From Thermoproteota archaeon (lineage in GTDB: Archaea; Korarchaeota; JAOZGF01; JAOZFZ01), in NCBI GenBank assembly GCA_027492035.1, contig JAOZFT010000020.1, positions 1 through 64,000 on the forward strand: DNA of 64,000 nt. Direction: 5' to 3'. This document shows positions 1 to 64,000 of this stretch, one piece after another. Every line of letters starts with the position of its first letter. The first letter of the stretch is position 1. The notes below the pieces were generated by a model that did not search any database, was not told where the DNA came from, and worked only from the letters and a program-made list of their open reading frames with translations. A program made the position numbers and the translations under genes.

Positions 1-2
1 GT

Positions 3-473
3 TTCTTATCATTATTTCTAACTAGGTTTCGATCAACTTCATTTCCTATAGGTAGGGTTGTTATAGCTAGAATATATTATTATGATGCCATAGTTCCTGT
101 AGAAGAAGATCCTAATGAGCATAAGAAACAGAAAGAATTCTTTAATAAACTTCAGCTTAAGATGGGTATGTGTGAAGTAAAGCTTGGGGATATAATTACT
201 ACCGATAAAGGTCGTAAGCAAAAGGGTGTAGATACTTTAATAGCTATCGACATGATAACTAAGGCATATTTAAATCACTATGATGTAGCTTATTTGGTAG
301 CGGGAGATAGGGATTTCGTAAATGTAGTTAAAGCTGTGAAGGACTATACGGGGAAGATAGTTGTCGGAGCATTTGAGCCTACAAGCATATCGGAGGAATT
401 ACTAAGAGTTTTCGATTGGAGGAGACCTATAAGGAAAGAAGAGTTAAGTAGAATTTGTGAAGAAGTTAGATAA
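3..473 (+). CDS. NYN domain (LabA/DUF88, PIN-like) protein, 5'-truncated by the window edge
   Basis: Frame is open from position 3 (..RIYYYDAIVP..) into the listed ORF. Motifs QKGVDTLIAIDM and LVAGDRDF are typical of NYN domains. Confidence 0.9.
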   Translation, partial: FLSLFLTRFRSTSFPIGRVVIARIYYYDAIVPVEEDPNEHKKQKEFFNKLQLKMGMCEVKLGDIITTDKGRKQKGVDTLIAIDMITKAYLNHYDVAYLVAGDRDFVNVVKAVKDYTGKIVVGAFEPTSISEELLRVFDWRRPIRKEELSRICEEVR

Positions 474-521
474 AGCGCCACCTAAGTAATAAGTTAACCA
501 TAGTTACCCCTACCTTCTTCA

Positions 522-755
522 TTAATGCTTTCCCCCTGTTCTCTGAAGTAAGCGAAATATACCAAATATGACTAGACCGATGCCTCCAAAGAAAAGGAAA
601 TAGGCGAGGGGTGAAGGTATATGGATTGGGTGTGGATGTTCAATAAACCCCTCCTGCTTCCCTCCAATCATGATGGAGTGAGTTAAAACCCAAAGGATCA
701 CTAAGCCAACTGAGCCAATAATTACACATAAAATGCCTTGGCGCATCCTCCCCAC
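522..755 (-). CDS. Small two-TM membrane protein, unknown function
   Basis: 77 aa with two hydrophobic segments flanking a His/Pro-rich loop. Confidence 0.6.
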   Translation of the reverse strand: MGRMRQGILCVIIGSVGLVILWVLTHSIMIGGKQEGFIEHPHPIHIPSPLAYFLFFGGIGLVIFGIFRLLQRTGGKH

Positions 756-1046
756 TTTACTTCACTTCTCCTTTACTCTTAAATATTTAAAGTTCATGCT
801 TAAATAAATACAAGGACCCTTCTGGTTTAAAAAGCTATGCCTTTGTACAGCCGTACAAGCCGTTTGTACAAGGGAAAAGTTGGTTTAGATTTAAAACTTC
901 AGCTAACCAGCTTTCCAGCTTATTACCCCCCTTTTCCTGCATGAGCTTTGCCATTTCCACTTCTCGCATGCTTTGGCCGCTGTTAGCGCTCTGCGAATCC
1001 CAAAGCTCCTAAGGCTAGTAACAAACTCATGGGAGCTTCAGGAACT

Positions 1047-1346
1047 CACACCTTTTTCCACCAAGCTAAAATCCCTGCAACTACTAAACGTATGCTAACC
1101 AAAGCTTCCTGCGCGTAAGATGATCCCAGCAATGCCAAAGATTATACTCACTACTGCCCCAATCTTTCTTGTTCTCTCAAAAATCAATAAAATTAGTGGA
1201 ATAACTCCCAGAGTAGAGGCTAGTAAAATAACGTACCCTACTATTGCTAGCGGAAAAGCACCCCATCCACCTGAGAGCAAAAAAGCTCCAAGGACAAATT
1301 GAATTACCATCCCGAGTAAGGCGACGTACCAGCTTTTGAGCTTCAT
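1047..1346 (-). pseudogene. Multi-TM membrane protein, probably frameshifted near the C-terminus
   Basis: The 83-aa hydrophobic ORF stops at 1095. An adjacent frame continues as ..LVSIRLVVAGILAWWKKV-stop, which looks like the natural last helix. Confidence 0.5.
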
Positions 1347-1435
1347 GGTTAATATTTAATTTAATCGTTTATATCTCTTAAATAAGTTTTGTTTGGCTTA
1401 CCCTAAGTGAGTTGCCTCAATAAACTCCTCAAGGG

Positions 1436-2115
1436 ATGGACATACCTAGCTGGAAGATACACGAAAAATGGTGTGAAGCTCTTGGAATAAGAAAGGAAGT
1501 GTGTCTGAAGGTTAACAGAATAATAGACTCTCCTCCCCATGACTCAGTGGATAGACTTCTCAAATGGGGATGGGCGAGGGAACTGTTTGAGTCAGGAGAG
1601 TTAAACATGCCTATTGGTGCTATTGGAAGGGATGATTACTACAAGGTTACTTCGAAGCTGGCTGAGATAACAAATAAATTCGGCCAGGAAGGTGTTAAAG
1701 CAACTCTCAGCCATGTTGCATTGAATAGAATTGCTGAGTTAGTCGAGTTGGGGTTTGACAAGGAGGGAATAAGAAAGAAGCTTATTGAAGCTGATTTGAT
1801 GAAGTACATCCCGGAGTATGACCAAGCTTTTGCTGATGTATTTCATGAGGTTAAGCCAAGTGAGAGTAAAATTAAGAGGAGAAAAAAATTCGAAGAATTG
1901 GCAAGGAGCGAGGTATACGGAGTTTTCTACACAAGAGGGAGACTGTTTCCCGCTGTTCCAGGCTTAGTTTATGTAAAAAGTAAAATAAAGAAAGAAGAGA
2001 CTTTTATGTTAAGTGGGGTATCAATGCTTATGAGGCTCAGAGGGGAAGAATAAGAAAGTCTATTTCTAGTGAGGAAGAGTTGAAAGAGTTGATCAACGAA
2101 ATCAAAGACGCTTAG
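1436..2115 (+). pseudogene. Hypothetical protein with His-rich putative metal motifs (PSWKIH..HD..HVALN), probable C-terminal frameshift
   Basis: ORF 1436-2053. From about 2000 another frame reads FYVKWGINAYEAQRGRIRKSISSEEELKELINEIKDA-stop(2115), which is more protein-like than the listed tail. Confidence 0.5.
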
Positions 2116-2311
2116 GATAACTTCACCCAGCAGCAAAAAGGCTTGCTACGCTTGGGTTATTTAGCCAATAGGCTGGAAGGGAAACATAGAATTGCTTACA
2201 TGCAAATTGAAGAAGCTAAGACTAGCCATCTCACCAGAGTTGCAGGAAGTGGTGCTTGAAGGTGAAAGGTTTAAATTTTTTTTAACTTATTAAACTATTT
2301 TTGGTGAGCGG

Positions 2312-3856
2312 ATGGACAAGGCCAGTAAAATTTTAAAGGAGTATGAGCGATTCAGTAGGGATGTAGGTAAGCATTCGGACGAGGTAGTAGAGTGCTTCCT
2401 GCATGAGCATGGGGAGAAGTACAAGGACCTTAGCTACGCAGATTTTATAAAAACTTTTAGGTCGATGGGCTACCTAATACCTCCGGAATGGGTGAATGGT
2501 TCGGAGCTTCGTAAGAAGCCAGTGGAAAAGTTAAAGGACTTTTTGATCAGAGCGGAGGAAGAGCGAACTCTCAAGTCAGTTAGGGAGGAATACAAACGAT
2601 TGATAAAATCTAGGCTTAACCAAAGGAATGAAGAGGAGCTGGAGCGTCTTTTGATTACTTTGATGGACGAAGGCGTGGATGATGAGTTGCTAGAGGCAGC
2701 AGAGGAGCTCAAAAATGAAGGCTGGATCGAAAGGGTTCCGACGACTCTCAACGATGGCTCGGCTGAATCAAGCTGCTGGGCTTACCAACAGAAAAGCTGG
2801 AGTGAAAGGCATCCAAGGCTGAGCAGTTGGCTGAAGAAGCTTGCAGCCATCTCCCTGCCAGCAATTTACCTGGGTGCCATGGCCGGTTGTGTCAATCTAC
2901 CAAAACAACCAATTGACAAGCCTCCTTCCATACACATGGTTAGGGTTAAGCAGGATAAGCCTATAATCGGTGTTATAAAGAAGTACAGGCATTTGCTCTT
3001 TAACGAAAGCGTTACTCTTAGTTTTTATGCGAACGCTAGCGATGACGTTGGAGTTAAAAGTGTGTGGGTAGAGATGCCTATTGCCAACTTAACCATGAGT
3101 CACCTAAAAAATGGGTTGTATGGTTGTAATCTGACACTGAAAGAGTTGAATCCAAGCAGGGCTTACTTGCCGTTCGTCGTTAAAGCTTTTGACGGCAGAA
3201 ACGTTGCTAGCATTACTGGCAAGTATTGGCTTGTTTTTAATGAAGTTGTTATAGAGGGTGTACCAGCTGGTCCCCCTCATCTCAATTGTGGCGTCTCTTC
3301 TGCAGTAAAAATACTACGATATTGGGGAATAAACATGACTGCTGAAGAGTTTATAAAGAAGTTCAACATCACGTTTCAGTATGGGGATGTGCTCCTTGAG
3401 GACATTTTTTCGCCGCATCCACCGAAAGAATTAAACATGATCTTGGTTAGAAACTATCACCAAGACGAATTACCGTTCTTTAATCCCTACAACTTGACAC
3501 ACATTATTTCGCTTGGATTCCCAGCAAGCATAGTTACTTGGAACTGTAACTTAACTAATGAGACTTTTTCCCACGCATTTACATGTAGCGGTTTTAAAAG
3601 GGTTAATGGAAGTCTGTACTTATACTTATCGAACTGGGTTATTTCCGAGAATGGGAATTCAATTACAAAATACTGGGATGGCCCTGCCCCTTTCTTACGA
3701 AGATCGACTCCTTGCGTTCCTATTGTCTATGGGCTGCCTCACCGCGACGAAAAAACTGGCCAATTTCTTGGATTTACGCTCTATTCCAGAACAAACATGT
3801 TTAGCTATGACACTTACATACCCAAAAAGTATAAATATTTATTTGAGTCAAGATAA
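2312..3856 (+). CDS. Membrane-anchored protein: N-terminal helical domain, internal TM/lipobox-like segment, Ig-like domain, C39-like (papain-fold) peptidase domain
   Basis: LAAISLPAIYLGAMAGC segment; NASDDVGVKSVWV Ig-like strand; NCGVSSAVKILRYWG (catalytic Cys helix); HAFTCSGF (catalytic His strand); YLYLSN. Confidence 0.7.
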   Translation: MDKASKILKEYERFSRDVGKHSDEVVECFLHEHGEKYKDLSYADFIKTFRSMGYLIPPEWVNGSELRKKPVEKLKDFLIRAEEERTLKSVREEYKRLIKSRLNQRNEEELERLLITLMDEGVDDELLEAAEELKNEGWIERVPTTLNDGSAESSCWAYQQKSWSERHPRLSSWLKKLAAISLPAIYLGAMAGCVNLPKQPIDKPPSIHMVRVKQDKPIIGVIKKYRHLLFNESVTLSFYANASDDVGVKSVWVEMPIANLTMSHLKNGLYGCNLTLKELNPSRAYLPFVVKAFDGRNVASITGKYWLVFNEVVIEGVPAGPPHLNCGVSSAVKILRYWGINMTAEEFIKKFNITFQYGDVLLEDIFSPHPPKELNMILVRNYHQDELPFFNPYNLTHIISLGFPASIVTWNCNLTNETFSHAFTCSGFKRVNGSLYLYLSNWVISENGNSITKYWDGPAPFLRRSTPCVPIVYGLPHRDEKTGQFLGFTLYSRTNMFSYDTYIPKKYKYLFESR

Positions 3857-4301
3857 ATATTATTTCATGGAACGAATTTTCTTTTTTGTAGGGTTTATCA
3901 TTCTAGCTATAATCCTCCCCTCCTCCCCCTCCTCAACGTTGCTTGGAAGGTAGGCTTTAACACCTCTCTGTACCGGAGAGAAATAAGATAAGATTTAAAA
4001 TTTTGCCCTTTATTCTAGCTAAAACTAGATATATAACCCCATCAAATAGGATTCACTTAATTATTTAATTGTATACTTAAAAACTTCATTAAAAATTAAA
4101 GACTTTAAATTATCACTTTTAATAAATCCAGCTTCATAACCGTAAATAGGTCAAAACAATTTTAGGTTCAATATTTAAGGATTAAGCGATGGCTAGGTAG
4201 GAAATTACTGTTCCACGAAAAAATAGAAGAAGATTAAAACAACCTTAAATGTTAAAAAGCATAAAAGTTTTTGCAATTTAAATGAAAACAGTGAAGCAAG
4301 C

Positions 4302-4688
4302 ATGTTTTTAAAGACTCATTTAAAAATAAATAAGAAATTATGCGGTGAACCTTTAAAAATTGGGAATGGTTCAGCTGAAGTTAAACTTGTCACAAGTCAA
4401 GAAATGGTTGTTGATAGGTACGGCCTTATACATGGAGGCTTCATTTTTGGGTTAGCAGATTACTCCGCCATGTTGGCAGTGAACCATCCAAACGTGGTCT
4501 TAGCAAGCGCTGAAGTTAAGTTTTTGAAACCGGTAAAAATAGGTGAAGTGTTACTTGCTAAAGCTGAAATAAAAGCTTCACGTGGAAGAAGGAAAGTTGT
4601 AAAGGTTGAAGTTGAACGAGGAAACGAGAAAGTGTTTGAGGGAGAGTTTATTTGCATCGTTACAAAAAAACATGTACTGAAAAATTAA
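4302..4688 (+). CDS. PaaI-family hotdog-fold thioesterase
   Basis: GLIHGGFIFGLADYSAMLAVN and VKFLKPVKIG motifs. Confidence 0.9.
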   Translation: MFLKTHLKINKKLCGEPLKIGNGSAEVKLVTSQEMVVDRYGLIHGGFIFGLADYSAMLAVNHPNVVLASAEVKFLKPVKIGEVLLAKAEIKASRGRRKVVKVEVERGNEKVFEGEFICIVTKKHVLKN

Positions 4689-6235
4689 GGTCTGATTTTG
4701 TAAATTTTCACTGAACCATAACTATACACTTTAAACCAATAGGTTGTGTTCTCGAATTTATTAGGTCCATCAAAGTAAGAGTAGGGATCAGTTGCTTTGA
4801 AACTGTAAGGTGAAACAACCCAATAAACTCCATTAATTATTCTGTCAGAAATTACCACATAAGTTACATTATACTTCTTCATTAAATTGTAGGCTTGTAA
4901 AGGATTTTTAAGAAAAATTATTCTTTCTGCGTCCCAGCATCTCTGAGCATAATCCCTGCACATCTCCCAACATCCTCCATACATCACTACTCTTGCAGCT
5001 CTACCTATTACTGCTTCTGAAAAAACATGGTCAGCTAAAAATGTAGAATTTTCTTCAGTATTTTGGCTTATCCACTCTAAAGCTTTTATTTCGTCAGGAT
5101 TAAGCAGCACCCTATATTTTGGATTAGTGGATCTAATAGATGAAGGGTACATTGAGTAAAAACCAATAATGAACAAAGTGATAAGTGATAAGGTTTTTAA
5201 GTACTTATTACCCAATCTTTCTGTTAAGTACTTTACGCCATATCCTATCGAAAAAGCAAGGGGCACTGCTAAAAAAGGGACATATCTCCACCACTCTAAA
5301 GGTTTTACAGGATTGTATGTAGAGAAAAATAAGAGAATGCAGGTCCAAGTGTAAATCAAAGAAGTTAACTTTTTCTTTTTTTTCCTTTCTAAGAAAAGAG
5401 TTACTAAACCAAAAACCGACAAAATAATAAATGGTTCGCTGTAGTGGTTAACAAAATCCTGTATAGAAGGGTATTTACCCATCTCTGAAATCATAGAGTT
5501 AGCAGGGCCATACTTCAAAAATAAAGGTGCAAAATAAAGTAAGGCGGGGATTGTAGAGAGAAGAAGCCACTTTACAGTTTTCAACCCGTTTTCATTATTC
5601 CAGTAAAAAATAACTAGGGGAATAAGTGTTAACACAAATATAACTTCAATGAATGCATTTAAAAAAACTAGGATGGCATTAATAAGGAAAAGAAGAATCA
5701 GGTTCTTACCTGCCTTCTCCAATGAATTCTTAACTGAAATTAGCCCTAAAGGAAGAAGGGTGATACCTATCGTTACAGGAGCCATGTAATATGTTTCATT
5801 CATAAAGGAATAAGTAAAGCAAAGGTAACTTACAGCTAAGAAGGCACTTTCTTTACTCTCCAAAAACTGTTTAAACAAAAAATAAAAAGTTACACAAGAC
5901 AATGCACCTACAGAAGGGGCAAAGTACCTTGACACTATCTCTACAGGTACTTTAAAAACTAAGGAAAAGAAAGCTAGGCAAATATGGTACAGTGGAGGAT
6001 AAGTATAAGGAACCCCTCCATAACTTAAGTCGAGTTCAGGCCTCCAACCATGTTTAATCCACATTTTAGCCATGCCAACGTGATAATATGATTGATAATA
6101 CCAAGTCAATGTCAGATCAGGCAGTTGTGAAAGATAAAAAAGCCTGGGAGTTAAAAGCAGAACAAATAAAGCAACCAAAATAAAAAACTCAATTAAATTT
6201 TCTGTGTTGAAGTTTCCTGTTTTCTCATTTGCCAA
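4685..6235 (-). CDS. GT-C fold polytopic membrane glycosyltransferase (PMT/STT3-like)
   Basis: About 11-13 TM helices; YYH..YTYPPLYH loop; ALEWISQNTEENSTFLAD; LMKKYNVTYVVI; C-terminal VKIYKI. Confidence 0.75.
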   Translation of the reverse strand: MANEKTGNFNTENLIEFFILVALFVLLLTPRLFYLSQLPDLTLTWYYQSYYHVGMAKMWIKHGWRPELDLSYGGVPYTYPPLYHICLAFFSLVFKVPVEIVSRYFAPSVGALSCVTFYFLFKQFLESKESAFLAVSYLCFTYSFMNETYYMAPVTIGITLLPLGLISVKNSLEKAGKNLILLFLINAILVFLNAFIEVIFVLTLIPLVIFYWNNENGLKTVKWLLLSTIPALLYFAPLFLKYGPANSMISEMGKYPSIQDFVNHYSEPFIILSVFGLVTLFLERKKKKKLTSLIYTWTCILLFFSTYNPVKPLEWWRYVPFLAVPLAFSIGYGVKYLTERLGNKYLKTLSLITLFIIGFYSMYPSSIRSTNPKYRVLLNPDEIKALEWISQNTEENSTFLADHVFSEAVIGRAARVVMYGGCWEMCRDYAQRCWDAERIIFLKNPLQAYNLMKKYNVTYVVISDRIINGVYWVVSPYSFKATDPYSYFDGPNKFENTTYWFKVYSYGSVKIYKIRP

Positions 6236-6472
6236 TTACATCCTCTCTCAAGTCAAGAAAATCCTTGAATTTTTTCAATGAAAAAAGAAATTTTTTTAAA
6301 TTTTTTCCAGATAAAAAATTTGTCCAGCCTTGCAAACCTTCACTCTTTAAAGTTATTTTTCAGAAAGGAAGTTTTCAAAAAATTTTTAATTGTTACTCTA
6401 AGACCTTTCTTCACAAATCTAAACCAATTTATTTAAAAATTTTTTAATCTAAAAACGGAGGAGAATGGATAA

Positions 6473-6754
6473 ATGGAGAAGGATAAAGTAATTGGGGCAT
6501 TATTAGTTTTGGTTTGCTTAGTAGTGGCAGCTTTCTATACCTGGGGAATATTTTTAGCTCCTGAAATAATTCAAGTTTGGTTAACAAGGGTTACAGTATA
6601 TATTGCAGTGTTAATTTTAATGGTGCTAGGTATATGGATCGGCTACACTTTAGCTACTACACCTTCAGCGGAAGAAATAGAAAAAGAGCTTGGCGAAATA
6701 GAGGAAAAAACTGGTGAAGAATCTGAAAAAAACTTGAAAAAAGAAGCGAAGTAA
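6473..6754 (+). CDS. Small two-TM protein of a conserved archaeal family, DPM2-like
   Basis: KDKVIGALLVLVCL..FYTW..LGIWIGYTLATTP followed by an acidic coiled tail. GGAGGAG SD upstream. Confidence 0.75.
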   Translation: MEKDKVIGALLVLVCLVVAAFYTWGIFLAPEIIQVWLTRVTVYIAVLILMVLGIWIGYTLATTPSAEEIEKELGEIEEKTGEESEKNLKKEAK

Positions 6755-6829
6755 TTAATTCTTCTTCCCTGCAACATTCCCTTAATTCGCTGTAACTCCT
6801 GAATTTAAATTCACCTTTTAAAAACTTCT

Positions 6830-7687
6830 TTAAGTTTTCTTCGGAATTGTTATAATGAGAGCTGTAAGTATCAAGAAGTATCCTGTTACTTGCCTTAAAC
6901 TATAGGTTTCTCCCAACCAAATTATTGCAAAGAAACTGGCAAAAATAGGTTCTAAAAGATAAATTATTGCCGCTTTAGTTGCAGATACTCCTCTCTGGCC
7001 AAGTATTTGAAGAGAAAGCGCTAAAGAAGTAGCTATAACTGCTAAATAAATCATCAAAACAGTTGGGAAAAACATAAATTTACCTTTCTCTTCACCCATC
7101 AATAAACCTGTAACTAAACTCAAAAGTGAAGTAGTTAATATTTCGACGAAAGTTAAGGGCAACACCTCAAATTTTTTTGAAAAAAAGCTTATTGTAACAA
7201 CTTGAAAAGCGCATGCAATTGAACAAATAAAAATCAATATGTCTCCGAAACCAAATGTCAAGTTTTCAGTTAAAGAAGATAAGGCAGTACCTGTTAAAGC
7301 AAACAAAACTGCTAAAGTTAATCTCTTTGAAGGTTTTTCTCTTAACGTAAAGTGTTCAATCAAGTAAACAAACACGACGTTTAAACTTGTTATAAAAGCT
7401 GCATTCGAAGCTGAAGTGAATTTTAACCCTATTGTCTGCAAAACAAAAGCTAGGAAATTAGTGAATCCGATTACAAAACCTGCTAACAAAGAGTTTCTAT
7501 TTAGCGAACTCTTAAATTTACCTATTAAAGGCATGAATACCAATGAAGCAATTAAAAAACGGTAACCAACAAAAAGAACAGGAGAAAAATAAGTTAAACA
7601 AATTTTAATAGCTGAAAAAGTAGTTCCCCAGATCAAAGTTAAAAGAAGCAAAATTAGGCTACTTCTTAACTCTTCATCTAATTTCAT
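6830..7687 (-). CDS. EamA/DMT family transporter
   Basis: 10 TM in two repeats; IWGTTF, GLKFTSASNAAFI and LLEPIFA motifs. Confidence 0.92.
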   Translation of the reverse strand: MKLDEELRSSLILLLLTLIWGTTFSAIKICLTYFSPVLFVGYRFLIASLVFMPLIGKFKSSLNRNSLLAGFVIGFTNFLAFVLQTIGLKFTSASNAAFITSLNVVFVYLIEHFTLREKPSKRLTLAVLFALTGTALSSLTENLTFGFGDILIFICSIACAFQVVTISFFSKKFEVLPLTFVEILTTSLLSLVTGLLMGEEKGKFMFFPTVLMIYLAVIATSLALSLQILGQRGVSATKAAIIYLLEPIFASFFAIIWLGETYSLRQVTGYFLILTALIITIPKKT

Positions 7688-7849
7688 GAATTAAGATCTC
7701 CCTCCCTTTTTCTTGGAAAATAGCAATTTTTTAAAAGAAACCTGGCGAATGTCTTTAACATCTCACCTCCCCTTTTTAAATATGAAAGTTTAAAGTAGAA
7801 GCACTAGAATTTTACAAATTTCTTTAAAGGAAAGAAGTTGTGAAAAACT

Positions 7850-9067
7850 ATGGAGTTAATTAGTCCTTTTCTTTTGCTAGGGATAGCTGCTTTTGTTGGT
7901 TTGCTTGGTGGGAAATTTGTTGAAAAAATAGGTCTACCAGAAGTAGTAGGGCTGATAGTGATAGGTTTAATTCTTGGTGAATCATTTCTGAACATTCTTC
8001 CCCAAAACAAACTTGGAACTTTCAAACCTATTACAGATTTAGCTTTGGCCTTTTTCGGTTTCTTTGTAGGAGCTGAATTAATGCTTGAAAAATTGAGTAA
8101 GTTCAAAAACAACATTTTAACTATATTGCTTTTTGAAACCCTTGTAACTTTCGGCCTTGTTACTTCAACTATTTACCTTTACTCTTCAAGTTTCTCTGTA
8201 GCTTTTCTTCTAGGTGCTCTAGCTGTTTCTACAGCTCCAGCAGCTACTGCAGACGTACTGTGGGAATACAAAGCTGAAGGGTCTTTAACAACAACAATTT
8301 TTGCATTAATAGGTTTAGATGACGTTATAGCTATTTTGCTTTTCTCTATAGCAAGTAGCTATGCAAAATCAATGTTCCTAAACCTAACTTTTTCCTTTTT
8401 CGACGCATTTAAACTTTTTATTCATGAAACCGGTGGAGCTGTTCTTTTAGGTTTACTTTTGGGGGGATTGTTAGTGCTTATAAGTAGAGAAATGAATAGG
8501 AAGAGAGACCTTCTAGTATTAGCAGTAGGGATCGTTATTCTTTGTAGTGGTGTTTCAGAGTACTTCGGTTTCTCAGAAGTGTTGTCCAACCTAGTTTTAG
8601 GGTTTATTTTCGTTAATAATTGCAAAAAAGCCCAGAAGTCGCTGGAATTTGTTAGGGAAATAACTTCTCCCCTCTTTGTCTTGTTTTTTGTCTTAACAGG
8701 TGCAAGATTAAACATAAAACTCCTCCCTGAACTAGGAGTAGTAGGGTTGCTTTACCTTTTCATGAGAATACTTGGAAAAACAGCCGGTTCCACCGTAGGC
8801 GCTAAAATCTCAAATGCTTCCTCTGAAGTGCAGCAAAACATTGGCTTTTGCCTTTACTCCCAAGCAGGTGTAACTGTAGGATTAGCAACACTTTTTTACC
8901 AAGAAATAACAAAGTTAAACCCATCCATGGCTGTAACTGCTTTACATATACTAAATACCGTAATAGTAACTACCCTAATACTGCTCTTTTTCGGGCCTTC
9001 AGTAACGAAGTATGCAATTGCAAAAGCTGGAGAAATAAACAAAAGGAAAGTGCAAATTGAGGAATAA
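7850..9067 (+). CDS. Cation:proton antiporter (CPA2 family)
   Basis: LPEVVGLIVIGLILG, STAPAAT, GLDDVIA, FFVLTGA and QAGVTVGLA motifs. Confidence 0.9.
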   Translation: MELISPFLLLGIAAFVGLLGGKFVEKIGLPEVVGLIVIGLILGESFLNILPQNKLGTFKPITDLALAFFGFFVGAELMLEKLSKFKNNILTILLFETLVTFGLVTSTIYLYSSSFSVAFLLGALAVSTAPAATADVLWEYKAEGSLTTTIFALIGLDDVIAILLFSIASSYAKSMFLNLTFSFFDAFKLFIHETGGAVLLGLLLGGLLVLISREMNRKRDLLVLAVGIVILCSGVSEYFGFSEVLSNLVLGFIFVNNCKKAQKSLEFVREITSPLFVLFFVLTGARLNIKLLPELGVVGLLYLFMRILGKTAGSTVGAKISNASSEVQQNIGFCLYSQAGVTVGLATLFYQEITKLNPSMAVTALHILNTVIVTTLILLFFGPSVTKYAIAKAGEINKRKVQIEE

Positions 9068-9140
9068 CTTTTCAAAAATTATTAAGTAGTTTAAAATATT
9101 AAAAATACTGGGTAAAAAATTCTAACACTGTAAAGATAGG

Positions 9141-9881
9141 TTGGGTTTTATGGGTTCTATATCCTCCTTTATCAACCTTTTATTTAGCTCAAAATATACC
9201 GTAGCATTTACAGGATCCGGTGTTTCAGCTGAAAGTGGAATACCTACCTTCAGGGGAAAAAAAGGTATTTGGAAGAGAATAAACCCTGACACAGTAGCTA
9301 CTAGGGAGGGCTTCCTTAAAAACCCTGTATTTGTTTGGAAGTGGTACCTGGAAAGGTTTAAAACATTAGAAGGAGCTAAAGTGAATTATGCTCATATTGC
9401 TTTAGCTAAATTAGAGAAAAAGGGGCTCCTAAAAGCAGTTATAACTCAAAACATTGATGGTTTACATCAGAAAGCAGGATCCAAAAAAGTAATAGAGTTA
9501 CATGGAACAGTTAAAAAAGTCAAATGTTTGAAATGTGGGAAAAAATTCAGTTCATCAATAGTCTCAAATACTTTACCTCCAACATGTCCAAAATGTGGCG
9601 GGTTACTTAGACCAGATGTTGTATGGTTCGGTGAACCTCTCCCTGAAAAAACCTTAAATGAAGCATTTCAGGAAGTTTCAAAAACCGATTTACTTATAGT
9701 TATCGGAACAAGTGGAACAGTCATGCCTGCTGCAATGATTCCGTATTTAGCTAAACAGAAAGGAGCTAAAATTGTTGAGGTAAATACTGAAGAGACCCCA
9801 ATTACTGCAATAGCTGACCTTTTTTTCAAAGAACCGTGCAGCATCCTCTTCCGCAAATTAATGGAAGAAGCAAAAATATAA
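9141..9881 (+). CDS. cobB: Sir2-family NAD-dependent protein deacylase
   Basis: TGSGVSAESGIPTFRG, TQNIDGLHQKAG, ELHG, two CxxC, RPDVVWFGE, GTSGTV. Confidence 0.95.
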   Translation: MGFMGSISSFINLLFSSKYTVAFTGSGVSAESGIPTFRGKKGIWKRINPDTVATREGFLKNPVFVWKWYLERFKTLEGAKVNYAHIALAKLEKKGLLKAVITQNIDGLHQKAGSKKVIELHGTVKKVKCLKCGKKFSSSIVSNTLPPTCPKCGGLLRPDVVWFGEPLPEKTLNEAFQEVSKTDLLIVIGTSGTVMPAAMIPYLAKQKGAKIVEVNTEETPITAIADLFFKEPCSILFRKLMEEAKI

Positions 9882-9962
9882 TTAAAAAATACCAACAAAA
9901 GAAAAATTTTTTAAGTAAAATTTAAAAATAAACACTGCATTTTATTTTAGTGGTGAAGGATA

Positions 9963-10160
9963 ATGCGAAAAACAATGCTTTTTCTGCTCTTAGCAATAGT
10001 ACTTCTAGGCTTTATGTTTCTAGCAGTGTCAGGTACATCACCAGCATACTGCCCACCAGGTAGTGGTGGAGGGGGAGGTGTACCCTTCGGTGCACCAGGA
10101 GACGGAGTTACCCCAGATCAACCTGGTAGTGGTGGAGGGGGAGGTGTACCCTTCGGCTAA
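9963..10160 (+). CDS. Small secreted peptide with duplicated PGSGGGGGVPFG motif
   Basis: GGTGAAGG SD; MRK plus hydrophobic signal peptide; in-frame repeat; T-rich terminator after the stop. Confidence 0.75.
   Translation: MRKTMLFLLLAIVLLGFMFLAVSGTSPAYCPPGSGGGGGVPFGAPGDGVTPDQPGSGGGGGVPFG
10059..10156 (+). repeat. 32-nt exact direct repeat (10059-10090 and 10125-10156) inside the small peptide gene
   Basis: GGTAGTGGTGGAGGGGGAGGTGTACCCTTCGG occurs twice, 66 nt apart. Confidence 0.95.
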
Positions 10161-10399
10161 ACCTCCTCAACCATTTCCTTTTTTTTAGCCATAAATTTCA
10201 TTTAACTCCTGCGTCCTGTCTAAGTTATAGAGTAAATTTCTTCTTTGATTTTATAAATTGTTTAGTTCTACTTATTCTTAAAAGTGTGCTATTTTAAATA
10301 AAAAGTTTTAAGGAACTAAAAGTTCATTTACTCATTCCCTTCATACTTTGCCTCCTTGTTAATTTTTGTTTCAATTTTTGAGGGGAAGGGTGTTTATTT

Positions 10400-11596
10400 T
10401 TGCACATGGATAATCCGCCTTTGGAAGGTGTAAAAGTTTTAGATTTAACCCATGTACTAGCAGGTCCATTTGCTACAATGATTCTTGCAGACTTAGGAGC
10501 TGAAATAGTTAAAATTGAGAAGCCTGGTGTGGGAGATGATTCAAGGACGTTTGGCCCTTTCATAAAAAATGAAAGTGTCTACTTTATGAGTTTAAACAGA
10601 AACAAGAAAAGTGTTACTTTAAATTTGAAAACTGAAAAAGGGAGAAATATTTTCCTTAAACTTGTTGAGAAATTTGATGTGGTAGTGGAAAATTTCAGGC
10701 CGGGTGTAATGGAGAAGCTAGGTTTAGGGTACGACGTGTTAAGAAGAGTTAATTCCTCAATCATTTATGTATCCTGTTCAGGTTTCGGTTCTTACGGTCC
10801 ATACGCAAATAAACCTGCTTATGACATAATTATTCAAGGAATGGGGGGAATAATGAGTATTACGGGGGAACCGGGTAGGCCTCCTGTTAGAGTAGGAACT
10901 TCAATTTCTGATATAGTGGCAGGTTTATTTACAGCTATAAGCATTATTTCAGCTTTATACAAAAGAAACTTAACAGGTGAAGGGTGCAGAATAGATGTTT
11001 CAATGCTTGACTGTCAAGTGGCCATTCTTGAAAATGCCTTAGCGAGGTATTTAGCTACAGGTAAAGTTCCGGAGCCTTTAGGTTCAAGACACCCGTCTAT
11101 CACTCCCTTTGAGGCCTTTAAAACCAAGAATGGATATGTCATAGTGGCTGTAGGAAACAATAAATTATGGAAGAAATTTTGTGAAGCAATTAAAAAAACT
11201 GAACTAATTTCAGATCAAAGGTTCAAAAATAACGAATTAAGGACGAAAAATTATAATTCGTTAAAGAAAATTTTGTCAAAAATTTTAGCTGAGAAAACTA
11301 CAGAGGAATGGATTAAAATTTTCGAGGAGAAAGGAATACCTTGCGGGCCAATAAATACAGTAGATAAATTATTGAATGACCCTCAAATAAAAGCTCGTCA
11401 AATGATTGTGGAAATCTTCAAACCTAAAACGGGAAAAATTAAGGCCCCTGCTTCACCTATAAAATTTTCAAATTTTGAATATCGGGTGAGGTTTCCACCT
11501 CCAAACTTGGGTGAACACACAGCAGAAATACTTAAGAAGTTCCTTTCTTTGACAGATCAACAAATTAAAAAGCTTAGAGAGGAAAAAGTAATATAG
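10400..11596 (+). CDS. CoA-transferase family III (CaiB/BaiF)
   Basis: PLEGVKVLDLTHVLAGP, LADLGAEIVKIE, NRNKKSVTLNLK, ENFRPG; catalytic Asp in ISDIVAG. Confidence 0.95.
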   Translation: MHMDNPPLEGVKVLDLTHVLAGPFATMILADLGAEIVKIEKPGVGDDSRTFGPFIKNESVYFMSLNRNKKSVTLNLKTEKGRNIFLKLVEKFDVVVENFRPGVMEKLGLGYDVLRRVNSSIIYVSCSGFGSYGPYANKPAYDIIIQGMGGIMSITGEPGRPPVRVGTSISDIVAGLFTAISIISALYKRNLTGEGCRIDVSMLDCQVAILENALARYLATGKVPEPLGSRHPSITPFEAFKTKNGYVIVAVGNNKLWKKFCEAIKKTELISDQRFKNNELRTKNYNSLKKILSKILAEKTTEEWIKIFEEKGIPCGPINTVDKLLNDPQIKARQMIVEIFKPKTGKIKAPASPIKFSNFEYRVRFPPPNLGEHTAEILKKFLSLTDQQIKKLREEKVI

Positions 11597-11947
11597 AGAA
11601 ATTAATTTCAGACCCTTTCGTTCCACAAAATTAAATATAAATAACTGTGCATAGTTATTGGGATTCTTTAAGGCGCTTCTTAATCTATTTCCTAATCAAA
11701 ACATTTCTGAGTATCAATTCTATACTTTCAAATTCCATAAAAGAAATTGGTTGAACATAGCGTGGATGGAAAATAAGAGTTTGATAAAGTCTTCTTAAGG
11801 TTTTCTCAAATTACCTAAAGTTTCCACGCTAAATGTTTTAAAAGAAGTTTTTTCTAAAAACTATTGAAATAAAAAGAAAAAATTAAAATTTACTCCTTCT
11901 TTTCTTTTTTGCAGGTATTTTGTCGTAAATTGAAGGGGTGATGTTTT

Positions 11948-12811
11948 TTGGAAATCAAGAAAGTAACTGTTGTAGGTGCCGGTTTGATGGGGCATGGAAT
12001 TGCACAAGTTCTTTCTCAAGTAGGGAAGTTTAATGTTGCTCTGTTGGATGTAAAACAAGAATTTCTTGATAGGGGAGTGAATTGGATAAAGAAAAGTTTA
12101 GGCAAATTCGTTGAAAAGGGGGTTTTGTCTAATGAAGAAGCTGAAAAAGTTATGGAGAGGATTCACCCAACCTTAAACGTTGAAGAAGCTTATAAAGATA
12201 CTGATTTTGTAATTGAAGCAGCTCCCGAGAAAATAGCAATAAAAAAAGAAGTTTTTAAAGCAGCTGACAAATTAACAAGGCCAGAAACAATACTTGCTAC
12301 AAACACAAGCTCAATAAGTATAACTTTACTTTCTTCTTTCACTTCTAAACCTGACAAAGTTGTTGGGATGCATTTCTTTAACCCTCCTCAACTGATGAAA
12401 CTGGTTGAAATAATTAAAGGTAAATTAACAAGTGACGAAACAATTTCGGCAGTAAAAGACTTAATTGAAAAAATAGGTAAAGAGGCTGTTCTTGTCAAAA
12501 AAGACGCACCAGGTTTCATTGTAAATAGAATCCTTATGCCAGCTTTAAATGAAGCATTGTTTCTTGTGTGGGAAGGAATAGCTGAACCTAAAGATATAGA
12601 TAAAGCCATAAAACTCGGTTTAAACTGGCCCATGGGGCCGCTTACACTACTAGATTATGTAGGCTTGGATACTGCTCTATCCGTCATTGACGTACTTTAT
12701 AACGAATTTAAAGACTCCAAATATAGAGCCTGCCCTTTACTGGTTCAAATGGTTAGGGCAGGTTTACTTGGTAGAAAAACAGGGAAAGGATTCTATGACT
12801 GGAAACACTAA
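11948..12811 (+). CDS. 3-hydroxyacyl-CoA (3-hydroxybutyryl-CoA) dehydrogenase
   Basis: VVGAGLMGHGIA, ATNTSS, GMHFFNP, PGFIVNR, PMGPL, GRKTGKGFY. Confidence 0.95.
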   Translation: MEIKKVTVVGAGLMGHGIAQVLSQVGKFNVALLDVKQEFLDRGVNWIKKSLGKFVEKGVLSNEEAEKVMERIHPTLNVEEAYKDTDFVIEAAPEKIAIKKEVFKAADKLTRPETILATNTSSISITLLSSFTSKPDKVVGMHFFNPPQLMKLVEIIKGKLTSDETISAVKDLIEKIGKEAVLVKKDAPGFIVNRILMPALNEALFLVWEGIAEPKDIDKAIKLGLNWPMGPLTLLDYVGLDTALSVIDVLYNEFKDSKYRACPLLVQMVRAGLLGRKTGKGFYDWKH

Positions 12812-12871
12812 CCCTTACTCATTTTTTGAAAAAAGGGTAAGAAAACAAGTTTAAAGAGGTGGAAACGTTTC

Positions 12872-13279
12872 TTGACGAAAATTTTCCAACAAGAAATAAC
12901 TTTCTCAACTAAAGGTGAGCTACAATTCTTAAACTTAACCGACGAAGTAAAGGAAGTCGTTAAAGAATCTAAAATTAAAAATGGCTTGGTTTCCCTCTTT
13001 GCTCCACATGCTACAGGCTTAATAATCTTAAACGAAGATGAATCGGGTCTAAGAAGAGACATTAAGGAATTTATGGAGAGAATCATTCCAAAAGAAGGAA
13101 ATTACATTCACTCTTTAAATGCCCATTCACATCTTCGTTCATTAACTTTCGGGGTTTCGCAATGTATTCCTGTTGTCAATGGCGAATTAAAACTAGGAAC
13201 TTGGCAAGAAATACTTTGGGTTGAAGTGGATGTATCAGCACGGAAAAGGAAGTTAATTGTGACAGTTATAGGTGATTAA
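12872..13279 (+). CDS. yjbQ: YjbQ/UPF0047 family protein
   Basis: HATGLIILNE, NAHSHL and LGTWQ motifs. Confidence 0.9.
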   Translation: MTKIFQQEITFSTKGELQFLNLTDEVKEVVKESKIKNGLVSLFAPHATGLIILNEDESGLRRDIKEFMERIIPKEGNYIHSLNAHSHLRSLTFGVSQCIPVVNGELKLGTWQEILWVEVDVSARKRKLIVTVIGD

Positions 13280-13438
13280 TTTTTTCACCTCTTTAATTTA
13301 AGGAATCAGTAGGCCTTCTCAACTTTCCCTATTGACTTAACCCTACTGATTTAAAAATGTTCCCCCCTTTTTTCTTCTTCACCTTTTCCCAATTTTTTAT
13401 CCTTCTTCAAATGTATTTTCTCTCTGTGGTGAAGAATA

Positions 13439-14140
13439 TTGAAGAGAGTGGACAAATTTCTTGTGGTGTTTTCCGTTTCTCTCTTATCTCTCATGTTTAA
13501 TTTTTCAGTGGTTTCTTTTTGTCAAAACCAAGTTTCTAGAATAATCACTTTGAACATTAACTCTGAAGGTGAATGCTCAATAACTTACCTCTACACTCCT
13601 TTAAACTACACTAAAACTAGGGCAGAAGATATAAATGAAACAGCTTGGGAAGCATTATTTGCCACTCTCTTCTCGCCTGGCGGTAACAAAACAAAAATTA
13701 AAGAATTACATCATGAATTCATTGATGACAAGAAACAGGTGAAATTCACGTTTAAGGTTTTAAGTTTTGTTGAGAAACAAAACAAAACAAGGATTATTTC
13801 CGCCAACAAAATAGGGGTTTTAAAAACTCTCAAAGCTAAAAAGGCCAGTTACAAATTGGATGATAACGTAGTGCACTTTACTTTCAACTCTACAGAGTTC
13901 TGGGACGTAACATTCAAACTTGAAGGTGCAACAAACGTTACAGTTAACTCTGCCACTTACAGCATCAAATATGACCAAGCCAGTGGTTTCGGTTTCCCTT
14001 TCTTCCCCCCATTTAACTGGAAACCTAAAGAAAAAATTGTTCTACCTCCCTCCTTACCTCTCGCACTTATTGTTCCCTTAGTTGTTTTGATGGCTTTAAT
14101 GTTAGGGGTCATTGTTAAGACCGCAATGAGTGAAGAGTAG
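13439..14140 (+). CDS. Secreted or surface protein with C-terminal TM anchor, unknown function
   Basis: N-terminal signal peptide, beta-rich body with several NxS/T sequons, Pro-rich linker, C-terminal TM. Confidence 0.7.
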   Translation: MKRVDKFLVVFSVSLLSLMFNFSVVSFCQNQVSRIITLNINSEGECSITYLYTPLNYTKTRAEDINETAWEALFATLFSPGGNKTKIKELHHEFIDDKKQVKFTFKVLSFVEKQNKTRIISANKIGVLKTLKAKKASYKLDDNVVHFTFNSTEFWDVTFKLEGATNVTVNSATYSIKYDQASGFGFPFFPPFNWKPKEKIVLPPSLPLALIVPLVVLMALMLGVIVKTAMSEE

Positions 14141-14163
14141 AGAAGCGTGGGGCCTGAGCCCTT

Positions 14164-15012
14164 TTGAAACAATTCAATAAACTATTGTTCGGAGTTGCTG
14201 GAGTACCTTTAGCCTCGGAGAAAAGAACGATACTTGAAGGCGTAAAAAAGGTTAAAGAGTTAAATTTAGATGCAATGGAACTTGAGTTCGTGAGGAGAGT
14301 TAATGTTACAGTGGATAAAGCAATAGATATAAGAGTTGTTTCCAAAAGAGAAAACATAGCTTTGACTTCACATGCACCCTACTATATAAACTTTAACTCT
14401 TTCGAAAATGAAAAACTGAAGATGAGTAAGAAGAGGTTGCTTGAAACCTGTAAAATAACTTATTTCTGTGGAGGCTGGAGTGTTTGTTTCCATGCAGCTT
14501 ATTACATGAATAAACCGGTAAATGAAGTTTATTCAAAAGTTAAGAATGCTTTGAAGGAGTTGATGGAGGAGCTGATGACTCAGAAATACATTGTTTGGGT
14601 TAGACCTGAAACAACAGGTAAACCAAGCCAATTTGGAAGCCTAGAAGAACTTATAAAGCTCAGTTTAGAAGTGGAAAATGTTCTGCCTGTCATCGACTTC
14701 GCTCACCTCCACGCTAGAGCTAAGGGTGGAAACAACAGCTATGAAGAATTCTGCAGCATACTTTCTTTAATTGAGAAAGAGTTGAGTGTAGAAGCGTTGA
14801 AAAATATGCATATCCATGTCTCAGGTATAGAATATGGCGAAAAAGGTGAAAAGAGACATTTAAATCTTTTAAATTCAGATTTTAACTACAAAGACTTAAT
14901 TAAAGCTTTAAAAAAGTTTGAAGTTAAAGGAGTACTCATTTGCGAATCCCCAAATAAGGAGGAGGACACCTTACTCCTGAAAAAAACTTATGAAAGTAAC
15001 GATCCACTTTAA
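14164..15012 (+). CDS. nfo: Endonuclease IV (AP endonuclease family 2)
   Basis: SHAPYYIN, RPETTGKPSQFGSLEE, IDFAHLHAR, HIHVSGIEY, ICESP. Confidence 0.92.
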   Translation: MKQFNKLLFGVAGVPLASEKRTILEGVKKVKELNLDAMELEFVRRVNVTVDKAIDIRVVSKRENIALTSHAPYYINFNSFENEKLKMSKKRLLETCKITYFCGGWSVCFHAAYYMNKPVNEVYSKVKNALKELMEELMTQKYIVWVRPETTGKPSQFGSLEELIKLSLEVENVLPVIDFAHLHARAKGGNNSYEEFCSILSLIEKELSVEALKNMHIHVSGIEYGEKGEKRHLNLLNSDFNYKDLIKALKKFEVKGVLICESPNKEEDTLLLKKTYESNDPL

Positions 15013-15404
15013 ACTTTTGTTTTTTGTGCCTCCATATAGTACTCACTGATTTTTTTAGCTTTCTTCCTCAAGTAATTCAAAAGAAGTCCAGCTGCAGTCT
15101 TCCTTTTTGAGGCTACAAACAAAGCTAAATCTTGATTTATCATTTCAATAATTAACATTCCTCTATTTGTCTTAATCACTGCCTCCCTCAAGTTTTTTTG
15201 GAACAGAGAATTTAAAACTTTATCAATAGAAGCAGAAAGTATGGGAAACATAGCTGAAAGAGTTTCTGTTTGAGTTTCTGAAGGACCAAAAACCGGTAAC
15301 CCTTCATTTGTCGTTACTACACAGTTTGAAATGTTGAACTTGGTTGAAACCATTTTATTCATTGTTTCTTCTATTCTTTTGTATGGGTTAGACAAGTTAA
15401 TCAT
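15009..15404 (-). CDS. Roadblock/LC7 domain protein
   Basis: CVVTTNEGLPV..ETLSAM..LREAVIKTNRGMLII..GLLL pattern. Confidence 0.8.
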   Translation of the reverse strand: MINLSNPYKRIEETMNKMVSTKFNISNCVVTTNEGLPVFGPSETQTETLSAMFPILSASIDKVLNSLFQKNLREAVIKTNRGMLIIEMINQDLALFVASKRKTAAGLLLNYLRKKAKKISEYYMEAQKTKV

Positions 15405-15455
15405 TCACCTCTATATTGAAAGAGGCAACTCCTAAACCAAAAAATTAGTTGGCTT

Positions 15456-15848
15456 CTATATGCCCTTCTTAAGTATTTTTAATTTTTCACATTCTTTCTT
15501 GATTTTTTTAAGATAATACCTTAAGAAGTTCATTAATGAACCTGTTTTGCTTTCTCTAGCTGTAACCATTAAGTAAAGGGAGCCTGAAATCTTGAAAAGA
15601 ATTATTGACTCCTCATGTGTTTTAATCACTGCCTCGTCGCAGTTTTCAGAGAAAAGATTTTTAACGGCAGTACTTAAAGCATTAGCTAGGTCAGGGCAAA
15701 GTGACGCATGGACCTCTGGGTCGAAATCTCCCTTAGACCAAAACAAAGGCAAACCTTCATCTGAAGCAATAATGCAGCTTTTAACAGAATCTCTCCTCTC
15801 CCTTATATTATTTAATGTTTCTTCAATAATTTCAAAGCTGGATTTCAT
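15456..15848 (-). CDS. Roadblock/LC7 domain protein (paralog)
   Basis: CIIASDEGLPL..EVHASL..DEAVIKTHEESIIL..GSLM pattern; clearly paralogous to its neighbour. Confidence 0.8.
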   Translation of the reverse strand: MKSSFEIIEETLNNIRERRDSVKSCIIASDEGLPLFWSKGDFDPEVHASLCPDLANALSTAVKNLFSENCDEAVIKTHEESIILFKISGSLYLMVTARESKTGSLMNFLRYYLKKIKKECEKLKILKKGI

Positions 15849-15932
15849 GTTAGATCTAAGAAAAGGTGTGGAAAATATTTTTAAATTTTTTCACATTTTA
15901 AGTTGAAAAACCACTTCATTTTCTTTATTTCT

Positions 15933-16823
15933 TTAAACAAAAAATTTTTCTTCCTTAACTGTTTTGTAACCGTAAGCCATTCGCGGTGTATTGTACGCTA
16001 CCCCTATTCTCCCCTTCATGTCAAGAACTATTATTCCACCGTGACCATTTACTCTTCTTTCTAAGTAGTTAATTACTTTCTCTGCAGCTTTTTGTGGATT
16101 TTTTGTTTTCTTTAAGAAGTAAATAGCTGTTTTAGCTAATGTAACCTTCATTAGGTCCTCACCATGTCCTGTAGCAGCTGCTGCACCTATTTCGTTGTCG
16201 GCATATGCTCCACAACCAATTAATGGTGTATCCCCCACTCTGCTGGGGAATTTATTTGGTATTCCGCCAGTGGATGTAGCAACTGCTATGTTTCTACTTG
16301 AATCCAACGCTATAGCCCCAACTGTGTCTTTTCTGGATTGAAATAGACTTTCAATTCTATTTCCCTCCTTTCTTATTTCAAACAGCCTCTTTCTTTCTCT
16401 TTCAACAATTAAATCACCTGTTTTGCATTCTTCAACCCCATTTTTTCTTGCAAACTTTAAGGCTCCTTCTCCAACAATGAAATTATGTTTTGACCTTTCC
16501 ATAACAAGTCTTGCAAGTGAAACTGGGTGTTTAATGTTTTTTACTGCAGCTACGGCCCCGAAACTAAGTGTTTTACCGTCCATTATTAAAGCATCCATTT
16601 CTATTTCTCCTTCCATGTTTAAAACAGACCCCTTCCCTGCATCAAAAACAGGATTATCTTCCATTGATTTAACAGCTGCTTCAACAGCGTCCAAAGCCGT
16701 CCCTCCATTGATTAGAATTTCCCAACCTACTAAAACAGCTTCTTTGCATCCTTTTCTATGTTTTTCTGTGAGGTCATATGGAATATTCCAAGCTCCTCCA
16801 TGAACAACTAAAACAGGATTCAT
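15933..16823 (-). CDS. iaaA: Isoaspartyl peptidase / plant-type L-asparaginase (Ntn hydrolase)
   Basis: VVHGGA, MEDNPVFDAGKG, autocleavage D/TVGAIA, ATSTGG, RVGDTP, TGHGE. Confidence 0.93.
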   Translation of the reverse strand: MNPVLVVHGGAWNIPYDLTEKHRKGCKEAVLVGWEILINGGTALDAVEAAVKSMEDNPVFDAGKGSVLNMEGEIEMDALIMDGKTLSFGAVAAVKNIKHPVSLARLVMERSKHNFIVGEGALKFARKNGVEECKTGDLIVERERKRLFEIRKEGNRIESLFQSRKDTVGAIALDSSRNIAVATSTGGIPNKFPSRVGDTPLIGCGAYADNEIGAAAATGHGEDLMKVTLAKTAIYFLKKTKNPQKAAEKVINYLERRVNGHGGIIVLDMKGRIGVAYNTPRMAYGYKTVKEEKFFV

Positions 16824-17536
16824 TTCCTTCCACTTTTTTCCCTAAAATATTTGCATTTATTTCTTATTGGACATTTTCCACATTTCGGTTTTCTTGTTTT
16901 ACAAATCTTTCTTCCAAAATTTATTAGGAGTAAATGAGCCTCCAAGTACTTGTCTGGAGGGAAAGTTTCCTCAAGTTTTTTCCTTATCTTTTCATATTTA
17001 GCTTTTTCATCTACTAAACCAAGTCTTTTAGTTATCCTTTCTATGTGGGTGTCAACAGGAAAAACTTTTTTATCTGTTAAACTTAACAAAACTACATCTG
17101 CAGTTTTAAACCCTACTCCAGGCAGTTTCAGAAGTTCTTTTCTGGCTTCTTTTAAAGGCTTATTTAAAATAATGTTCAAGTCGCCACCGAATTCTTTCAC
17201 TACTTTTCTAGAAAGGCTGATTATTTTTTCAGCTTTTAAATTATGCATTCCTCCTGGTTTTATTGTTTCAGCTAGCTCCTCCCTTTTAACTAAAGCTATT
17301 TCTTCAGGTTTCAAAATATACTTCTCTTTTAATTTTTTAAAAGCTCTTATTGAGTTGCGGTCATTTGTATTTTGCGACAAAACAGTGGCTAACAATATTT
17401 TAAAAGGGTCACGGTCTTCGATTAACGCTTTTAAGGAAGTGAATTCTTGAAAATTGAAGGTTCCAACACTTCTTAACTTGTTTAACAATTCGTAACCTAA
17501 CAATTTACTCAATTTCTCTTTCATTCCTCCCCTCAA
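16820..17536 (-). CDS. nth: Endonuclease III (HhH-GPD, 4Fe-4S)
   Basis: VLSQNTND, LPGVGFKTA, PVDTH, CKTRKPKCGKCPIRNKC. Confidence 0.95.
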   Translation of the reverse strand: MRGGMKEKLSKLLGYELLNKLRSVGTFNFQEFTSLKALIEDRDPFKILLATVLSQNTNDRNSIRAFKKLKEKYILKPEEIALVKREELAETIKPGGMHNLKAEKIISLSRKVVKEFGGDLNIILNKPLKEARKELLKLPGVGFKTADVVLLSLTDKKVFPVDTHIERITKRLGLVDEKAKYEKIRKKLEETFPPDKYLEAHLLLINFGRKICKTRKPKCGKCPIRNKCKYFREKSGRK

Positions 17537-17702
17537 ATTTCCTTGTTTAAAAAATTAAACTAAGAACTTAGTAAATAAATCCTTAAACGAAAAGTTTCTC
17601 CATGGGAAACTTTAGTAAAGCCCTTGAAGTTCTGCATTTTCCAGAAATGCCTTTATGATTTTTATAGGGGAGATAAAAATCTTTTTCATGTTTTTTGGAA
17701 GG

Positions 17703-18344
17703 TTAGAGCGCCAATAAAATTTTATCCACAAAATATGGTTCAGGAACAGCGCCTTCAAAACTTATTTTCTCATTTATGACAACTTTTGGAACAGCCATAA
17801 CACCGTATTGCTGTGCTAGTTGCGGAAACTCCATTGACTCTATCATTTCAGATGTTACTTTATCATTTTCAATAGCTATTTGGTGAGCTTTTTCTACAGC
17901 TAAGGGGCAGTAAGGACATGTAGGTGTAATAAATACCTTTATGTGGACGTTTTTATTTATCTTTTTTAATTTTTCTTTTGATTCAGGTGTTAACTCAGAT
18001 TCTCCACGTGAAACCCTTATTATTGTTTTCACTAACGTTGTGAATTCGTAACCTGACGGTATACCGAAAAACCTTATTCCATAATCCTTTTTCCCCAGTA
18101 GAACTATAGCTGGGGTTTTATCTATTTTGTATTTGTTCGCTTTTTCTTTATTTTCTGTTAAACTGTAAAATTCAGTTTTTATTTTGTTTGAAAGAGAAGA
18201 CAGTTCCTCAATTATCTGTTTTGTTTCATTACAGTATTGGCAATCGGTTTCTTCAGTGAAAACCAAAATATTAATTTCTTCTTTCAGTTTTTCGTCGAAT
18301 TCTTTCCTTAAATATTCCTGATCTTCTTTATTTATGAAAGACAT
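17703..18344 (-). CDS. Protein disulfide oxidoreductase (PDO, two thioredoxin folds)
   Basis: CQYC and CPYC active sites; GIPSGYEF; VMAVPKVVIN. Confidence 0.93.
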   Translation of the reverse strand: MSFINKEDQEYLRKEFDEKLKEEINILVFTEETDCQYCNETKQIIEELSSLSNKIKTEFYSLTENKEKANKYKIDKTPAIVLLGKKDYGIRFFGIPSGYEFTTLVKTIIRVSRGESELTPESKEKLKKINKNVHIKVFITPTCPYCPLAVEKAHQIAIENDKVTSEMIESMEFPQLAQQYGVMAVPKVVINEKISFEGAVPEPYFVDKILLAL

Positions 18345-18509
18345 CTTTATCTCCTACAAAAAATTTTTTGCTTTTAATCTTTTTAAGATTACCCTCTTTG
18401 TTTTTACTGTTTTGGAAGGGTTGTGGGGAAAATTATTTTTAAAAGTTTTTCATTCATATTTAATGAAAACAAAATGTTTAAAAGTACTCTGTAAGTGAGG
18501 TGAGGTATC

Positions 18510-18914
18510 TTGGCTAAGTTTCCTTCTGATGAGTGGGTGAAGGAGTTCTGTAAAACTCTTAATCAAAACAAGGCTTACGAGGAAGCTGCCAAAACTTGGG
18601 AGGGTGACTTTTTGTTCATAATAACTCCTGATGAAGATTTAGATAAAGAATATGTTTTCTATGTGGACCTGTGGCACGGTAAATGCAGAGAAGCTCGTTT
18701 ACTTTCAAACAGAGAAGAGAAAAGGACTGAATATATTTATGAAGGGAAGTACTCTAACTGGAAGAAACTAATTAAGGGAGAGATAGACCCAATTAAAGGT
18801 TTATTAACGAGAAAATTTAAATTGAAGGGGAACATGAGCAAAGTTATGAGAGCAACTAAAGCAGCTAAAGAACTGGTTAAAACAGCTAGTTTGGTTCCGA
18901 CAGATTTCATCTAG
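18510..18914 (+). CDS. SCP2 sterol/lipid-binding domain protein
   Basis: FPSDEW..AAKTWEGD..WKKLIKGEIDPIKGLLTRKFKLKGNM. Confidence 0.9.
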   Translation: MAKFPSDEWVKEFCKTLNQNKAYEEAAKTWEGDFLFIITPDEDLDKEYVFYVDLWHGKCREARLLSNREEKRTEYIYEGKYSNWKKLIKGEIDPIKGLLTRKFKLKGNMSKVMRATKAAKELVKTASLVPTDFI

Positions 18915-18943
18915 AAACCCTTGAAAAATTAAGGGAGGGAAAA

Positions 18944-20113
18944 ATGTGGTATTTTTCTTCTCCTAAGTTAATTGTTTTTGGTGAAGATGCTCTTGAGTAT
19001 TTAGAGAGTGTAAAAGCTTCTAAAGTTTTCATAGTTACAGACAAGAACATTGCTTCATTCGGTTTACTTGAAAAGGTTTTAAAACATTTAGAGGTTTCAG
19101 GTGTAGAAGTAAAAGTTTTTGATGAAGTTGAACCTGAACCTCCGAAAGAAACTATTTTTAAAGGTGCCGAGTTAGCTTCACAGTTTAAGCCTGACTTAAT
19201 AATTGGGTTAGGTGGAGGCTCATGTATAGATTCAGCGAAAGCAATCCGTGTACTTTATGAAAGACCTGATGTACAAATTGAAGAAATATCCCCTCTTACT
19301 AACCTTGGTTTAGGAAAGAAAACAAAATTGATCTGCATACCTACGACTTCAGGGACAGGTGCAGAGGCAACATGGGCTGTCGTAATAACTGATAAAAGAA
19401 AAAAAGTTAAACTTGAACTTGCTTCTAGAGAGGTTATTTCCGATGTAGCTATTCTAGACCCTGAACTTGTCAAAAAATTACCTAAAAAATTAACGGTTGA
19501 ACCTGCCTTAGACGCATTAGCCCAAGCTATTGAAGCCTATATTTCACAGTGGAAAAACGACTTCAGTGATGCCTTAGCAGTTAAGGCTGTACAGTTAATT
19601 TTCAAGTACCTACCTAGAGCTTACAAGAAAGGGTCAAGTGACATTGAGGCAAGGGAGAAAATGCATATTGCAGCAACTCTTTCAGGTTTAGCTTTCTCAA
19701 ATTCCCAAGTAACAATTTTACATGCCTTAGCTCACAGTGCAGGTGCTATTTTCAGAATTCCACACGGCAGGGCAGTAGCTCTTTTTACTCCTTACAGTCT
19801 AAGGTTTAATTTTAGTAAATCATGGAAACTCTATGCTGAATTAGCTGAAACAATTGGTTTGAAAGCTGTAAGTAAAAAAGAACTTGCTGTGAAATTTTTG
19901 AATGAAATAGAGAAGCTCTTGAAAGAATTAAAAGTTGCAACTGCAGTTAAAGACTTAAGGATAGAGAGGGAGGAGTATCTCTCGAAAATAAATGAGTTAG
20001 TTGAAAGAACAATGGAATCCACTGGTTTAATAGCTAATCCACGGGAAGTAACAGAAGATGACGTTAAAAAACTCTTCATTTACGCATATGAAGGAAAAAA
20101 TGTAGATTTCTGA
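18944..20113 (+). CDS. Iron-containing (family III) alcohol dehydrogenase
   Basis: GLGGGSCIDSAK, IPTTSGTGAE, DALAQAIEAY, HALAH, IPHG. Confidence 0.93.
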   Translation: MWYFSSPKLIVFGEDALEYLESVKASKVFIVTDKNIASFGLLEKVLKHLEVSGVEVKVFDEVEPEPPKETIFKGAELASQFKPDLIIGLGGGSCIDSAKAIRVLYERPDVQIEEISPLTNLGLGKKTKLICIPTTSGTGAEATWAVVITDKRKKVKLELASREVISDVAILDPELVKKLPKKLTVEPALDALAQAIEAYISQWKNDFSDALAVKAVQLIFKYLPRAYKKGSSDIEAREKMHIAATLSGLAFSNSQVTILHALAHSAGAIFRIPHGRAVALFTPYSLRFNFSKSWKLYAELAETIGLKAVSKKELAVKFLNEIEKLLKELKVATAVKDLRIEREEYLSKINELVERTMESTGLIANPREVTEDDVKKLFIYAYEGKNVDF

Positions 20114-20174
20114 AGGAAAAAGTAAATAATGGCATGTAAACCCACTAAAAAGGTTTCTTTTTTTCTAGAAAAAG

Positions 20175-21983
20175 GTGTTGAAGAAGTTGTACAGTTACGC
20201 AGGTAAAATAGCAAAAATAGATTTAAGCAAAAGAAAAGTTGTTTTAGAGGAAACTCCTAAAGAATACCTAAAAAACTACATAGGAGGTTCAGGTTTAGCT
20301 GCACGCATACTCCGTAACAAAATATCAAAGGAAACAAACCCTCTAGGTTCTGAAAATGTTTTGCTCTTCATGACAGGTCCATTAACTGGAACACCTGCAC
20401 CCTCCTGTGGAAGATACTGTGTCTGCTCTAAATCCCCACTGACCAGTATTTGGGGAGAATCTAATTCAGGTGGAAAATTTGGCCCATTCCTTAAATTTGC
20501 AGGTTATGATGGGGTCTATATAAAAGGAAGAGCAGATAAACTTGTCTACCTCTCAATAATTGATGGAGAAATAGAAATTCGAAATGCTGGTTACTTGAAA
20601 GGCATGAACACTTATGAAACACAGAAAGTATTAACTGAAGAAATTGGGTTGAAGAATTTAAGCATTGCATGTATAGGGTTAGCTGGAGAAAATCTTGTCA
20701 AGTACGCCTCAATAATGAATGATGGAGGAAGAGCGGCAGGAAGGACAGGGATGGGTGCAGTTATGGGAGCCAAGAATTTAAAAGCGGTAATTGTATCTGG
20801 GCATAAAGAAATGAAACTGGCTAAACCTAAAAAGTTTAAGGAAGTAGTTGAAAAAGCTGTAGAGGAAATAAAAGAAAATTTATTGACTTCACTTTACTAC
20901 AATGTAGGAACAGCGGGAGGGGTAGATATGCTCCAAGAGTTAGGTGACATGCCAAATAAGTACTTCACAGAAGGAATTTTTTCTGAAGCTTCGAAAATAA
21001 GCGGTGCAGAAATAAGTGAAAAAATACTGGTGCGCAATCAACACTGCTATGGATGTCCAATAGGGTGCGGAAAAATAATCAAGATCCCTAAAGGAAGATA
21101 TAAACTGCCAGAAACAGATGGTCCCGAATATGAAACAGTAGCAGCTTTTGGCTCCTTAATTTTGAATAATAGCTTGGAAGGGTTAGCTTACGCCAATTAC
21201 CTATGCAACAGTTACGGCTTAGACACGATCTCTTGTGGTTCCACGATAGCATTCGCTATTTATCTTTACCAGCAGAATAAATTGTCTAAAGAAGAAACTG
21301 AAGGGTTAGAACTGGAATGGGGGAATATAGGCCAGGTTATTGAATTAATTAAACTTATTGCTGAAAGGAAAGGGTTTGGAAAAATTTTAGCTGAAGGGAG
21401 CAGGTATATAGCTGAAAAGAAAGGGTTAAAAGGGTTTGCAGCTGAAGTGAAAGGGTTAGAGGTGCCCTACCATGATCCCAGAGCGTTTTTTGGAATGGCA
21501 ATTTGTTATGCAACATCCCCACGAGGAGCATGCCACCTACAAGGCGACATGTATCTTATAGATCTGGGACAGGAAATACCTGAACTTAATATTTTTTCAG
21601 GTGACCGTTTCAATTTAAAAGGAAGAATAGAAACCGTTATAAAAGCTCAAAATTGGAGATCTATCTACAACTCCTTGATAATGTGTCAATTCTCTAACCC
21701 TAACCCGAAACTAATTGTTTCTATGCTTAATTACGCAACAGGTTTCAGTTACAGTTTAAAGGGGCTTCTATCTGCTGGTTCAAAAATTTTTAACCTGAAA
21801 CGGTTAATAAACTTCAATTTAGGGATTTCAGCCAAAGATGATTATTTACCGGAAATATTTAAGCAGCCTTTACAAGGGGGTACACAGGGAAAGACACCTA
21901 AAATAGAGGAGCATTTAAAAAATTATTACAGACTCAGGAAATGGGATCCTAAAACAGGGAAGCCCCTTGAAGAACAACCCTAG
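20175..21983 (+). CDS. Tungsten-containing aldehyde:ferredoxin oxidoreductase family enzyme
   Basis: KSPLT, LKFAGYDG, AAGRTGMGAVMGAKNLKA, CYGCPIGC, GPEYET, GLDTIS, RGACH. Confidence 0.95.
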   Translation: MLKKLYSYAGKIAKIDLSKRKVVLEETPKEYLKNYIGGSGLAARILRNKISKETNPLGSENVLLFMTGPLTGTPAPSCGRYCVCSKSPLTSIWGESNSGGKFGPFLKFAGYDGVYIKGRADKLVYLSIIDGEIEIRNAGYLKGMNTYETQKVLTEEIGLKNLSIACIGLAGENLVKYASIMNDGGRAAGRTGMGAVMGAKNLKAVIVSGHKEMKLAKPKKFKEVVEKAVEEIKENLLTSLYYNVGTAGGVDMLQELGDMPNKYFTEGIFSEASKISGAEISEKILVRNQHCYGCPIGCGKIIKIPKGRYKLPETDGPEYETVAAFGSLILNNSLEGLAYANYLCNSYGLDTISCGSTIAFAIYLYQQNKLSKEETEGLELEWGNIGQVIELIKLIAERKGFGKILAEGSRYIAEKKGLKGFAAEVKGLEVPYHDPRAFFGMAICYATSPRGACHLQGDMYLIDLGQEIPELNIFSGDRFNLKGRIETVIKAQNWRSIYNSLIMCQFSNPNPKLIVSMLNYATGFSYSLKGLLSAGSKIFNLKRLINFNLGISAKDDYLPEIFKQPLQGGTQGKTPKIEEHLKNYYRLRKWDPKTGKPLEEQP

Positions 21984-22054
21984 CAACTAAAAACTTAGTT
22001 ATAAAACTTATTTAAGTTTTAAACCTAAAAATTTATAAGGTAAGCCGTAAAGAA

Positions 22055-22636
22055 ATGTTTCCCTCTGAAAAAGAAAAAATTAAACTTAGTAAACTCCTCT
22101 CCCTAATTCTACGCCATAAACCTCAACTTTTAAACCTTAAACTTGACAGTGAAGGATTCGTAAACGTAACGGTTGAGGAATTAACTAAGAGAATAAGAAA
22201 AAAGTTTAAAGGATTCAGTTGGATTCAACCAATCCATATTTATAAACTTGAGGAATTGAACAATAAAGGTAGGTTTCAAATAAGGAATGGAAGGATCAGG
22301 GCTTTGTATGGGCATTCAATTAGCCATGTAACCCCTTCATTTACACCAAATGTTGAGATTCCTTCATTTCTTTACCATGGCACAAGCTTATCTAATGTAA
22401 AAAAGATTTTAAGGGAGGGTTTAAAGCCGATGAAAAGAAATTTCGTTCATTTAACCGACAATTTCAAGGATGCTGCGGAAACAGGTAAAAAGAGAAGTGG
22501 AAAAGTAGCTGTTTTAATTGTGGATGCTGAAAAAGCCTTAAAAAACAATGTGGAAATTTGGAAAGCTGGAAAAACTGTTTATTGCGCAAAGGAAATACCT
22601 CCTGCCTACATCGTTAAGGTGGAGATTGTCTCTTAA
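22055..22636 (+). CDS. kptA: RNA 2'-phosphotransferase (Tpt1/KptA)
   Basis: LSKLLSLILRH, KGRFQ, IRALYGHS, LYHGT, GLKPMKRNFVHL. Confidence 0.93.
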   Translation: MFPSEKEKIKLSKLLSLILRHKPQLLNLKLDSEGFVNVTVEELTKRIRKKFKGFSWIQPIHIYKLEELNNKGRFQIRNGRIRALYGHSISHVTPSFTPNVEIPSFLYHGTSLSNVKKILREGLKPMKRNFVHLTDNFKDAAETGKKRSGKVAVLIVDAEKALKNNVEIWKAGKTVYCAKEIPPAYIVKVEIVS

Positions 22637-22651
22637 GTAGAGGTGTAGAAG

Positions 22652-23410
22652 TTGAATGCATTAATAATCATGGGTTTGGCAGGGGTCGGTAAAACATTGT
22701 TAACTAAAAACTTTGGAGAGTGGTTGAAAGAGGAGGGTTCGTTAAAGATTTCTCGTGTAAATTTAGACCCTGGAGTTAAATGGCTCCCTTATAAACCGGA
22801 TATAGACATTAGAAGCTACGTTTCTGTTGAGGAAGTGATGGTTAGGGACCATTTAGGAACTAATTCGGCTCTTTTGAAGGCTGTTTCAGAAATTGAGAAA
22901 AAGTGGTTGAAGAAGGTTTTGTCGCAGTTAAACGGGAGGGATTTATATGTCTTTGACACGCCAGGTTTGTTTGAATTATTTGCTTTCAGGCCTTTAGGTG
23001 AAAAACTTATCCAAAGAATAAGTAACTTAAATCCTGTAGGTGTGCATGTAGTTGATGCTTCTAAGAAAATGAGGCCTGGGAATGTGCTTATTCAGGTTTT
23101 TATTGCTTTCTTGAGCAGTTTACACCTGGAAATACCTACTGTTATTTGTTTAAACAAAATTGACTTGCTTCCAGTTAAAGAAAAGGATCAATTAATAAAT
23201 GTAGTGAATAACTTTGACTTAGCACTCGAAAATATTAAAGGTAAAGAGTCAGGGTTAAGAAGGGAGTTCCTAGAAGGAATGTTGGAAGTTTTGCAGAGTA
23301 TTGGTTTGAAAACAAGAATTGCCCTTATCTCCTCTAAAACAGGTGAAGGCTTCTTTGAATTATTTGACTTAATTAATGAAGTGGAATGTGCATGTGGAGA
23401 CATTTTCTAA
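22652..23410 (+). CDS. GPN-loop family GTPase, divergent
   Basis: GLAGVGKT, VNLDPG, DIR, LGTNSA (GPN loop variant), DTPG, NKID; C-terminal CACGD. Confidence 0.85.
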   Translation: MNALIIMGLAGVGKTLLTKNFGEWLKEEGSLKISRVNLDPGVKWLPYKPDIDIRSYVSVEEVMVRDHLGTNSALLKAVSEIEKKWLKKVLSQLNGRDLYVFDTPGLFELFAFRPLGEKLIQRISNLNPVGVHVVDASKKMRPGNVLIQVFIAFLSSLHLEIPTVICLNKIDLLPVKEKDQLINVVNNFDLALENIKGKESGLRREFLEGMLEVLQSIGLKTRIALISSKTGEGFFELFDLINEVECACGDIF

Positions 23411-23418
23411 AAATTTTT

Positions 23419-23874
23419 CTAAAATATTTCAAGACTTCCTTTCACTTTTTCAAGAAGTAGCTTCTTTATTTTTAAAGGGTTCCTATCTATTTCTTCACTT
23501 TTAATCCTTAAAACTTGGAAGCCTAAGTTGTTCAGCCATTTATCCCTTTCTAGATCCTTTTCTTTTACACCGTCAAGGTATTCATGCCACAAGGAACCAT
23601 TGATTTCAATTACTAGTCTCTGTTTAGGCAGAAGGAAATCTAAGGAGTAGTAACCTGTCTGGTTACTGTTTTGGAGTTTATAGTTATGAAAGAAATCTTT
23701 CTTCAGTTTTAACCCTAAATTTTCCAGTATCTTCCTCAGTTTTATTTCTTGTGAAGTCCACTTTCCCTTTTTCACGTATTCCTCCATGACTTTTGACACA
23801 AACTTACTGAAGTTCCTTTTCTGTTTCTTGCTTACTTTTCTACTCCTTAAGTTTTTACTTCTCCCCTTAACCAA
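23419..23874 (-). CDS. DUF559/Vsr-like PD-(D/E)xK endonuclease
   Basis: TSQEIKL, YSLDFLLP..LVIEINGSLWH, DLERDKWLNNLGFQVLRI. Confidence 0.85.
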   Translation of the reverse strand: MVKGRSKNLRSRKVSKKQKRNFSKFVSKVMEEYVKKGKWTSQEIKLRKILENLGLKLKKDFFHNYKLQNSNQTGYYSLDFLLPKQRLVIEINGSLWHEYLDGVKEKDLERDKWLNNLGFQVLRIKSEEIDRNPLKIKKLLLEKVKGSLEIF

Positions 23875-23892
23875 CTTTTTCTCCTCTCCAGG

Positions 23893-25560
23893 CTATTTTT
23901 TAACCACTTTTAGGACAGGTTCTGTTTCTCCTTTTCCCTGGTAAATGATTATATTCGCCAGCCATTTCTTCCTTTCTTTCGGGAAATCTTCTCTGTAATG
24001 TGCACCTCTACTTTCTTCTCTTTTCAAGGCCGAGAAGGCAATTAAAACAGCTGTTGTAACCATGTTCTCTGTTTCAAAAACTCTGTAGGGCTTCTCATCC
24101 CTGTATTCCTCAACTTCATCCAGCAATTCTTTCAAAATTTTCAAAGCTTTCTCAAGTCCTTCCTTATTCCTCATTATCCCTATTTTGCTCCATGAAACTT
24201 CTTTCAAAACTTTCCTTATATTTCCAGTTTCCACAGTCCCTTTTAATGAGTTTTTCACTTTTTCTCTTATAAGTTCAACTTGTTCCTCTGTTGAGGGATA
24301 CTTCTCAACTGTTTCTGTGTACTTTGCTGCTTGTTTACCTGCTAAGGCTCCGAAAACTTGACATTCAGTTAAAGCATTATTAGGCAGCCTGTTTGCTCCA
24401 TGAACCCCGCCAACTACTTCGCCAGCTGCAAATAACCCTTTAATTCCTGTTTCACATTTCTCGTTTATTTGCACTCCTCCCATGAAGAAGTGGGTTGTTG
24501 GGTAAACCATTATTTCATGTTTTTGAGGGTTTAACTTTCTTTCGCTGAAGTATCTATATAGTACAGGTGTAAAATCCTTTATTACTTCTTCATTTACGTT
24601 TTTAAGGGAGAGAACAACTCCTTTCTTAACTCCTCTCCCTTCCTTGACTTCTTTATAGATTGCTCTTGAAAGCAAATCACGAGTAGTATCCTCAAGTTCT
24701 TTAGGAGAATACTTACGCATAAACCTTTCATTTTCTGAATTTAAAAGTGTAGCTCCTGCTCTAAAAACAGGGGGAGGAACAATTATGTTTCTGATAGGGT
24801 GAAGGGTGGCTGTAGGAAAGAACTGTACGAATTCCATGTCAACTAACTCAGCTCCAGCTTTAAAAGCTAAACAGTAACCATCTCCTGTAGCGCCAGACAC
24901 GTTATCTGTAAACTTATAGATTTGACCTGCCCCACCTGTTGCTAACACTACAGATTTGGATTCAAAAACAAAGATTTTATTTGAGGATTTACTTAAACCT
25001 ATCGCTCCCTTGCATACCCCATCTTCAACTATTAAACTTGTTATGAACATGTCTTCTATAAACTTTACCCCCATTCTTTCAGCTTCTCTCTTTAAGGGAT
25101 TCATCAAGTAAATCCCCTTCTTGCGTTTACAGTAGCATCCTCTAGGATAAGTATGTCCTCCAGCTCCATGCTGCACAAACTCGTCATTCCTCTTACTGAA
25201 TTTAACACCCATTTGTTCAAGTTCCAAAATTCTTTCACATGCGTCCCTAGCCATTACCCAAACCAGTTTTTTATCGTTTATGTAACGTCCCGCTTTTAAA
25301 GTGTCCCTGTAAAAGACTTGAGGTGAGTCTAAACGGTTTGAATGACCGAAAGGGGCACTATGCCCTGTTTTAGCAATAACTGAATTACCATCCACTCCTT
25401 TCTTACCTTTAGAAACAACCACAACTTTCCCAACCCCATTTTTCCTGGCTTCAATAGCTGCTCTCAACCCTGCAGCTCCACTCCCAATCACTAAAACATC
25501 TATTCCTCCCACTCCCTTCAACACATGCCACCTGCAAAATTTCATCCTTTTCGCAAGCAA
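23893..25560 (-). CDS. SdhA/FrdA/NadB-family FAD-dependent oxidoreductase
   Basis: DVLVIGSGAAGL, LATGGAG, TGDG, DMEFVQFFPT, HFFMGG, GGVHGANRL, REESRGAHYREDFP. Confidence 0.9.
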   Translation of the reverse strand: MLAKRMKFCRWHVLKGVGGIDVLVIGSGAAGLRAAIEARKNGVGKVVVVSKGKKGVDGNSVIAKTGHSAPFGHSNRLDSPQVFYRDTLKAGRYINDKKLVWVMARDACERILELEQMGVKFSKRNDEFVQHGAGGHTYPRGCYCKRKKGIYLMNPLKREAERMGVKFIEDMFITSLIVEDGVCKGAIGLSKSSNKIFVFESKSVVLATGGAGQIYKFTDNVSGATGDGYCLAFKAGAELVDMEFVQFFPTATLHPIRNIIVPPPVFRAGATLLNSENERFMRKYSPKELEDTTRDLLSRAIYKEVKEGRGVKKGVVLSLKNVNEEVIKDFTPVLYRYFSERKLNPQKHEIMVYPTTHFFMGGVQINEKCETGIKGLFAAGEVVGGVHGANRLPNNALTECQVFGALAGKQAAKYTETVEKYPSTEEQVELIREKVKNSLKGTVETGNIRKVLKEVSWSKIGIMRNKEGLEKALKILKELLDEVEEYRDEKPYRVFETENMVTTAVLIAFSALKREESRGAHYREDFPKERKKWLANIIIYQGKGETEPVLKVVKK

Positions 25561-25576
25561 ACCTTTTTTATTGACT

Positions 25577-26380
25577 TTATTTCTCCCTACCTATAGGGCA
25601 TGCTTTTAAACATTTGCCGCAAAGCTGTGCAGCGGGTGACCTATAATTAGGTGGAACAATTAGTTTTCGTATGCGAGGAGGAATTTTCTGGAGTTTCACT
25701 ATTTCCTTAAAGTAATTCATGGTATAAATTTGTGGGCCTCTATATTTCCTACACTTATAATGGTCAACTGTTCCGTTTCCGGGTAAAGCCTTAACAGGAC
25801 ACGCCTTTATGCATGCGTAACCGCATTTCTCTGGTTTACAGATTAATCCCCATGTGAATTCATTTTTTAAAGGCGGGTCAGGTTCTAAAGGAGCTGAAGT
25901 AATTACTGAAGCAAACCTAACCCTTGGACCTAACTCTGGAACAACTACATAAGATGCAGGAGTGAATTCACCTAAACCAGCTAACACGGCAGCATGTCTA
26001 TGAGATAAACTTGCAAACATTTTAATTTTAAAAGTTTCTCCCTCCTCCAGAACCTTTACATCTCTTAAGTAATCAGGTTCATCTGGGTCAATCGGGAAAG
26101 CATCAAAGCCCTCCCTTTCTAAATAGGAAGCAACTCTATACACTAAAGAGCTGAGTTCCTCGTTTACTCTATCGTACATTGCTTCATAAAAGGGGCTTGG
26201 AATTGTCTCAACAATTGCTAAAGGGACTCTTAAACCAACCACTATTACGCTTTTTGAGTTTGGGAGAAAATCAGAAGGTCTATGTCCTTTAGGAGCATTC
26301 CTGAAGTGGTTAACTGAAGCTATACCCACTAAATGAGCCCCCATCTCCTTAATCTTTTCCTTAACTTCTTCACTTTCCAA
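25577..26380 (-). CDS. QueG/reductive-dehalogenase-like Fe-S (probably cobalamin) protein
   Basis: GAHLVGIA, SVIVVG, LSHRHAAVLAGLG, PELGPRVRFASVIT, CxxxxCxxxCxxxCP and CGKCLKACP. Confidence 0.85.
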   Translation of the reverse strand: MESEEVKEKIKEMGAHLVGIASVNHFRNAPKGHRPSDFLPNSKSVIVVGLRVPLAIVETIPSPFYEAMYDRVNEELSSLVYRVASYLEREGFDAFPIDPDEPDYLRDVKVLEEGETFKIKMFASLSHRHAAVLAGLGEFTPASYVVVPELGPRVRFASVITSAPLEPDPPLKNEFTWGLICKPEKCGYACIKACPVKALPGNGTVDHYKCRKYRGPQIYTMNYFKEIVKLQKIPPRIRKLIVPPNYRSPAAQLCGKCLKACPIGREK

Positions 26381-26421
26381 AAAGGAACCCTCACCTTTAA
26401 TGAAAGACTATTAAAAATTTT

Positions 26422-26994
26422 TTATTTTTCAAAGTTGAGTTCTTTCTCCAGTTCTTCAATGAATTTTTCCATGAACTCTATTCTACCTCTACCCACTTGC
26501 TCCCCCTTTCTCGTGTAAAACTTGCTGATTTTATTCTTTTCACTTCTTAAAAAGTAAGGAACTTCCTCCAGTTTCTTAAACGAATTTCCTATGTATCCCC
26601 TAATTAAAGCTCTAACGATCCCTATAGCCCCTAAAGAATCCAGTGAGTCAGCATCATACAGAACTTTTTCTTCAATTGTTACTGGTTCTGGCCCACCGAA
26701 CCTGCTGTGAGCTCTTATTACGTTAGAAACTTTTGAAATTTTTTCTTCAGGATATTCCGCTTTTTTAAGGAATGTTTCAGCCATTTTAGCACCCTCTTCA
26801 AAATGCCTCTCCCTCCCAACAACAGGCACTGCAACATCATGTAAAATAGATGCAACTTCAAGAATTTCCTTGTCTGCTTTCTCTCTTTCTCCTATTTTTA
26901 AACACCACTTAAGAACCCTCTCAGAATGATCAATCCCCGAAACAAATTCTTTCCCCAAATACTTTTTTGCGTAACTCCATACTTCCTTACTCAA
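26422..26994 (-). CDS. HD-domain phosphohydrolase
   Basis: DHSERV, ILHDV, AHS, LYDADSLDSLGAIGIVR. Confidence 0.9.
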   Translation of the reverse strand: MSKEVWSYAKKYLGKEFVSGIDHSERVLKWCLKIGEREKADKEILEVASILHDVAVPVVGRERHFEEGAKMAETFLKKAEYPEEKISKVSNVIRAHSRFGGPEPVTIEEKVLYDADSLDSLGAIGIVRALIRGYIGNSFKKLEEVPYFLRSEKNKISKFYTRKGEQVGRGRIEFMEKFIEELEKELNFEK

Positions 26995-27086
26995 TAAATT
27001 TCACCTGATTTTTTGTGTGAAAAACTATGAAGGGAAGGACATATTTAAATATTGCAAGTAGTATTTAATACAAATTAATACAAACG

Positions 27087-27371
27087 GTGGCTCTTATGGG
27101 AAGCAAGGTTACTAGTATTAGGATTAGAGAAGATCTTTGGAAAGAAGCTAAAATTTTAGCTGTCAAGGAAGGGGTTTCGTTAAAAAGCCTTATTGAAGCA
27201 TTGTTAGAAAGTGTAGTTCAAGGGGCTAAATTAACTGAAAAATTTCAACAAAAAATTCAGAACGATGCCCTAAATATTTTGGAAAAGAAGAGAATGGAGG
27301 GTGAAACCCCATTCTCTATAATCCATGAAAAAACTGCTGTTGAACTTGTGAGGGAAGGCAGAGGCGAATAA
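27087..27371 (+). CDS. Ribbon-helix-helix antitoxin (VapB-like)
   Basis: VTSIRIREDLWKEAK..SLIEALL and C-terminal AVELVREGR; directly upstream of a PIN gene. Confidence 0.8.
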   Translation: MALMGSKVTSIRIREDLWKEAKILAVKEGVSLKSLIEALLESVVQGAKLTEKFQQKIQNDALNILEKKRMEGETPFSIIHEKTAVELVREGRGE

Positions 27372-27374
27372 AAC

Positions 27375-27878
27375 TTGGAAACTCTATATCTTGACACCAA
27401 CATAATAATTGCTAGGTACAAACCTGGCGACCCTTTACATGAATTGTCAGAGAAATTGGTAAATGATAAAAGCTTTAAATTGTTTATTTCTCCAGTGACT
27501 TTGTTTGAACTTTATGCAGTTATTTCTAGGATATCTCCTTACTTGCTTTTACCTAATGAACTGAACCATACCTCCTTAGCTACGCTTATCCACTTCATCA
27601 TTAAAGATTGTAATTTAAATTTTAAATCAAGAACACTACTTACCTTCATCAATTTTAAGGGATTTAAAGCAACCTTACCTTTTGAATACTTGATGTCTTC
27701 TTTTTTAGCTGAAAAATTGAGGTTAAGAGCTTTAGATTTGCTTCATATTTCATACGCAGCCATGCTGAGGGATGAAGTAAAATTGTTTATAACCGGTGAC
27801 GAGGAAATTTTAGAGAAAAAAGAAGCTATAAAGGAATTCACGGAAGTGGAAGTGCGTCATCCTAAAGAAATGTATTAG
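27375..27878 (+). CDS. PIN-domain toxin (VapC-like)
   Basis: YLDTNIII, LFEL, LRALDLLHISYA, FITGD. Confidence 0.88.
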   Translation: METLYLDTNIIIARYKPGDPLHELSEKLVNDKSFKLFISPVTLFELYAVISRISPYLLLPNELNHTSLATLIHFIIKDCNLNFKSRTLLTFINFKGFKATLPFEYLMSSFLAEKLRLRALDLLHISYAAMLRDEVKLFITGDEEILEKKEAIKEFTEVEVRHPKEMY

Positions 27879-28065
27879 CTTGAAAAAAAGACATTGAGTC
27901 CCTCTTCGCAATAAAATTTTGTGAAAGCATAGAACCTCTTAAGTTTTTGAATGGGAAAACATCATCATACATGCCTCCTTTCAGTTTGGGAAGGTAATAA
28001 TAAAAATTTGGTATAAGTGAAGAGAAGGTCATCTGAAGATTCAAAATATTTAAACATTTCTTAAA

Positions 28066-28818
28066 GTGAAAACAATTATGATTGAAACGAAATGGTATAA
28101 CCTTTTCATAATTTTATTTCTCTTGTTTCTTCCTTTTATGTACACTATTTTCCATGGAGCCTCTTTAAAAACTACTGTTAACTCAGAAGAGAAAGTAATA
28201 ACACTAAATAAGCCCAGTGAAGTACTTTCATGGGCTGTTCTTTTTTCGCTTGTAGGCTCAGGTTCAATAGGTGCCATAATAGCTGCTACAGGAATTGTGG
28301 AGTTCACTTCCTCTAGACTATATCCCAATATACTTCCCGTCCCCCGGGATGAATTAGAAAGAAGGCTTGAAGAACTGAATGACCCAGAAAAACCTTGGAG
28401 TATTCAACATGGTGAAGACACTGATTTCGTGGCTGAGTGGAGAATTGTAGATGCGAAATGGTGGGAAATATTTGCCAGGGCCGGTTTAAAAAGTTATTAT
28501 AAAGCAAGGATGCTCTTAGATGAAGTTAGACATAGGGTATTGTATCATGAAGAAACAGGGGAGATAGAGTGGAAAACTGGAATCTGGCCGCCTTTCCAGC
28601 TTCATATAAGCAAATTCAGTGGACGTATATTCTTCAGCAAGAAAAAAGCAGTCCTATTTGCCTTTAAATCATTTAAACCGATAGATTGGGGTAAAGTCTA
28701 CTCTTACAATTTCGATGTCAACATGATACGCGGCCCCATAGTTGAAACGGTAGAAAGAGCTGGATGGCTTTTCATGCCAGTAACAGCAAAAAGACATGTA
28801 ACTTACAAAGGAAAATGA
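28066..28818 (+). CDS. Two-TM membrane protein with conserved soluble C-terminal domain, unknown function
   Basis: Two N-terminal hydrophobic helices, then DFVAEWRIVDAKW..FDVNMIRGPIVETVERAGW. Confidence 0.7.
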   Translation: MKTIMIETKWYNLFIILFLLFLPFMYTIFHGASLKTTVNSEEKVITLNKPSEVLSWAVLFSLVGSGSIGAIIAATGIVEFTSSRLYPNILPVPRDELERRLEELNDPEKPWSIQHGEDTDFVAEWRIVDAKWWEIFARAGLKSYYKARMLLDEVRHRVLYHEETGEIEWKTGIWPPFQLHISKFSGRIFFSKKKAVLFAFKSFKPIDWGKVYSYNFDVNMIRGPIVETVERAGWLFMPVTAKRHVTYKGK

Positions 28819-28883
28819 AACAAAATACTTTACTACTTTTTTCTTTATGGTTTAAAGAAAGGAATAGGAAATGTATTTTATTG

Positions 28884-29873
28884 TTACAGTTCGTAAACTA
28901 TTCCAGGCACCCTTGGAAACAACTGAGTTTCCCCAATATGTTTAGCTCCCACAATCCAACTGACTAATCTCTCCAACCCTATTCCTGCACCTGCAGAAGG
29001 CTTAATCCTCTTCTCCTTTGCAAGTTTCAACAGTGTGGAGTAGTTCTCCTTTCTCACGTGGTCTCTTTCCATCTTAATAATTATTTTACTATATTCCCAT
29101 TCCCTCTTTGCACCTGATAAAACTTCTCCATAACCAGGAAGCAATAAATCGTAGTTGTCCCAGTAATTATTCTCAAAATCTTCAAAATCATAGAATTCCC
29201 GTGGAATATTAACAACCCAAACAGGTTCACTTATCTCAAGTGGAAGTTGTTTATCCCATTCACCTCCATATTTTTCCTCAAGTTCAACCCTGTTCAAAAC
29301 CTTAAATGGAGGGTTAGGAATCTGTAAACAACTGTATCTGTCAAGATAAACCAGTTCATCCCTCATAAACTTTTTCAACTCCTTCATTAACCCAACAAAT
29401 AAATCTTCAACTAGAGACCTTATATCACTAGATGAAGCGTTTCTAGCTTCAAAATCTAGTTGAGTAAACTCATAAGCATGAACCCCAGTCAAAGCCCTAT
29501 CTCTCCTTTCAATTCTTACATTTGGAGATAAAGTAAACAGTTTTGGATGAATCAAGGAACATGCCATTATTTTATGGACAATCATACTCAGGGTCGCTCT
29601 AACTTTTTTACCATAGATTTCAACTTCAATGCGTTTCTCGATGGATGCTCCGGGGTCAGGCCATAAAGGATCTGTTGAAGCAGAAAAAATCACAGGCAAT
29701 AACCATTCAAAGCCTCTGTTTACGAACTCTTTAGTAAAATACTTCAAAACAAAAGTCATCACTTTACTTATGCACTTTCTTCTTTGAATCTCATCTCCAG
29801 AAAGTTGATGTAGGGGTTTGGGTAGATCATTTATAGATAAACTTTTCCAACCAATTATTTTTTCTTCCGTCAC
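28884..29873 (-). CDS. Archaeal asparagine synthetase A (AsnRS/AspRS catalytic-core paralog lacking the anticodon domain)
   Basis: TDPLWPD, SMIVHK, SPNVRIE, EFTQLDFE, GEVLSGAKREWEY, AGAGIGLERL, FPRVPG. Confidence 0.88.
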   Translation of the reverse strand: MTEEKIIGWKSLSINDLPKPLHQLSGDEIQRRKCISKVMTFVLKYFTKEFVNRGFEWLLPVIFSASTDPLWPDPGASIEKRIEVEIYGKKVRATLSMIVHKIMACSLIHPKLFTLSPNVRIERRDRALTGVHAYEFTQLDFEARNASSSDIRSLVEDLFVGLMKELKKFMRDELVYLDRYSCLQIPNPPFKVLNRVELEEKYGGEWDKQLPLEISEPVWVVNIPREFYDFEDFENNYWDNYDLLLPGYGEVLSGAKREWEYSKIIIKMERDHVRKENYSTLLKLAKEKRIKPSAGAGIGLERLVSWIVGAKHIGETQLFPRVPGIVYEL

Positions 29874-30274
29874 TGGTTTTCACCTTTTTCAAAGTTTTTC
29901 AAAAGTAACAAGAAAGAAATTTCTCAGTTCAGTTGGATGATTCTTTTTAAATTTAATCAACAAAACAACTAAAAGATATTAGTAAAAAAGTTTTTTTGTC
30001 CATAAAGAAGTACATACACAACCAAAAAGTTTTTGAGAATAGGTAATATAAATGAAATTTGACTGCAACTCAGCTGTATTACGTCCATCAATAGAAGACT
30101 TCACAGCATTTCTAGATTTTTAAGCAAACTTAATTGAACTTGCTTTAACAGGGAAAGTATCCACCCAAAAAACTGTATAAGTCAAAATGAAGCCTTCCTC
30201 TTCAAACCCTTTCCTTGATTATTTTCCTTCCTGAAAAGTGGAAACACCCTAAAAACTTTTGAAACTTTTTTCAA

Positions 30275-32197
30275 CTATGAAAAGATTTGAAGTAATGTAA
30301 CTATCTCCTTTGAAGTAAAAGCTATAAAGGTTGCTACAATCAATGTCAAGATGGTTACGAAGAAAGTTTTCTTGATTCCAAGCTCCCTCTCTAAGGCAGC
30401 TATCGTTGCTATGCAGGGGACATAGAAAAGAGTGAAAAGTGTAAAAGTTAAGATTTGGGTTTTGCTCATAACTGTTAAAACATTTGTGGTTTCAAGCGCT
30501 TGCATAAGCATTACTAGTGCCAGTTCTTTCCTTAAAACTCCGAAAATTAAAGTTACGCCTACTGGTTGTGGTAAATCTAAAACTTTAGTTAGGGGGGAGA
30601 CAAATAAGTTTAACAAGTTGTTTAGTGAATAGTATTCAAGCAAGCTAAGGACTATACTACCTAGGATAAGTAAAGGCCAAGCTACCACCACGAAATCCTT
30701 TATTCTTAACCAAGTTTTAGATAGCACCACTTTTATTGATGGGATTTGATATGGAGGAACCTCCATAACCATCCCAATGGGTATAGCCTCAGGTGTCACT
30801 TTAGAAAGAAGTTTCCCCAAGGCGGCTACCACTAAAATGTTCAGAAGGTAAATAAGTAGGGCGGCGTTTGGCCCTATATAAAAAGCCACTAACCCAAAAA
30901 TTATTGTTGTCCTAGCTGCACAGGGAATAAATGTTGAAAGAGTTGCTGTTAAGAACCTGTCTCTTTCAGATTCAAGAATCCTAGTTGACATTATAGCTGG
31001 AACGTTGCAGCCATAACCAAGAATCAAAGGAACCACTGATTTACCGTGCAACCCCACTCTGTGAAGGAAAGTATCCATTAAGAAAGCTATGCGGGGAAGG
31101 TAGCCCATATCCTCCACAACAGCTAACCCTATAAGGAAGGGCACTAGGTAAGGGAGAACTATTCCTATTCCTCCAGCTAACCCCTCTAATAATCCCTTCA
31201 ATACTTGTTTAAACAAGGTGTTAATAGGTAGAAAACTTACCTCTGGAATCAAGAAATCTTCAAAGAAAGAGATAAGAGGCTCTTCCAAGTATTTTCCAAA
31301 CGTAAAAACAATGTTGAAGAAACCGTAAAGGAAAATGAACAAGAACACGTAACCCAAATGTTTGTGCATAAGTAAGGAGTCAATTTTATCCCTTAACAAA
31401 ACCTTAGCCACACCTACTTTAACAGCTTCCTCAAAAATGTTTAAAGCTGAAGCATGTCTTTCAGCTGAAATAACTAAGTAAGAAGGTTTTCCATGCCTTT
31501 TACTTAACCTGTCTTGCAAAATTTTAACTTCAGCAATTAACTCCTCATCCTTAACTGCAGAAATAAATTCGTCATCGTTTTCTAACAACTTTATGGCAAG
31601 AAATCTCGCTGGAACTTTTAATTTGGAAGAAAGAGTTAAAACTTTAGTTTCCAGCTCCTCAATTACATCCTCTACATCTTTACTGTAAAGGATTTCTCTC
31701 CCTTTCTTTTTCACTTTTCCCATCTTCAATGCAGTAAGAAATAATTTATTTATTCCAATCCCCTTCACAGCTATGCACTCAACCACAGGAACGCCTAGGA
31801 TACTTGAAAGTTTAGAACTGTCTATGTTTAAGCCCTTTCTAGCCGCTTCATCCATGAAATTTAAACACAAAACCAAGGGAATACCGAACTCTAAAAGCTG
31901 GATAGTAAGTTCAAGGCTTCTAGACAAGATGGATGCGTCAACAACATTTATCACCACATCAGCTTCCCCTTTCAAAAGATAATTTCTAGAAACCAACTCA
32001 GCCAAGTCTAAAGAGGTCAGGGAATATGTTCCTGGAAGATCCACTATTTCAAAAATTTCCCCTACGAAATTCACTTTTCCCTTCAAGTATTTAACGGTTG
32101 TGCCTGGGAAATTAGAAGTGACAGCTTTGTACCCTGCTACTTGGTTAAAAATTGTGCTTTTACCAGAATTAGGCTGTCCTACCAAAACAATTCTCAT
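30275..32197 (-). CDS. feoB: Ferrous iron transporter FeoB (intact)
   Basis: GQPNSGKS, NFPGTTV, DLPGTYSL, EDMGYLPR, GYGCNVPA, IPCAAR, YVPCIAT. Confidence 0.96.
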   Translation of the reverse strand: MRIVLVGQPNSGKSTIFNQVAGYKAVTSNFPGTTVKYLKGKVNFVGEIFEIVDLPGTYSLTSLDLAELVSRNYLLKGEADVVINVVDASILSRSLELTIQLLEFGIPLVLCLNFMDEAARKGLNIDSSKLSSILGVPVVECIAVKGIGINKLFLTALKMGKVKKKGREILYSKDVEDVIEELETKVLTLSSKLKVPARFLAIKLLENDDEFISAVKDEELIAEVKILQDRLSKRHGKPSYLVISAERHASALNIFEEAVKVGVAKVLLRDKIDSLLMHKHLGYVFLFIFLYGFFNIVFTFGKYLEEPLISFFEDFLIPEVSFLPINTLFKQVLKGLLEGLAGGIGIVLPYLVPFLIGLAVVEDMGYLPRIAFLMDTFLHRVGLHGKSVVPLILGYGCNVPAIMSTRILESERDRFLTATLSTFIPCAARTTIIFGLVAFYIGPNAALLIYLLNILVVAALGKLLSKVTPEAIPIGMVMEVPPYQIPSIKVVLSKTWLRIKDFVVVAWPLLILGSIVLSLLEYYSLNNLLNLFVSPLTKVLDLPQPVGVTLIFGVLRKELALVMLMQALETTNVLTVMSKTQILTFTLFTLFYVPCIATIAALERELGIKKTFFVTILTLIVATFIAFTSKEIVTLLQIFS

Positions 32198-32424
32198 TTA
32201 TACACCTCAACAATAATCTTTTTAGCCACCCCCCTGCTCAAAGCAACATTTCTTCCACCAACTGAAACAAGTAAAGGTCCTCTCAATATGCCTGACTGTA
32301 AAACAGTGACGCAGGTTCCAGGAAAAATACCTAACTCATTTAAACGCTGAATTATTCCTTTACCACCTAAAATATCAACAACTTTAACTTTAACGCCTAA
32401 AGGAGCCTTATCTAAAGAAACCAT
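32194..32424 (-). CDS. feoA: FeoA
   Basis: RLNELGIFPG..GPLLV..VALSRGVAKKI; overlaps the feoB start. Confidence 0.93.
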   Translation of the reverse strand: MVSLDKAPLGVKVKVVDILGGKGIIQRLNELGIFPGTCVTVLQSGILRGPLLVSVGGRNVALSRGVAKKIIVEVYK

Positions 32425-32556
32425 TTTGTACTCCTCTTTACTTTAAGGTGGAGATAAATTCAATAAAACAAGTTTTTGCCTTTAAAAGAATCTTTTAAGG
32501 AGAGATAACCTACTACTTCCAACAAAGTAAATAAAGCATTTAGGAAAAGAGTATGC

Positions 32557-32629
32557 GTAGGTTGAGGAGTTTAATGACGCAATTATGACGCAATTAATTT
32601 TTCATTACTTTAACCCCTCTTCAACCTAC
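32557..32629. other. Intergenic long imperfect hairpin enclosing a tandem 11-nt repeat
   Basis: GTAGGTTGAGGAG/CTCTTCAACCTAC arms; inner TAATGA/TCATTA; ATGACGCAATT twice at 32574-32595. Confidence 0.6.
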
Positions 32630-32688
32630 AGTACATAAATCCTTTTCTGTGCTTTAATTAGCTTTCGAAAATTTTTTAAAGTTTATTC

Positions 32689-33192
32689 TCAAGCTTTTCC
32701 AGGTAACAGTTCTTTTAAGAGGTCTTTAACTGACCAATACATCGGTGAAGCTATTACCCCTATTATAAAGTGAGGGGCTATCCCCCAAGTGTCACCAGCT
32801 AATGACCAACTCTTCTCTATACTTCCACCCCAAAGTAGGGGGTAATATGTATCTAAAATATCTGCAAATAAGACGGTGAGGTTTAATAGTAACATCAGCA
32901 TTGAAAGCAACCACCCTACAAAAAGGAATCCTCTATATTCTCTCTCTCCTTTAGAGTATAGGTAAAGTGCTTTTGTGAATACTGCGCCAATTATTATCAA
33001 GAATACTCCAGAGAAAGCTTCTGGAAAAGTGTTAGGTATGTATGTGCCGGCAAATTTGAAGCCTAACTGTATAATTGACAAACCTGTCCAGCTGAACCAC
33101 CATTCAATTAATCCATTGTAGAACTGTATTGAACCGTAAAGAAAATAAAGAATACTCACCACCAACGTGAGTAAATATGTTTTATCTTTCAT
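32689..33192 (-). CDS. Four-TM membrane protein, last gene of the second feo operon
   Basis: Four hydrophobic segments; starts 6 nt after the feoB stop. Confidence 0.75.
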   Translation of the reverse strand: MKDKTYLLTLVVSILYFLYGSIQFYNGLIEWWFSWTGLSIIQLGFKFAGTYIPNTFPEAFSGVFLIIIGAVFTKALYLYSKGEREYRGFLFVGWLLSMLMLLLNLTVLFADILDTYYPLLWGGSIEKSWSLAGDTWGIAPHFIIGVIASPMYWSVKDLLKELLPGKA

Positions 33193-33198
33193 GTTTCA

Positions 33199-34695
33199 TC
33201 ACCTCACTAATACATGTCCCATAACCAAGATTAACCAGTTAACTAAATATGCTAAAATTATTCCGTAGATTACCGCGAACCCTGTCCATTTCCATGAGCC
33301 AGTCTCTTGCTTTATTGCCCCAATAGTAACAATGCATGGAATGTATATTTGTATGAACGCCATGTAACCATACATATCTACTGGGTTGTAAAGAGAGGCC
33401 ATTTTTCCAGCTATTTCCTCCTCCCCTACGCCATAAAGCATTGCAGAAGCTCCTAATACTATTTCTTTAGCTACAAACCCAAATATTGCGGCGACTACGA
33501 GCCTCCAATCCCAGTTAAGTGGTGAAAAAACAGGTTGAAAGAATTTTCCGATGGCACAAATAATTGCGTTTTGAGGTTCCGGTGTAAAAGTGAATGTAGT
33601 GGCGTCCGTAATAGTAAGAACCCCTATTATTATAAGGCCTGCAAGTATTATTGTCCCAGCTTTTTTGAAGAACAATGAACCTCTATCCCACATACGTACC
33701 ACGGCAACCCGGAGAGAAGGTTTCTGGTAAACTGGGAACTCTATCATGAAGGGGGAAACTCTTCCTCTAAACAATGTTTTTCTTAACATTATCGCAACTA
33801 TGAAGACAAGTACAATCCCTAAGATGTACAGTGACAGAATTACGTCTCCTGCATAGGCTCCAAAGAAAGCAGCAGCAATTGCTGAAAAGAAAACAAGCCT
33901 AGCCCCACACATTATTAAGGGGTTTGTTAAAATGGCAATCATTCTATCATTTTCGTCAGGTATTATCCTGGTCGCATACTCTGCTGGGACGTTGCAACCT
34001 ACGCCCATTATTAAGGGCAATATAGTGCGCCCAGATAACCCGACTTTCCTCATTACTCTATCCATTACAAATGCCGCCCTAGCCATGTACCCACTGTCCT
34101 CAAAAAGAGATAAAGCAAAGTATAAAGCCATTATTAGTGGGACAAAACTTAAAATAACCCCAACACCTTGTATAACCCCATATTCCCCAAACAAAAGGTA
34201 ATCGATGAATGGCTGGCCTGTAACGCCTGTCAATTTTTCTCCAAGATAAGCGAATAAGTCCCCAAGGAAGTTGCAGAATGGTGTGGAAATTGTGAACGCA
34301 AACTGGAGAAGCCACCAAAGCAAAGTCAAAAAAACTGGGATGCCCAAAAACTTGTCAAGTAAAACTTTATCAAGTAAGTCAGAGGCAGTTAGTCTTCCTA
34401 TTCCTTTGACTGTCTTCGAAACTATCTCCTTTATTAAAGCATATCTAGCATTGGCTATTGCAACTTCAGGATCACCTAACTCCTTTTCCATTCTCTTTTT
34501 TATTTCTGAAGCTTTTTCAAGAATTCTCTTCCCTTCATTACCCATCATAAATACTTTATTCACCACATCACTGTCACTTTCAAGGAGTTTTATAGCTACC
34601 CACCTTGGTCTGAAAACATTTTTTATTAAACTAGCGGAGTGTATAACTTTCTCCAATTCTTCAATATATTTTTCAACTTTTAATGAATACTTCAT
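33199..34695 (-). CDS. feoB: FeoB, GDI/membrane portion (second copy, split)
   Basis: RWVAIKLLE, EDSGYMARAAFVMD, GCNVPA, FVAKEIVLG, YIPCIVT; no G-domain. Confidence 0.9.
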   Translation of the reverse strand: MKYSLKVEKYIEELEKVIHSASLIKNVFRPRWVAIKLLESDSDVVNKVFMMGNEGKRILEKASEIKKRMEKELGDPEVAIANARYALIKEIVSKTVKGIGRLTASDLLDKVLLDKFLGIPVFLTLLWWLLQFAFTISTPFCNFLGDLFAYLGEKLTGVTGQPFIDYLLFGEYGVIQGVGVILSFVPLIMALYFALSLFEDSGYMARAAFVMDRVMRKVGLSGRTILPLIMGVGCNVPAEYATRIIPDENDRMIAILTNPLIMCGARLVFFSAIAAAFFGAYAGDVILSLYILGIVLVFIVAIMLRKTLFRGRVSPFMIEFPVYQKPSLRVAVVRMWDRGSLFFKKAGTIILAGLIIIGVLTITDATTFTFTPEPQNAIICAIGKFFQPVFSPLNWDWRLVVAAIFGFVAKEIVLGASAMLYGVGEEEIAGKMASLYNPVDMYGYMAFIQIYIPCIVTIGAIKQETGSWKWTGFAVIYGIILAYLVNWLILVMGHVLVR

Positions 34696-35218
34696 ATCTC
34701 CCCCTCTTATCCGTGGCTTCTACCACTGCTCTAATAAGTTCTTTCATACCTTCCTTCTTAGGAGCCACTGTGGGAATGACAGGGACTCCTAACTCCTCCT
34801 GCAATCTCTTTACATTTATCTCTATTCCCTCTTTCTTTCCCAAATCCATTTTGTTCAATGCGATAACTACGTTTGCGTCAAGTTCTAGCAGTTGAAGAGT
34901 AAGGTAAAGATTCCTCTCAAGATTTGAAGCATCGACTATGTTAACCACTACGTCTGGTTTCTCATATATAATGAAGTCCCTGGCAATTTTTTCTTCGATA
35001 GAAAGGGCGCTTAAACTGTAAGTTCCAGGTAAATCAACTACATGTAGCTCCTTGTTACCATACCTAAGGAAGCCTTCCTTCTTATCAACTGTTTTACCTG
35101 GCCAATTCCCCACATGCTGCCTTGAACCTGTTAAATTATTGAAAATAACAGATTTTCCTACATTTGGGTTACCTACCAAGGCAACAAGTATCAAGTTTCT
35201 TGAAGAAGCAAAACCCAT
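34673..35218 (-). CDS. feoB: FeoB, N-terminal GTPase portion (second copy, split)
   Basis: GNPNVGKS, VGNWPGKTV, DLPGTYSL, NKMD; stops just after the G-domain and overlaps the next ORF by 23 nt. Confidence 0.9.
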   Translation of the reverse strand: MGFASSRNLILVALVGNPNVGKSVIFNNLTGSRQHVGNWPGKTVDKKEGFLRYGNKELHVVDLPGTYSLSALSIEEKIARDFIIYEKPDVVVNIVDASNLERNLYLTLQLLELDANVVIALNKMDLGKKEGIEINVKRLQEELGVPVIPTVAPKKEGMKELIRAVVEATDKRGRYEVFIKS

Positions 35219-35221
35219 GCT

Positions 35222-35458
35222 CTAACTACCTCCATTATCCACGTCAACAAAAATTTTGGCCGCCACTCCTCTACCTATTGCTAACCTGCTCCCCCTTACT
35301 TCAATAAGCATTGGCCCATATCCTGTTTCTTTTAAAACCTTTATTCTAGTGCCTTGAGTTAAACCCAGCTCTGCAAGCCTCCTAACAAGGCCTCTTCCAC
35401 CCTTCACATGTATAATAATTCCTGAACTTCCTTCAGGTTGAAAAATCAACGGTATCAA
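35222..35458 (-). CDS. feoA: FeoA
   Basis: RRLAELGLTQG..GPMLIEVRGSRLAIGRGVA. Confidence 0.93.
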   Translation of the reverse strand: MIPLIFQPEGSSGIIIHVKGGRGLVRRLAELGLTQGTRIKVLKETGYGPMLIEVRGSRLAIGRGVAAKIFVDVDNGGS

Positions 35459-35700
35459 CTCTCCTTCTCCACCCTCACTACCACATACCTTGCTTCATCT
35501 TTCCTTAAACAAAGATCATACCCTAACGCTCGGAACTCTACAGGGTCTCCTAAGGGTGCATTTCTAATGACTTCTATTTCCGTGTTTCTAACTAAACCCA
35601 TATCTAATATCCTTTTCTTTAATGAAGGTGGACCCCCTACCACAGTTACTATTATTCCCTTCTCTCTAGGTTTCATTTCACTTAATCTTTTCTCAACCAC
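35455..35700 (-). CDS. feoA: FeoA (probable GTG start at 35700)
   Basis: RILDMGLVRNTEIEVIRNAPLGDPVE..LCLRKDEA; AAGGTGTGGAG SD before the GTG. Confidence 0.92.
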   Translation of the reverse strand: MVEKRLSEMKPREKGIIVTVVGGPPSLKKRILDMGLVRNTEIEVIRNAPLGDPVEFRALGYDLCLRKDEARYVVVRVEKES

Positions 35701-35801
35701 TCTCCACACCTTTTTTTCTGGCCAGAAGTAACAAAACAGCAAATACCACTTCCTACAAAATACTTCACGCAGATGGAAAACAAATGGAAAATTTTCTAAA
35801 A

Positions 35802-35821
35802 AAATACGACAAGTCGTATTT
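35802..35821. promoter_or_regulatory. Perfect 9-2-9 palindrome upstream of the feoA-feoA-feoB operon, candidate metal-repressor operator
   Basis: AAATACGAC-AA-GTCGTATTT next to a TTTTAAAT box on the minus strand; a half-site GTCGTATTT recurs near 36049. Confidence 0.65.
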
Positions 35822-36302
35822 AAAAATTTTACTATTCGTATTTATTGCCCAACAAAAAGAGAAGATGTTCCCTTATCTCCTAAAGACTTGATTAAACATT
35901 AACTTTTGAATTCAATATTGCATTACTATGTTTTAGCCTTAAATAAGCAAAGTTTAACCCTTAACAAGCACGTTAAAAGCTTTGAATGTCTGAGAGACGT
36001 TTAAGGTAAAATTTTAGGGTTACTTGTCTTTACCTCAATTTTTCCTATGTCGTATTTTTGGTTGCATTTTGCCGAAAAATTTAAATATACCTCAATGAAG
36101 AGTAAAACTTTTCAAAAAAAAGTAAGGTTTTAGGAAATAGTTGAAATTTTCCCCCCTTTACAGCAGCTAATGCATTCCTCACAAAACGAAACCTTTTCTA
36201 GAAAAAATTTTCACTATAAGGACTCGCAAAACAGGGAAAGAAAGGGGGAGGCTCGTTTAAAGAAAAAAATCAATCAGACCCTAAGATTTTTGGTGGAATG
36301 AA

Positions 36303-37892
36303 ATGAGTAAAGTTTTTGCGAGGAAAGTAAGTGGACTTGTAAGAGAAGCCAACTTGTTTGACACCTTTGCTACAGGTTTCATGAATAACGGAGTCGGTGT
36401 AGGCCTCTGGTCCATGACAGGATGGGGTCTCTCGCTTTTTCCTAGTGGAGACATGGTAATAGCTTCAGTTCTGACCTTAATTCTAACAACTTTCGGAGTG
36501 GGATTAACTTGGGGAATACTTGGAGGGTCAATGCCTAGAAGTGGCGGGAGCTACGTTTACAACTCAAGAATTATTCACCCAGCCATAGGCACTGCTGTAA
36601 GTATGGCAAATGCAGGTTTCGTTATGACAGCTTGGATTTACCTTTTAGCTCCTTGGATTTCCGACCCGGGAATGACTTTTCTGCTTGGAACAATGAGATC
36701 CGAAGCTGCTGCTTGGTTCGCTACCCCTGCAGCTTTATTCATTATAGGTACTATTGCGAGTTTCATAGGGTTCCTAATATTATTGTTTGGTTTAAGAAGT
36801 TATTTCACAATTCAAAGGATTTTCTTCACACTGGGAATAATAGGAGTACTCATAGCAGGAATATTCTTCACGTTTAATGGCCAACAACAATTCATAAATG
36901 CTTGGAACGCTATTTCCGCAAGATACAACTCCTTAGATTATCAAGGTTTCATTAACGCAGTGAAGGCTCAAGGCGTTGAAATACCTCAAACCACTGATTG
37001 GGTTTCAACACTTGGACTTATGCCTGAAGTAGCCTGGGCTGCAGCCTATGGGTACCTAATAACTTTCATTTGCGGCGAAGTTAAAAGACCTGAAAAGAAC
37101 ATAATTTTAGGTCAAGCATTAGCTAACTTTATTCCATCCCTAATTTGTATATGGTTCGCTTGGGCTCTGCCTCATGCTGTGGGTCACGACTTCTCTATAG
37201 CTGCTGCAATGTATGAAGAAGGAGTGGTGGATGTACAAGGGTATAATTTACCTTTCGCGCCTCATTACGTAGGTATGGCTTCCGTATTTACTGAAAACCC
37301 TGTCTTATTGTTCTTAATGGGTTTCAACTTTATAGCTTTCGACTTTATTTGGGTACCTATCTCTTACTTAGCTTTCAGCAGAGCAGCTTTTGCCTGGGGC
37401 ATGGACAGGTTAGGCCCTGACTGGTTCACAGACATAAACCCAAGATTCGCTTCACCAGTCAAAGATTTAGTTGTAGAATTCATACTTGGAGAAATAGGTA
37501 TTGCTTTGTACGCTGCTTGGCCAGAGGTACTTGGCGGTTTAGCTGTTACAGGGTTGCAAGCTATTTCTGTTTGGGGAATCACCGGTATAAGCTGTTTAAT
37601 ACTCCCATTTGTTAAGAAAGCTAAACATATATGGGAAGCTTCACCTTACAAATGGAAAATTATAGGGATTCCGTTAGCTACCCTTGCAGGTGTATTGAAC
37701 ACCATCTACATGATACTGATACTGTACGGACTATACGCCTCAGAAGGACTCACTTTCCTAATGAACATTTGGACACCTATTTACATAGCTGTTTGGATCT
37801 TCGGTTTACTTTGGTACTTCATTTGGAGGGCTTATAGAGCTAGACAGGGAATAGATGTAACTTTAGCCTTTAAAGAACTGCCCCCAGAGTAA
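36303..37892 (+). CDS. APC-superfamily amino acid/polyamine permease
   Basis: FARKVSGLVRE, MPRSGGSYVYNSR, GEVK, SRAAFAWGMDRLGP, FKELPPE; 12-14 TM. Confidence 0.92.
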   Translation: MSKVFARKVSGLVREANLFDTFATGFMNNGVGVGLWSMTGWGLSLFPSGDMVIASVLTLILTTFGVGLTWGILGGSMPRSGGSYVYNSRIIHPAIGTAVSMANAGFVMTAWIYLLAPWISDPGMTFLLGTMRSEAAAWFATPAALFIIGTIASFIGFLILLFGLRSYFTIQRIFFTLGIIGVLIAGIFFTFNGQQQFINAWNAISARYNSLDYQGFINAVKAQGVEIPQTTDWVSTLGLMPEVAWAAAYGYLITFICGEVKRPEKNIILGQALANFIPSLICIWFAWALPHAVGHDFSIAAAMYEEGVVDVQGYNLPFAPHYVGMASVFTENPVLLFLMGFNFIAFDFIWVPISYLAFSRAAFAWGMDRLGPDWFTDINPRFASPVKDLVVEFILGEIGIALYAAWPEVLGGLAVTGLQAISVWGITGISCLILPFVKKAKHIWEASPYKWKIIGIPLATLAGVLNTIYMILILYGLYASEGLTFLMNIWTPIYIAVWIFGLLWYFIWRAYRARQGIDVTLAFKELPPE

Positions 37893-37907
37893 AAACTTCA
37901 CCCTTCC

Positions 37908-37922
37908 ATTTTTCTTTTTTTT
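37908..37922 (+). terminator. Oligo-T terminator-like tract after the permease
   Basis: ATTTTTCTTTTTTTT shortly after the stop codon. Confidence 0.45.
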
Positions 37923-38015
37923 GAAATCTTTTTCGGGGAAACTTTAAATTCACCCTTTCCCTCTTCTTCTCTCAGTTTTATGAATATTTTAAATTTTTAA
38001 GAGGTCTAGAAAGGA

Positions 38016-38954
38016 ATGAAAAGGATAAAAATTTTTTTTGTAACCGATATTCACGGCTCAGAAACCTGTTTTAAAAAATTCTTGAATGCATTAAAAATCT
38101 ACAACGTAGACGTGGGGATACTACTTGGTGACTTAAGCGGAAAATATGTTATACCCATCGTTAAACAAAAGAATGAAACTTATGAATCTGAGTTTCTAGG
38201 CCAAAAATTAATTCTTAAAACAAAAAAGGAAGTTGAAGACTTGCAAAGGAAAATAAAAGCAATTGGGTACTACCCCTACTTTTTAACACCTGAAGAAATG
38301 CAGGAACTAAATGAAAAGAAAGAAAAAGCTGATCAAGTTTTTTTGAACTTGATCCTAGAAAGATGGAGGGAATGGATTAAATTACTAGATGAAAGATTAA
38401 AAAACAGCAAAGTAAAGGTATTTATAGCTCCAGGCAATGACGATCCCTTAGATTTAGATGAAATACTTGACTCTTCAAAGGTGGCAGTTAATGTGGATAA
38501 CAAAAAAGTTTTTGTTGATGAACATGAAATGATAACACTTTCTTACTCTAACCCCACCCCATGGAATACTGCAAGGGAATGCAGTGAGAAGGAACTTGCC
38601 CAGAAAATAGATACTTTAGTTTCTCAAATTGAGGACATGAAGAGCGCCATCTTCAATTTTCATGTGCCACCTTATGGCACAATGCTTGACCAAGCCCCTA
38701 AAATTTCCAGCGACCTTGTTCAATCTGCAGGTGTAATGGTTAGCGTAGGGAGTAAAGCTGTCTTGGAAGCGATAAAGAAGTATCAACCCCTTCTAGGTTT
38801 ACACGGCCACATACATGAATCGAGGGGAGTTCAAAAAATTGGAAGAACTGTTTGTGTTAACCCTGGAAGTGAATATTCAGAAGGAATATTGAGAGGAGTA
38901 ATTCTTACACTGGAAAAATATAAAGTCAAAAGTTATATGTTTACTTCAGGTTAA
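38016..38954 (+). CDS. Calcineurin-like metallophosphoesterase (Icc-related)
   Basis: TDIHG, LGDLSGK, PGNDD, FHVPP, HGHIHE, NPGS. Confidence 0.92.
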   Translation: MKRIKIFFVTDIHGSETCFKKFLNALKIYNVDVGILLGDLSGKYVIPIVKQKNETYESEFLGQKLILKTKKEVEDLQRKIKAIGYYPYFLTPEEMQELNEKKEKADQVFLNLILERWREWIKLLDERLKNSKVKVFIAPGNDDPLDLDEILDSSKVAVNVDNKKVFVDEHEMITLSYSNPTPWNTARECSEKELAQKIDTLVSQIEDMKSAIFNFHVPPYGTMLDQAPKISSDLVQSAGVMVSVGSKAVLEAIKKYQPLLGLHGHIHESRGVQKIGRTVCVNPGSEYSEGILRGVILTLEKYKVKSYMFTSG

Positions 38955-38987
38955 GTCTCTGCATTTTTAGACTTTATAAATTAAGAG

Positions 38988-39830
38988 GTGATATTTCGTT
39001 TGAAGTACAGGTTACCAAGTGAAATTCCTCTAGAGGAATACCCTAAACCTGAGGAATTCATTGAAGAAGCTAAGAAATTAGTAGAAGACGCTGAAAAGGA
39101 CGGAATAATATTAAGAGTGATGGGGGGTTTAGGCATATATCTCCACCTTGAAGAGGAGGAACATAAAAAACTATGGAAGAAACTAGGTAGATTAGGAGGT
39201 AAATTCTTTACAGACATAGATTTAGCAAGTTATAGTAAATACAGAGAAAAAATGATTCAGTTCTTAACCAGAAAAGGATACGGTTTTGACCCCCGCCTCC
39301 TTTATAGATATGGGAAAAAGAGGCAAATATTTTTCGGAACCAAAATTCCAATGGTTGAAGTGTTTTTTGATAAACTTGAAATGTGTCACACTATTAGCTT
39401 CAAAGGTAGGTTAGAAGCTGAAAAAATAACTTTACCTTTAGCTGAACTGCTCCTTGAAAAACTTCAAATAGTTAAAATTAATGAAAAAGATATTAAAGAC
39501 ATAATCGTTCTTTTACGTTCCCATGAAATTGGAGAAACCGACAAAGAAACAGTAAACCTAAAAATTTTTGAACGTGCAGGCTTAAATAAGGATTGGGGTT
39601 TCTACTATACAGTAACTACCAACTTTGGGAAAATAAAGAGTTTACTTGACAAATACAGTGTATTATCCGATGAAGATAGGGGAGTGGTGAGTGAAAGAAT
39701 AGATAAAATCCTTAACTACTTGGAAAAACTGCCTAAAACTTCCGGTTGGAAATTCAGGGCAAAAATAGGGACAAAGAAGAAGTGGTATAACGACGTAGAG
39801 GATTGGACATACCTCAAGGCAGAGGAGTAG
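38988..39830 (+). CDS. Pol-beta-superfamily nucleotidyltransferase (AbiEii/DUF2204-like); probable TTG start at 39000
   Basis: RVMGGLGIYLH..R..TDIDL, third acidic residue in VEVF, C-terminal EKLQ..NEKDIKD. Confidence 0.75.
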   Translation: MIFRLKYRLPSEIPLEEYPKPEEFIEEAKKLVEDAEKDGIILRVMGGLGIYLHLEEEEHKKLWKKLGRLGGKFFTDIDLASYSKYREKMIQFLTRKGYGFDPRLLYRYGKKRQIFFGTKIPMVEVFFDKLEMCHTISFKGRLEAEKITLPLAELLLEKLQIVKINEKDIKDIIVLLRSHEIGETDKETVNLKIFERAGLNKDWGFYYTVTTNFGKIKSLLDKYSVLSDEDRGVVSERIDKILNYLEKLPKTSGWKFRAKIGTKKKWYNDVEDWTYLKAEE

Positions 39831-39837
39831 CTAAGGA

Positions 39838-40554
39838 ATGGGAAAAAAATTTAGTAAGGCTGTTGAGGAAAAAACAAAGAAGAAGGTAGGTGAAGAAAGA
39901 TTTGAAGACCTTGTTCAAATAATCTCCTTACTTGATGGTATAAGAGCTTTTAGGAGAACAGATCCTGAAAAAATAGAGCAGCATTTCAAAAACTTAAAAT
40001 CTAAGGAGTTATCTAAGGAATGGGGGAAAATAAAAAGAGATGTTGAAAAAATAGTTTACTTGCCTCAAAAAATCCCTGGAGCCATAAAATACATGCAAAC
40101 CACTGCTGTTTTGAAAATGGTGTATCCACTAATTGTAGGTTTACTGCTTGTTGCGATAGGTGCATCTTTAAGGCGCAGTTTCTTTAAAAGCGAAATTCTG
40201 AAGTTTTTAAGCAGCTTCCCTTTTGTAACTACAATGGTTATTTTATCAGTAGCTTTAGCTAATATTTACGTCTTTTTTGACTATCGTTTAAGGAAAAAAA
40301 TAGTTAGGTATGAGGAATCACATAAAGAAAAGTTTGCGATGGGGAGAAGAAGAATAAAAACAGTTATTCAGAAAACAATCAACATTTTAAACCGTGAACT
40401 TATGAAAACAGATTATCCACGGGAAAACTATAAAATAACGCTTTTCTTTTCAGATTATGAGGGGTTAGAAATTAAACCCAAAAAGAAAGGGCTATTCTCG
40501 AAAAGAAAGTATGAATTATTTGAAGGTATACCTTCAGTTGAGGCTCCGCAATGA
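39838..40554 (+). CDS. Two-TM membrane protein, unknown function
   Basis: Charged helical N-terminus, two TM helices, basic C-terminal domain; 7 nt after the NTase stop. Confidence 0.75.
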   Translation: MGKKFSKAVEEKTKKKVGEERFEDLVQIISLLDGIRAFRRTDPEKIEQHFKNLKSKELSKEWGKIKRDVEKIVYLPQKIPGAIKYMQTTAVLKMVYPLIVGLLLVAIGASLRRSFFKSEILKFLSSFPFVTTMVILSVALANIYVFFDYRLRKKIVRYEESHKEKFAMGRRRIKTVIQKTINILNRELMKTDYPRENYKITLFFSDYEGLEIKPKKKGLFSKRKYELFEGIPSVEAPQ

Positions 40555-41049
40555 AAAAAAGGGAAACAGAGACATTGACTTGTTTTTATTCCTTGAGAAA
40601 TGTGATTTGGATTTAATTTCTTTTCATGGCCTGAAAAGCCCAGCCCAATTCCTATCCATTCTGTAAATGTACCCAAAGCCCTTTTAACTGGCCAGCTTTA
40701 AATTCAGCTTTAAGAGATTCGTGATAAATTTCTCTTCATTTTCCTCAATAGGATCTTGTCCCCGTGGATCCAGCCTCACTGCACTCATTACAATCAGCTC
40801 CTTTTTAAAACTGTGCTTTCACGTAAGAAGGGTTTCTTATTTTTCTTAGGAAAGCTGTTTTCAAATATCCTATAAATGCTGCTTTTCGGGGAAACATAGG
40901 TAAAAGGATTGTTTAGTTTTCTCAGGCTTTAGCTGCTGCACTAAATTTCCCTCTACTTAACCTAGACATTATATGCCAAAAAGGATTTAAAAGGTGCATA
41001 CACAAGTTTTTTAAGTAAGAACTACTTAATATCTTCAGAAAATGTTTTC

Positions 41050-41433
41050 TTGGGTTTTTTGCTTAAATTGCTTGGAGGGAAATCTCCCTTGAAAATTGAA
41101 GAATATAGTTTCGGAGAAATTGTGGTTAATGGTAAAAAGTACACAAGTGACTTAATAATTCTCCCAAACAAAGTAGTTGAAAACTGGTGGAGGAAAGAGG
41201 GGCATAAACTGCGCATTGAAGACTTGAAAGAAGTCTTGGAGGAGAAAGGAATTGAAACATTAATTGTTGGAACAGGTTACTCAGGCTATATGGAAATCCT
41301 GCCTGAAACAAGAAATTACTTAGAAAAGAAGGGAGTAAAAGTTGTTTCAGCTAAAACAGGTGAAGCAGTTAAGTTTTTCAATAAGCTTTCAAAGAAAGGG
41401 AAAACAGCAGCAGCTTTACACTTGACTTGTTGA
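41050..41433 (+). CDS. Mth938-like (DUF498/AAMDC) protein
   Basis: IEEYSFGEIVVNGKKYTSDLII, WWRKEGH, VGTG, ALHLTC. The true start is probably later than listed. Confidence 0.9.
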   Translation: MGFLLKLLGGKSPLKIEEYSFGEIVVNGKKYTSDLIILPNKVVENWWRKEGHKLRIEDLKEVLEEKGIETLIVGTGYSGYMEILPETRNYLEKKGVKVVSAKTGEAVKFFNKLSKKGKTAAALHLTC

Positions 41434-41446
41434 AAGGCTTTAACAC

Positions 41447-42592
41447 ATGTATGAAGAAATAATTACTTACTTCTTCCTCCTTTGGATTTTGTTGACAGCT
41501 TTAGCTTATTTCCTACATAAAAAGGGTAAAAAAGTAGAGGTAGGTTTCTTCATTTTCATTTGGCGAATAAAGGAAGCCTCAGCCTTCAAGGTTCCGGAAA
41601 AAATAAAAAATAAATTATCGAAAGGAGCAACTGCTTTAATCCCTGTCGGGATAGGAGCGTCTATTTTCTCTTGTTACTTCATTTCCATGAACATAGTGAA
41701 TTTTTTCGTTTCAAGGAAGGAAATACCTGTAGCTGTACCTTTTCTAGGTGTCACTTTACCTTTTTTCCATGGTTTACTTGCTATAATCACAGCTTTAGTT
41801 ATTCATGAACTAATGCATGGCCTGCTTTGCAGCGTCGAAGGAATAAAGATGAAGTCTATAGGATTCATCCTTTTCTTTTTCTTCCCTGCAGCCTTTGTTG
41901 AAATAGATCCAGAAAGTTTCGAAAAAGCTGATCCGGTTAAAAAACTCAAAGTTCTTTCAGCCGGGTCTGCAGGAAACATAGCCTTAGCCCTAATCACTTT
42001 ATTGATTGGGTTCATTCTCTTCACAGGTTACTTATCAAACCCTGCAGGAGTTATTATAGTTTCTATAACAAAAGGAACTCCAGCCTCTGCAGCAGGAATA
42101 AAACCGTATTGCGTAATTAAAGAAATAAACGGGACAAAAATAAACACGATATATGATTTCTTCAATTACATGAACAACACAAAACCCCACCAAAAAATCA
42201 ACATTTCAACAGATAAAGGAAATTACGTTCTTGTTTTAGTTGCTCACCCTAAAAAATCAAGCAAAGGATTCATAGGAGTTATGGTTGACACCTTCCCTTA
42301 CTTTAACCCTAGAATACCGCTGTCAACGCATCTCTCACTAGAAATAAACAAACTCATTTTCTGGGTCTTCAACATAAACTTAGTAGGAACGCTGAATATG
42401 ATGCCTGCCCCCTTCCTTGACGGTGAAAAATTCTTTAACGAACTTTATAATCTTTTATCTGTAAAGTTGAAATCTGAAAGCGGAAAAGAAAAATTGAAAA
42501 TTGCTTTTTCAGTTTGGGGGGCATTCAACAAAGTAATTTTAGCTTTTATATTGGCTTTTGCAGTGGCTAACTTTGTTAAATTCCTAATTTGA
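41447..42592 (+). CDS. Site-2 protease (M50) with PDZ domain
   Basis: HELMHG, AAFVE, SAGSAGN, PDZ (TPASAAGIK), NMMPAPFLDG. Confidence 0.92.
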   Translation: MYEEIITYFFLLWILLTALAYFLHKKGKKVEVGFFIFIWRIKEASAFKVPEKIKNKLSKGATALIPVGIGASIFSCYFISMNIVNFFVSRKEIPVAVPFLGVTLPFFHGLLAIITALVIHELMHGLLCSVEGIKMKSIGFILFFFFPAAFVEIDPESFEKADPVKKLKVLSAGSAGNIALALITLLIGFILFTGYLSNPAGVIIVSITKGTPASAAGIKPYCVIKEINGTKINTIYDFFNYMNNTKPHQKINISTDKGNYVLVLVAHPKKSSKGFIGVMVDTFPYFNPRIPLSTHLSLEINKLIFWVFNINLVGTLNMMPAPFLDGEKFFNELYNLLSVKLKSESGKEKLKIAFSVWGAFNKVILAFILAFAVANFVKFLI

Positions 42593-42595
42593 GGC

Positions 42596-43144
42596 TTATG
42601 TTCCCTGTTTCATTGTTGAAACAATTTGGTTAGGTTTTAAAACAGATAAACCTGTTTTTTCACCAACTACTTCCACAAGCAAAACTTTATCAGGTTTCTT
42701 TAAATCCACCTTCCTCGGTATAAGTTCAGCCAGTGAAAGAATAATTTCTCTACTGTGTAAATTGGTTCTTCTCTTTTCAACTGTGACACGGAAAGTTTCG
42801 TTTTCAAGGAACTGAATAGATAACTTTTTCACTGCCTCCTTCATGGCTTCCAAATTTGTAGGAACAACTTTCTGAATAGGTATATACCTTAAAGTGAAAA
42901 CAAAAGGAAGCTTCCCTTCCTTAACTAAGTCACTTATTTTTTCTGCAGCGTTTAACGGGTTCAGTTTCGTTTTAACTTTCAATAACCCCCTAACACTAGC
43001 CCTTTTAACCTTAACTTCATCATCTCCTAACGCATGAAATACATTACGCACCTCTAGTGCTGCTTGAAACTCTTCCCCCCTTCTAGAAGTCACTAAAAAA
43101 TTGAAGTCACTTCTTACTTTTTTTATTTCATTCTCTCTTGACAT
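42596..43144 (-). CDS. Stand-alone THUMP-domain RNA-binding protein (Tan1-like)
   Basis: ETFRVTVEKR, KVDLKKPDKVLLVEVVG. Confidence 0.88.
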   Translation of the reverse strand: MSRENEIKKVRSDFNFLVTSRRGEEFQAALEVRNVFHALGDDEVKVKRASVRGLLKVKTKLNPLNAAEKISDLVKEGKLPFVFTLRYIPIQKVVPTNLEAMKEAVKKLSIQFLENETFRVTVEKRRTNLHSREIILSLAELIPRKVDLKKPDKVLLVEVVGEKTGLSVLKPNQIVSTMKQGT

Positions 43145-43362
43145 GTTTTTCCACTTCCAAACCTGTGCAAGTGCTTAAAAAGGATATTTAAACTTAAGTT
43201 GGCCCTATTATCTCCTCAATTAAATCTATTCCGGGAAAACTGGGGATTTCTTTTTGGAAATTTATGTTCCTTTATTTTTACTAAAACTTATTCTTTTAGA
43301 GAAACAATATTTAATTACTAAATTTTTCTTATTTTTTTAAAAGAAAAGGGGAGGATTTAGAG

Positions 43363-44742
43363 GTGGCTGAAATAAGTCCTGTAGTTTTAACTAAGGAAGA
43401 AATTTACTCCTTATTAAATATACTGGAAGATAGGGAAGTAACGGAGGCTAAAGCGAAGTCGTTAACTCCGTTGAAGGAAACAATTCTTTTTGAGGGAAAA
43501 CCTATGACAGCCATAGTGAAAGATGTAAATGGGAAGGAGTACATAGACATGACAGCTCAAGCTTGGACCCTTAACTTAGGTTATGTACATCCAGACATCC
43601 TTTACAGTGTGTATTTACAGATGCAGAAGCTTACACATGTAAGGTACGGCTTCCCCACAATCCCAAGAATAAAATTAATAAATAAATTGACTCAGTTAGC
43701 TCCTGGAAAACTGAAAAGGGTTTCTTTCAACAATGAAGGAGGAGGTTTAGCAGTTGAAGCCTCCATTAAACTTGCACTAGTGAATAAACCGGAAGGAAGA
43801 ACCTTCATAACTTTCTGGAGAGGGTACCACGGAAGTACTTTAACCACTATTTCAGCAAGCAATTATTTACCCTTTATAATAAGGTTTTCCGGCTTCGGTT
43901 TAGACAGATTTGTAAAGGTTCCTTTCCCTTACTGTTACAGGTGTCCCTTCAATTTCGAGTACCCTAACTGTAACTTGGAATGTTTGAATGTCCTTGAATC
44001 AACTTTAAAAAGGGGGGTGAATGAACCTGTAGCTGGAGTAATTATGGAACCTATACAGGGGCCTGGTGGACAAATACCTGCTCCAAAAGAATACATTAAG
44101 GGTGTAAGGCAAGTTTGTGATGAAAACAATGTTTACTTGATCTGGGATGAATCTCAAACCGCCTTTGGTAGAGTTGGCGAAATGTTCGCCGCTGACCTTT
44201 ACAGTACAACACCTGACATCATGGCTTTAACCAAAGCTTTAGGCGGAGGGTTCCCAATTGGTGCCTTGCTTGCTAGGGAGGATTTGAAAGGGTTTAGTGA
44301 AGGGGAGGAGCACACAACTTTCGGAAGCAACCCGGTAATGTTTGCAGCTGCTTTAGTGAATTTAGAAGTGATTCAAAGGCTTAATTTGGCGAAAAAGGCC
44401 AAGGAGACAGGTAAATACATAACTAAAAGACTTGAAGAAATGAAGGAAGATTATGAGTTAATTGGCGACGTAAGGGGGCCAGGGTTATTTATAGGGGTTG
44501 AGCTTGTGAAGGATAAGGAAACAAAGGAGCCTGCCACAGAAGAAGCTGACAATTTAGTTGCAGAGGCAATGAAGAGGGGAGTTATTTTTGATTTAAGCAT
44601 GCCTGAAATAACTTTTACAAACGAATTTATTCGAAACGTGATCAAATTTAAGCCTCCCTTGACAATAACACAGGAGGAAGTTGATAAGGCGCTGAATGTT
44701 TTTGAGGAAAGTTTAAAAGAAACTATTGAAGAGTATCTTTAA
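43363..44742 (+). CDS. Class III PLP-dependent aminotransferase
   Basis: GYHGST, IMEPIQG, WDESQTAFGRVG, PDIMALTKALGGG, HTTFGSNP. Confidence 0.93.
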   Translation: MAEISPVVLTKEEIYSLLNILEDREVTEAKAKSLTPLKETILFEGKPMTAIVKDVNGKEYIDMTAQAWTLNLGYVHPDILYSVYLQMQKLTHVRYGFPTIPRIKLINKLTQLAPGKLKRVSFNNEGGGLAVEASIKLALVNKPEGRTFITFWRGYHGSTLTTISASNYLPFIIRFSGFGLDRFVKVPFPYCYRCPFNFEYPNCNLECLNVLESTLKRGVNEPVAGVIMEPIQGPGGQIPAPKEYIKGVRQVCDENNVYLIWDESQTAFGRVGEMFAADLYSTTPDIMALTKALGGGFPIGALLAREDLKGFSEGEEHTTFGSNPVMFAAALVNLEVIQRLNLAKKAKETGKYITKRLEEMKEDYELIGDVRGPGLFIGVELVKDKETKEPATEEADNLVAEAMKRGVIFDLSMPEITFTNEFIRNVIKFKPPLTITQEEVDKALNVFEESLKETIEEYL

Positions 44743-44792
44743 GTAGTGACTCCATAAGTTAATGACCTTTTCTTAACAACTTTGGTGGGTGT

Positions 44793-45968
44793 TTGTTTAT
44801 GGAGAACTGGAGATTAATAGATTTAGGTTACGCTGAACCCTACATGGCTCAAACTTTTTATGAAGCCGTTGCAGAAGCTTTAAATAGAGGTTTTTCCATG
44901 AATACATTGATTCTTGTCCAGCCTTCCAGTCCGTACGTCTGTCTCGGCTACCACCAAGTGTTAGAGAAAGAAATAGATGTCAACTACTGTAAAGAAAGGG
45001 GGTTACCAATAATTAGGAGAACACAGGGTGGAGGAGCAACTTACCTTGACTCAAACCAAATCTTTTACCAAGTAATTGTTGATGAAAAAAGTGAAACTGT
45101 ACCTAAAACTGTTAATGATTTTTTCAAAAAGCTTCTTGAAGTGACAGTGTATGTTTATAGGAAACTTGGCTTAAATGCTGAGTTTAAACCAATAAACGAT
45201 GTCATGGTGCAAGGTAGGAAAATATCAGGTAATGGAGCAAGTAAGACAGGTAAAGCAATGATTCTTGTCGGAAACATAATTTTAGATCTCGACTACGGTT
45301 CAATGGCTAAAGTGTTAAAGGTTCCCAGTGAAAAATTCAGAGATAAAATGGCTAAAAGCATTAAGCAATGGGTTACTTCTTTAAAAAGGGAATTAGGGTA
45401 TGTTCCATCAGTTAAAGAAATAAAGAAACATATAGTGGAGGGTTACGAAAAAATCCTCAATATAAAACTTAACCCTTCAAAGCCTTCAGGGGAAGAACTT
45501 AAAATTTGGAGGGAAGAAATAAAGCCGAGACATATGTCGGAAGAATGGCTCCACTTACCTTTGTTTACTCACAAAAAAATCCTTAGTGACAGGGCTGTTA
45601 AAATAGCTGACGGAGTGAAGGTTGTAGAGGTTGATTACAAAGCAAAGAAACTGATAAGGGTCACAGCCGAAGTTATTGGTGATAAAATAATTGATTTAAT
45701 GATCACCGGTGACTTCTTCATGATGTCTCCTAATGGCGTTGAAAAACTTGAGAAATCCCTTAAGGGAGCATCGTTGAAGGAGGGGGAGTTGAGGAAAAAA
45801 ATAACAGAAACTTTCAGAAAAGAAACAATTCAAGCCCCGGGTTTAGAGCCTGAAGACCTGGTAAATGCAATAATGAAAATCAAAAAATATACAGTAAAGT
45901 ATCCACCTGACATTTACCCCTTTACACACCCGGAAAGAAGTAATTCCAATAACGAAAGAACACGTTAA
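44793..45968 (+). CDS. Lipoate-protein ligase with fused C-terminal accessory domain
   Basis: RRTQGGGATYLD, PINDV, RKISGNGA, C-terminal ITGDFF. Confidence 0.88.
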   Translation: MFMENWRLIDLGYAEPYMAQTFYEAVAEALNRGFSMNTLILVQPSSPYVCLGYHQVLEKEIDVNYCKERGLPIIRRTQGGGATYLDSNQIFYQVIVDEKSETVPKTVNDFFKKLLEVTVYVYRKLGLNAEFKPINDVMVQGRKISGNGASKTGKAMILVGNIILDLDYGSMAKVLKVPSEKFRDKMAKSIKQWVTSLKRELGYVPSVKEIKKHIVEGYEKILNIKLNPSKPSGEELKIWREEIKPRHMSEEWLHLPLFTHKKILSDRAVKIADGVKVVEVDYKAKKLIRVTAEVIGDKIIDLMITGDFFMMSPNGVEKLEKSLKGASLKEGELRKKITETFRKETIQAPGLEPEDLVNAIMKIKKYTVKYPPDIYPFTHPERSNSNNERTR

Positions 45969-46084
45969 TACGCAAATCCATCTATAAACTTTAACCTCAC
46001 CACTTTCATTTTTTAAAAAAGAAAGTATGGATATTATACTTAACGAACGACATAATTAACAAAAAGGAAAGGGTTTCTCTGATC

Positions 46085-47560
46085 ATGGCTACATTATTGG
46101 CTAGAATGGATGAAATAATCCTCAAAAAAAAGAATACAAGAAAATTTTTCGTAAGAAAATTAATAAGGAATGTTAAGAAGGCATTAGAAACTTGTAGCTT
46201 GACAGAGGGTTCAGTTTCTCAAGATCAAGGTAGGTTACTCATTAGTGTACCTGAAGAAAAGGTTTCTGAAACAGTGAACGTTTTGAAAAGAGTATTTGGC
46301 ATTGTTTCAATTTCTCAAGTTGAAACAGCAACGTTTTCAACATTTAATGAGATAATTTCAAAAGCTGAAGCTCTTTTCAAAAACAAAATAGAGGGCAAAA
46401 CATTTTCAGTTAAAGTTAAAAGAGTTGGGAAACATGACTTCACTTCATTGTCCCTCACAAAAAGTATAGGAGCTGCACTTAGTAAATATGGTAAGGTAAA
46501 TCTGAAAAAACCACAAGTTACAGTTTACGTTGAAGTTAGAGATAAAACCCTCCTCTTCTATGGTGAAAAAATAAAGGGGAGTGGAGGGTTACCCATCGGA
46601 ACCAATGGAAAAGTTGTGGCATTAATTTCAGGCGGGTTCGATTCAACTGTTGCAGCATGGTACCTGTTAAAAAGAGGGGCTGAAGTTTATTATGTATTCT
46701 GCAACCTGGGAGGAGAAATCCATAAAGAAAAAACGTTAAAGGTTGTGAATGTTTTAGTTAAAAACTGGAGTTATGGTTACAAACCGAAGATGTACATTTT
46801 CAATTTTCAACCCCTTTTAGAGGAAATAAGGAGAAACTGCCTCCAAAATTACTGGAACATAGTTTTAAAAAGGTTTATGTACAGGGCAGCTGAAAAAGTA
46901 GCCTTGGAAATAAAAGCTGAAGGGATAGTTACCGGTGAATCCTTGGGACAGGTTTCTTCCCAAACATTAACTAACCTTTATGTTTCATCAGAAGCGGTAA
47001 ACACCCAAATCTTGAGGCCCTTAATAGGGTTTGATAAAAAAGAAATAATTGAGAAAACACGTCTCATAGGTTCCTATGAGAAATCCAGTCAAGTTAAAGA
47101 ATATTGTAGAATGGTTCCTAGGCACCCTAAAACAAAAGCGAAACTTGAGCAGGTTAAAAAGGAGGAAGCGAAAATTAATAAAAAAATAATTCATGAAATA
47201 TTTTCTCAAGTAGAAGTTGTAGAGCTTAGAAAGGAAAAAGAAGGGGTTACTGAGGCTGAATACGGAGTCGAGGTCAGTGAAATACCTGAAAATGCAGTGT
47301 TAATCGATTTAAGGAATAAAGAGGAATTCAATCAATGGAGCTACCCTGGTTCATTAAATATTCCTCTGGAAAACTTCTTACAAGGGAGAGTTAACTTGGA
47401 GAAAAACAAAACTTACCTCCTTTTATGTAAAGAGGGGGTTGTAAGCAAGGAAATTGCTTTTAATCTTAAACTTGAAGGGTTCAAAGTTTATAGCTTAAGA
47501 GGAGGAATAGAGAAACTAAGGAATAAAGGGAAAAGACCAGTTTGTTCAAAAAAATTGTGA
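46085..47560 (+). CDS. thiI: tRNA 4-thiouridine synthase ThiI with C-terminal rhodanese domain
   Basis: THUMP domain, GGLPIG, PP-loop SGGFDS, TGESLGQVSSQT, RPLIG, EYC, rhodanese LLLCKEG. Confidence 0.93.
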   Translation: MATLLARMDEIILKKKNTRKFFVRKLIRNVKKALETCSLTEGSVSQDQGRLLISVPEEKVSETVNVLKRVFGIVSISQVETATFSTFNEIISKAEALFKNKIEGKTFSVKVKRVGKHDFTSLSLTKSIGAALSKYGKVNLKKPQVTVYVEVRDKTLLFYGEKIKGSGGLPIGTNGKVVALISGGFDSTVAAWYLLKRGAEVYYVFCNLGGEIHKEKTLKVVNVLVKNWSYGYKPKMYIFNFQPLLEEIRRNCLQNYWNIVLKRFMYRAAEKVALEIKAEGIVTGESLGQVSSQTLTNLYVSSEAVNTQILRPLIGFDKKEIIEKTRLIGSYEKSSQVKEYCRMVPRHPKTKAKLEQVKKEEAKINKKIIHEIFSQVEVVELRKEKEGVTEAEYGVEVSEIPENAVLIDLRNKEEFNQWSYPGSLNIPLENFLQGRVNLEKNKTYLLLCKEGVVSKEIAFNLKLEGFKVYSLRGGIEKLRNKGKRPVCSKKL

Positions 47561-47728
47561 GAATCGCCTTCCATCTTTCAAAATATTCTTAACAACCCTT
47601 TAATTTCTTAGCCATCCCTGAACCTTCCGATTCAATTAGTTTCTGTAAAGTGGGAAGGGAAGAATTTTTAACTGGGTTTATCCTTTTAAATGAAGAGAAA
47701 ATCTTTTTTTAACTTTTGGTGAAGAAAC

Positions 47729-49054
47729 ATGAGTAAACTGCAGGAGACGGGTTTGGAATCAGAACCTGAAGCCTTACTTGATGGAATAGATGAAGAGAAA
47801 TACATTGTTGCAACTTACTACATGGCCATGAAAAAGGACTGGAATGCTCATAAGGTTGCCAGGGCAGCAGCAATTGAGCAAAGTACAGGTACCTGGGTCC
47901 CTGTACCGGGGGAAACACCAGAAGTTAGGAGGGAGCATGTGGCAAAAGCAGTTGGGGTTTATGAAGTACCTAATTTTGAATTTGAAATCCCTGAAGAAAC
48001 TAAGGAAAGACACTACATTATCCAAATTGCTTATCCTTTCATTAACTTCGGTTTTCAGTTCCCTATGTTGTTCAGCACAATTGTAGGGAACCTTTCATTG
48101 GGAGGAAAAGTTAAGCTTTTGGATTTGAAGTTTCCAAAAGACTTCCTTAAAGAGTTTAAAGGCCCAAAGTTTGGTGTGAAAGGGGTTAGGGAAATACTTA
48201 AGGTGTCTGAGAGGCCTCTTGTCAATAACATGATAAAGCCTTGCACAGGTTTTCCGCCTGATGTAGGGGCTAAACTTGTTTATGCTGTAAGTAAAGGGGG
48301 AGTTGACCTTATAAAAGATGATGAACTCCTTGCAGACGCCCCATTTAATAAATTAGAGGAAAGAGTAACCAAGTACATGGAAGCTATCAACAAAGCAGAA
48401 GAAGAAACAGGAGAAAAAACAATCTACACAATAAACGTTACTGATAAACCTTCGAAAGTGTTAGAGAACGCTGAAAAAGTAATTGAGTTAGGGGCTAATG
48501 GGCTAATGATTAATTACTTAGCGGTGGGTTTGCCTATTTTAAGGGAGTTAACTGAAGACCCGTCTGTAAAAGTTCCAGTTCTAGGCCACATGGATGTATC
48601 AGGTGCAATGTATGAGTCTCATTTCTCAGGGGTTTCTTCAATTCTTTTACTTGGTAAATTACCTAGGTTGGCGGGTGCAGACATAATAGTTTACCCTGCC
48701 CCTTACGGAAAAGCCCCTATTTTGAAAGAGAAGTATATCCAAATAGCTAAAGCTCATTTGCTACCTTTTCAACACATTAAACAAACTTTTCCCATGCCTA
48801 GCGGAGGCTTAACTGTGACTCATTTACCGGAACTAATCAAGGATTTAGGTTACGAATTCATTGTAGGAGTAGGGGGGGCTATTCATGCCCATCCAATGGG
48901 GCCTGAAGCAGGGGCTAAAGCTTTCAGGCAAGCTTTAGATGTTTTAATGCAAGGTAAAAGCTTAGATGATGCATTAGATGAATATAAGGAATTAAGTGCA
49001 GCGGTTGAAGCTGCATTTAAAGCAATTAAGGAATGGAAAGAAATTGTTTCATAA
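47729..49054 (+). CDS. RuBisCO-like protein (form IV, RLP)
   Basis: EQSTGTW, FKGPKFG, MIKPCTG, DLIKDDE, GHMD, PSGG, GGAIHAHP; several carboxylase residues substituted. Confidence 0.92.
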   Translation: MSKLQETGLESEPEALLDGIDEEKYIVATYYMAMKKDWNAHKVARAAAIEQSTGTWVPVPGETPEVRREHVAKAVGVYEVPNFEFEIPEETKERHYIIQIAYPFINFGFQFPMLFSTIVGNLSLGGKVKLLDLKFPKDFLKEFKGPKFGVKGVREILKVSERPLVNNMIKPCTGFPPDVGAKLVYAVSKGGVDLIKDDELLADAPFNKLEERVTKYMEAINKAEEETGEKTIYTINVTDKPSKVLENAEKVIELGANGLMINYLAVGLPILRELTEDPSVKVPVLGHMDVSGAMYESHFSGVSSILLLGKLPRLAGADIIVYPAPYGKAPILKEKYIQIAKAHLLPFQHIKQTFPMPSGGLTVTHLPELIKDLGYEFIVGVGGAIHAHPMGPEAGAKAFRQALDVLMQGKSLDDALDEYKELSAAVEAAFKAIKEWKEIVS

Positions 49055-49101
49055 ACTTTTTTAAACTTTTAATGGAGAAAGAAGAAGGAGGTGTTGTTTA
49101 A

Positions 49102-49464
49102 ATGCCTAAGGTTCCGTCCTTTATTTTAAAGAAGTTATATGTAAAAAACTCTCTTAAGAACTTGGAGGATGGCTTCCAATTTGAAATAAAAAACGTTTTA
49201 GCGGATGCTACAATAAACGCACCTATCGAATTAACTGTAGACAATAAACCTGTGGAAAAGGAGAAAGTGACTTTAGTTATAGGGGGTAAGGAAATACCTT
49301 CTGGACAGGTTTCTTCCTCTAGTCCTTTAAAGTTCCCTGTTCAAACTTTAGTGCAAGTAAAAATCGAGGATAAACCTCTAAGTTCAGGAAAACATAAAAT
49401 TGAAATAAAGACGAATTCTCAAGAGTACGGGGAAATTTCTTTCTCGGTAAAGGGAGAAATCTAA
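49102..49464 (+). CDS. Conserved small beta-sandwich protein, unknown function
   Basis: VPSFILKKLYVKNSLKN..GFQFEIKN; strong GGAGGTG SD; follows the RLP gene. Confidence 0.8.
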   Translation: MPKVPSFILKKLYVKNSLKNLEDGFQFEIKNVLADATINAPIELTVDNKPVEKEKVTLVIGGKEIPSGQVSSSSPLKFPVQTLVQVKIEDKPLSSGKHKIEIKTNSQEYGEISFSVKGEI

Positions 49465-49575
49465 AGTTTAACTTTAGCAAAATCTCCCTCTTTTTTTTCA
49501 ATTGCACTCTCTAAAACTGTTAAACCATTAAAAGTTGAATTTTTCCAGAAAAGTACTTGAATAATTTAAGGTGTT

Positions 49576-50331
49576 TTAAATTAACCCTATTCTTTTACAG
49601 ATTTCTTTCACTGACACAAAGGCAGGGGAGTCGCTGGGCAAATCCAGTAATGATTTACCTTCCATTAAATAAGTCATTACGTTTTCATCTACAGGCACTA
49701 TACCCGCCACTTTTAAACCTATTTTTTCAGCCTCTCTCTTCAACATATCCTCAACTTCTGGAGGGAATTTGTTCCCTATCAAAAGAATTTTTCCAACTTT
49801 TATGTGCACCTCTTTAGTTAACTCCTTTATTCTTCTAGCTGTTTCTAACCCTGTTTTTGAAGTATCTGTTATAACTAGTAAGAGATCTACATCATGATCT
49901 GTTCTTCTGCTTAAGTGCTCAAGTCCTGCTTCCATATCTAACAAAACTATGTCGTAGTTTTTCTCTATTTTATCTATAATGGAGGCTAGGACAGAATTAA
50001 CGTAACAGTAGCACCCTTCACCCTCTGTCCTCCCCATCGCTAATACATCAAACCTCGTTGTTTCTTTAAGTGTTTCATAGATCCATCCTTCCAACAAGCT
50101 GTCCTTTGCTACGTACGCTAAGGACCCGTCTTCCAAGCCTTTACGGAATTTGTTAACTACCTCACCTACTGTTTTTTCCAGGTTTAGGCCTAGTACGAGT
50201 GGTACATTTGTTGACGGGTCTGCATCTATTAAAAGGATTGCTTTATCTGTGTTTTCAACAAGCGCTTTCAAAATGAGGCTTGTTACTGTGGTTTTTCCTG
50301 TTCCTCCTTTACCTGAAACCGAAATAATCAT
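49576..50331 (-). CDS. cooC: CooC/AcsF-type nickel-insertion ATPase (MinD family)
   Basis: SGKGGTGKT, IDADP, GEGCYC, DMEAGLEHLSR, GNK. Confidence 0.9.
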   Translation of the reverse strand: MIISVSGKGGTGKTTVTSLILKALVENTDKAILLIDADPSTNVPLVLGLNLEKTVGEVVNKFRKGLEDGSLAYVAKDSLLEGWIYETLKETTRFDVLAMGRTEGEGCYCYVNSVLASIIDKIEKNYDIVLLDMEAGLEHLSRRTDHDVDLLLVITDTSKTGLETARRIKELTKEVHIKVGKILLIGNKFPPEVEDMLKREAEKIGLKVAGIVPVDENVMTYLMEGKSLLDLPSDSPAFVSVKEICKRIGLI

Positions 50332-50500
50332 TTCTCCGTCACTTCCTTTAGTTTTTAACTGAAACCTTACTCTTTAAGAGCTTCGTGGGGAAGGGCACTT
50401 TAAAGAGGTAGGTTTATTTCTAATTTTATGTTTTGTTACATAAAGTTAAAAATTTTATGTTTTTGGTTACATTTTTTAAAAAGAACTTGAACATCACCAT

Positions 50501-52444
50501 TTAAACAACTACTTCCATTTCATCTTGTTTATTTTTTAATGCATTCTCTAAATCTTCAGCAGCAAAGTCTAAACCTAATTTTCTCAATGTTTCTGGTTTA
50601 GGTATACCTTCTAACGTCCAACCGTGGATTTTATAGTTTCTGTCAAGCATCTGATCAAACTTGTCCCTGTGAAGTTTTTCTCCCTTATAAGGACCTGATT
50701 TGATAGGTTCATTGAAGAACCTTTCTGGTGGATAATCATCCTTCCTTGTAAAACCCGCATGCAAGAAATTATAGGTTCTTTCAAGGTTGTGAATTCTCTC
50801 CCCTATCTGCATCAATTCTTCTGAACTTATATCCCAATTTAACGCAGCTGAAACTAGGTCTGCGAGGTCTTGGGGAGTAAGGAGGTCAACGTCATACCAT
50901 ACAGTTGAAAAGAAACAAATTCCCAAACTGTTCAGTACCGCATGTAATTTTTCATGATAAGCAACCAATTCAGCCTTTCCCTTATAAGTGCTTGGGTTAG
51001 TGGCTGTTGCAACTCCATATATTTTTAAAGCAGTCTCAGGAGATATTTTTTCATAAGTGTGCTCCACTATAGGTGAACCGCTGCAGTGTCCTCCTCCTCT
51101 AGTAGATAAGGCAGCTCCTAAAGCCCATCCTTTAGGCATACGCATTGTTTCGTAAAGGTCTTGTTTTTTCATGGCAATAGCGTATTTCTGTGACTTTCTC
51201 CCTACCTTTTCAGCTGCTCTCTTCACCCCTTCAGCCAAAACGTTTCCGAACCCTTCCCTGAAAGCAATCTTCCTTATAAGCTCCATTAATGTTTCATGAT
51301 TTCCCCAAACAAGTTTTAACCCATCTGTATCCTTTTCTGTCAGTATTCCTTTTTCATAGCATTCGTAAGCCCAGGCAATTGACTCCGCAGCTGTATCTAT
51401 ATCTATTCCGTACTGGTTGCAGAGGATGTGGGCTTTTATTACAGCTGGTACATAGTAAATTTCAAGTTTACTTGCGAAGTCAGCTACAGAATTTGCTTCA
51501 ACAGCTTCTCCTTCTGTACCTGTATACGGTCCCTCATTTATTTTGTAATAGGCTCTGCACCCTATAGGGCAGGAGCTACAGCTTAATTTTTTCACTTCAT
51601 ACTTTCTGAATTCTTCAGGGCTGACTTTTTCCAGTTTTTCAGGTTCTACGTATCCATTTTGGAAATGCTTTACTGGGTTGCTGCAAAGTTCATTCTTTCT
51701 TTTCATGGCGGAAATCGTGCGAAGTTCGTGGAGTCTCTTGGTTGTCCGTGACTTTTCAACCTTTTTCCATGCTTTTTTAACTAGTTTGTTGAATTTCTCC
51801 GGGTTTGCAACCTCCACTTCACCTGTGCCTTTGACAGCTACTGCTTTCAAGTTTTTAGACCCCATAATTGAACCTAGTCCGCATTTGGCTGCTGCTCTAG
51901 CTTTATTGACTATTACAGCAGCTCCTCTTACCAGTTTTTCCCCAGCAGGGCCTATTGAAGCAACTTGTACATTTCTGCCCAGTTTCTTGCGTAAAGTATC
52001 AACTGTTTTCCATGTTGTTTTGCCCCATAGTTTCGTTGCATCTCTTATTTCCACTTGTTCGTTTTCAATCCATAGAAAGACGGGTTTGTTTGCTCTACCT
52101 TTAATTATAATGTTTCCAAAGCCTGCTGCTTTCAGTGCTGGCGCAAATTCCCCTGCAGCGTTTGCTGATCCAACTCCGTTGTTGAAATAATTTTTTGAGT
52201 CAACATTGAGCCTTACAGCTCCTGGAGCCCTTGTACCCACTAAGGTTCCTGCACCTAAAAGCAACGGGTTTTTAGGATCTAAAGGATTTGTTTGGGGTGT
52301 TGTTTCTCTGTAAAGGAAATACTGATTTAAGCCCCTTCCTCCAAGGAATTTTCTGTAATATTTAACTGTTTCATTGGTTACATAAACTTTTTCTTTTCCA
52401 AGATCCACCCTCAAAACTTTCCCAAGTACATTTTCTAGGCTCAA
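50501..52444 (-). CDS. Second tungsten aldehyde:ferredoxin oxidoreductase family enzyme
   Basis: LGGRG, SIGPAGE, GSIMGSKNLKA, CSSCPIGC, GIDID, RGGGHC, DDYPPERFF. Confidence 0.93.
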   Translation of the reverse strand: MSLENVLGKVLRVDLGKEKVYVTNETVKYYRKFLGGRGLNQYFLYRETTPQTNPLDPKNPLLLGAGTLVGTRAPGAVRLNVDSKNYFNNGVGSANAAGEFAPALKAAGFGNIIIKGRANKPVFLWIENEQVEIRDATKLWGKTTWKTVDTLRKKLGRNVQVASIGPAGEKLVRGAAVIVNKARAAAKCGLGSIMGSKNLKAVAVKGTGEVEVANPEKFNKLVKKAWKKVEKSRTTKRLHELRTISAMKRKNELCSNPVKHFQNGYVEPEKLEKVSPEEFRKYEVKKLSCSSCPIGCRAYYKINEGPYTGTEGEAVEANSVADFASKLEIYYVPAVIKAHILCNQYGIDIDTAAESIAWAYECYEKGILTEKDTDGLKLVWGNHETLMELIRKIAFREGFGNVLAEGVKRAAEKVGRKSQKYAIAMKKQDLYETMRMPKGWALGAALSTRGGGHCSGSPIVEHTYEKISPETALKIYGVATATNPSTYKGKAELVAYHEKLHAVLNSLGICFFSTVWYDVDLLTPQDLADLVSAALNWDISSEELMQIGERIHNLERTYNFLHAGFTRKDDYPPERFFNEPIKSGPYKGEKLHRDKFDQMLDRNYKIHGWTLEGIPKPETLRKLGLDFAAEDLENALKNKQDEMEVVV

Positions 52445-52549
52445 TAAAGTTTCATCTCCGGAAAAATTTCTGAGAAAACCTGTAGATTTATGGACTCGTT
52501 AAAAAGCCTTTGTTAGGATTTTAGATAATCCCCTTGTTAAACTTGATTT

Positions 52550-53092
52550 TCACCACTGGTTTAAATGCAGAATTTCATTTAGCGGCTTTCTTTCATTTAC
52601 TTCTCCCTTTTTCTCAGCTGGGTAACCTATGGGTAACATTGCAAGTACCCTTATATGTTTCGGAATCCCTAAAGCCTTTTTGATTTTTTCTTCATTAAAT
52701 GAGCAAACCCAGCAAGATGCTAACCCTTCATTAGCAGCTGCTAATACAATATGTTCAGTTATTATTGCTCCATCGACTTTCCAGAAAGATTCACCGTCGC
52801 TTCTTGTCCAGCTTTTTGAAGGGTCGACGCAAACAACAATTATTACAGGAACCTTTTTTAACCATTCATTTGCGTAGATATCTCCCAACTGAGTAATTTT
52901 CTCCTTATCTTTAACAACTATTAAATGCCATGGTTGGTAATTGTAAGCTGAAGGAGCCAAACGCCCCGCTTCAAGAATCCTTTTTAACTTGTCTTCCTTG
53001 ACATCCTTTTTTTCATAACTTCTTATGCTTCTCCTTTTCCTTATTACTTCATAAAAATCCATTTCGCAAAACCTCCCGGAATAAAGGGGCAT
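52550..53092 (-). CDS. Nitroreductase family flavoprotein
   Basis: RRSIRSY, LAPSAYNYQPW, GLASCW, IGYP, RKPL. Confidence 0.93.
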   Translation of the reverse strand: MPLYSGRFCEMDFYEVIRKRRSIRSYEKKDVKEDKLKRILEAGRLAPSAYNYQPWHLIVVKDKEKITQLGDIYANEWLKKVPVIIVVCVDPSKSWTRSDGESFWKVDGAIITEHIVLAAANEGLASCWVCSFNEEKIKKALGIPKHIRVLAMLPIGYPAEKKGEVNERKPLNEILHLNQW

Positions 53093-53165
53093 ATTCCCTA
53101 AAAAATCTTTCTTTTCTTAAGAAAGGTTTCTACTTCAAATTTATTTGTGTGTTCCATTAAAGGAT

Positions 53166-56078
53166 TTACTCAAGGTAAAGAGCAGGTTTTCCAGGCAGGG
53201 CTCTGCTGCTTTTTTTTGCAGGGTCATAAATTGGTTGTTCAGCTTTCTGGATATTAAGCCTTAGATTAGTTTGTTTTTCAATGTAGCTCTTTGTTTCTTT
53301 CAAGGTTTTGACTTCTTTTTCTTGTGTAGATAGCCAAATCCACTGCCCAGTTTTTGCTATTGTTTGAATTATTTTCACAACTTCTTTTCCATGCTTTTTT
53401 ATTTCTTCCTTCTTCATAAGTTCCTTAGTTAAGGTTTTGGGGTCAAGTTTCCTGGTTTCCATATAGATCTTCTTTATTTCATTCATTAACTTAAACTTCC
53501 AAGACTCTGCCACGTAGACATAAACATTGTTTGGTTTCTTCCCTAGAAGCTTGCTTATGGCATTGATGTCATCAATTAAGCTGTCAACGAACCCCATAGA
53601 CTCTTCCACTTCTTCATTAATGAATTCTTTTTTTGCCTCAGGCCAAGAGGAAACTGAAACAAGTTCTTTATGTCCAAGTTTCTCCCAAATTTCTTCAGCC
53701 ATGTGTGGAGCAAATGGAGCCAAAAGTTTAGCCCAAACATTTAGTACATTCCACATTACGGGATTGGTTGCTTCTTCGTTTTTCCTTTCCGAAACAGCTG
53801 CAAGGTATTTAGAGACTTCAAGGTCGAAAAGGTAAAAAACGTGATGAAGAGCTTCTCTCACTCTACACTCTTCCAAAGCTTTTGTTGACGCTTCTATATG
53901 TTTTTGAACCCTTGAAAGCAACCATTTGTCCCACATGGCTAAGTTACTAGGTATTTCTTTATTTTTAACCTTTGAAAACTTCTTTGTTAATTCATAAATT
54001 TTTTTAAGTCTTGAAATAGTTGATTTAGCTACTGTTTCGCTGAAGTCAGCGTCTGATAAGAGTTCAGCTGAACCTAGGATTGATAATCTTAAAGTATCTG
54101 CACCATAAGTTTTAATTGCTTCCTTTATCGGGATTATGTTGCCTAAAGTTTTGCTCATTTTCTTCCCGTTCATAGTAACTGAACCATTAACCACTATTTG
54201 TTTAGGCCAGTGTTCCCGTTTGAAAATTGCTAAATGGTTGAAAATGAAAAATGTTAAATGGTTCCAGATGAGATCTCTTCCGCTATTTCTTGAATCTAAA
54301 GGGTACCAGTACTCGAATTCTTTCCTCATTCCAGAAAGAATCTCTTGTGGAATCCCTGTTTCTTCAGAAATCTTTTCAGGGTTACCTTTTCCAAGGAAAA
54401 CATAATCAAATACTTTGTTATTGAAGAGTTTCCCTTCCAGCTTGAACTTGTTTATGTATTTAGCTATAGTGTAATAAGCCATGTAAATTGTTGAATCGCT
54501 TAAACTTTCAATTATCCAATCTGGATCCCAGGGGAAACGTGTACCTAAACCGCTCCTTCTTGCGCAAGCTCTTTCCTTAAGCCAATCAACGCAATCATAG
54601 AATTCACGCTTCACTTCATTAGGGATAATTCTCAATTCACCTAAGTAATCCTTTACCATTTTTTTCCATTCAAGGTTTCCGTAATCTATAAACCATTGAT
54701 CCTCCACCACTTTTACAATTACTTCTGTTCCGCATCTACAGTAAACAGGTGCATTCGTCAATTCATAAAACTTTATAGCTTCTTTCTTTTTTTCAAGATC
54801 TTCTTTAATTTTCTCCTTTGCTTCTTGAACCTTTAACCCTGCGTATTTACCGGTGTTGCTTTTCATCACTCCAGCATGGAATTCTTTACTGTAAATTAAT
54901 TTAGTGGCTTCCTCCAGTTTAGGGTCGCCTTGATCCTTTATTTTAAATTTTTCAACTGCATCACGGGCTGGAAACTCAGAAAATCCTTCAATTTTAATCA
55001 GTGAGATAGGTTTTATGGCTTGCACTTCATCCATGTTCAAGTTAAACTTTTTCATTTCCTTTATTTTTTTCTTTAAATCTTCCAAGGCTACGTAGTCGTA
55101 AGGGGCATGGCCGGGTACAGACATAACTAATCCTGAGCCGTAGTTGGGATCAACAAACGAAGCTGGCAAAACTAAAACTTTATCTCTAGTTAAGGGGTTA
55201 ATAACTTTCTTTCCTACAAGTTCATTGCCTTGAACATCAGAAATCGGTTTTACTTGGTGAGTTTGAGACTTAAGCTTTAAAACAGCCCTTTCAGAAGTTA
55301 TCCACTTTTCACCGTCAACTTCAACTAGTTTATAAGTAACTTCTGGATTAACCCAAATGTTAGTGACTCCTAAAGTTGTTTCAGGCCGGTAAGTAACCAC
55401 TGGAATGAAAACATTCTCGTTTTCAATTTTAAATTTTATAAGTGTGGTTTCCTCTATTTCAGGCTCCACATCCCCTATTGTGTCGTGCTGCCCCACAGCG
55501 TTTAAGCAAGAGGGACACCACCCTACAGGGTGCTTTCCTTTAACAATGTATCCTTTCTCTTTCAACTTATGAAATTGCCAAGTAATGAATTTACTGTAGA
55601 CGGAATCGATTGTTGTGAACTCCCTTCTCCAATCAATGGAGAAACCCATTAGTTTCATTCCTTCCTTTATTTCGTCCCTGAAATAATTTGCCACGTTCAA
55701 TGGTTCAGTGAAAGTTTTTATTTTGTCCTCAGGCACATGGTAAAGTTCACGGAAAGTCTTTATCAGTTCTTTATCCCCTTTCCTTACTCTTTTAGCCATT
55801 GCTAAAACAGGGGTTCCTGTAAAATGGAAAGCCATAGGCAGCAAAACATTAAACCCTTCCATTCTCTTAAATCTGGCATATACGTCCGTTAAAGAATAAG
55901 TTCTGCCATGTCCTATATGTTGAGGGCTGTTAGGGTAAGGATAAGCTACAGTGATGAAAAACTTAGGTTTATTTGACACCGGGTCTGCCTCAAAAATTTT
56001 TTTCTCAACCCAAACCCTCTGCCACTTAGTTTCAATTTCCCTCATTAACTTAACAAAATCTTTACTCAAAAGGAACAC
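53166..56078 (-). CDS. leuS: Leucyl-tRNA synthetase (archaeal type)
   Basis: AYPYPNSPQHIGHGRT, SIDWRREF, SVPGHAPYD, ESLSDSTIYMAYY, KMSKT, PGKPALY. Confidence 0.97.
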   Translation of the reverse strand: MFLLSKDFVKLMREIETKWQRVWVEKKIFEADPVSNKPKFFITVAYPYPNSPQHIGHGRTYSLTDVYARFKRMEGFNVLLPMAFHFTGTPVLAMAKRVRKGDKELIKTFRELYHVPEDKIKTFTEPLNVANYFRDEIKEGMKLMGFSIDWRREFTTIDSVYSKFITWQFHKLKEKGYIVKGKHPVGWCPSCLNAVGQHDTIGDVEPEIEETTLIKFKIENENVFIPVVTYRPETTLGVTNIWVNPEVTYKLVEVDGEKWITSERAVLKLKSQTHQVKPISDVQGNELVGKKVINPLTRDKVLVLPASFVDPNYGSGLVMSVPGHAPYDYVALEDLKKKIKEMKKFNLNMDEVQAIKPISLIKIEGFSEFPARDAVEKFKIKDQGDPKLEEATKLIYSKEFHAGVMKSNTGKYAGLKVQEAKEKIKEDLEKKKEAIKFYELTNAPVYCRCGTEVIVKVVEDQWFIDYGNLEWKKMVKDYLGELRIIPNEVKREFYDCVDWLKERACARRSGLGTRFPWDPDWIIESLSDSTIYMAYYTIAKYINKFKLEGKLFNNKVFDYVFLGKGNPEKISEETGIPQEILSGMRKEFEYWYPLDSRNSGRDLIWNHLTFFIFNHLAIFKREHWPKQIVVNGSVTMNGKKMSKTLGNIIPIKEAIKTYGADTLRLSILGSAELLSDADFSETVAKSTISRLKKIYELTKKFSKVKNKEIPSNLAMWDKWLLSRVQKHIEASTKALEECRVREALHHVFYLFDLEVSKYLAAVSERKNEEATNPVMWNVLNVWAKLLAPFAPHMAEEIWEKLGHKELVSVSSWPEAKKEFINEEVEESMGFVDSLIDDINAISKLLGKKPNNVYVYVAESWKFKLMNEIKKIYMETRKLDPKTLTKELMKKEEIKKHGKEVVKIIQTIAKTGQWIWLSTQEKEVKTLKETKSYIEKQTNLRLNIQKAEQPIYDPAKKSSRALPGKPALYLE

Positions 56079-56348
56079 CTAAAAGAGAGGAATAGGGATG
56101 TATTTCATTAAAAACAGAAGGAGAATGTATAGTTTAAATATATGAAAGGGAAAATTAAAAGGTTCCTTGTTTAAAACAATTCCGGCAAGTCAAGCCCCTC
56201 CTTTAAAAAGTTAAGGAGGTAAGGTTCCCATCAATGCTTATTTAAATTTTTTGTTTCCTATACAGTTATTAATTAGGAAAAATTTCAGCAGAGGAGGACA
56301 GAGTAGCTAGGAGAGAAGGAAAATTGATGATTAAGGAAAAAGAGGAAC

Positions 56349-57149
56349 TTATTGCAGAGAAAAATGTTTTAATTTTTCGTTTAAGTAATCAACTAAACTG
56401 TTTGTTTTTTTCACTGCGTGAAAGTTCAAATCTAAACCTGTCACAGCTATCTTCCCCTCCCTTTTTATGACATATACATCTGTGCCAGGTTCACCTTCAT
56501 AGAAATCCATTCTCCAACTCTTTAGAGTGTAAATGTTCTCCCATGCCTCCCTAAAAATGTCTTTGTAAACAGTATCAGCTATTTCAGCAAATACGGCCTC
56601 TGCTTTCTTCAATTTTGAGGGTACATTGATAGAAATAATTTTAACCTTAGGAGGCATTCCATTCCTAAAGACATAATTAACGGTATGTTCCAAAACAAAG
56701 GATGCAGCTTTGAACGCAACTTTGCTCCTAACCTTTACGTCACAATACGAAACAGCTATTGAAGGTATTTCGTGAAGAGCAGCTTCCAAGGCAGCGCCTA
56801 TAGTGCCTGAATTCAAGTAGTCCTCCAATCCAAGATTAGGGCCCAAATTAATGCCTGAAACTACCAAGTCAGGCCTAAATTTAAGTAATTTATAAAGGGC
56901 AAGTAATACGCAGTCGGCAGGTGTTCCATCAACACAAAAACCGTCGTTTATTTTCACTACTTTAATTGGTTTTGTAAGGGTTAAGGCTTTACCCATTCCA
57001 CTTTTAGGGTTGAAAGGAGCAACCCAAGCAAGTTTAACTAATTTTTTAAGGGTTTCCTTAGCTAACTCTAAACCTACAGATCCTACACCGTCATCGTTAA
57101 CCAACAAAACCTTTCTCAAACTCATCAACTCTTCAACAGACAGAAACAA
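56349..57149 (-). CDS. surE: SurE 5'/3'-nucleotidase
   Basis: LLVNDDG, DGTPADCV, VVSGINLGPN, SGTIGAALEA. Confidence 0.93.
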   Translation of the reverse strand: MFLSVEELMSLRKVLLVNDDGVGSVGLELAKETLKKLVKLAWVAPFNPKSGMGKALTLTKPIKVVKINDGFCVDGTPADCVLLALYKLLKFRPDLVVSGINLGPNLGLEDYLNSGTIGAALEAALHEIPSIAVSYCDVKVRSKVAFKAASFVLEHTVNYVFRNGMPPKVKIISINVPSKLKKAEAVFAEIADTVYKDIFREAWENIYTLKSWRMDFYEGEPGTDVYVIKREGKIAVTGLDLNFHAVKKTNSLVDYLNEKLKHFSLQ

Positions 57150-57710
57150 CGTGTCTTTTTACTTCAGCGTCTTCAAAAACCAGAAAAGCAACTCTCTTTT
57201 TCATGGAACCGGTTCTGTTAACTTATTGTTGGTGAAGTGAAAGAATAAAAAAATTATTGAATTTCTCCCCTACTTCATTGGAAATAAACTTTGATAAACT
57301 TAATTTGATAACACATTGGTTCTCTTATTAAATCCCTTTACCATTTTCCAATCTCAAATTGATTCCGCAAGCTTCGGCAGGTGTTTTTACAAGATTTCAG
57401 AAATCTCTTCGCAACAGAAATGTAAGCCTTAACCATTTGGTAGAAATACTTTCTCAGTTTAATTTCTTTGATGAACTTGCCTATTAACTCACAGCGTCCT
57501 TGCGGCGTAAGCTTCTTTAATATTCAGGCCAATAACTGATTATGTGAGTATTAAAAAATTTTATAAGAAGAACTTTATAAAAGTTCGTTTTAACCTCTAA
57601 ATTTAGAAGATTATGTGAATAAAGGTTTGTGAAATAATTGTTGTCCGAAATTGCGGCGACGGGAGAAAAAATTAAAAATAGATTACATACATTAAGTGAG
57701 GTGATCAGGG

Positions 57711-57941
57711 ATGGTCATATTAACGGCGATAATTCACAAAGAAGAAGATATGTATGTTGCTGAGTGCCCAGAAGTTGGAACTGTAAGTCAGGGTAAAACT
57801 ATAGAAGAGGCAATTTACAACCTGAAAGAAGCAACAGAATTGTATCTTGAAGAATTCCCCCTGGAAGAGAAAGAACATCCGATTCTTACGACTTTTGAGG
57901 TATCTAAAGTTATGGGAGCAGAGAAAATTGCCAAAGCTTAG
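57711..57941 (+). CDS. hicB: HicB-family antitoxin
   Basis: YVAECPEVGTVSQGKTIEEAIYNLKEATELYLE. Confidence 0.93.
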   Translation: MVILTAIIHKEEDMYVAECPEVGTVSQGKTIEEAIYNLKEATELYLEEFPLEEKEHPILTTFEVSKVMGAEKIAKA

Positions 57942-58158
57942 AAAGATTTCTGGGGAAGACGTAGTTAAGATATTACATAACAAATTTGGCTTTCAAATAA
58001 CAGGGAGAAAAGGTAGTCATGTTAGATTATCCAAAATGACGCCTAGTGGAAAAGTTGGGACTGTGGTTCCAATGCATAAAGAACTAAAGATAGGAACCCT
58101 CAGGGGTATCTTGAAGCTTGCAAAGGTAGATATTGATGAATTCTCTAAGTATCTATAA
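57928..58158 (+). CDS. hicA: HicA-family toxin (probable TTG start at 57928)
   Basis: MPKLRKISGEDVVKIL..GF..RKGSHVRL..VVPMHKELKIGTLRGIL. Confidence 0.93.
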   Translation: MPKLRKISGEDVVKILHNKFGFQITGRKGSHVRLSKMTPSGKVGTVVPMHKELKIGTLRGILKLAKVDIDEFSKYL

Positions 58159-58209
58159 GATTATGTCGTCACCCGCAAATTTCAGCTCCGCTCCGGTGCT
58201 AGCGCACTA

Positions 58210-58303
58210 GGACAATAGGGAGATATGTGGCTTCGCCTTCGACTATGCCCCAATCTGCTCCATTACTGTCCCGCAAACTTCACATATCCTCAAAACGTTA
58301 GGC
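58210..58303 (+). repeat. attC-like site 1
   Basis: R''-like GGACAAT (AAC changed to AAT); arms GATATGTG/CACATATC; R' GTTAGGC at 58297-58303. Confidence 0.7.
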
Positions 58304-58353
58304 GTAATTCCTGCGCGCCTCAAAGATCGAAAGCTTTATAAATATTTTTTAGA

Positions 58354-58590
58354 TTGGCAAATATTATGATAGTAGAAATTGTATTAAAAAACGAACCAAG
58401 TTTGGAACTTGAAGGCTATGAAAAAATAGAGCTTCCGAACGGAGCAATTTTTGCAAACCCAGTAGAAAAGAGGGTAGAGATAGTTGTGAAGAAACATCCA
58501 GATGGTAGAGTTAGTATATTTACAGACAAATCAGAAGTGATAAAATCAGTAGTGCAACTTGGAGAAGTTGTTGATATTCACGCAAAATAG
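58354..58590 (+). CDS. Orphan cassette protein (probable ATG start at 58366)
   Basis: Intact ORF between two attC-like sites, preceded by CTTTATAAATA. Confidence 0.75.
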   Translation: MANIMIVEIVLKNEPSLELEGYEKIELPNGAIFANPVEKRVEIVVKKHPDGRVSIFTDKSEVIKSVVQLGEVVDIHAK

Positions 58591-58644
58591 GTCGGCGCGC
58601 TCGGAACTTCTCCGTTCGCTTTGCTCACTCCAATTCTTTGGGAT

Positions 58645-58739
58645 GCCTAACAGCGGTTACGAGGAAAATCTGTACTTCGTTTGATTTTTTCCCAAATCGC
58701 TCTTACGAGCAACTTCTCGTAACCACAATAATGTTCAGC
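58645..58739 (+). repeat. attC-like site 2
   Basis: R'' GCCTAAC at 58645; arms GGTTACGAG (58655-58663)/CTCGTAACC (58716-58724); R'-like GTTCAGC at 58733. Confidence 0.75.
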
Positions 58740-59067
58740 GGCAAGAATACCCAAATTTCGCCTTGCAGAATATAAAACTCCAAAATAATAACAACCCTCT
58801 AGAGCCCACGACACCCTTAAAATTTGTGCTTGGCGAAACTTCGCGCAACAGGAAATTAAGCGGTTTAACTTTGCTTCCAATTGTTGTTGGAATTTTGACA
58901 TTTGGAATAAAGCTTATTAGTAGTTCTAATTCAGAAATCTCAAGAGCGGGCTTCTGGTTGTTGCGATTTATAGTTGGTGGTATCTCATTTGCGGTTGCTA
59001 TGTAACTTTTCGAATTGACTGTGTTATACGCGACGATTTGCTATCTTAAATACTTTAGAACGAGAGA

Positions 59068-59332
59068 TGGGGATGTTGAATGACGTATCACCGAAAAATC
59101 GCGTCAATTTACCTTTCTGAGGGGTTATCTTAGATTTAATTGGACATTAATAAAAAGCATTAGATTTCCGCCCGCTATCTTCTATTCTATCCTTGGAGGA
59201 TGTAGCATTATCCTGTTTACAGGAAATATTGCCTTTAAATCAATCATAATTGGCTTGTTGCTGGCATTATTTATTTTGCCTATTGTAATGCTGTTACCTA
59301 TCTCCCTTACAAAAGGGGTTTGGTTCAAATGA
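59068..59332 (+). pseudogene. Decayed membrane-protein gene in a cassette
   Basis: Stops and frameshifts in the 5' half. The 3' half reads LGGCSIILFTGNIAFKSIIIGLLLALFILPIVMLLPISLTKGVWFK-stop. Confidence 0.55.
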
Positions 59333-59350
59333 ACACGAATAACAAACGGC

Positions 59351-59438
59351 GTATAACAGAGTGTATCTGGCTCCATGCTTTAGAAACTTCGCCCAAACCC
59401 TGCTTCGCAGGACTTCAGATATGCTTGAAACATTAAGT
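59351..59438 (+). repeat. attC-like site 3
   Basis: R'' GTATAAC at 59351; arms AGTGTATCTG/CAGATATGCT; R'-like ATTAAGT (GTT changed to ATT) at 59432. Confidence 0.7.
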
Positions 59439-59503
59439 GAGATGCCCTTCGTCTTTGAAAAGATTTAAAACTTAGAGTAGAATAGAACAATAAGTGCAAA
59501 AAA

Positions 59504-59846
59504 ATGAAAAAAATCACTGGGTGAGATAAGAACAATTATCAAAAACATAAAAAAGAACTTAAAGGAAAGCATGGAGTTAAAGAAATAGGAATCTTTTTTG
59601 GGGTGAGGGGAGAAGCAAAGAAAAATAGCGATATTGACATACTGGTTGAATTCGAAAAGTCTACGGGATTCTTTAAATTTCTCAAACTGAAGAGATATCT
59701 GGGTAATTTAATAGGTGGAAAAGTGGATCTTGTACCTAAAAAAGGCGCTTAAACCACATATTGGAAAAATATATTCTTGAGGAAGTTGTAACAGTGTGGA
59801 GAAAATATACAGGGATTACATACTGTTTTAGATCATCCTGTTCTGT
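59504..59846 (+). pseudogene. MNT (minimal nucleotidyltransferase) antitoxin pseudogene plus a possible stub of the HEPN/DUF86 toxin
   Basis: Across frameshifts: KHKKELKGKHGVKEIGIFFG.VRGEAKKNSDIDILVEFEK..KVDLV..ALKPHIGK.ILEEV, then a short YRDY-type HEPN start. Absent from the ORF track. Confidence 0.85.
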
Positions 59847-59856
59847 AAAAAAGTTC

Positions 59857-60387
59857 TTAACCCTTTTTAACTTTCCACTTTCTAATTAATTTATTAGCTA
59901 AGAAAGAAATTATTAACATCACAACTAAAGAAAGGACCACTACAAAGTAAAGGTTTGAAGTGAAACGAAGGAAACCTAAAATAGAACTTGCTATTATGAA
60001 ATAGAAAAGACAATTCCCAACAACACCTGCAGCGTACACTTTCCGTCTTTTAACCCCCATCAAGGCCATTAAAGGAACTGATAAATAAACCCAAAGTGTG
60101 AAGCAAAGTAAGACTAAGCCTGTAAAAGACGCAGCTGAACCGTACTTCTCCTCAAAATCAATTCTCTTCCTTTTAAAATATTCACTAAACCTCATGCTTA
60201 CCTTACTAATTTCTAAACCAGCGAAGTAAGCAATAGTGATCGCTAAAATGAGGGATATAAACCAAAGGATTGTTCCCCCTGCTAAACCAATTTCTGAACT
60301 ATAAAGCACAGTTAATGCCGGAATAATGACAGCCGAAAACTGCACAAGAAGTAAAAGAAATAACAGAAATAAAGTAAGTAATTCCAT
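59857..60387 (-). CDS. Polytopic membrane protein (possibly DedA/SNARE-associated-like)
   Basis: 5-6 hydrophobic helices; IAYFAG..FEEKYG pattern. Confidence 0.65.
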   Translation of the reverse strand: MELLTLFLLFLLLLVQFSAVIIPALTVLYSSEIGLAGGTILWFISLILAITIAYFAGLEISKVSMRFSEYFKRKRIDFEEKYGSAASFTGLVLLCFTLWVYLSVPLMALMGVKRRKVYAAGVVGNCLFYFIIASSILGFLRFTSNLYFVVVLSLVVMLIISFLANKLIRKWKVKKG

Positions 60388-60496
60388 TCTTCACCAACTC
60401 CCGTAAGAAGGTAAAAGGAGTCAAATTTTAAATTTAAATCTTCTCTTTTAATTTTTTTAAACCAAGTGAAGGAAAGGGTGAGAAAGGTAAGGGTAA

Positions 60497-61798
60497 ATGG
60501 GTGAAAAGGAAGTTTCTGAAATAGTTGATGAAGCAAAGGGGGAAATAATCTCTTTCTGCCGAGAATTAATTAAAACTGAGAGCTATAACCCTCCAGGTGG
60601 GGAAGAAAAGGTGGTGCAGGTAATAGCAAAGAAACTTGAGGAGGAAGAAGTACGGTATGAAATAATAAGTTCAGGAAATAAGAGAACCAATATATTAGCG
60701 GGGATAAAGAAAGGGAATGGGAGGAAACTTCTTTTCTGTGGACACATGGACACGGTTCCGCCAGGGGAGCTAGAAACTTGGAAGTTCCATCCCTTAAGTG
60801 CAGCGGTTGAGGATGGCAAAATCTACGGTAGAGGAGCATGTGATATGAAAAGTGGCTTAGCTTCGATGGTAATGGCTGCCATCCTATGTAAAAGACATGA
60901 GGAATGCATGAACAAAATCAATGGGGAAGTAATCTTGGCTATAGTTGCTGACGAAGAAATGGGAAGCGACTACGGCATGAAATTTTTAGTGAATAATTAT
61001 AGAGAAAAGTTAGGGGCTGATTACGCAGTTGTCTGTGAACCTTCAGGTTCGTCAACAACCGGGAAAGCTATTGTGATCGGTGAGAAAGGGGATTATGAAT
61101 TAAAGGTTACCTTCTTTGGAAAGAAAGGGCATTCAAGTGTCCCTTATCTAGCTGATAACGCGGTTGAAAAAGCCTGTAGATTCATTGCAAACCTTAACAA
61201 AATGAAAATTAGGAGAGTGAAACCTCCAATAACAAAGCTTCAATACCTTAAAATGTTTGTTGAAAAATATGGATGGGGAGAAATATTAAAGGGTTTGTTT
61301 TCAAAGCAGAAAAGTGCAGGAACAGCTGTGTTGAAGGCTTTAGTGAGCTGTGTATATTCTACAACAATTATAAATGGTGGATTCAAGTCCAACGTAATCC
61401 CTGACAAATGTGAAGCTACAATTGATTTCAGGGTGTTGCCTGGACAAACAGTTCAGGATGTGGAAGAAGCTGTTGAAAACTTAGCTGCAAAACTAGGGAT
61501 AAAGGTTTCAGTGGAAGTGCCTTTAGTAATTGAACCCTCGGTTCTCACTGATGGAGAAGAGTTGACAGGGACATTGGAGAAACTTGTGAATAAATTTTAT
61601 GGTGAAAAACCCTTAAAGATAATGATGCCAGGAGCTTCAGATGCTAGGTTCCTCAGAAACATATTAAAAATACCTACTGTTCAATTTGGTCCTGGAGAGG
61701 GAGAAACAGCTCATGCCAGTAACGAATACGTGGAAATAAATGATTTAATAAAGGCAACAAAAGTTTACATGTCTTTAATCGAGGAAATCTTCAAATAA
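60497..61798 (+). CDS. M20-family metallopeptidase/deacylase (ArgE/DapE-like)
   Basis: CGHMDTVP, YGRGACDMKSG, ADEE, VCEP, GHSS, SDAR, AHASNE. Confidence 0.93.
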   Translation: MGEKEVSEIVDEAKGEIISFCRELIKTESYNPPGGEEKVVQVIAKKLEEEEVRYEIISSGNKRTNILAGIKKGNGRKLLFCGHMDTVPPGELETWKFHPLSAAVEDGKIYGRGACDMKSGLASMVMAAILCKRHEECMNKINGEVILAIVADEEMGSDYGMKFLVNNYREKLGADYAVVCEPSGSSTTGKAIVIGEKGDYELKVTFFGKKGHSSVPYLADNAVEKACRFIANLNKMKIRRVKPPITKLQYLKMFVEKYGWGEILKGLFSKQKSAGTAVLKALVSCVYSTTIINGGFKSNVIPDKCEATIDFRVLPGQTVQDVEEAVENLAAKLGIKVSVEVPLVIEPSVLTDGEELTGTLEKLVNKFYGEKPLKIMMPGASDARFLRNILKIPTVQFGPGEGETAHASNEYVEINDLIKATKVYMSLIEEIFK

Positions 61799-61963
61799 AA
61801 AGTTTTGAAGATAGAGAAATTGTTTTTAAACGGTTTCTTCCTAGTTTATAGCTTCAAATCTCTCAGCCACTTGATTCAACTTGAAAACTAAGAATAAAGG
61901 CAGTAAGATTTACATGTTCCTTAACTGATGAAATTAATTGGTGAAGCCCTTGAATAAAAACAG

Positions 61964-62962
61964 TTAAGTTTTAAAGTTTACTTCCTTCCTTTTTGAGACA
62001 AGGAAGCTTACAGAAAAAAATATTAAGCTGATAACTACAAGTGGAAACCCTATTACAAAAGCGTCTCGACTTAAAAATTCCTTTATTTCTGTAGAAGTAA
62101 CTACATTGATTGTGTGGTTCAAAGTGTTTTTAATCCTGAACAGGTATTGGGTGTTAGGTTGCAAATTTAAGGAGAAATTTATTTTGTTTGAGGTTAAATT
62201 GATTAAAGGCTCCTCAGCATTTTGTGTAAACACGAGAAAAGTAATTTCCTTCAAGGAAGGAGTGTAAATAAACCCTTTAAGGCTGCAGCGGCACCAAGGT
62301 TTGAAAACAAAATCAACGTAGAGAGGCAAAACTTTACTTTTCCCTTCTGCAGTTACAAAACGGTAAACTGGAGGAGCATTTATCTTTCTACTCATAAAAA
62401 GGGAATAAGTCCTCACGTAACTAAAACATGCAGAACCTAAAAGTATAAACGATAAACCTACAAAGAAAGTGACGCCACCAGCCACAACATACTTTCGTGG
62501 AAGCCTTACACCTCCCTTCCCAATGAATTTAAAAGTACGGGTTTTAAGCAGTAAACCTGAGAAGAAAAGAATAACTCCTGCTGCCGTCAACGGAAGCGAA
62601 AAACCTGCGTAAGGATGAATCATACCCCATCTAACTGTAGGAATCAAGCGAAAAGAACCCCCAAAAACTTGAGGCAAAACATCATAACGTAACATGCCAA
62701 TTTCTCCATACAACGAACACAGAGCAGCTGCTGTGAAACACATCACCGAAGTAAGAATCGCAAAAACACCGATTTTACCCAAGAAAGGTACATTAACCAA
62801 TTGATTTGTCCCAATAACCCAACTTAGAACCAAAAATAGTGGAACTAACATGAAAATCAGAGATGAAACAAGTTGACGCTCCTTGGTCCAAGTAAGCAAA
62901 CCAACAAAGAAGAGAACAACACTAACAACACCCAGCAATTTACTGGAATCAACCCTCAACAA
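61964..62962 (-). CDS. Multi-TM membrane protein with an extracellular beta domain, unknown function
   Basis: About five N-terminal TMs, a beta-rich domain with NxS/T sequons, and a final TM. Confidence 0.7.
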   Translation of the reverse strand: MLRVDSSKLLGVVSVVLFFVGLLTWTKERQLVSSLIFMLVPLFLVLSWVIGTNQLVNVPFLGKIGVFAILTSVMCFTAAALCSLYGEIGMLRYDVLPQVFGGSFRLIPTVRWGMIHPYAGFSLPLTAAGVILFFSGLLLKTRTFKFIGKGGVRLPRKYVVAGGVTFFVGLSFILLGSACFSYVRTYSLFMSRKINAPPVYRFVTAEGKSKVLPLYVDFVFKPWCRCSLKGFIYTPSLKEITFLVFTQNAEEPLINLTSNKINFSLNLQPNTQYLFRIKNTLNHTINVVTSTEIKEFLSRDAFVIGFPLVVISLIFFSVSFLVSKRKEVNFKT

Positions 62963-63350
62963 AGTCGAGACAACCCTCCTAAACCCTTTATCTCAAAAAA
63001 AATTAAATTCATGTTTTTCCGTTTTTCATTTTTAAAGGCATTTAACTCCCTGAAACTCTTTAAAAAATTTCCTACCTAAACTTCAGGAGTTAAATAAACT
63101 TAATATTTTGTCAAATAAAGGGTTTCTGAGTTAACTCCGTTGAGGAGAAAGAGAAAGCGTGGACAATAAAACTTTACCTACGTTGCAACTTTTTCTGAAG
63201 CTTTAGAAAACCAGTAAATGATTAAGTGAACAAGTAAAAATTAGTTAAAGGAAGAAAGACTTAAACAATATGGAAACAAGTAAAGTACAGGGTTCCAATG
63301 GCTTCTTCCATAAGGGACTGAAGATCAGCTTTAGTAAAATTTTTAAAAAT

Positions 63351-63378
63351 ATCGATATGTACATTGTGTAATATCGAG
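63351..63378. promoter_or_regulatory. ModE/TunR-like palindromic operator upstream of wtpA
   Basis: ATCGATATGTACATTGTGTAATATCGAG between a TTTTAAAA box and the AAGGAGG SD. Confidence 0.55.
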
Positions 63379-63397
63379 AATTTTAAGGAGGCACTGA

Positions 63398-64000
<603 letters not shown>

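Follow-up and report, generated by a model that had tools for sequence, protein, structure and literature searches.

Bacteria capture genes mainly by means of integrons, and the locus described here raises the question of whether an archaeal chromosome holds an array of gene cassettes of the same kind. The locus lies between surE and a membrane protein gene within the window, a stretch of 64,000 nt of a Thermoproteota archaeon. The original prediction, made from sequence alone, read it as a CALIN assembled by an IntI-type recombinase encoded elsewhere or lost, and noted that integrons have been reported from archaeal metagenome-assembled genomes. Indeed, archaeal arrays were first published in 2022, almost always without an integrase; that survey gives 75 genomes among 6718 archaeal ones and no more than six IntIs, with sites called by a pipeline of HattCI, Infernal, and IntegronFinder (Ghaly et al. 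2022, PMC9668308).

Layout and state of the array

We found that positions 57640-59856 of the window parse into five units on the + strand, with the sites w1, w2, and w3 in units 1, 2, and 4. The array and its flanks contain the following features:

56349..57149, − strand: surE (Pfam SurE, 159.2 bits), conserved left flank, outside the array
57640..57655, + strand: first box of unit 1, GTTGTCC, with the conserved GAAATTGC behind it (from the sequence)
57641..58297, + strand: cassette 1, hicB-hicA toxin-antitoxin pair with site w1 (Pfam; box pairing)
57711..57941, + strand: hicB-like antitoxin ORF, 76 aa (HicB-like, 24.1 bits, under the Pfam cut-off of 27)
57847..58158, + strand: hicA ORF as listed, 103 aa from TTG (HicA_toxin, 56.2 bits)
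58210..58303, + strand: site w1, 94 nt, with 5' box GGACAAT, inner stem, conserved interior, and 3' box GTTAGGC
58298..58733, + strand: cassette 2, with a TATA-like box, an orphan ORF, an upstream module, and site w2
58354..58590, + strand: 78-aa orphan ORF of cassette 2
58591..58644, + strand: upstream module of cassette 2
58645..58739, + strand: site w2, 95 nt, with 5' box GCCTAAC, 9-bp stem, and 3' box GTTCAGC
58734..59023, + strand: unit 3, 80-aa hydrophobic ORF (58763-59005), no detectable terminal site (no match of at least 9 bits to covariance model R2)
59024..59432, + strand: cassette 4, frameshifted small membrane-protein gene with site w3 (reading frames; inverted repeat I17)
59351..59438, + strand: site w3, 88 nt, with 5' box GTATAAC and degenerate 3' box ATTAAGT
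59433..59856, + strand: unit 5, decayed MNT-type nucleotidyltransferase gene, interrupted by a stop and shifted in frame, no terminal site
59857..60387, − strand: 176-aa membrane protein gene, right flank (ORF)

The three sites start 435 and 706 nt apart and every ORF between them lies on the + strand, so the co-orientation of sites and genes holds as predicted. They also agree with the CALIN definition used for archaeal genomes, namely two or more attC-type sites spaced by less than 4 kb (PMC9668308), and they are co-oriented with their ORFs. The junction elements have a G+C content of 42-51%, as compared to 36.7% for the window, which agrees with the CG-richer stretch noted originally. The expectation that sites consistently join the units, however, failed at two points, as none precedes 59023, where the unit 58734-59023 ends without a site, and none precedes 57640, to the left of which the R2 model found nothing site-like. 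A decayed site had been suspected by eye at 58920-59030; the R2 model does not detect one. The 16 nt of 57640..57655 recur after two other sites of the same genome, on contigs C15 and C9.

The cargo consists of hicBA, the 78-aa orphan, and three decayed units; two of the five units have no site and two carry broken genes. Because the HicA domain occupies residues 36-93 of the listed ORF, the true start of hicA is probably later than the TTG. Unit 5 retains a 49-aa open piece that matches NTP_transf_2 in Pfam with 30.9 bits. A toxin-antitoxin pair such as hicBA, a nucleotidyltransferase relic, and small orphans are typical cassette cargo. On the right flank, the 176-aa membrane protein matched no Pfam or NCBIfam family. 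At the surE locus of the nearest relative (SurE 62% identical), we found different neighbors and no synteny, a metagenome scan with SurE returned no relative, and no public sequencing run was listed as containing 57000-60400. Neither an empty site nor a circular junction was seen.

The sites and their family

All predicted core boxes are present. GTTAGGC at 58297 and GCCTAAC at 58645 pair as described, and so do GTTATACGC at 59023 and GCGTATAAC at 59349, where the pairing extends to 13 of 14 positions (inverted repeat I17). GTTGTCC at 57640 and GGACAAT at 58210 are complementary at six of seven positions rather than at all seven, and the third site has ATT in its 3' box where a GTT core was expected. 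Exact pairs of GTTNNNN and its reverse complement, 250-800 nt apart, occur three times in 57600-59900, one of them irrelevant; the mean count in 1000 dinucleotide shuffles was 1.67, and 239 of them gave at least three. Thus, the box pairs alone are not significant, and they count as real because they belong to three co-oriented sites of about 90 nt that form one family with a covarying stem.

A first covariance model built from three sequences (R1) was too narrow and was rebuilt as R2 from w1-w3 and six other copies in the same genome. The scores of w1 (83.5 bits), w3 (58.6 bits), and w2 (49.5 bits) are therefore high by construction; the next best match in 56000-61000 reached 8.7 bits. In folding comparisons with shuffled sequence, w2 gave z scores of −2.45 and −2.93 and the extended w2 element −3.29 and −2.36, while w1 and w3 folded no better than shuffles (z from +0.6 to −1.3). 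Of the junction hairpins proposed at 88-95 nt, the lengths (94, 95, and 88 nt) stand, but only the middle element out-folds its shuffles. With counts taken from an alignment fitted to the proposed structure, 89.3% of the inner-stem cells are paired as compared to 77.4% in shuffles and 28-57% in slid controls, none of 500 shuffles reaching the observed value, and changes on both sides affect 7 of 14 pairs. An Rfam scan of 57000-60200 at E values up to 1 matched no family.

The core boxes are of the RYYYAAC/GTTRRRY type, with two degenerate ones, GGACAAT of w1 and ATTAAGT of w3; the copies of this genome and 31 aligned matches from related loci show hardly any variation in AAC and GTT. The box-to-box lengths of w1-w3 fall inside the 57-141 bp range of attC sites given in PMC5027507. 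According to the same paper, both arms of canonical attC sites have unpaired central spacers of 5-6 nt, and the extrahelical bases lie on the arm opposite the bottom-strand 5'-AAC-3'. In contrast, the spacers here are shorter on the 5' arm (about 1-3 nt) than on the 3' arm (5 nt), and TT, joined by C in w1-type sites, is unpaired on the 3' arm of the top strand, corresponding to the bottom-strand AAC arm. Thus, the proposed attC architecture is borne out for the core boxes and the G|TT junction, but the spacer and bulge geometry is unlike that of textbook attC sites.

The family has 11 copies in this genome; a further candidate at C9:39056-39185 (15.5 bits) was discarded on inspection. Counting this genome, it was matched in 22 of the 101 genomes searched, some from other phyla, with E values down to 1e-18 in the others. 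A scan with a 22-base exact pattern matched at least 120 archaeal and bacterial contigs, while we estimate that about two would be expected by chance. The elements are intergenic, lie 3' of same-strand ORFs, have a conserved interior, and form co-oriented arrays in other genomes, as in the 8-9 sites within 8 kb of G047:C15. Many are preceded by an extra conserved hairpin module, with which some family members reach about 150 nt. Across 39 elements, CTTCG occurs 69 times and CGAAG twice, and CTTCG extends into stems in 50 of 69 cases as compared to 91 of 329 in the control. A bottom-strand GAA triloop fits all 69 CTTCG motifs, while cUUCGg fits only 21. This strand asymmetry fits C-GAA-G DNA mini-hairpins (PMC13037366) placed on the bottom strand.

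Cassette boundaries and the crossover point

The first and last boxes of one cassette had been predicted to be complementary, since both would come from one circular molecule. We compared the upstream 3' box with the downstream 5' box in 19 pairs of adjacent, co-oriented sites. Of 76 informative positions, 52 are complementary, as compared to 41-43% in the controls (68/164 within the same site; a mean of 1.72 of 4 between different loci), and none of 20000 permutations reached the observed value. Seven of the 19 pairs match at only one or two of four positions, at least two of them involving a probable false hit.

The crossover point is marked by several breaks in similarity. In G047:C15, the similarity of duplicated sites stops precisely at G|TT. 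Four metagenome contigs are homologous to cassette 2 at the DNA level from 58297-58299 onward, behind five different left flanks, and in contig L206 the homology ends at the G|TT of the site. TTAGGC and GCCTAAC of the window are replaced in contig L213 by TTATGC at the cassette start and GCATAAT in the 5' box, a covarying change. These data indicate that gene and site move as one unit with sharp G|TT breakpoints. A search of 100 relatives for the 78-aa ORF found it in a single genome, from another phylum (83% identity), where its flanks are unrelated and no site is present.

Cassette 2 and its homologues retain a TATA-like box some 35 nt ahead of the start codon, which suggests that the cassette has a promoter of its own. 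In a complete integron, promoterless cassettes are expressed from a common Pc promoter. An intact cassette runs from the TT of the GTT box through a gene with a promoter-like TATA box to a site of about 90 nt, predicted to fold, that ends in G. In the mechanism that we infer, a tyrosine recombinase would cut the folded single-stranded site at G|TT and so free the cassette as a circle, in which the first bases would pair with the 5' box of the cassette's own site. The circle would then enter another site, or else an attI-like site some 90-100 nt past the end of the recombinase gene.

Recombinases and the origin of the array

As stated originally, the window encodes no integrase, and none was found in the genome (93.29% complete), in which PF00589 and TIGR02249 had no match; the search for a tyrosine recombinase with the IntI-specific insertion was thus negative, and tblastn for the recombinase returned only a 27-aa relic (E 0.06). 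Because no such recombinase was found in its genome, we consider the array inactive and decaying. Elsewhere, a recombinase is encoded in 12 of the 120 pattern loci, and each of the 10 loci examined has one or more sites downstream of this gene and on its strand. The neighboring enzymes in these related loci (n = 10) are mostly Xer/IntI-like and have no IntI-specific insertion. Their best model is NF040815 (XerA) with 198-247 bits, the IntI model scores nearly as well outside the insertion, and about 70-100 aa at their N terminus form an additional domain. Comparison of the Xer-like enzyme of an archaeon with those of four bacterial contigs gave 49-73% identity, and three more loci gave 38-42%. 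In 4 of 11 loci, including G043:C32, an exact 7-mer complementary to the 5' box of the first site lies 89-104 nt past the recombinase stop.

Canonical IntI was met twice. One, a full IntI that scores 478 bits with TIGR02249 (cut-off 265), belongs to a Dehalococcoidia genome in which there are 13 sites; the 2.6-kb contig of this IntI holds no site, and because the gene sits at the contig start its adjacency to an array is unproven. On a Heimdallarchaeota contig, a partial, frameshifted IntI with the insertion lies 3 kb upstream of a site. In a search run without a positive control, the Dehalococcoidia IntI being detected only later, none of the 101 genomes, including the 22 with sites, exceeded the IntI cut-off. 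Thus, the IntI-type recombinase of the original prediction is right only in a broad sense, because most enzymes beside related arrays do not have the IntI-specific insertion.

Three other readings of the locus were weighed. If short inverted words had merely fallen together by chance in AT-rich intergenic DNA, this would account for the box pairs, whose number is within shuffle expectation, but this reading is refuted by the strong matches in other genomes, the covarying stem, and the homologous cassettes with common breakpoints. Non-integron repeats, either MITE- or REP-like elements or structured RNAs or terminators at gene ends with incidental box complementarity, would fit short, structured, multi-copy intergenic elements that follow same-strand ORFs and have a conserved interior, as well as the poor hairpins of w1 and w3 and the 21 CTTCG loops that can also be read as UUCG-type RNA tetraloops. 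We regard this reading as very improbable: the longest flanking direct repeats at 10 sites of this genome measure 0-3 nt, while 300 random positions reach 3-7 nt, so target-site duplications, the mark of such elements, do not exceed chance. Moreover, the complementarity is found between neighboring sites and not inside a site, gene and site travel together, Rfam gave no match, and the GAA triloop accounts for every CTTCG motif.

It is also unlikely, though less so, that the locus is an ordinary CALIN of classical integrons, with bona fide attC sites, canonical IntI as the only integrase, and Xer-like genes as bystanders or housekeeping genes. The RYYYAAC/GTTRRRY boxes, the crossover at G|TT, the two IntIs described above, and the predominance of CALINs among published archaeal integrons (PMC9668308) speak for it. 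Against it stand the negative IntI search in the 101 genomes, even though run without a positive control, the unproven adjacency in Dehalococcoidia, and the Xer-like enzyme itself, which is conserved between archaeon and bacteria, always upstream and co-directional, and followed in four loci by the start box behind its stop.

The best explanation is that 57640-59856 probably holds the fossil remains of a small array of integron-type cassettes, to be classed broadly as a CALIN, as argued by the site family, the covarying inner stem, the complementary boxes, and the G|TT breakpoints of the cassette 2 homologues. The CALIN reading of the original prediction is thereby upheld, and the lack of target-site duplications and of an integrase agrees with it. 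By analogy with arrays elsewhere, which have it directly upstream, the enzyme was likely an Xer/IntI-like recombinase with the extra N-terminal domain and no IntI-specific insertion. More tentatively, with chances that we put a little short of even, the array may be a relic of a distinct integron lineage of Archaea and Bacteria, with an Xer-like integrase that has an added N-terminal domain but no I2/IntI-specific insertion, which is considered a requirement for recombination of folded single-stranded sites, an upstream and co-directional integrase gene, an attI-like site some 90-100 nt after the stop codon of this gene, and sites that mirror the attC asymmetry. Such a lineage would be a living relative of a stage that preceded classical integrons or existed alongside them.

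In studies of how integrases evolved, the gain of the IntI-specific domain is regarded as the key innovation (PMC7790495 and PMC4792948). If an insertion-less enzyme recombines these sites, this assumption would need revising, and many archaeal arrays that look orphaned would be explained. In the literature searched, with most subscription journals outside its scope, we found no published description of such arrays with an insertion-less recombinase. The array in the window is itself probably only an inactive relic, but it is a clean worked example, with cassette boundaries backed by independent metagenome contigs, and it has brought to light a site family shared by many phyla of archaea and bacteria.

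Among known systems, sedentary chromosomal integrons, such as that of Vibrio cholerae with its VCR sites, have an intI that usually points away from the array and encodes the insertion that makes contact with the extrahelical bases. The present arrays share their long series of cassettes with family-like conserved sites, their toxin-antitoxin cargo, the G|TT crossover, and folding that favors the bottom strand, while the adjoining intI with the IntI-specific insertion found in a complete integron is missing here. The archaeal integrons and CALINs of PMC9668308 are alike in their tandem co-oriented short ORFs, sites with RYYYAAC/GTTRRRY cores that are predicted to fold, contigs mostly without integrase, and patchy distribution across phyla; in contrast, the present site family occurs in 21 of 100 related genomes and its adjacent recombinase usually does not have the IntI-specific domain. 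XerA/dif, which resolves archaeal chromosome dimers, shares the best model (NF040815), but the array-linked enzymes have the extra N-terminal domain, occur in bacteria too, and precede arrays rather than act at a single dif site. The reverse-orientation integrons of Spirochaetota, whose enzymes are IntIs with the specific domain, unlike most of those here, have integrase and cassettes pointing the same way (PMC9668308), as is the case in 10 of 10 loci here.

Units, boxes and sites of the array

The array (57640-59856) comprises five units between surE and a gene for a 176-aa membrane protein, and w1, w2 and w3 denote its three sites of about 90 nt.

Units of the array and left flank (window positions)
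Left flank: surE (SurE, 159 bits)
57641-58297: unit 1, hicBA (hicA, 56.2 bits; hicB-like ORF, 24.1 bits, under the cut-off of 27); terminal site w1, 58210-58303
58298-58733: unit 2, 78-aa orphan ORF, no family matched; terminal site w2, 58645-58739
58734-59023: unit 3, 80-aa hydrophobic ORF; no terminal site
59024-59432: unit 4, frameshifted small membrane gene; terminal site w3, 59351-59438
59433-59856: unit 5, nucleotidyltransferase relic (fragment, 30.9 bits); no terminal site

An ORF listing and family searches returned the ORFs described in the original prediction, and all six boxes that it placed at the unit ends were present. The junction elements were also G+C-richer than the window (42-51% vs 36.7%). 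The proposed complementarity of the boxes stood in part: 13 of 14 positions match when the third pair is extended, and the first (57640/58210) agrees at only 6 of 7. Exact GTTNNNN/complement pairs 250-800 nt apart numbered three, a value reached or exceeded in 239 of 1000 dinucleotide shuffles (mean, 1.67). The box pairs by themselves are thus within chance.

Short-word BLAST of the region revealed further copies of the element in the same genome (1.87 Mb, 42 contigs, 36.6% G+C), and iterated nhmmer with inspection brought the number to 11 at six loci: the three window sites, three on contig C9 (one truncated at its 5' end), two each on C15 and C37, and one on C10. On the ORF-sense strand, a site starts with a 5' box ending in AAC, a spacer of 1-3 nt and a stem arm of ~10 nt. 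The interior (~45 nt) is conserved and contains CCCAAAT and small hairpins, and the site ends with AACTTC and the other stem arm, a ~5-nt spacer (often GAAAC) and a 3' box that begins with GTT and is followed by a conserved G.AATT. In the alignment of nine copies underlying our covariance model, which was fitted to the proposed structure and so favours pairing counts, 89.3% of cells were paired vs 77.4% in shuffles (observed value reached in 0/500), and 7 of 14 pairs carried changes on both sides; a slid-partner control gave 28-57% pairing. By folding energy, w2 alone was better than shuffles (core, z -2.45 and -2.93; extended element, z -3.29 and -2.36); values for w1 and w3 ranged from z +0.61 to -1.31.

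A model search of 56000-61000 detected only w1, w2 and w3, all training sequences, at 83.5, 49.5 and 58.6 bits, respectively, with the next hit at 8.7 bits; it showed nothing site-like left of 57640. Short pieces resembling the family, for example CGCAAGCTTCGG, and CGTAAGCTTC then CCAATAAC, occur at 57340-57540, within the 490 nt that separate surE from the array. They gave no match to the model and, judged by this resemblance, may be remnants of older sites. Elsewhere in the genome, two paralogous genes for secreted or membrane proteins, a truncated one among them, lie at C15:6133-7359 and C9:219284-219604; each comes after a site, and GTTGTCCGAAATTGC is the cassette start of both as well as of the hicBA unit.

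The family differs from the textbook attC site. PMC5027507 describes an unpaired spacer of 5-6 nt on each attC arm and, in the bottom strand, extrahelical bases on the arm that faces 5'-AAC-3'. In contrast, spacers of the family measure about 1-3 and 5 nt, and its unpaired bases (TT before the stem, plus C in w1-type sites) belong to the 3' arm of the top strand, the one that carries AAC in the bottom strand. Many sites are also set against attC by an upstream hairpin module. This conserved module, 45-55 nt before the 5' box, is built from AACTCT or AACTTC, followed by a small TTCG-loop hairpin and by TTCGGGTC. It occurs at 58591-58644 in the window and in loci L060, L063 and L072-L074, and its 27-nt core is near-identical on contig G047:C15, from a genome of another phylum.

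Distribution and cassette-wise exchange

The model matched in 22 of 101 genomes (this one and 100 relatives, many from other phyla), frequently in co-oriented arrays; 15 fetched loci yielded 31 matches. G047:C15 alone carried nine on one strand within 8 kb, one of which is probably false. An exact 22-base consensus pattern was found in at least 120 contigs, against a chance expectation of about 2 by our own estimate, which assumes equal base frequencies. The contigs were archaeal (Aenigmatarchaeota, Heimdallarchaeota, Methanosarcinales, Thermoplasmata, Altiarchaeum and others) and bacterial (Dehalococcoidia, Atribacteria, Ignavibacteria, Caldisericum, Leptospirales and others).

In 19 adjacent co-oriented site pairs, we checked the upstream 3' box against the downstream 5' box at four informative positions. 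Complementarity was seen at 52 of 76 positions, as compared to 68 of 164 for the two boxes of one site and a mean of 1.72 of 4 for box pairs across different loci. Nine of the 19 pairs were perfect at all four positions, and none of 20000 permutations reached the observed sum. Removal of one weak hit converted two poor pairs into one perfect 7/7 pair.

The original prediction had named cassette-wise shuffling as the discriminating test and target-site duplications as the refuting sign. No such duplications flank the sites, and shuffling was seen in the breakpoints of homologues of cassette 2 (unit 2). Its 78-aa ORF has 13 relatives in metagenome contigs (69-95% identity), and in four of them DNA homology to the window starts at 58297-58299, the predicted junction. 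The left flanks of the homologues are all different, three having sites of other subtypes and two having no site. At the right end, the site in locus L206 is of the window's subtype, and similarity ceases at G|TT; two near-identical sites of G047:C15 likewise diverge exactly at G|TT. The cassette start and 5' box of L213 have changed jointly (TTATGC and GCATAAT vs TTAGGC and GCCTAAC in the window); two other homologues lack such matching.

The 78-aa orphan is also encoded at G081:C4:16324-16551, in a genome from another phylum, with unrelated flanks and no site there. This copy at 83% identity, together with a negative search of the other 99 relatives, points to recent horizontal transfer.

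The elements are strand-asymmetric. In 39 of them, counts of CTTCG and CGAAG were 69 and 2, as compared to 889 and 786 in the 1.87-Mb genome, and CTTCG continues into complementary stems in 50 of 69 cases vs 91 of 329 in the control. Read on the bottom strand, all 69 give C-GAA-G and 18 give GCGAAGC, a motif that PMC13037366 describes as an extraordinarily stable DNA mini-hairpin; the RNA cUUCGg loop fits only 21 of 69. For 9 of the 11 sites in this genome, the bottom strand was the more stable one. This asymmetry is consistent with folding of the bottom strand as single-stranded DNA, the situation in integrons.

Recombinases linked to the sites

The genome (93.29% complete) contained no Phage_integrase, IntI or XerA-family match. 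The sole recombinase find by tblastn (E 0.06) was at C9:323103-323183 (- strand), outside the window, where 27 aa surrounded by stop codons resemble the catalytic C terminus of array-linked recombinases; its surroundings contain no family site, and the stretch may be a relic of a lost recombinase gene. Because the genome lacks a recombinase, two hairpins are weak and two genes are broken, the window array looks inactive and decaying.

In a search run without a positive control, none of the 101 genomes reached the IntI cut-off. The 349-aa recombinase of relative contig G043:C32 scored 237.6 bits with the XerA model (cut-off 220) and 230.1 bits with the IntI model (cut-off 265), its IntI-specific insertion region being unaligned. 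A GTTATAT box lies 89 nt past its stop codon. Two cassettes, each followed by a site, come next; the first is of restriction-modification type, and its site has the 5' box ATATAAC. Recombinases were encoded in 12 of the 120 pattern loci listed, from a total of at least 120. All 10 loci examined had at least one site downstream on the same strand, and in 4 of 11 a sequence exactly complementary to the 5' box of the first site lay 89-104 nt past the stop codon. Five enzymes of the examined loci scored best as XerA-type and did not align to the IntI insertion. One further enzyme among them, encoded on a Heimdallarchaeota contig, is an incomplete and frameshifted IntI that has the insertion. A Dehalococcoidia genome with 13 sites encodes a full IntI (478 bits) at a contig start. 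Archaeal integrons, mostly without an integrase, have already been published (PMC9668308). The literature searched, incomplete in coverage, yielded no account of arrays headed by a Xer-like enzyme without the insertion.

In L109 (Atribacteria contig, 6047-7706), a Xer-like recombinase gene lies between two family sites, one upstream (7603-7706) and one ~170 nt past its stop codon (6047-6152), so that the gene itself looks cassette-like. L118 (Dehalococcoidia contig) consists of two arrays in convergent orientation: six co-oriented + strand sites (336-3685) opposite a - strand recombinase gene with one site (5488-7504). At G027:C4:44729-46759, in another relative, the recombinase motifs of a 702-aa XerA-like open frame are split by ~400 aa, and this may reflect an intein or other insertion.
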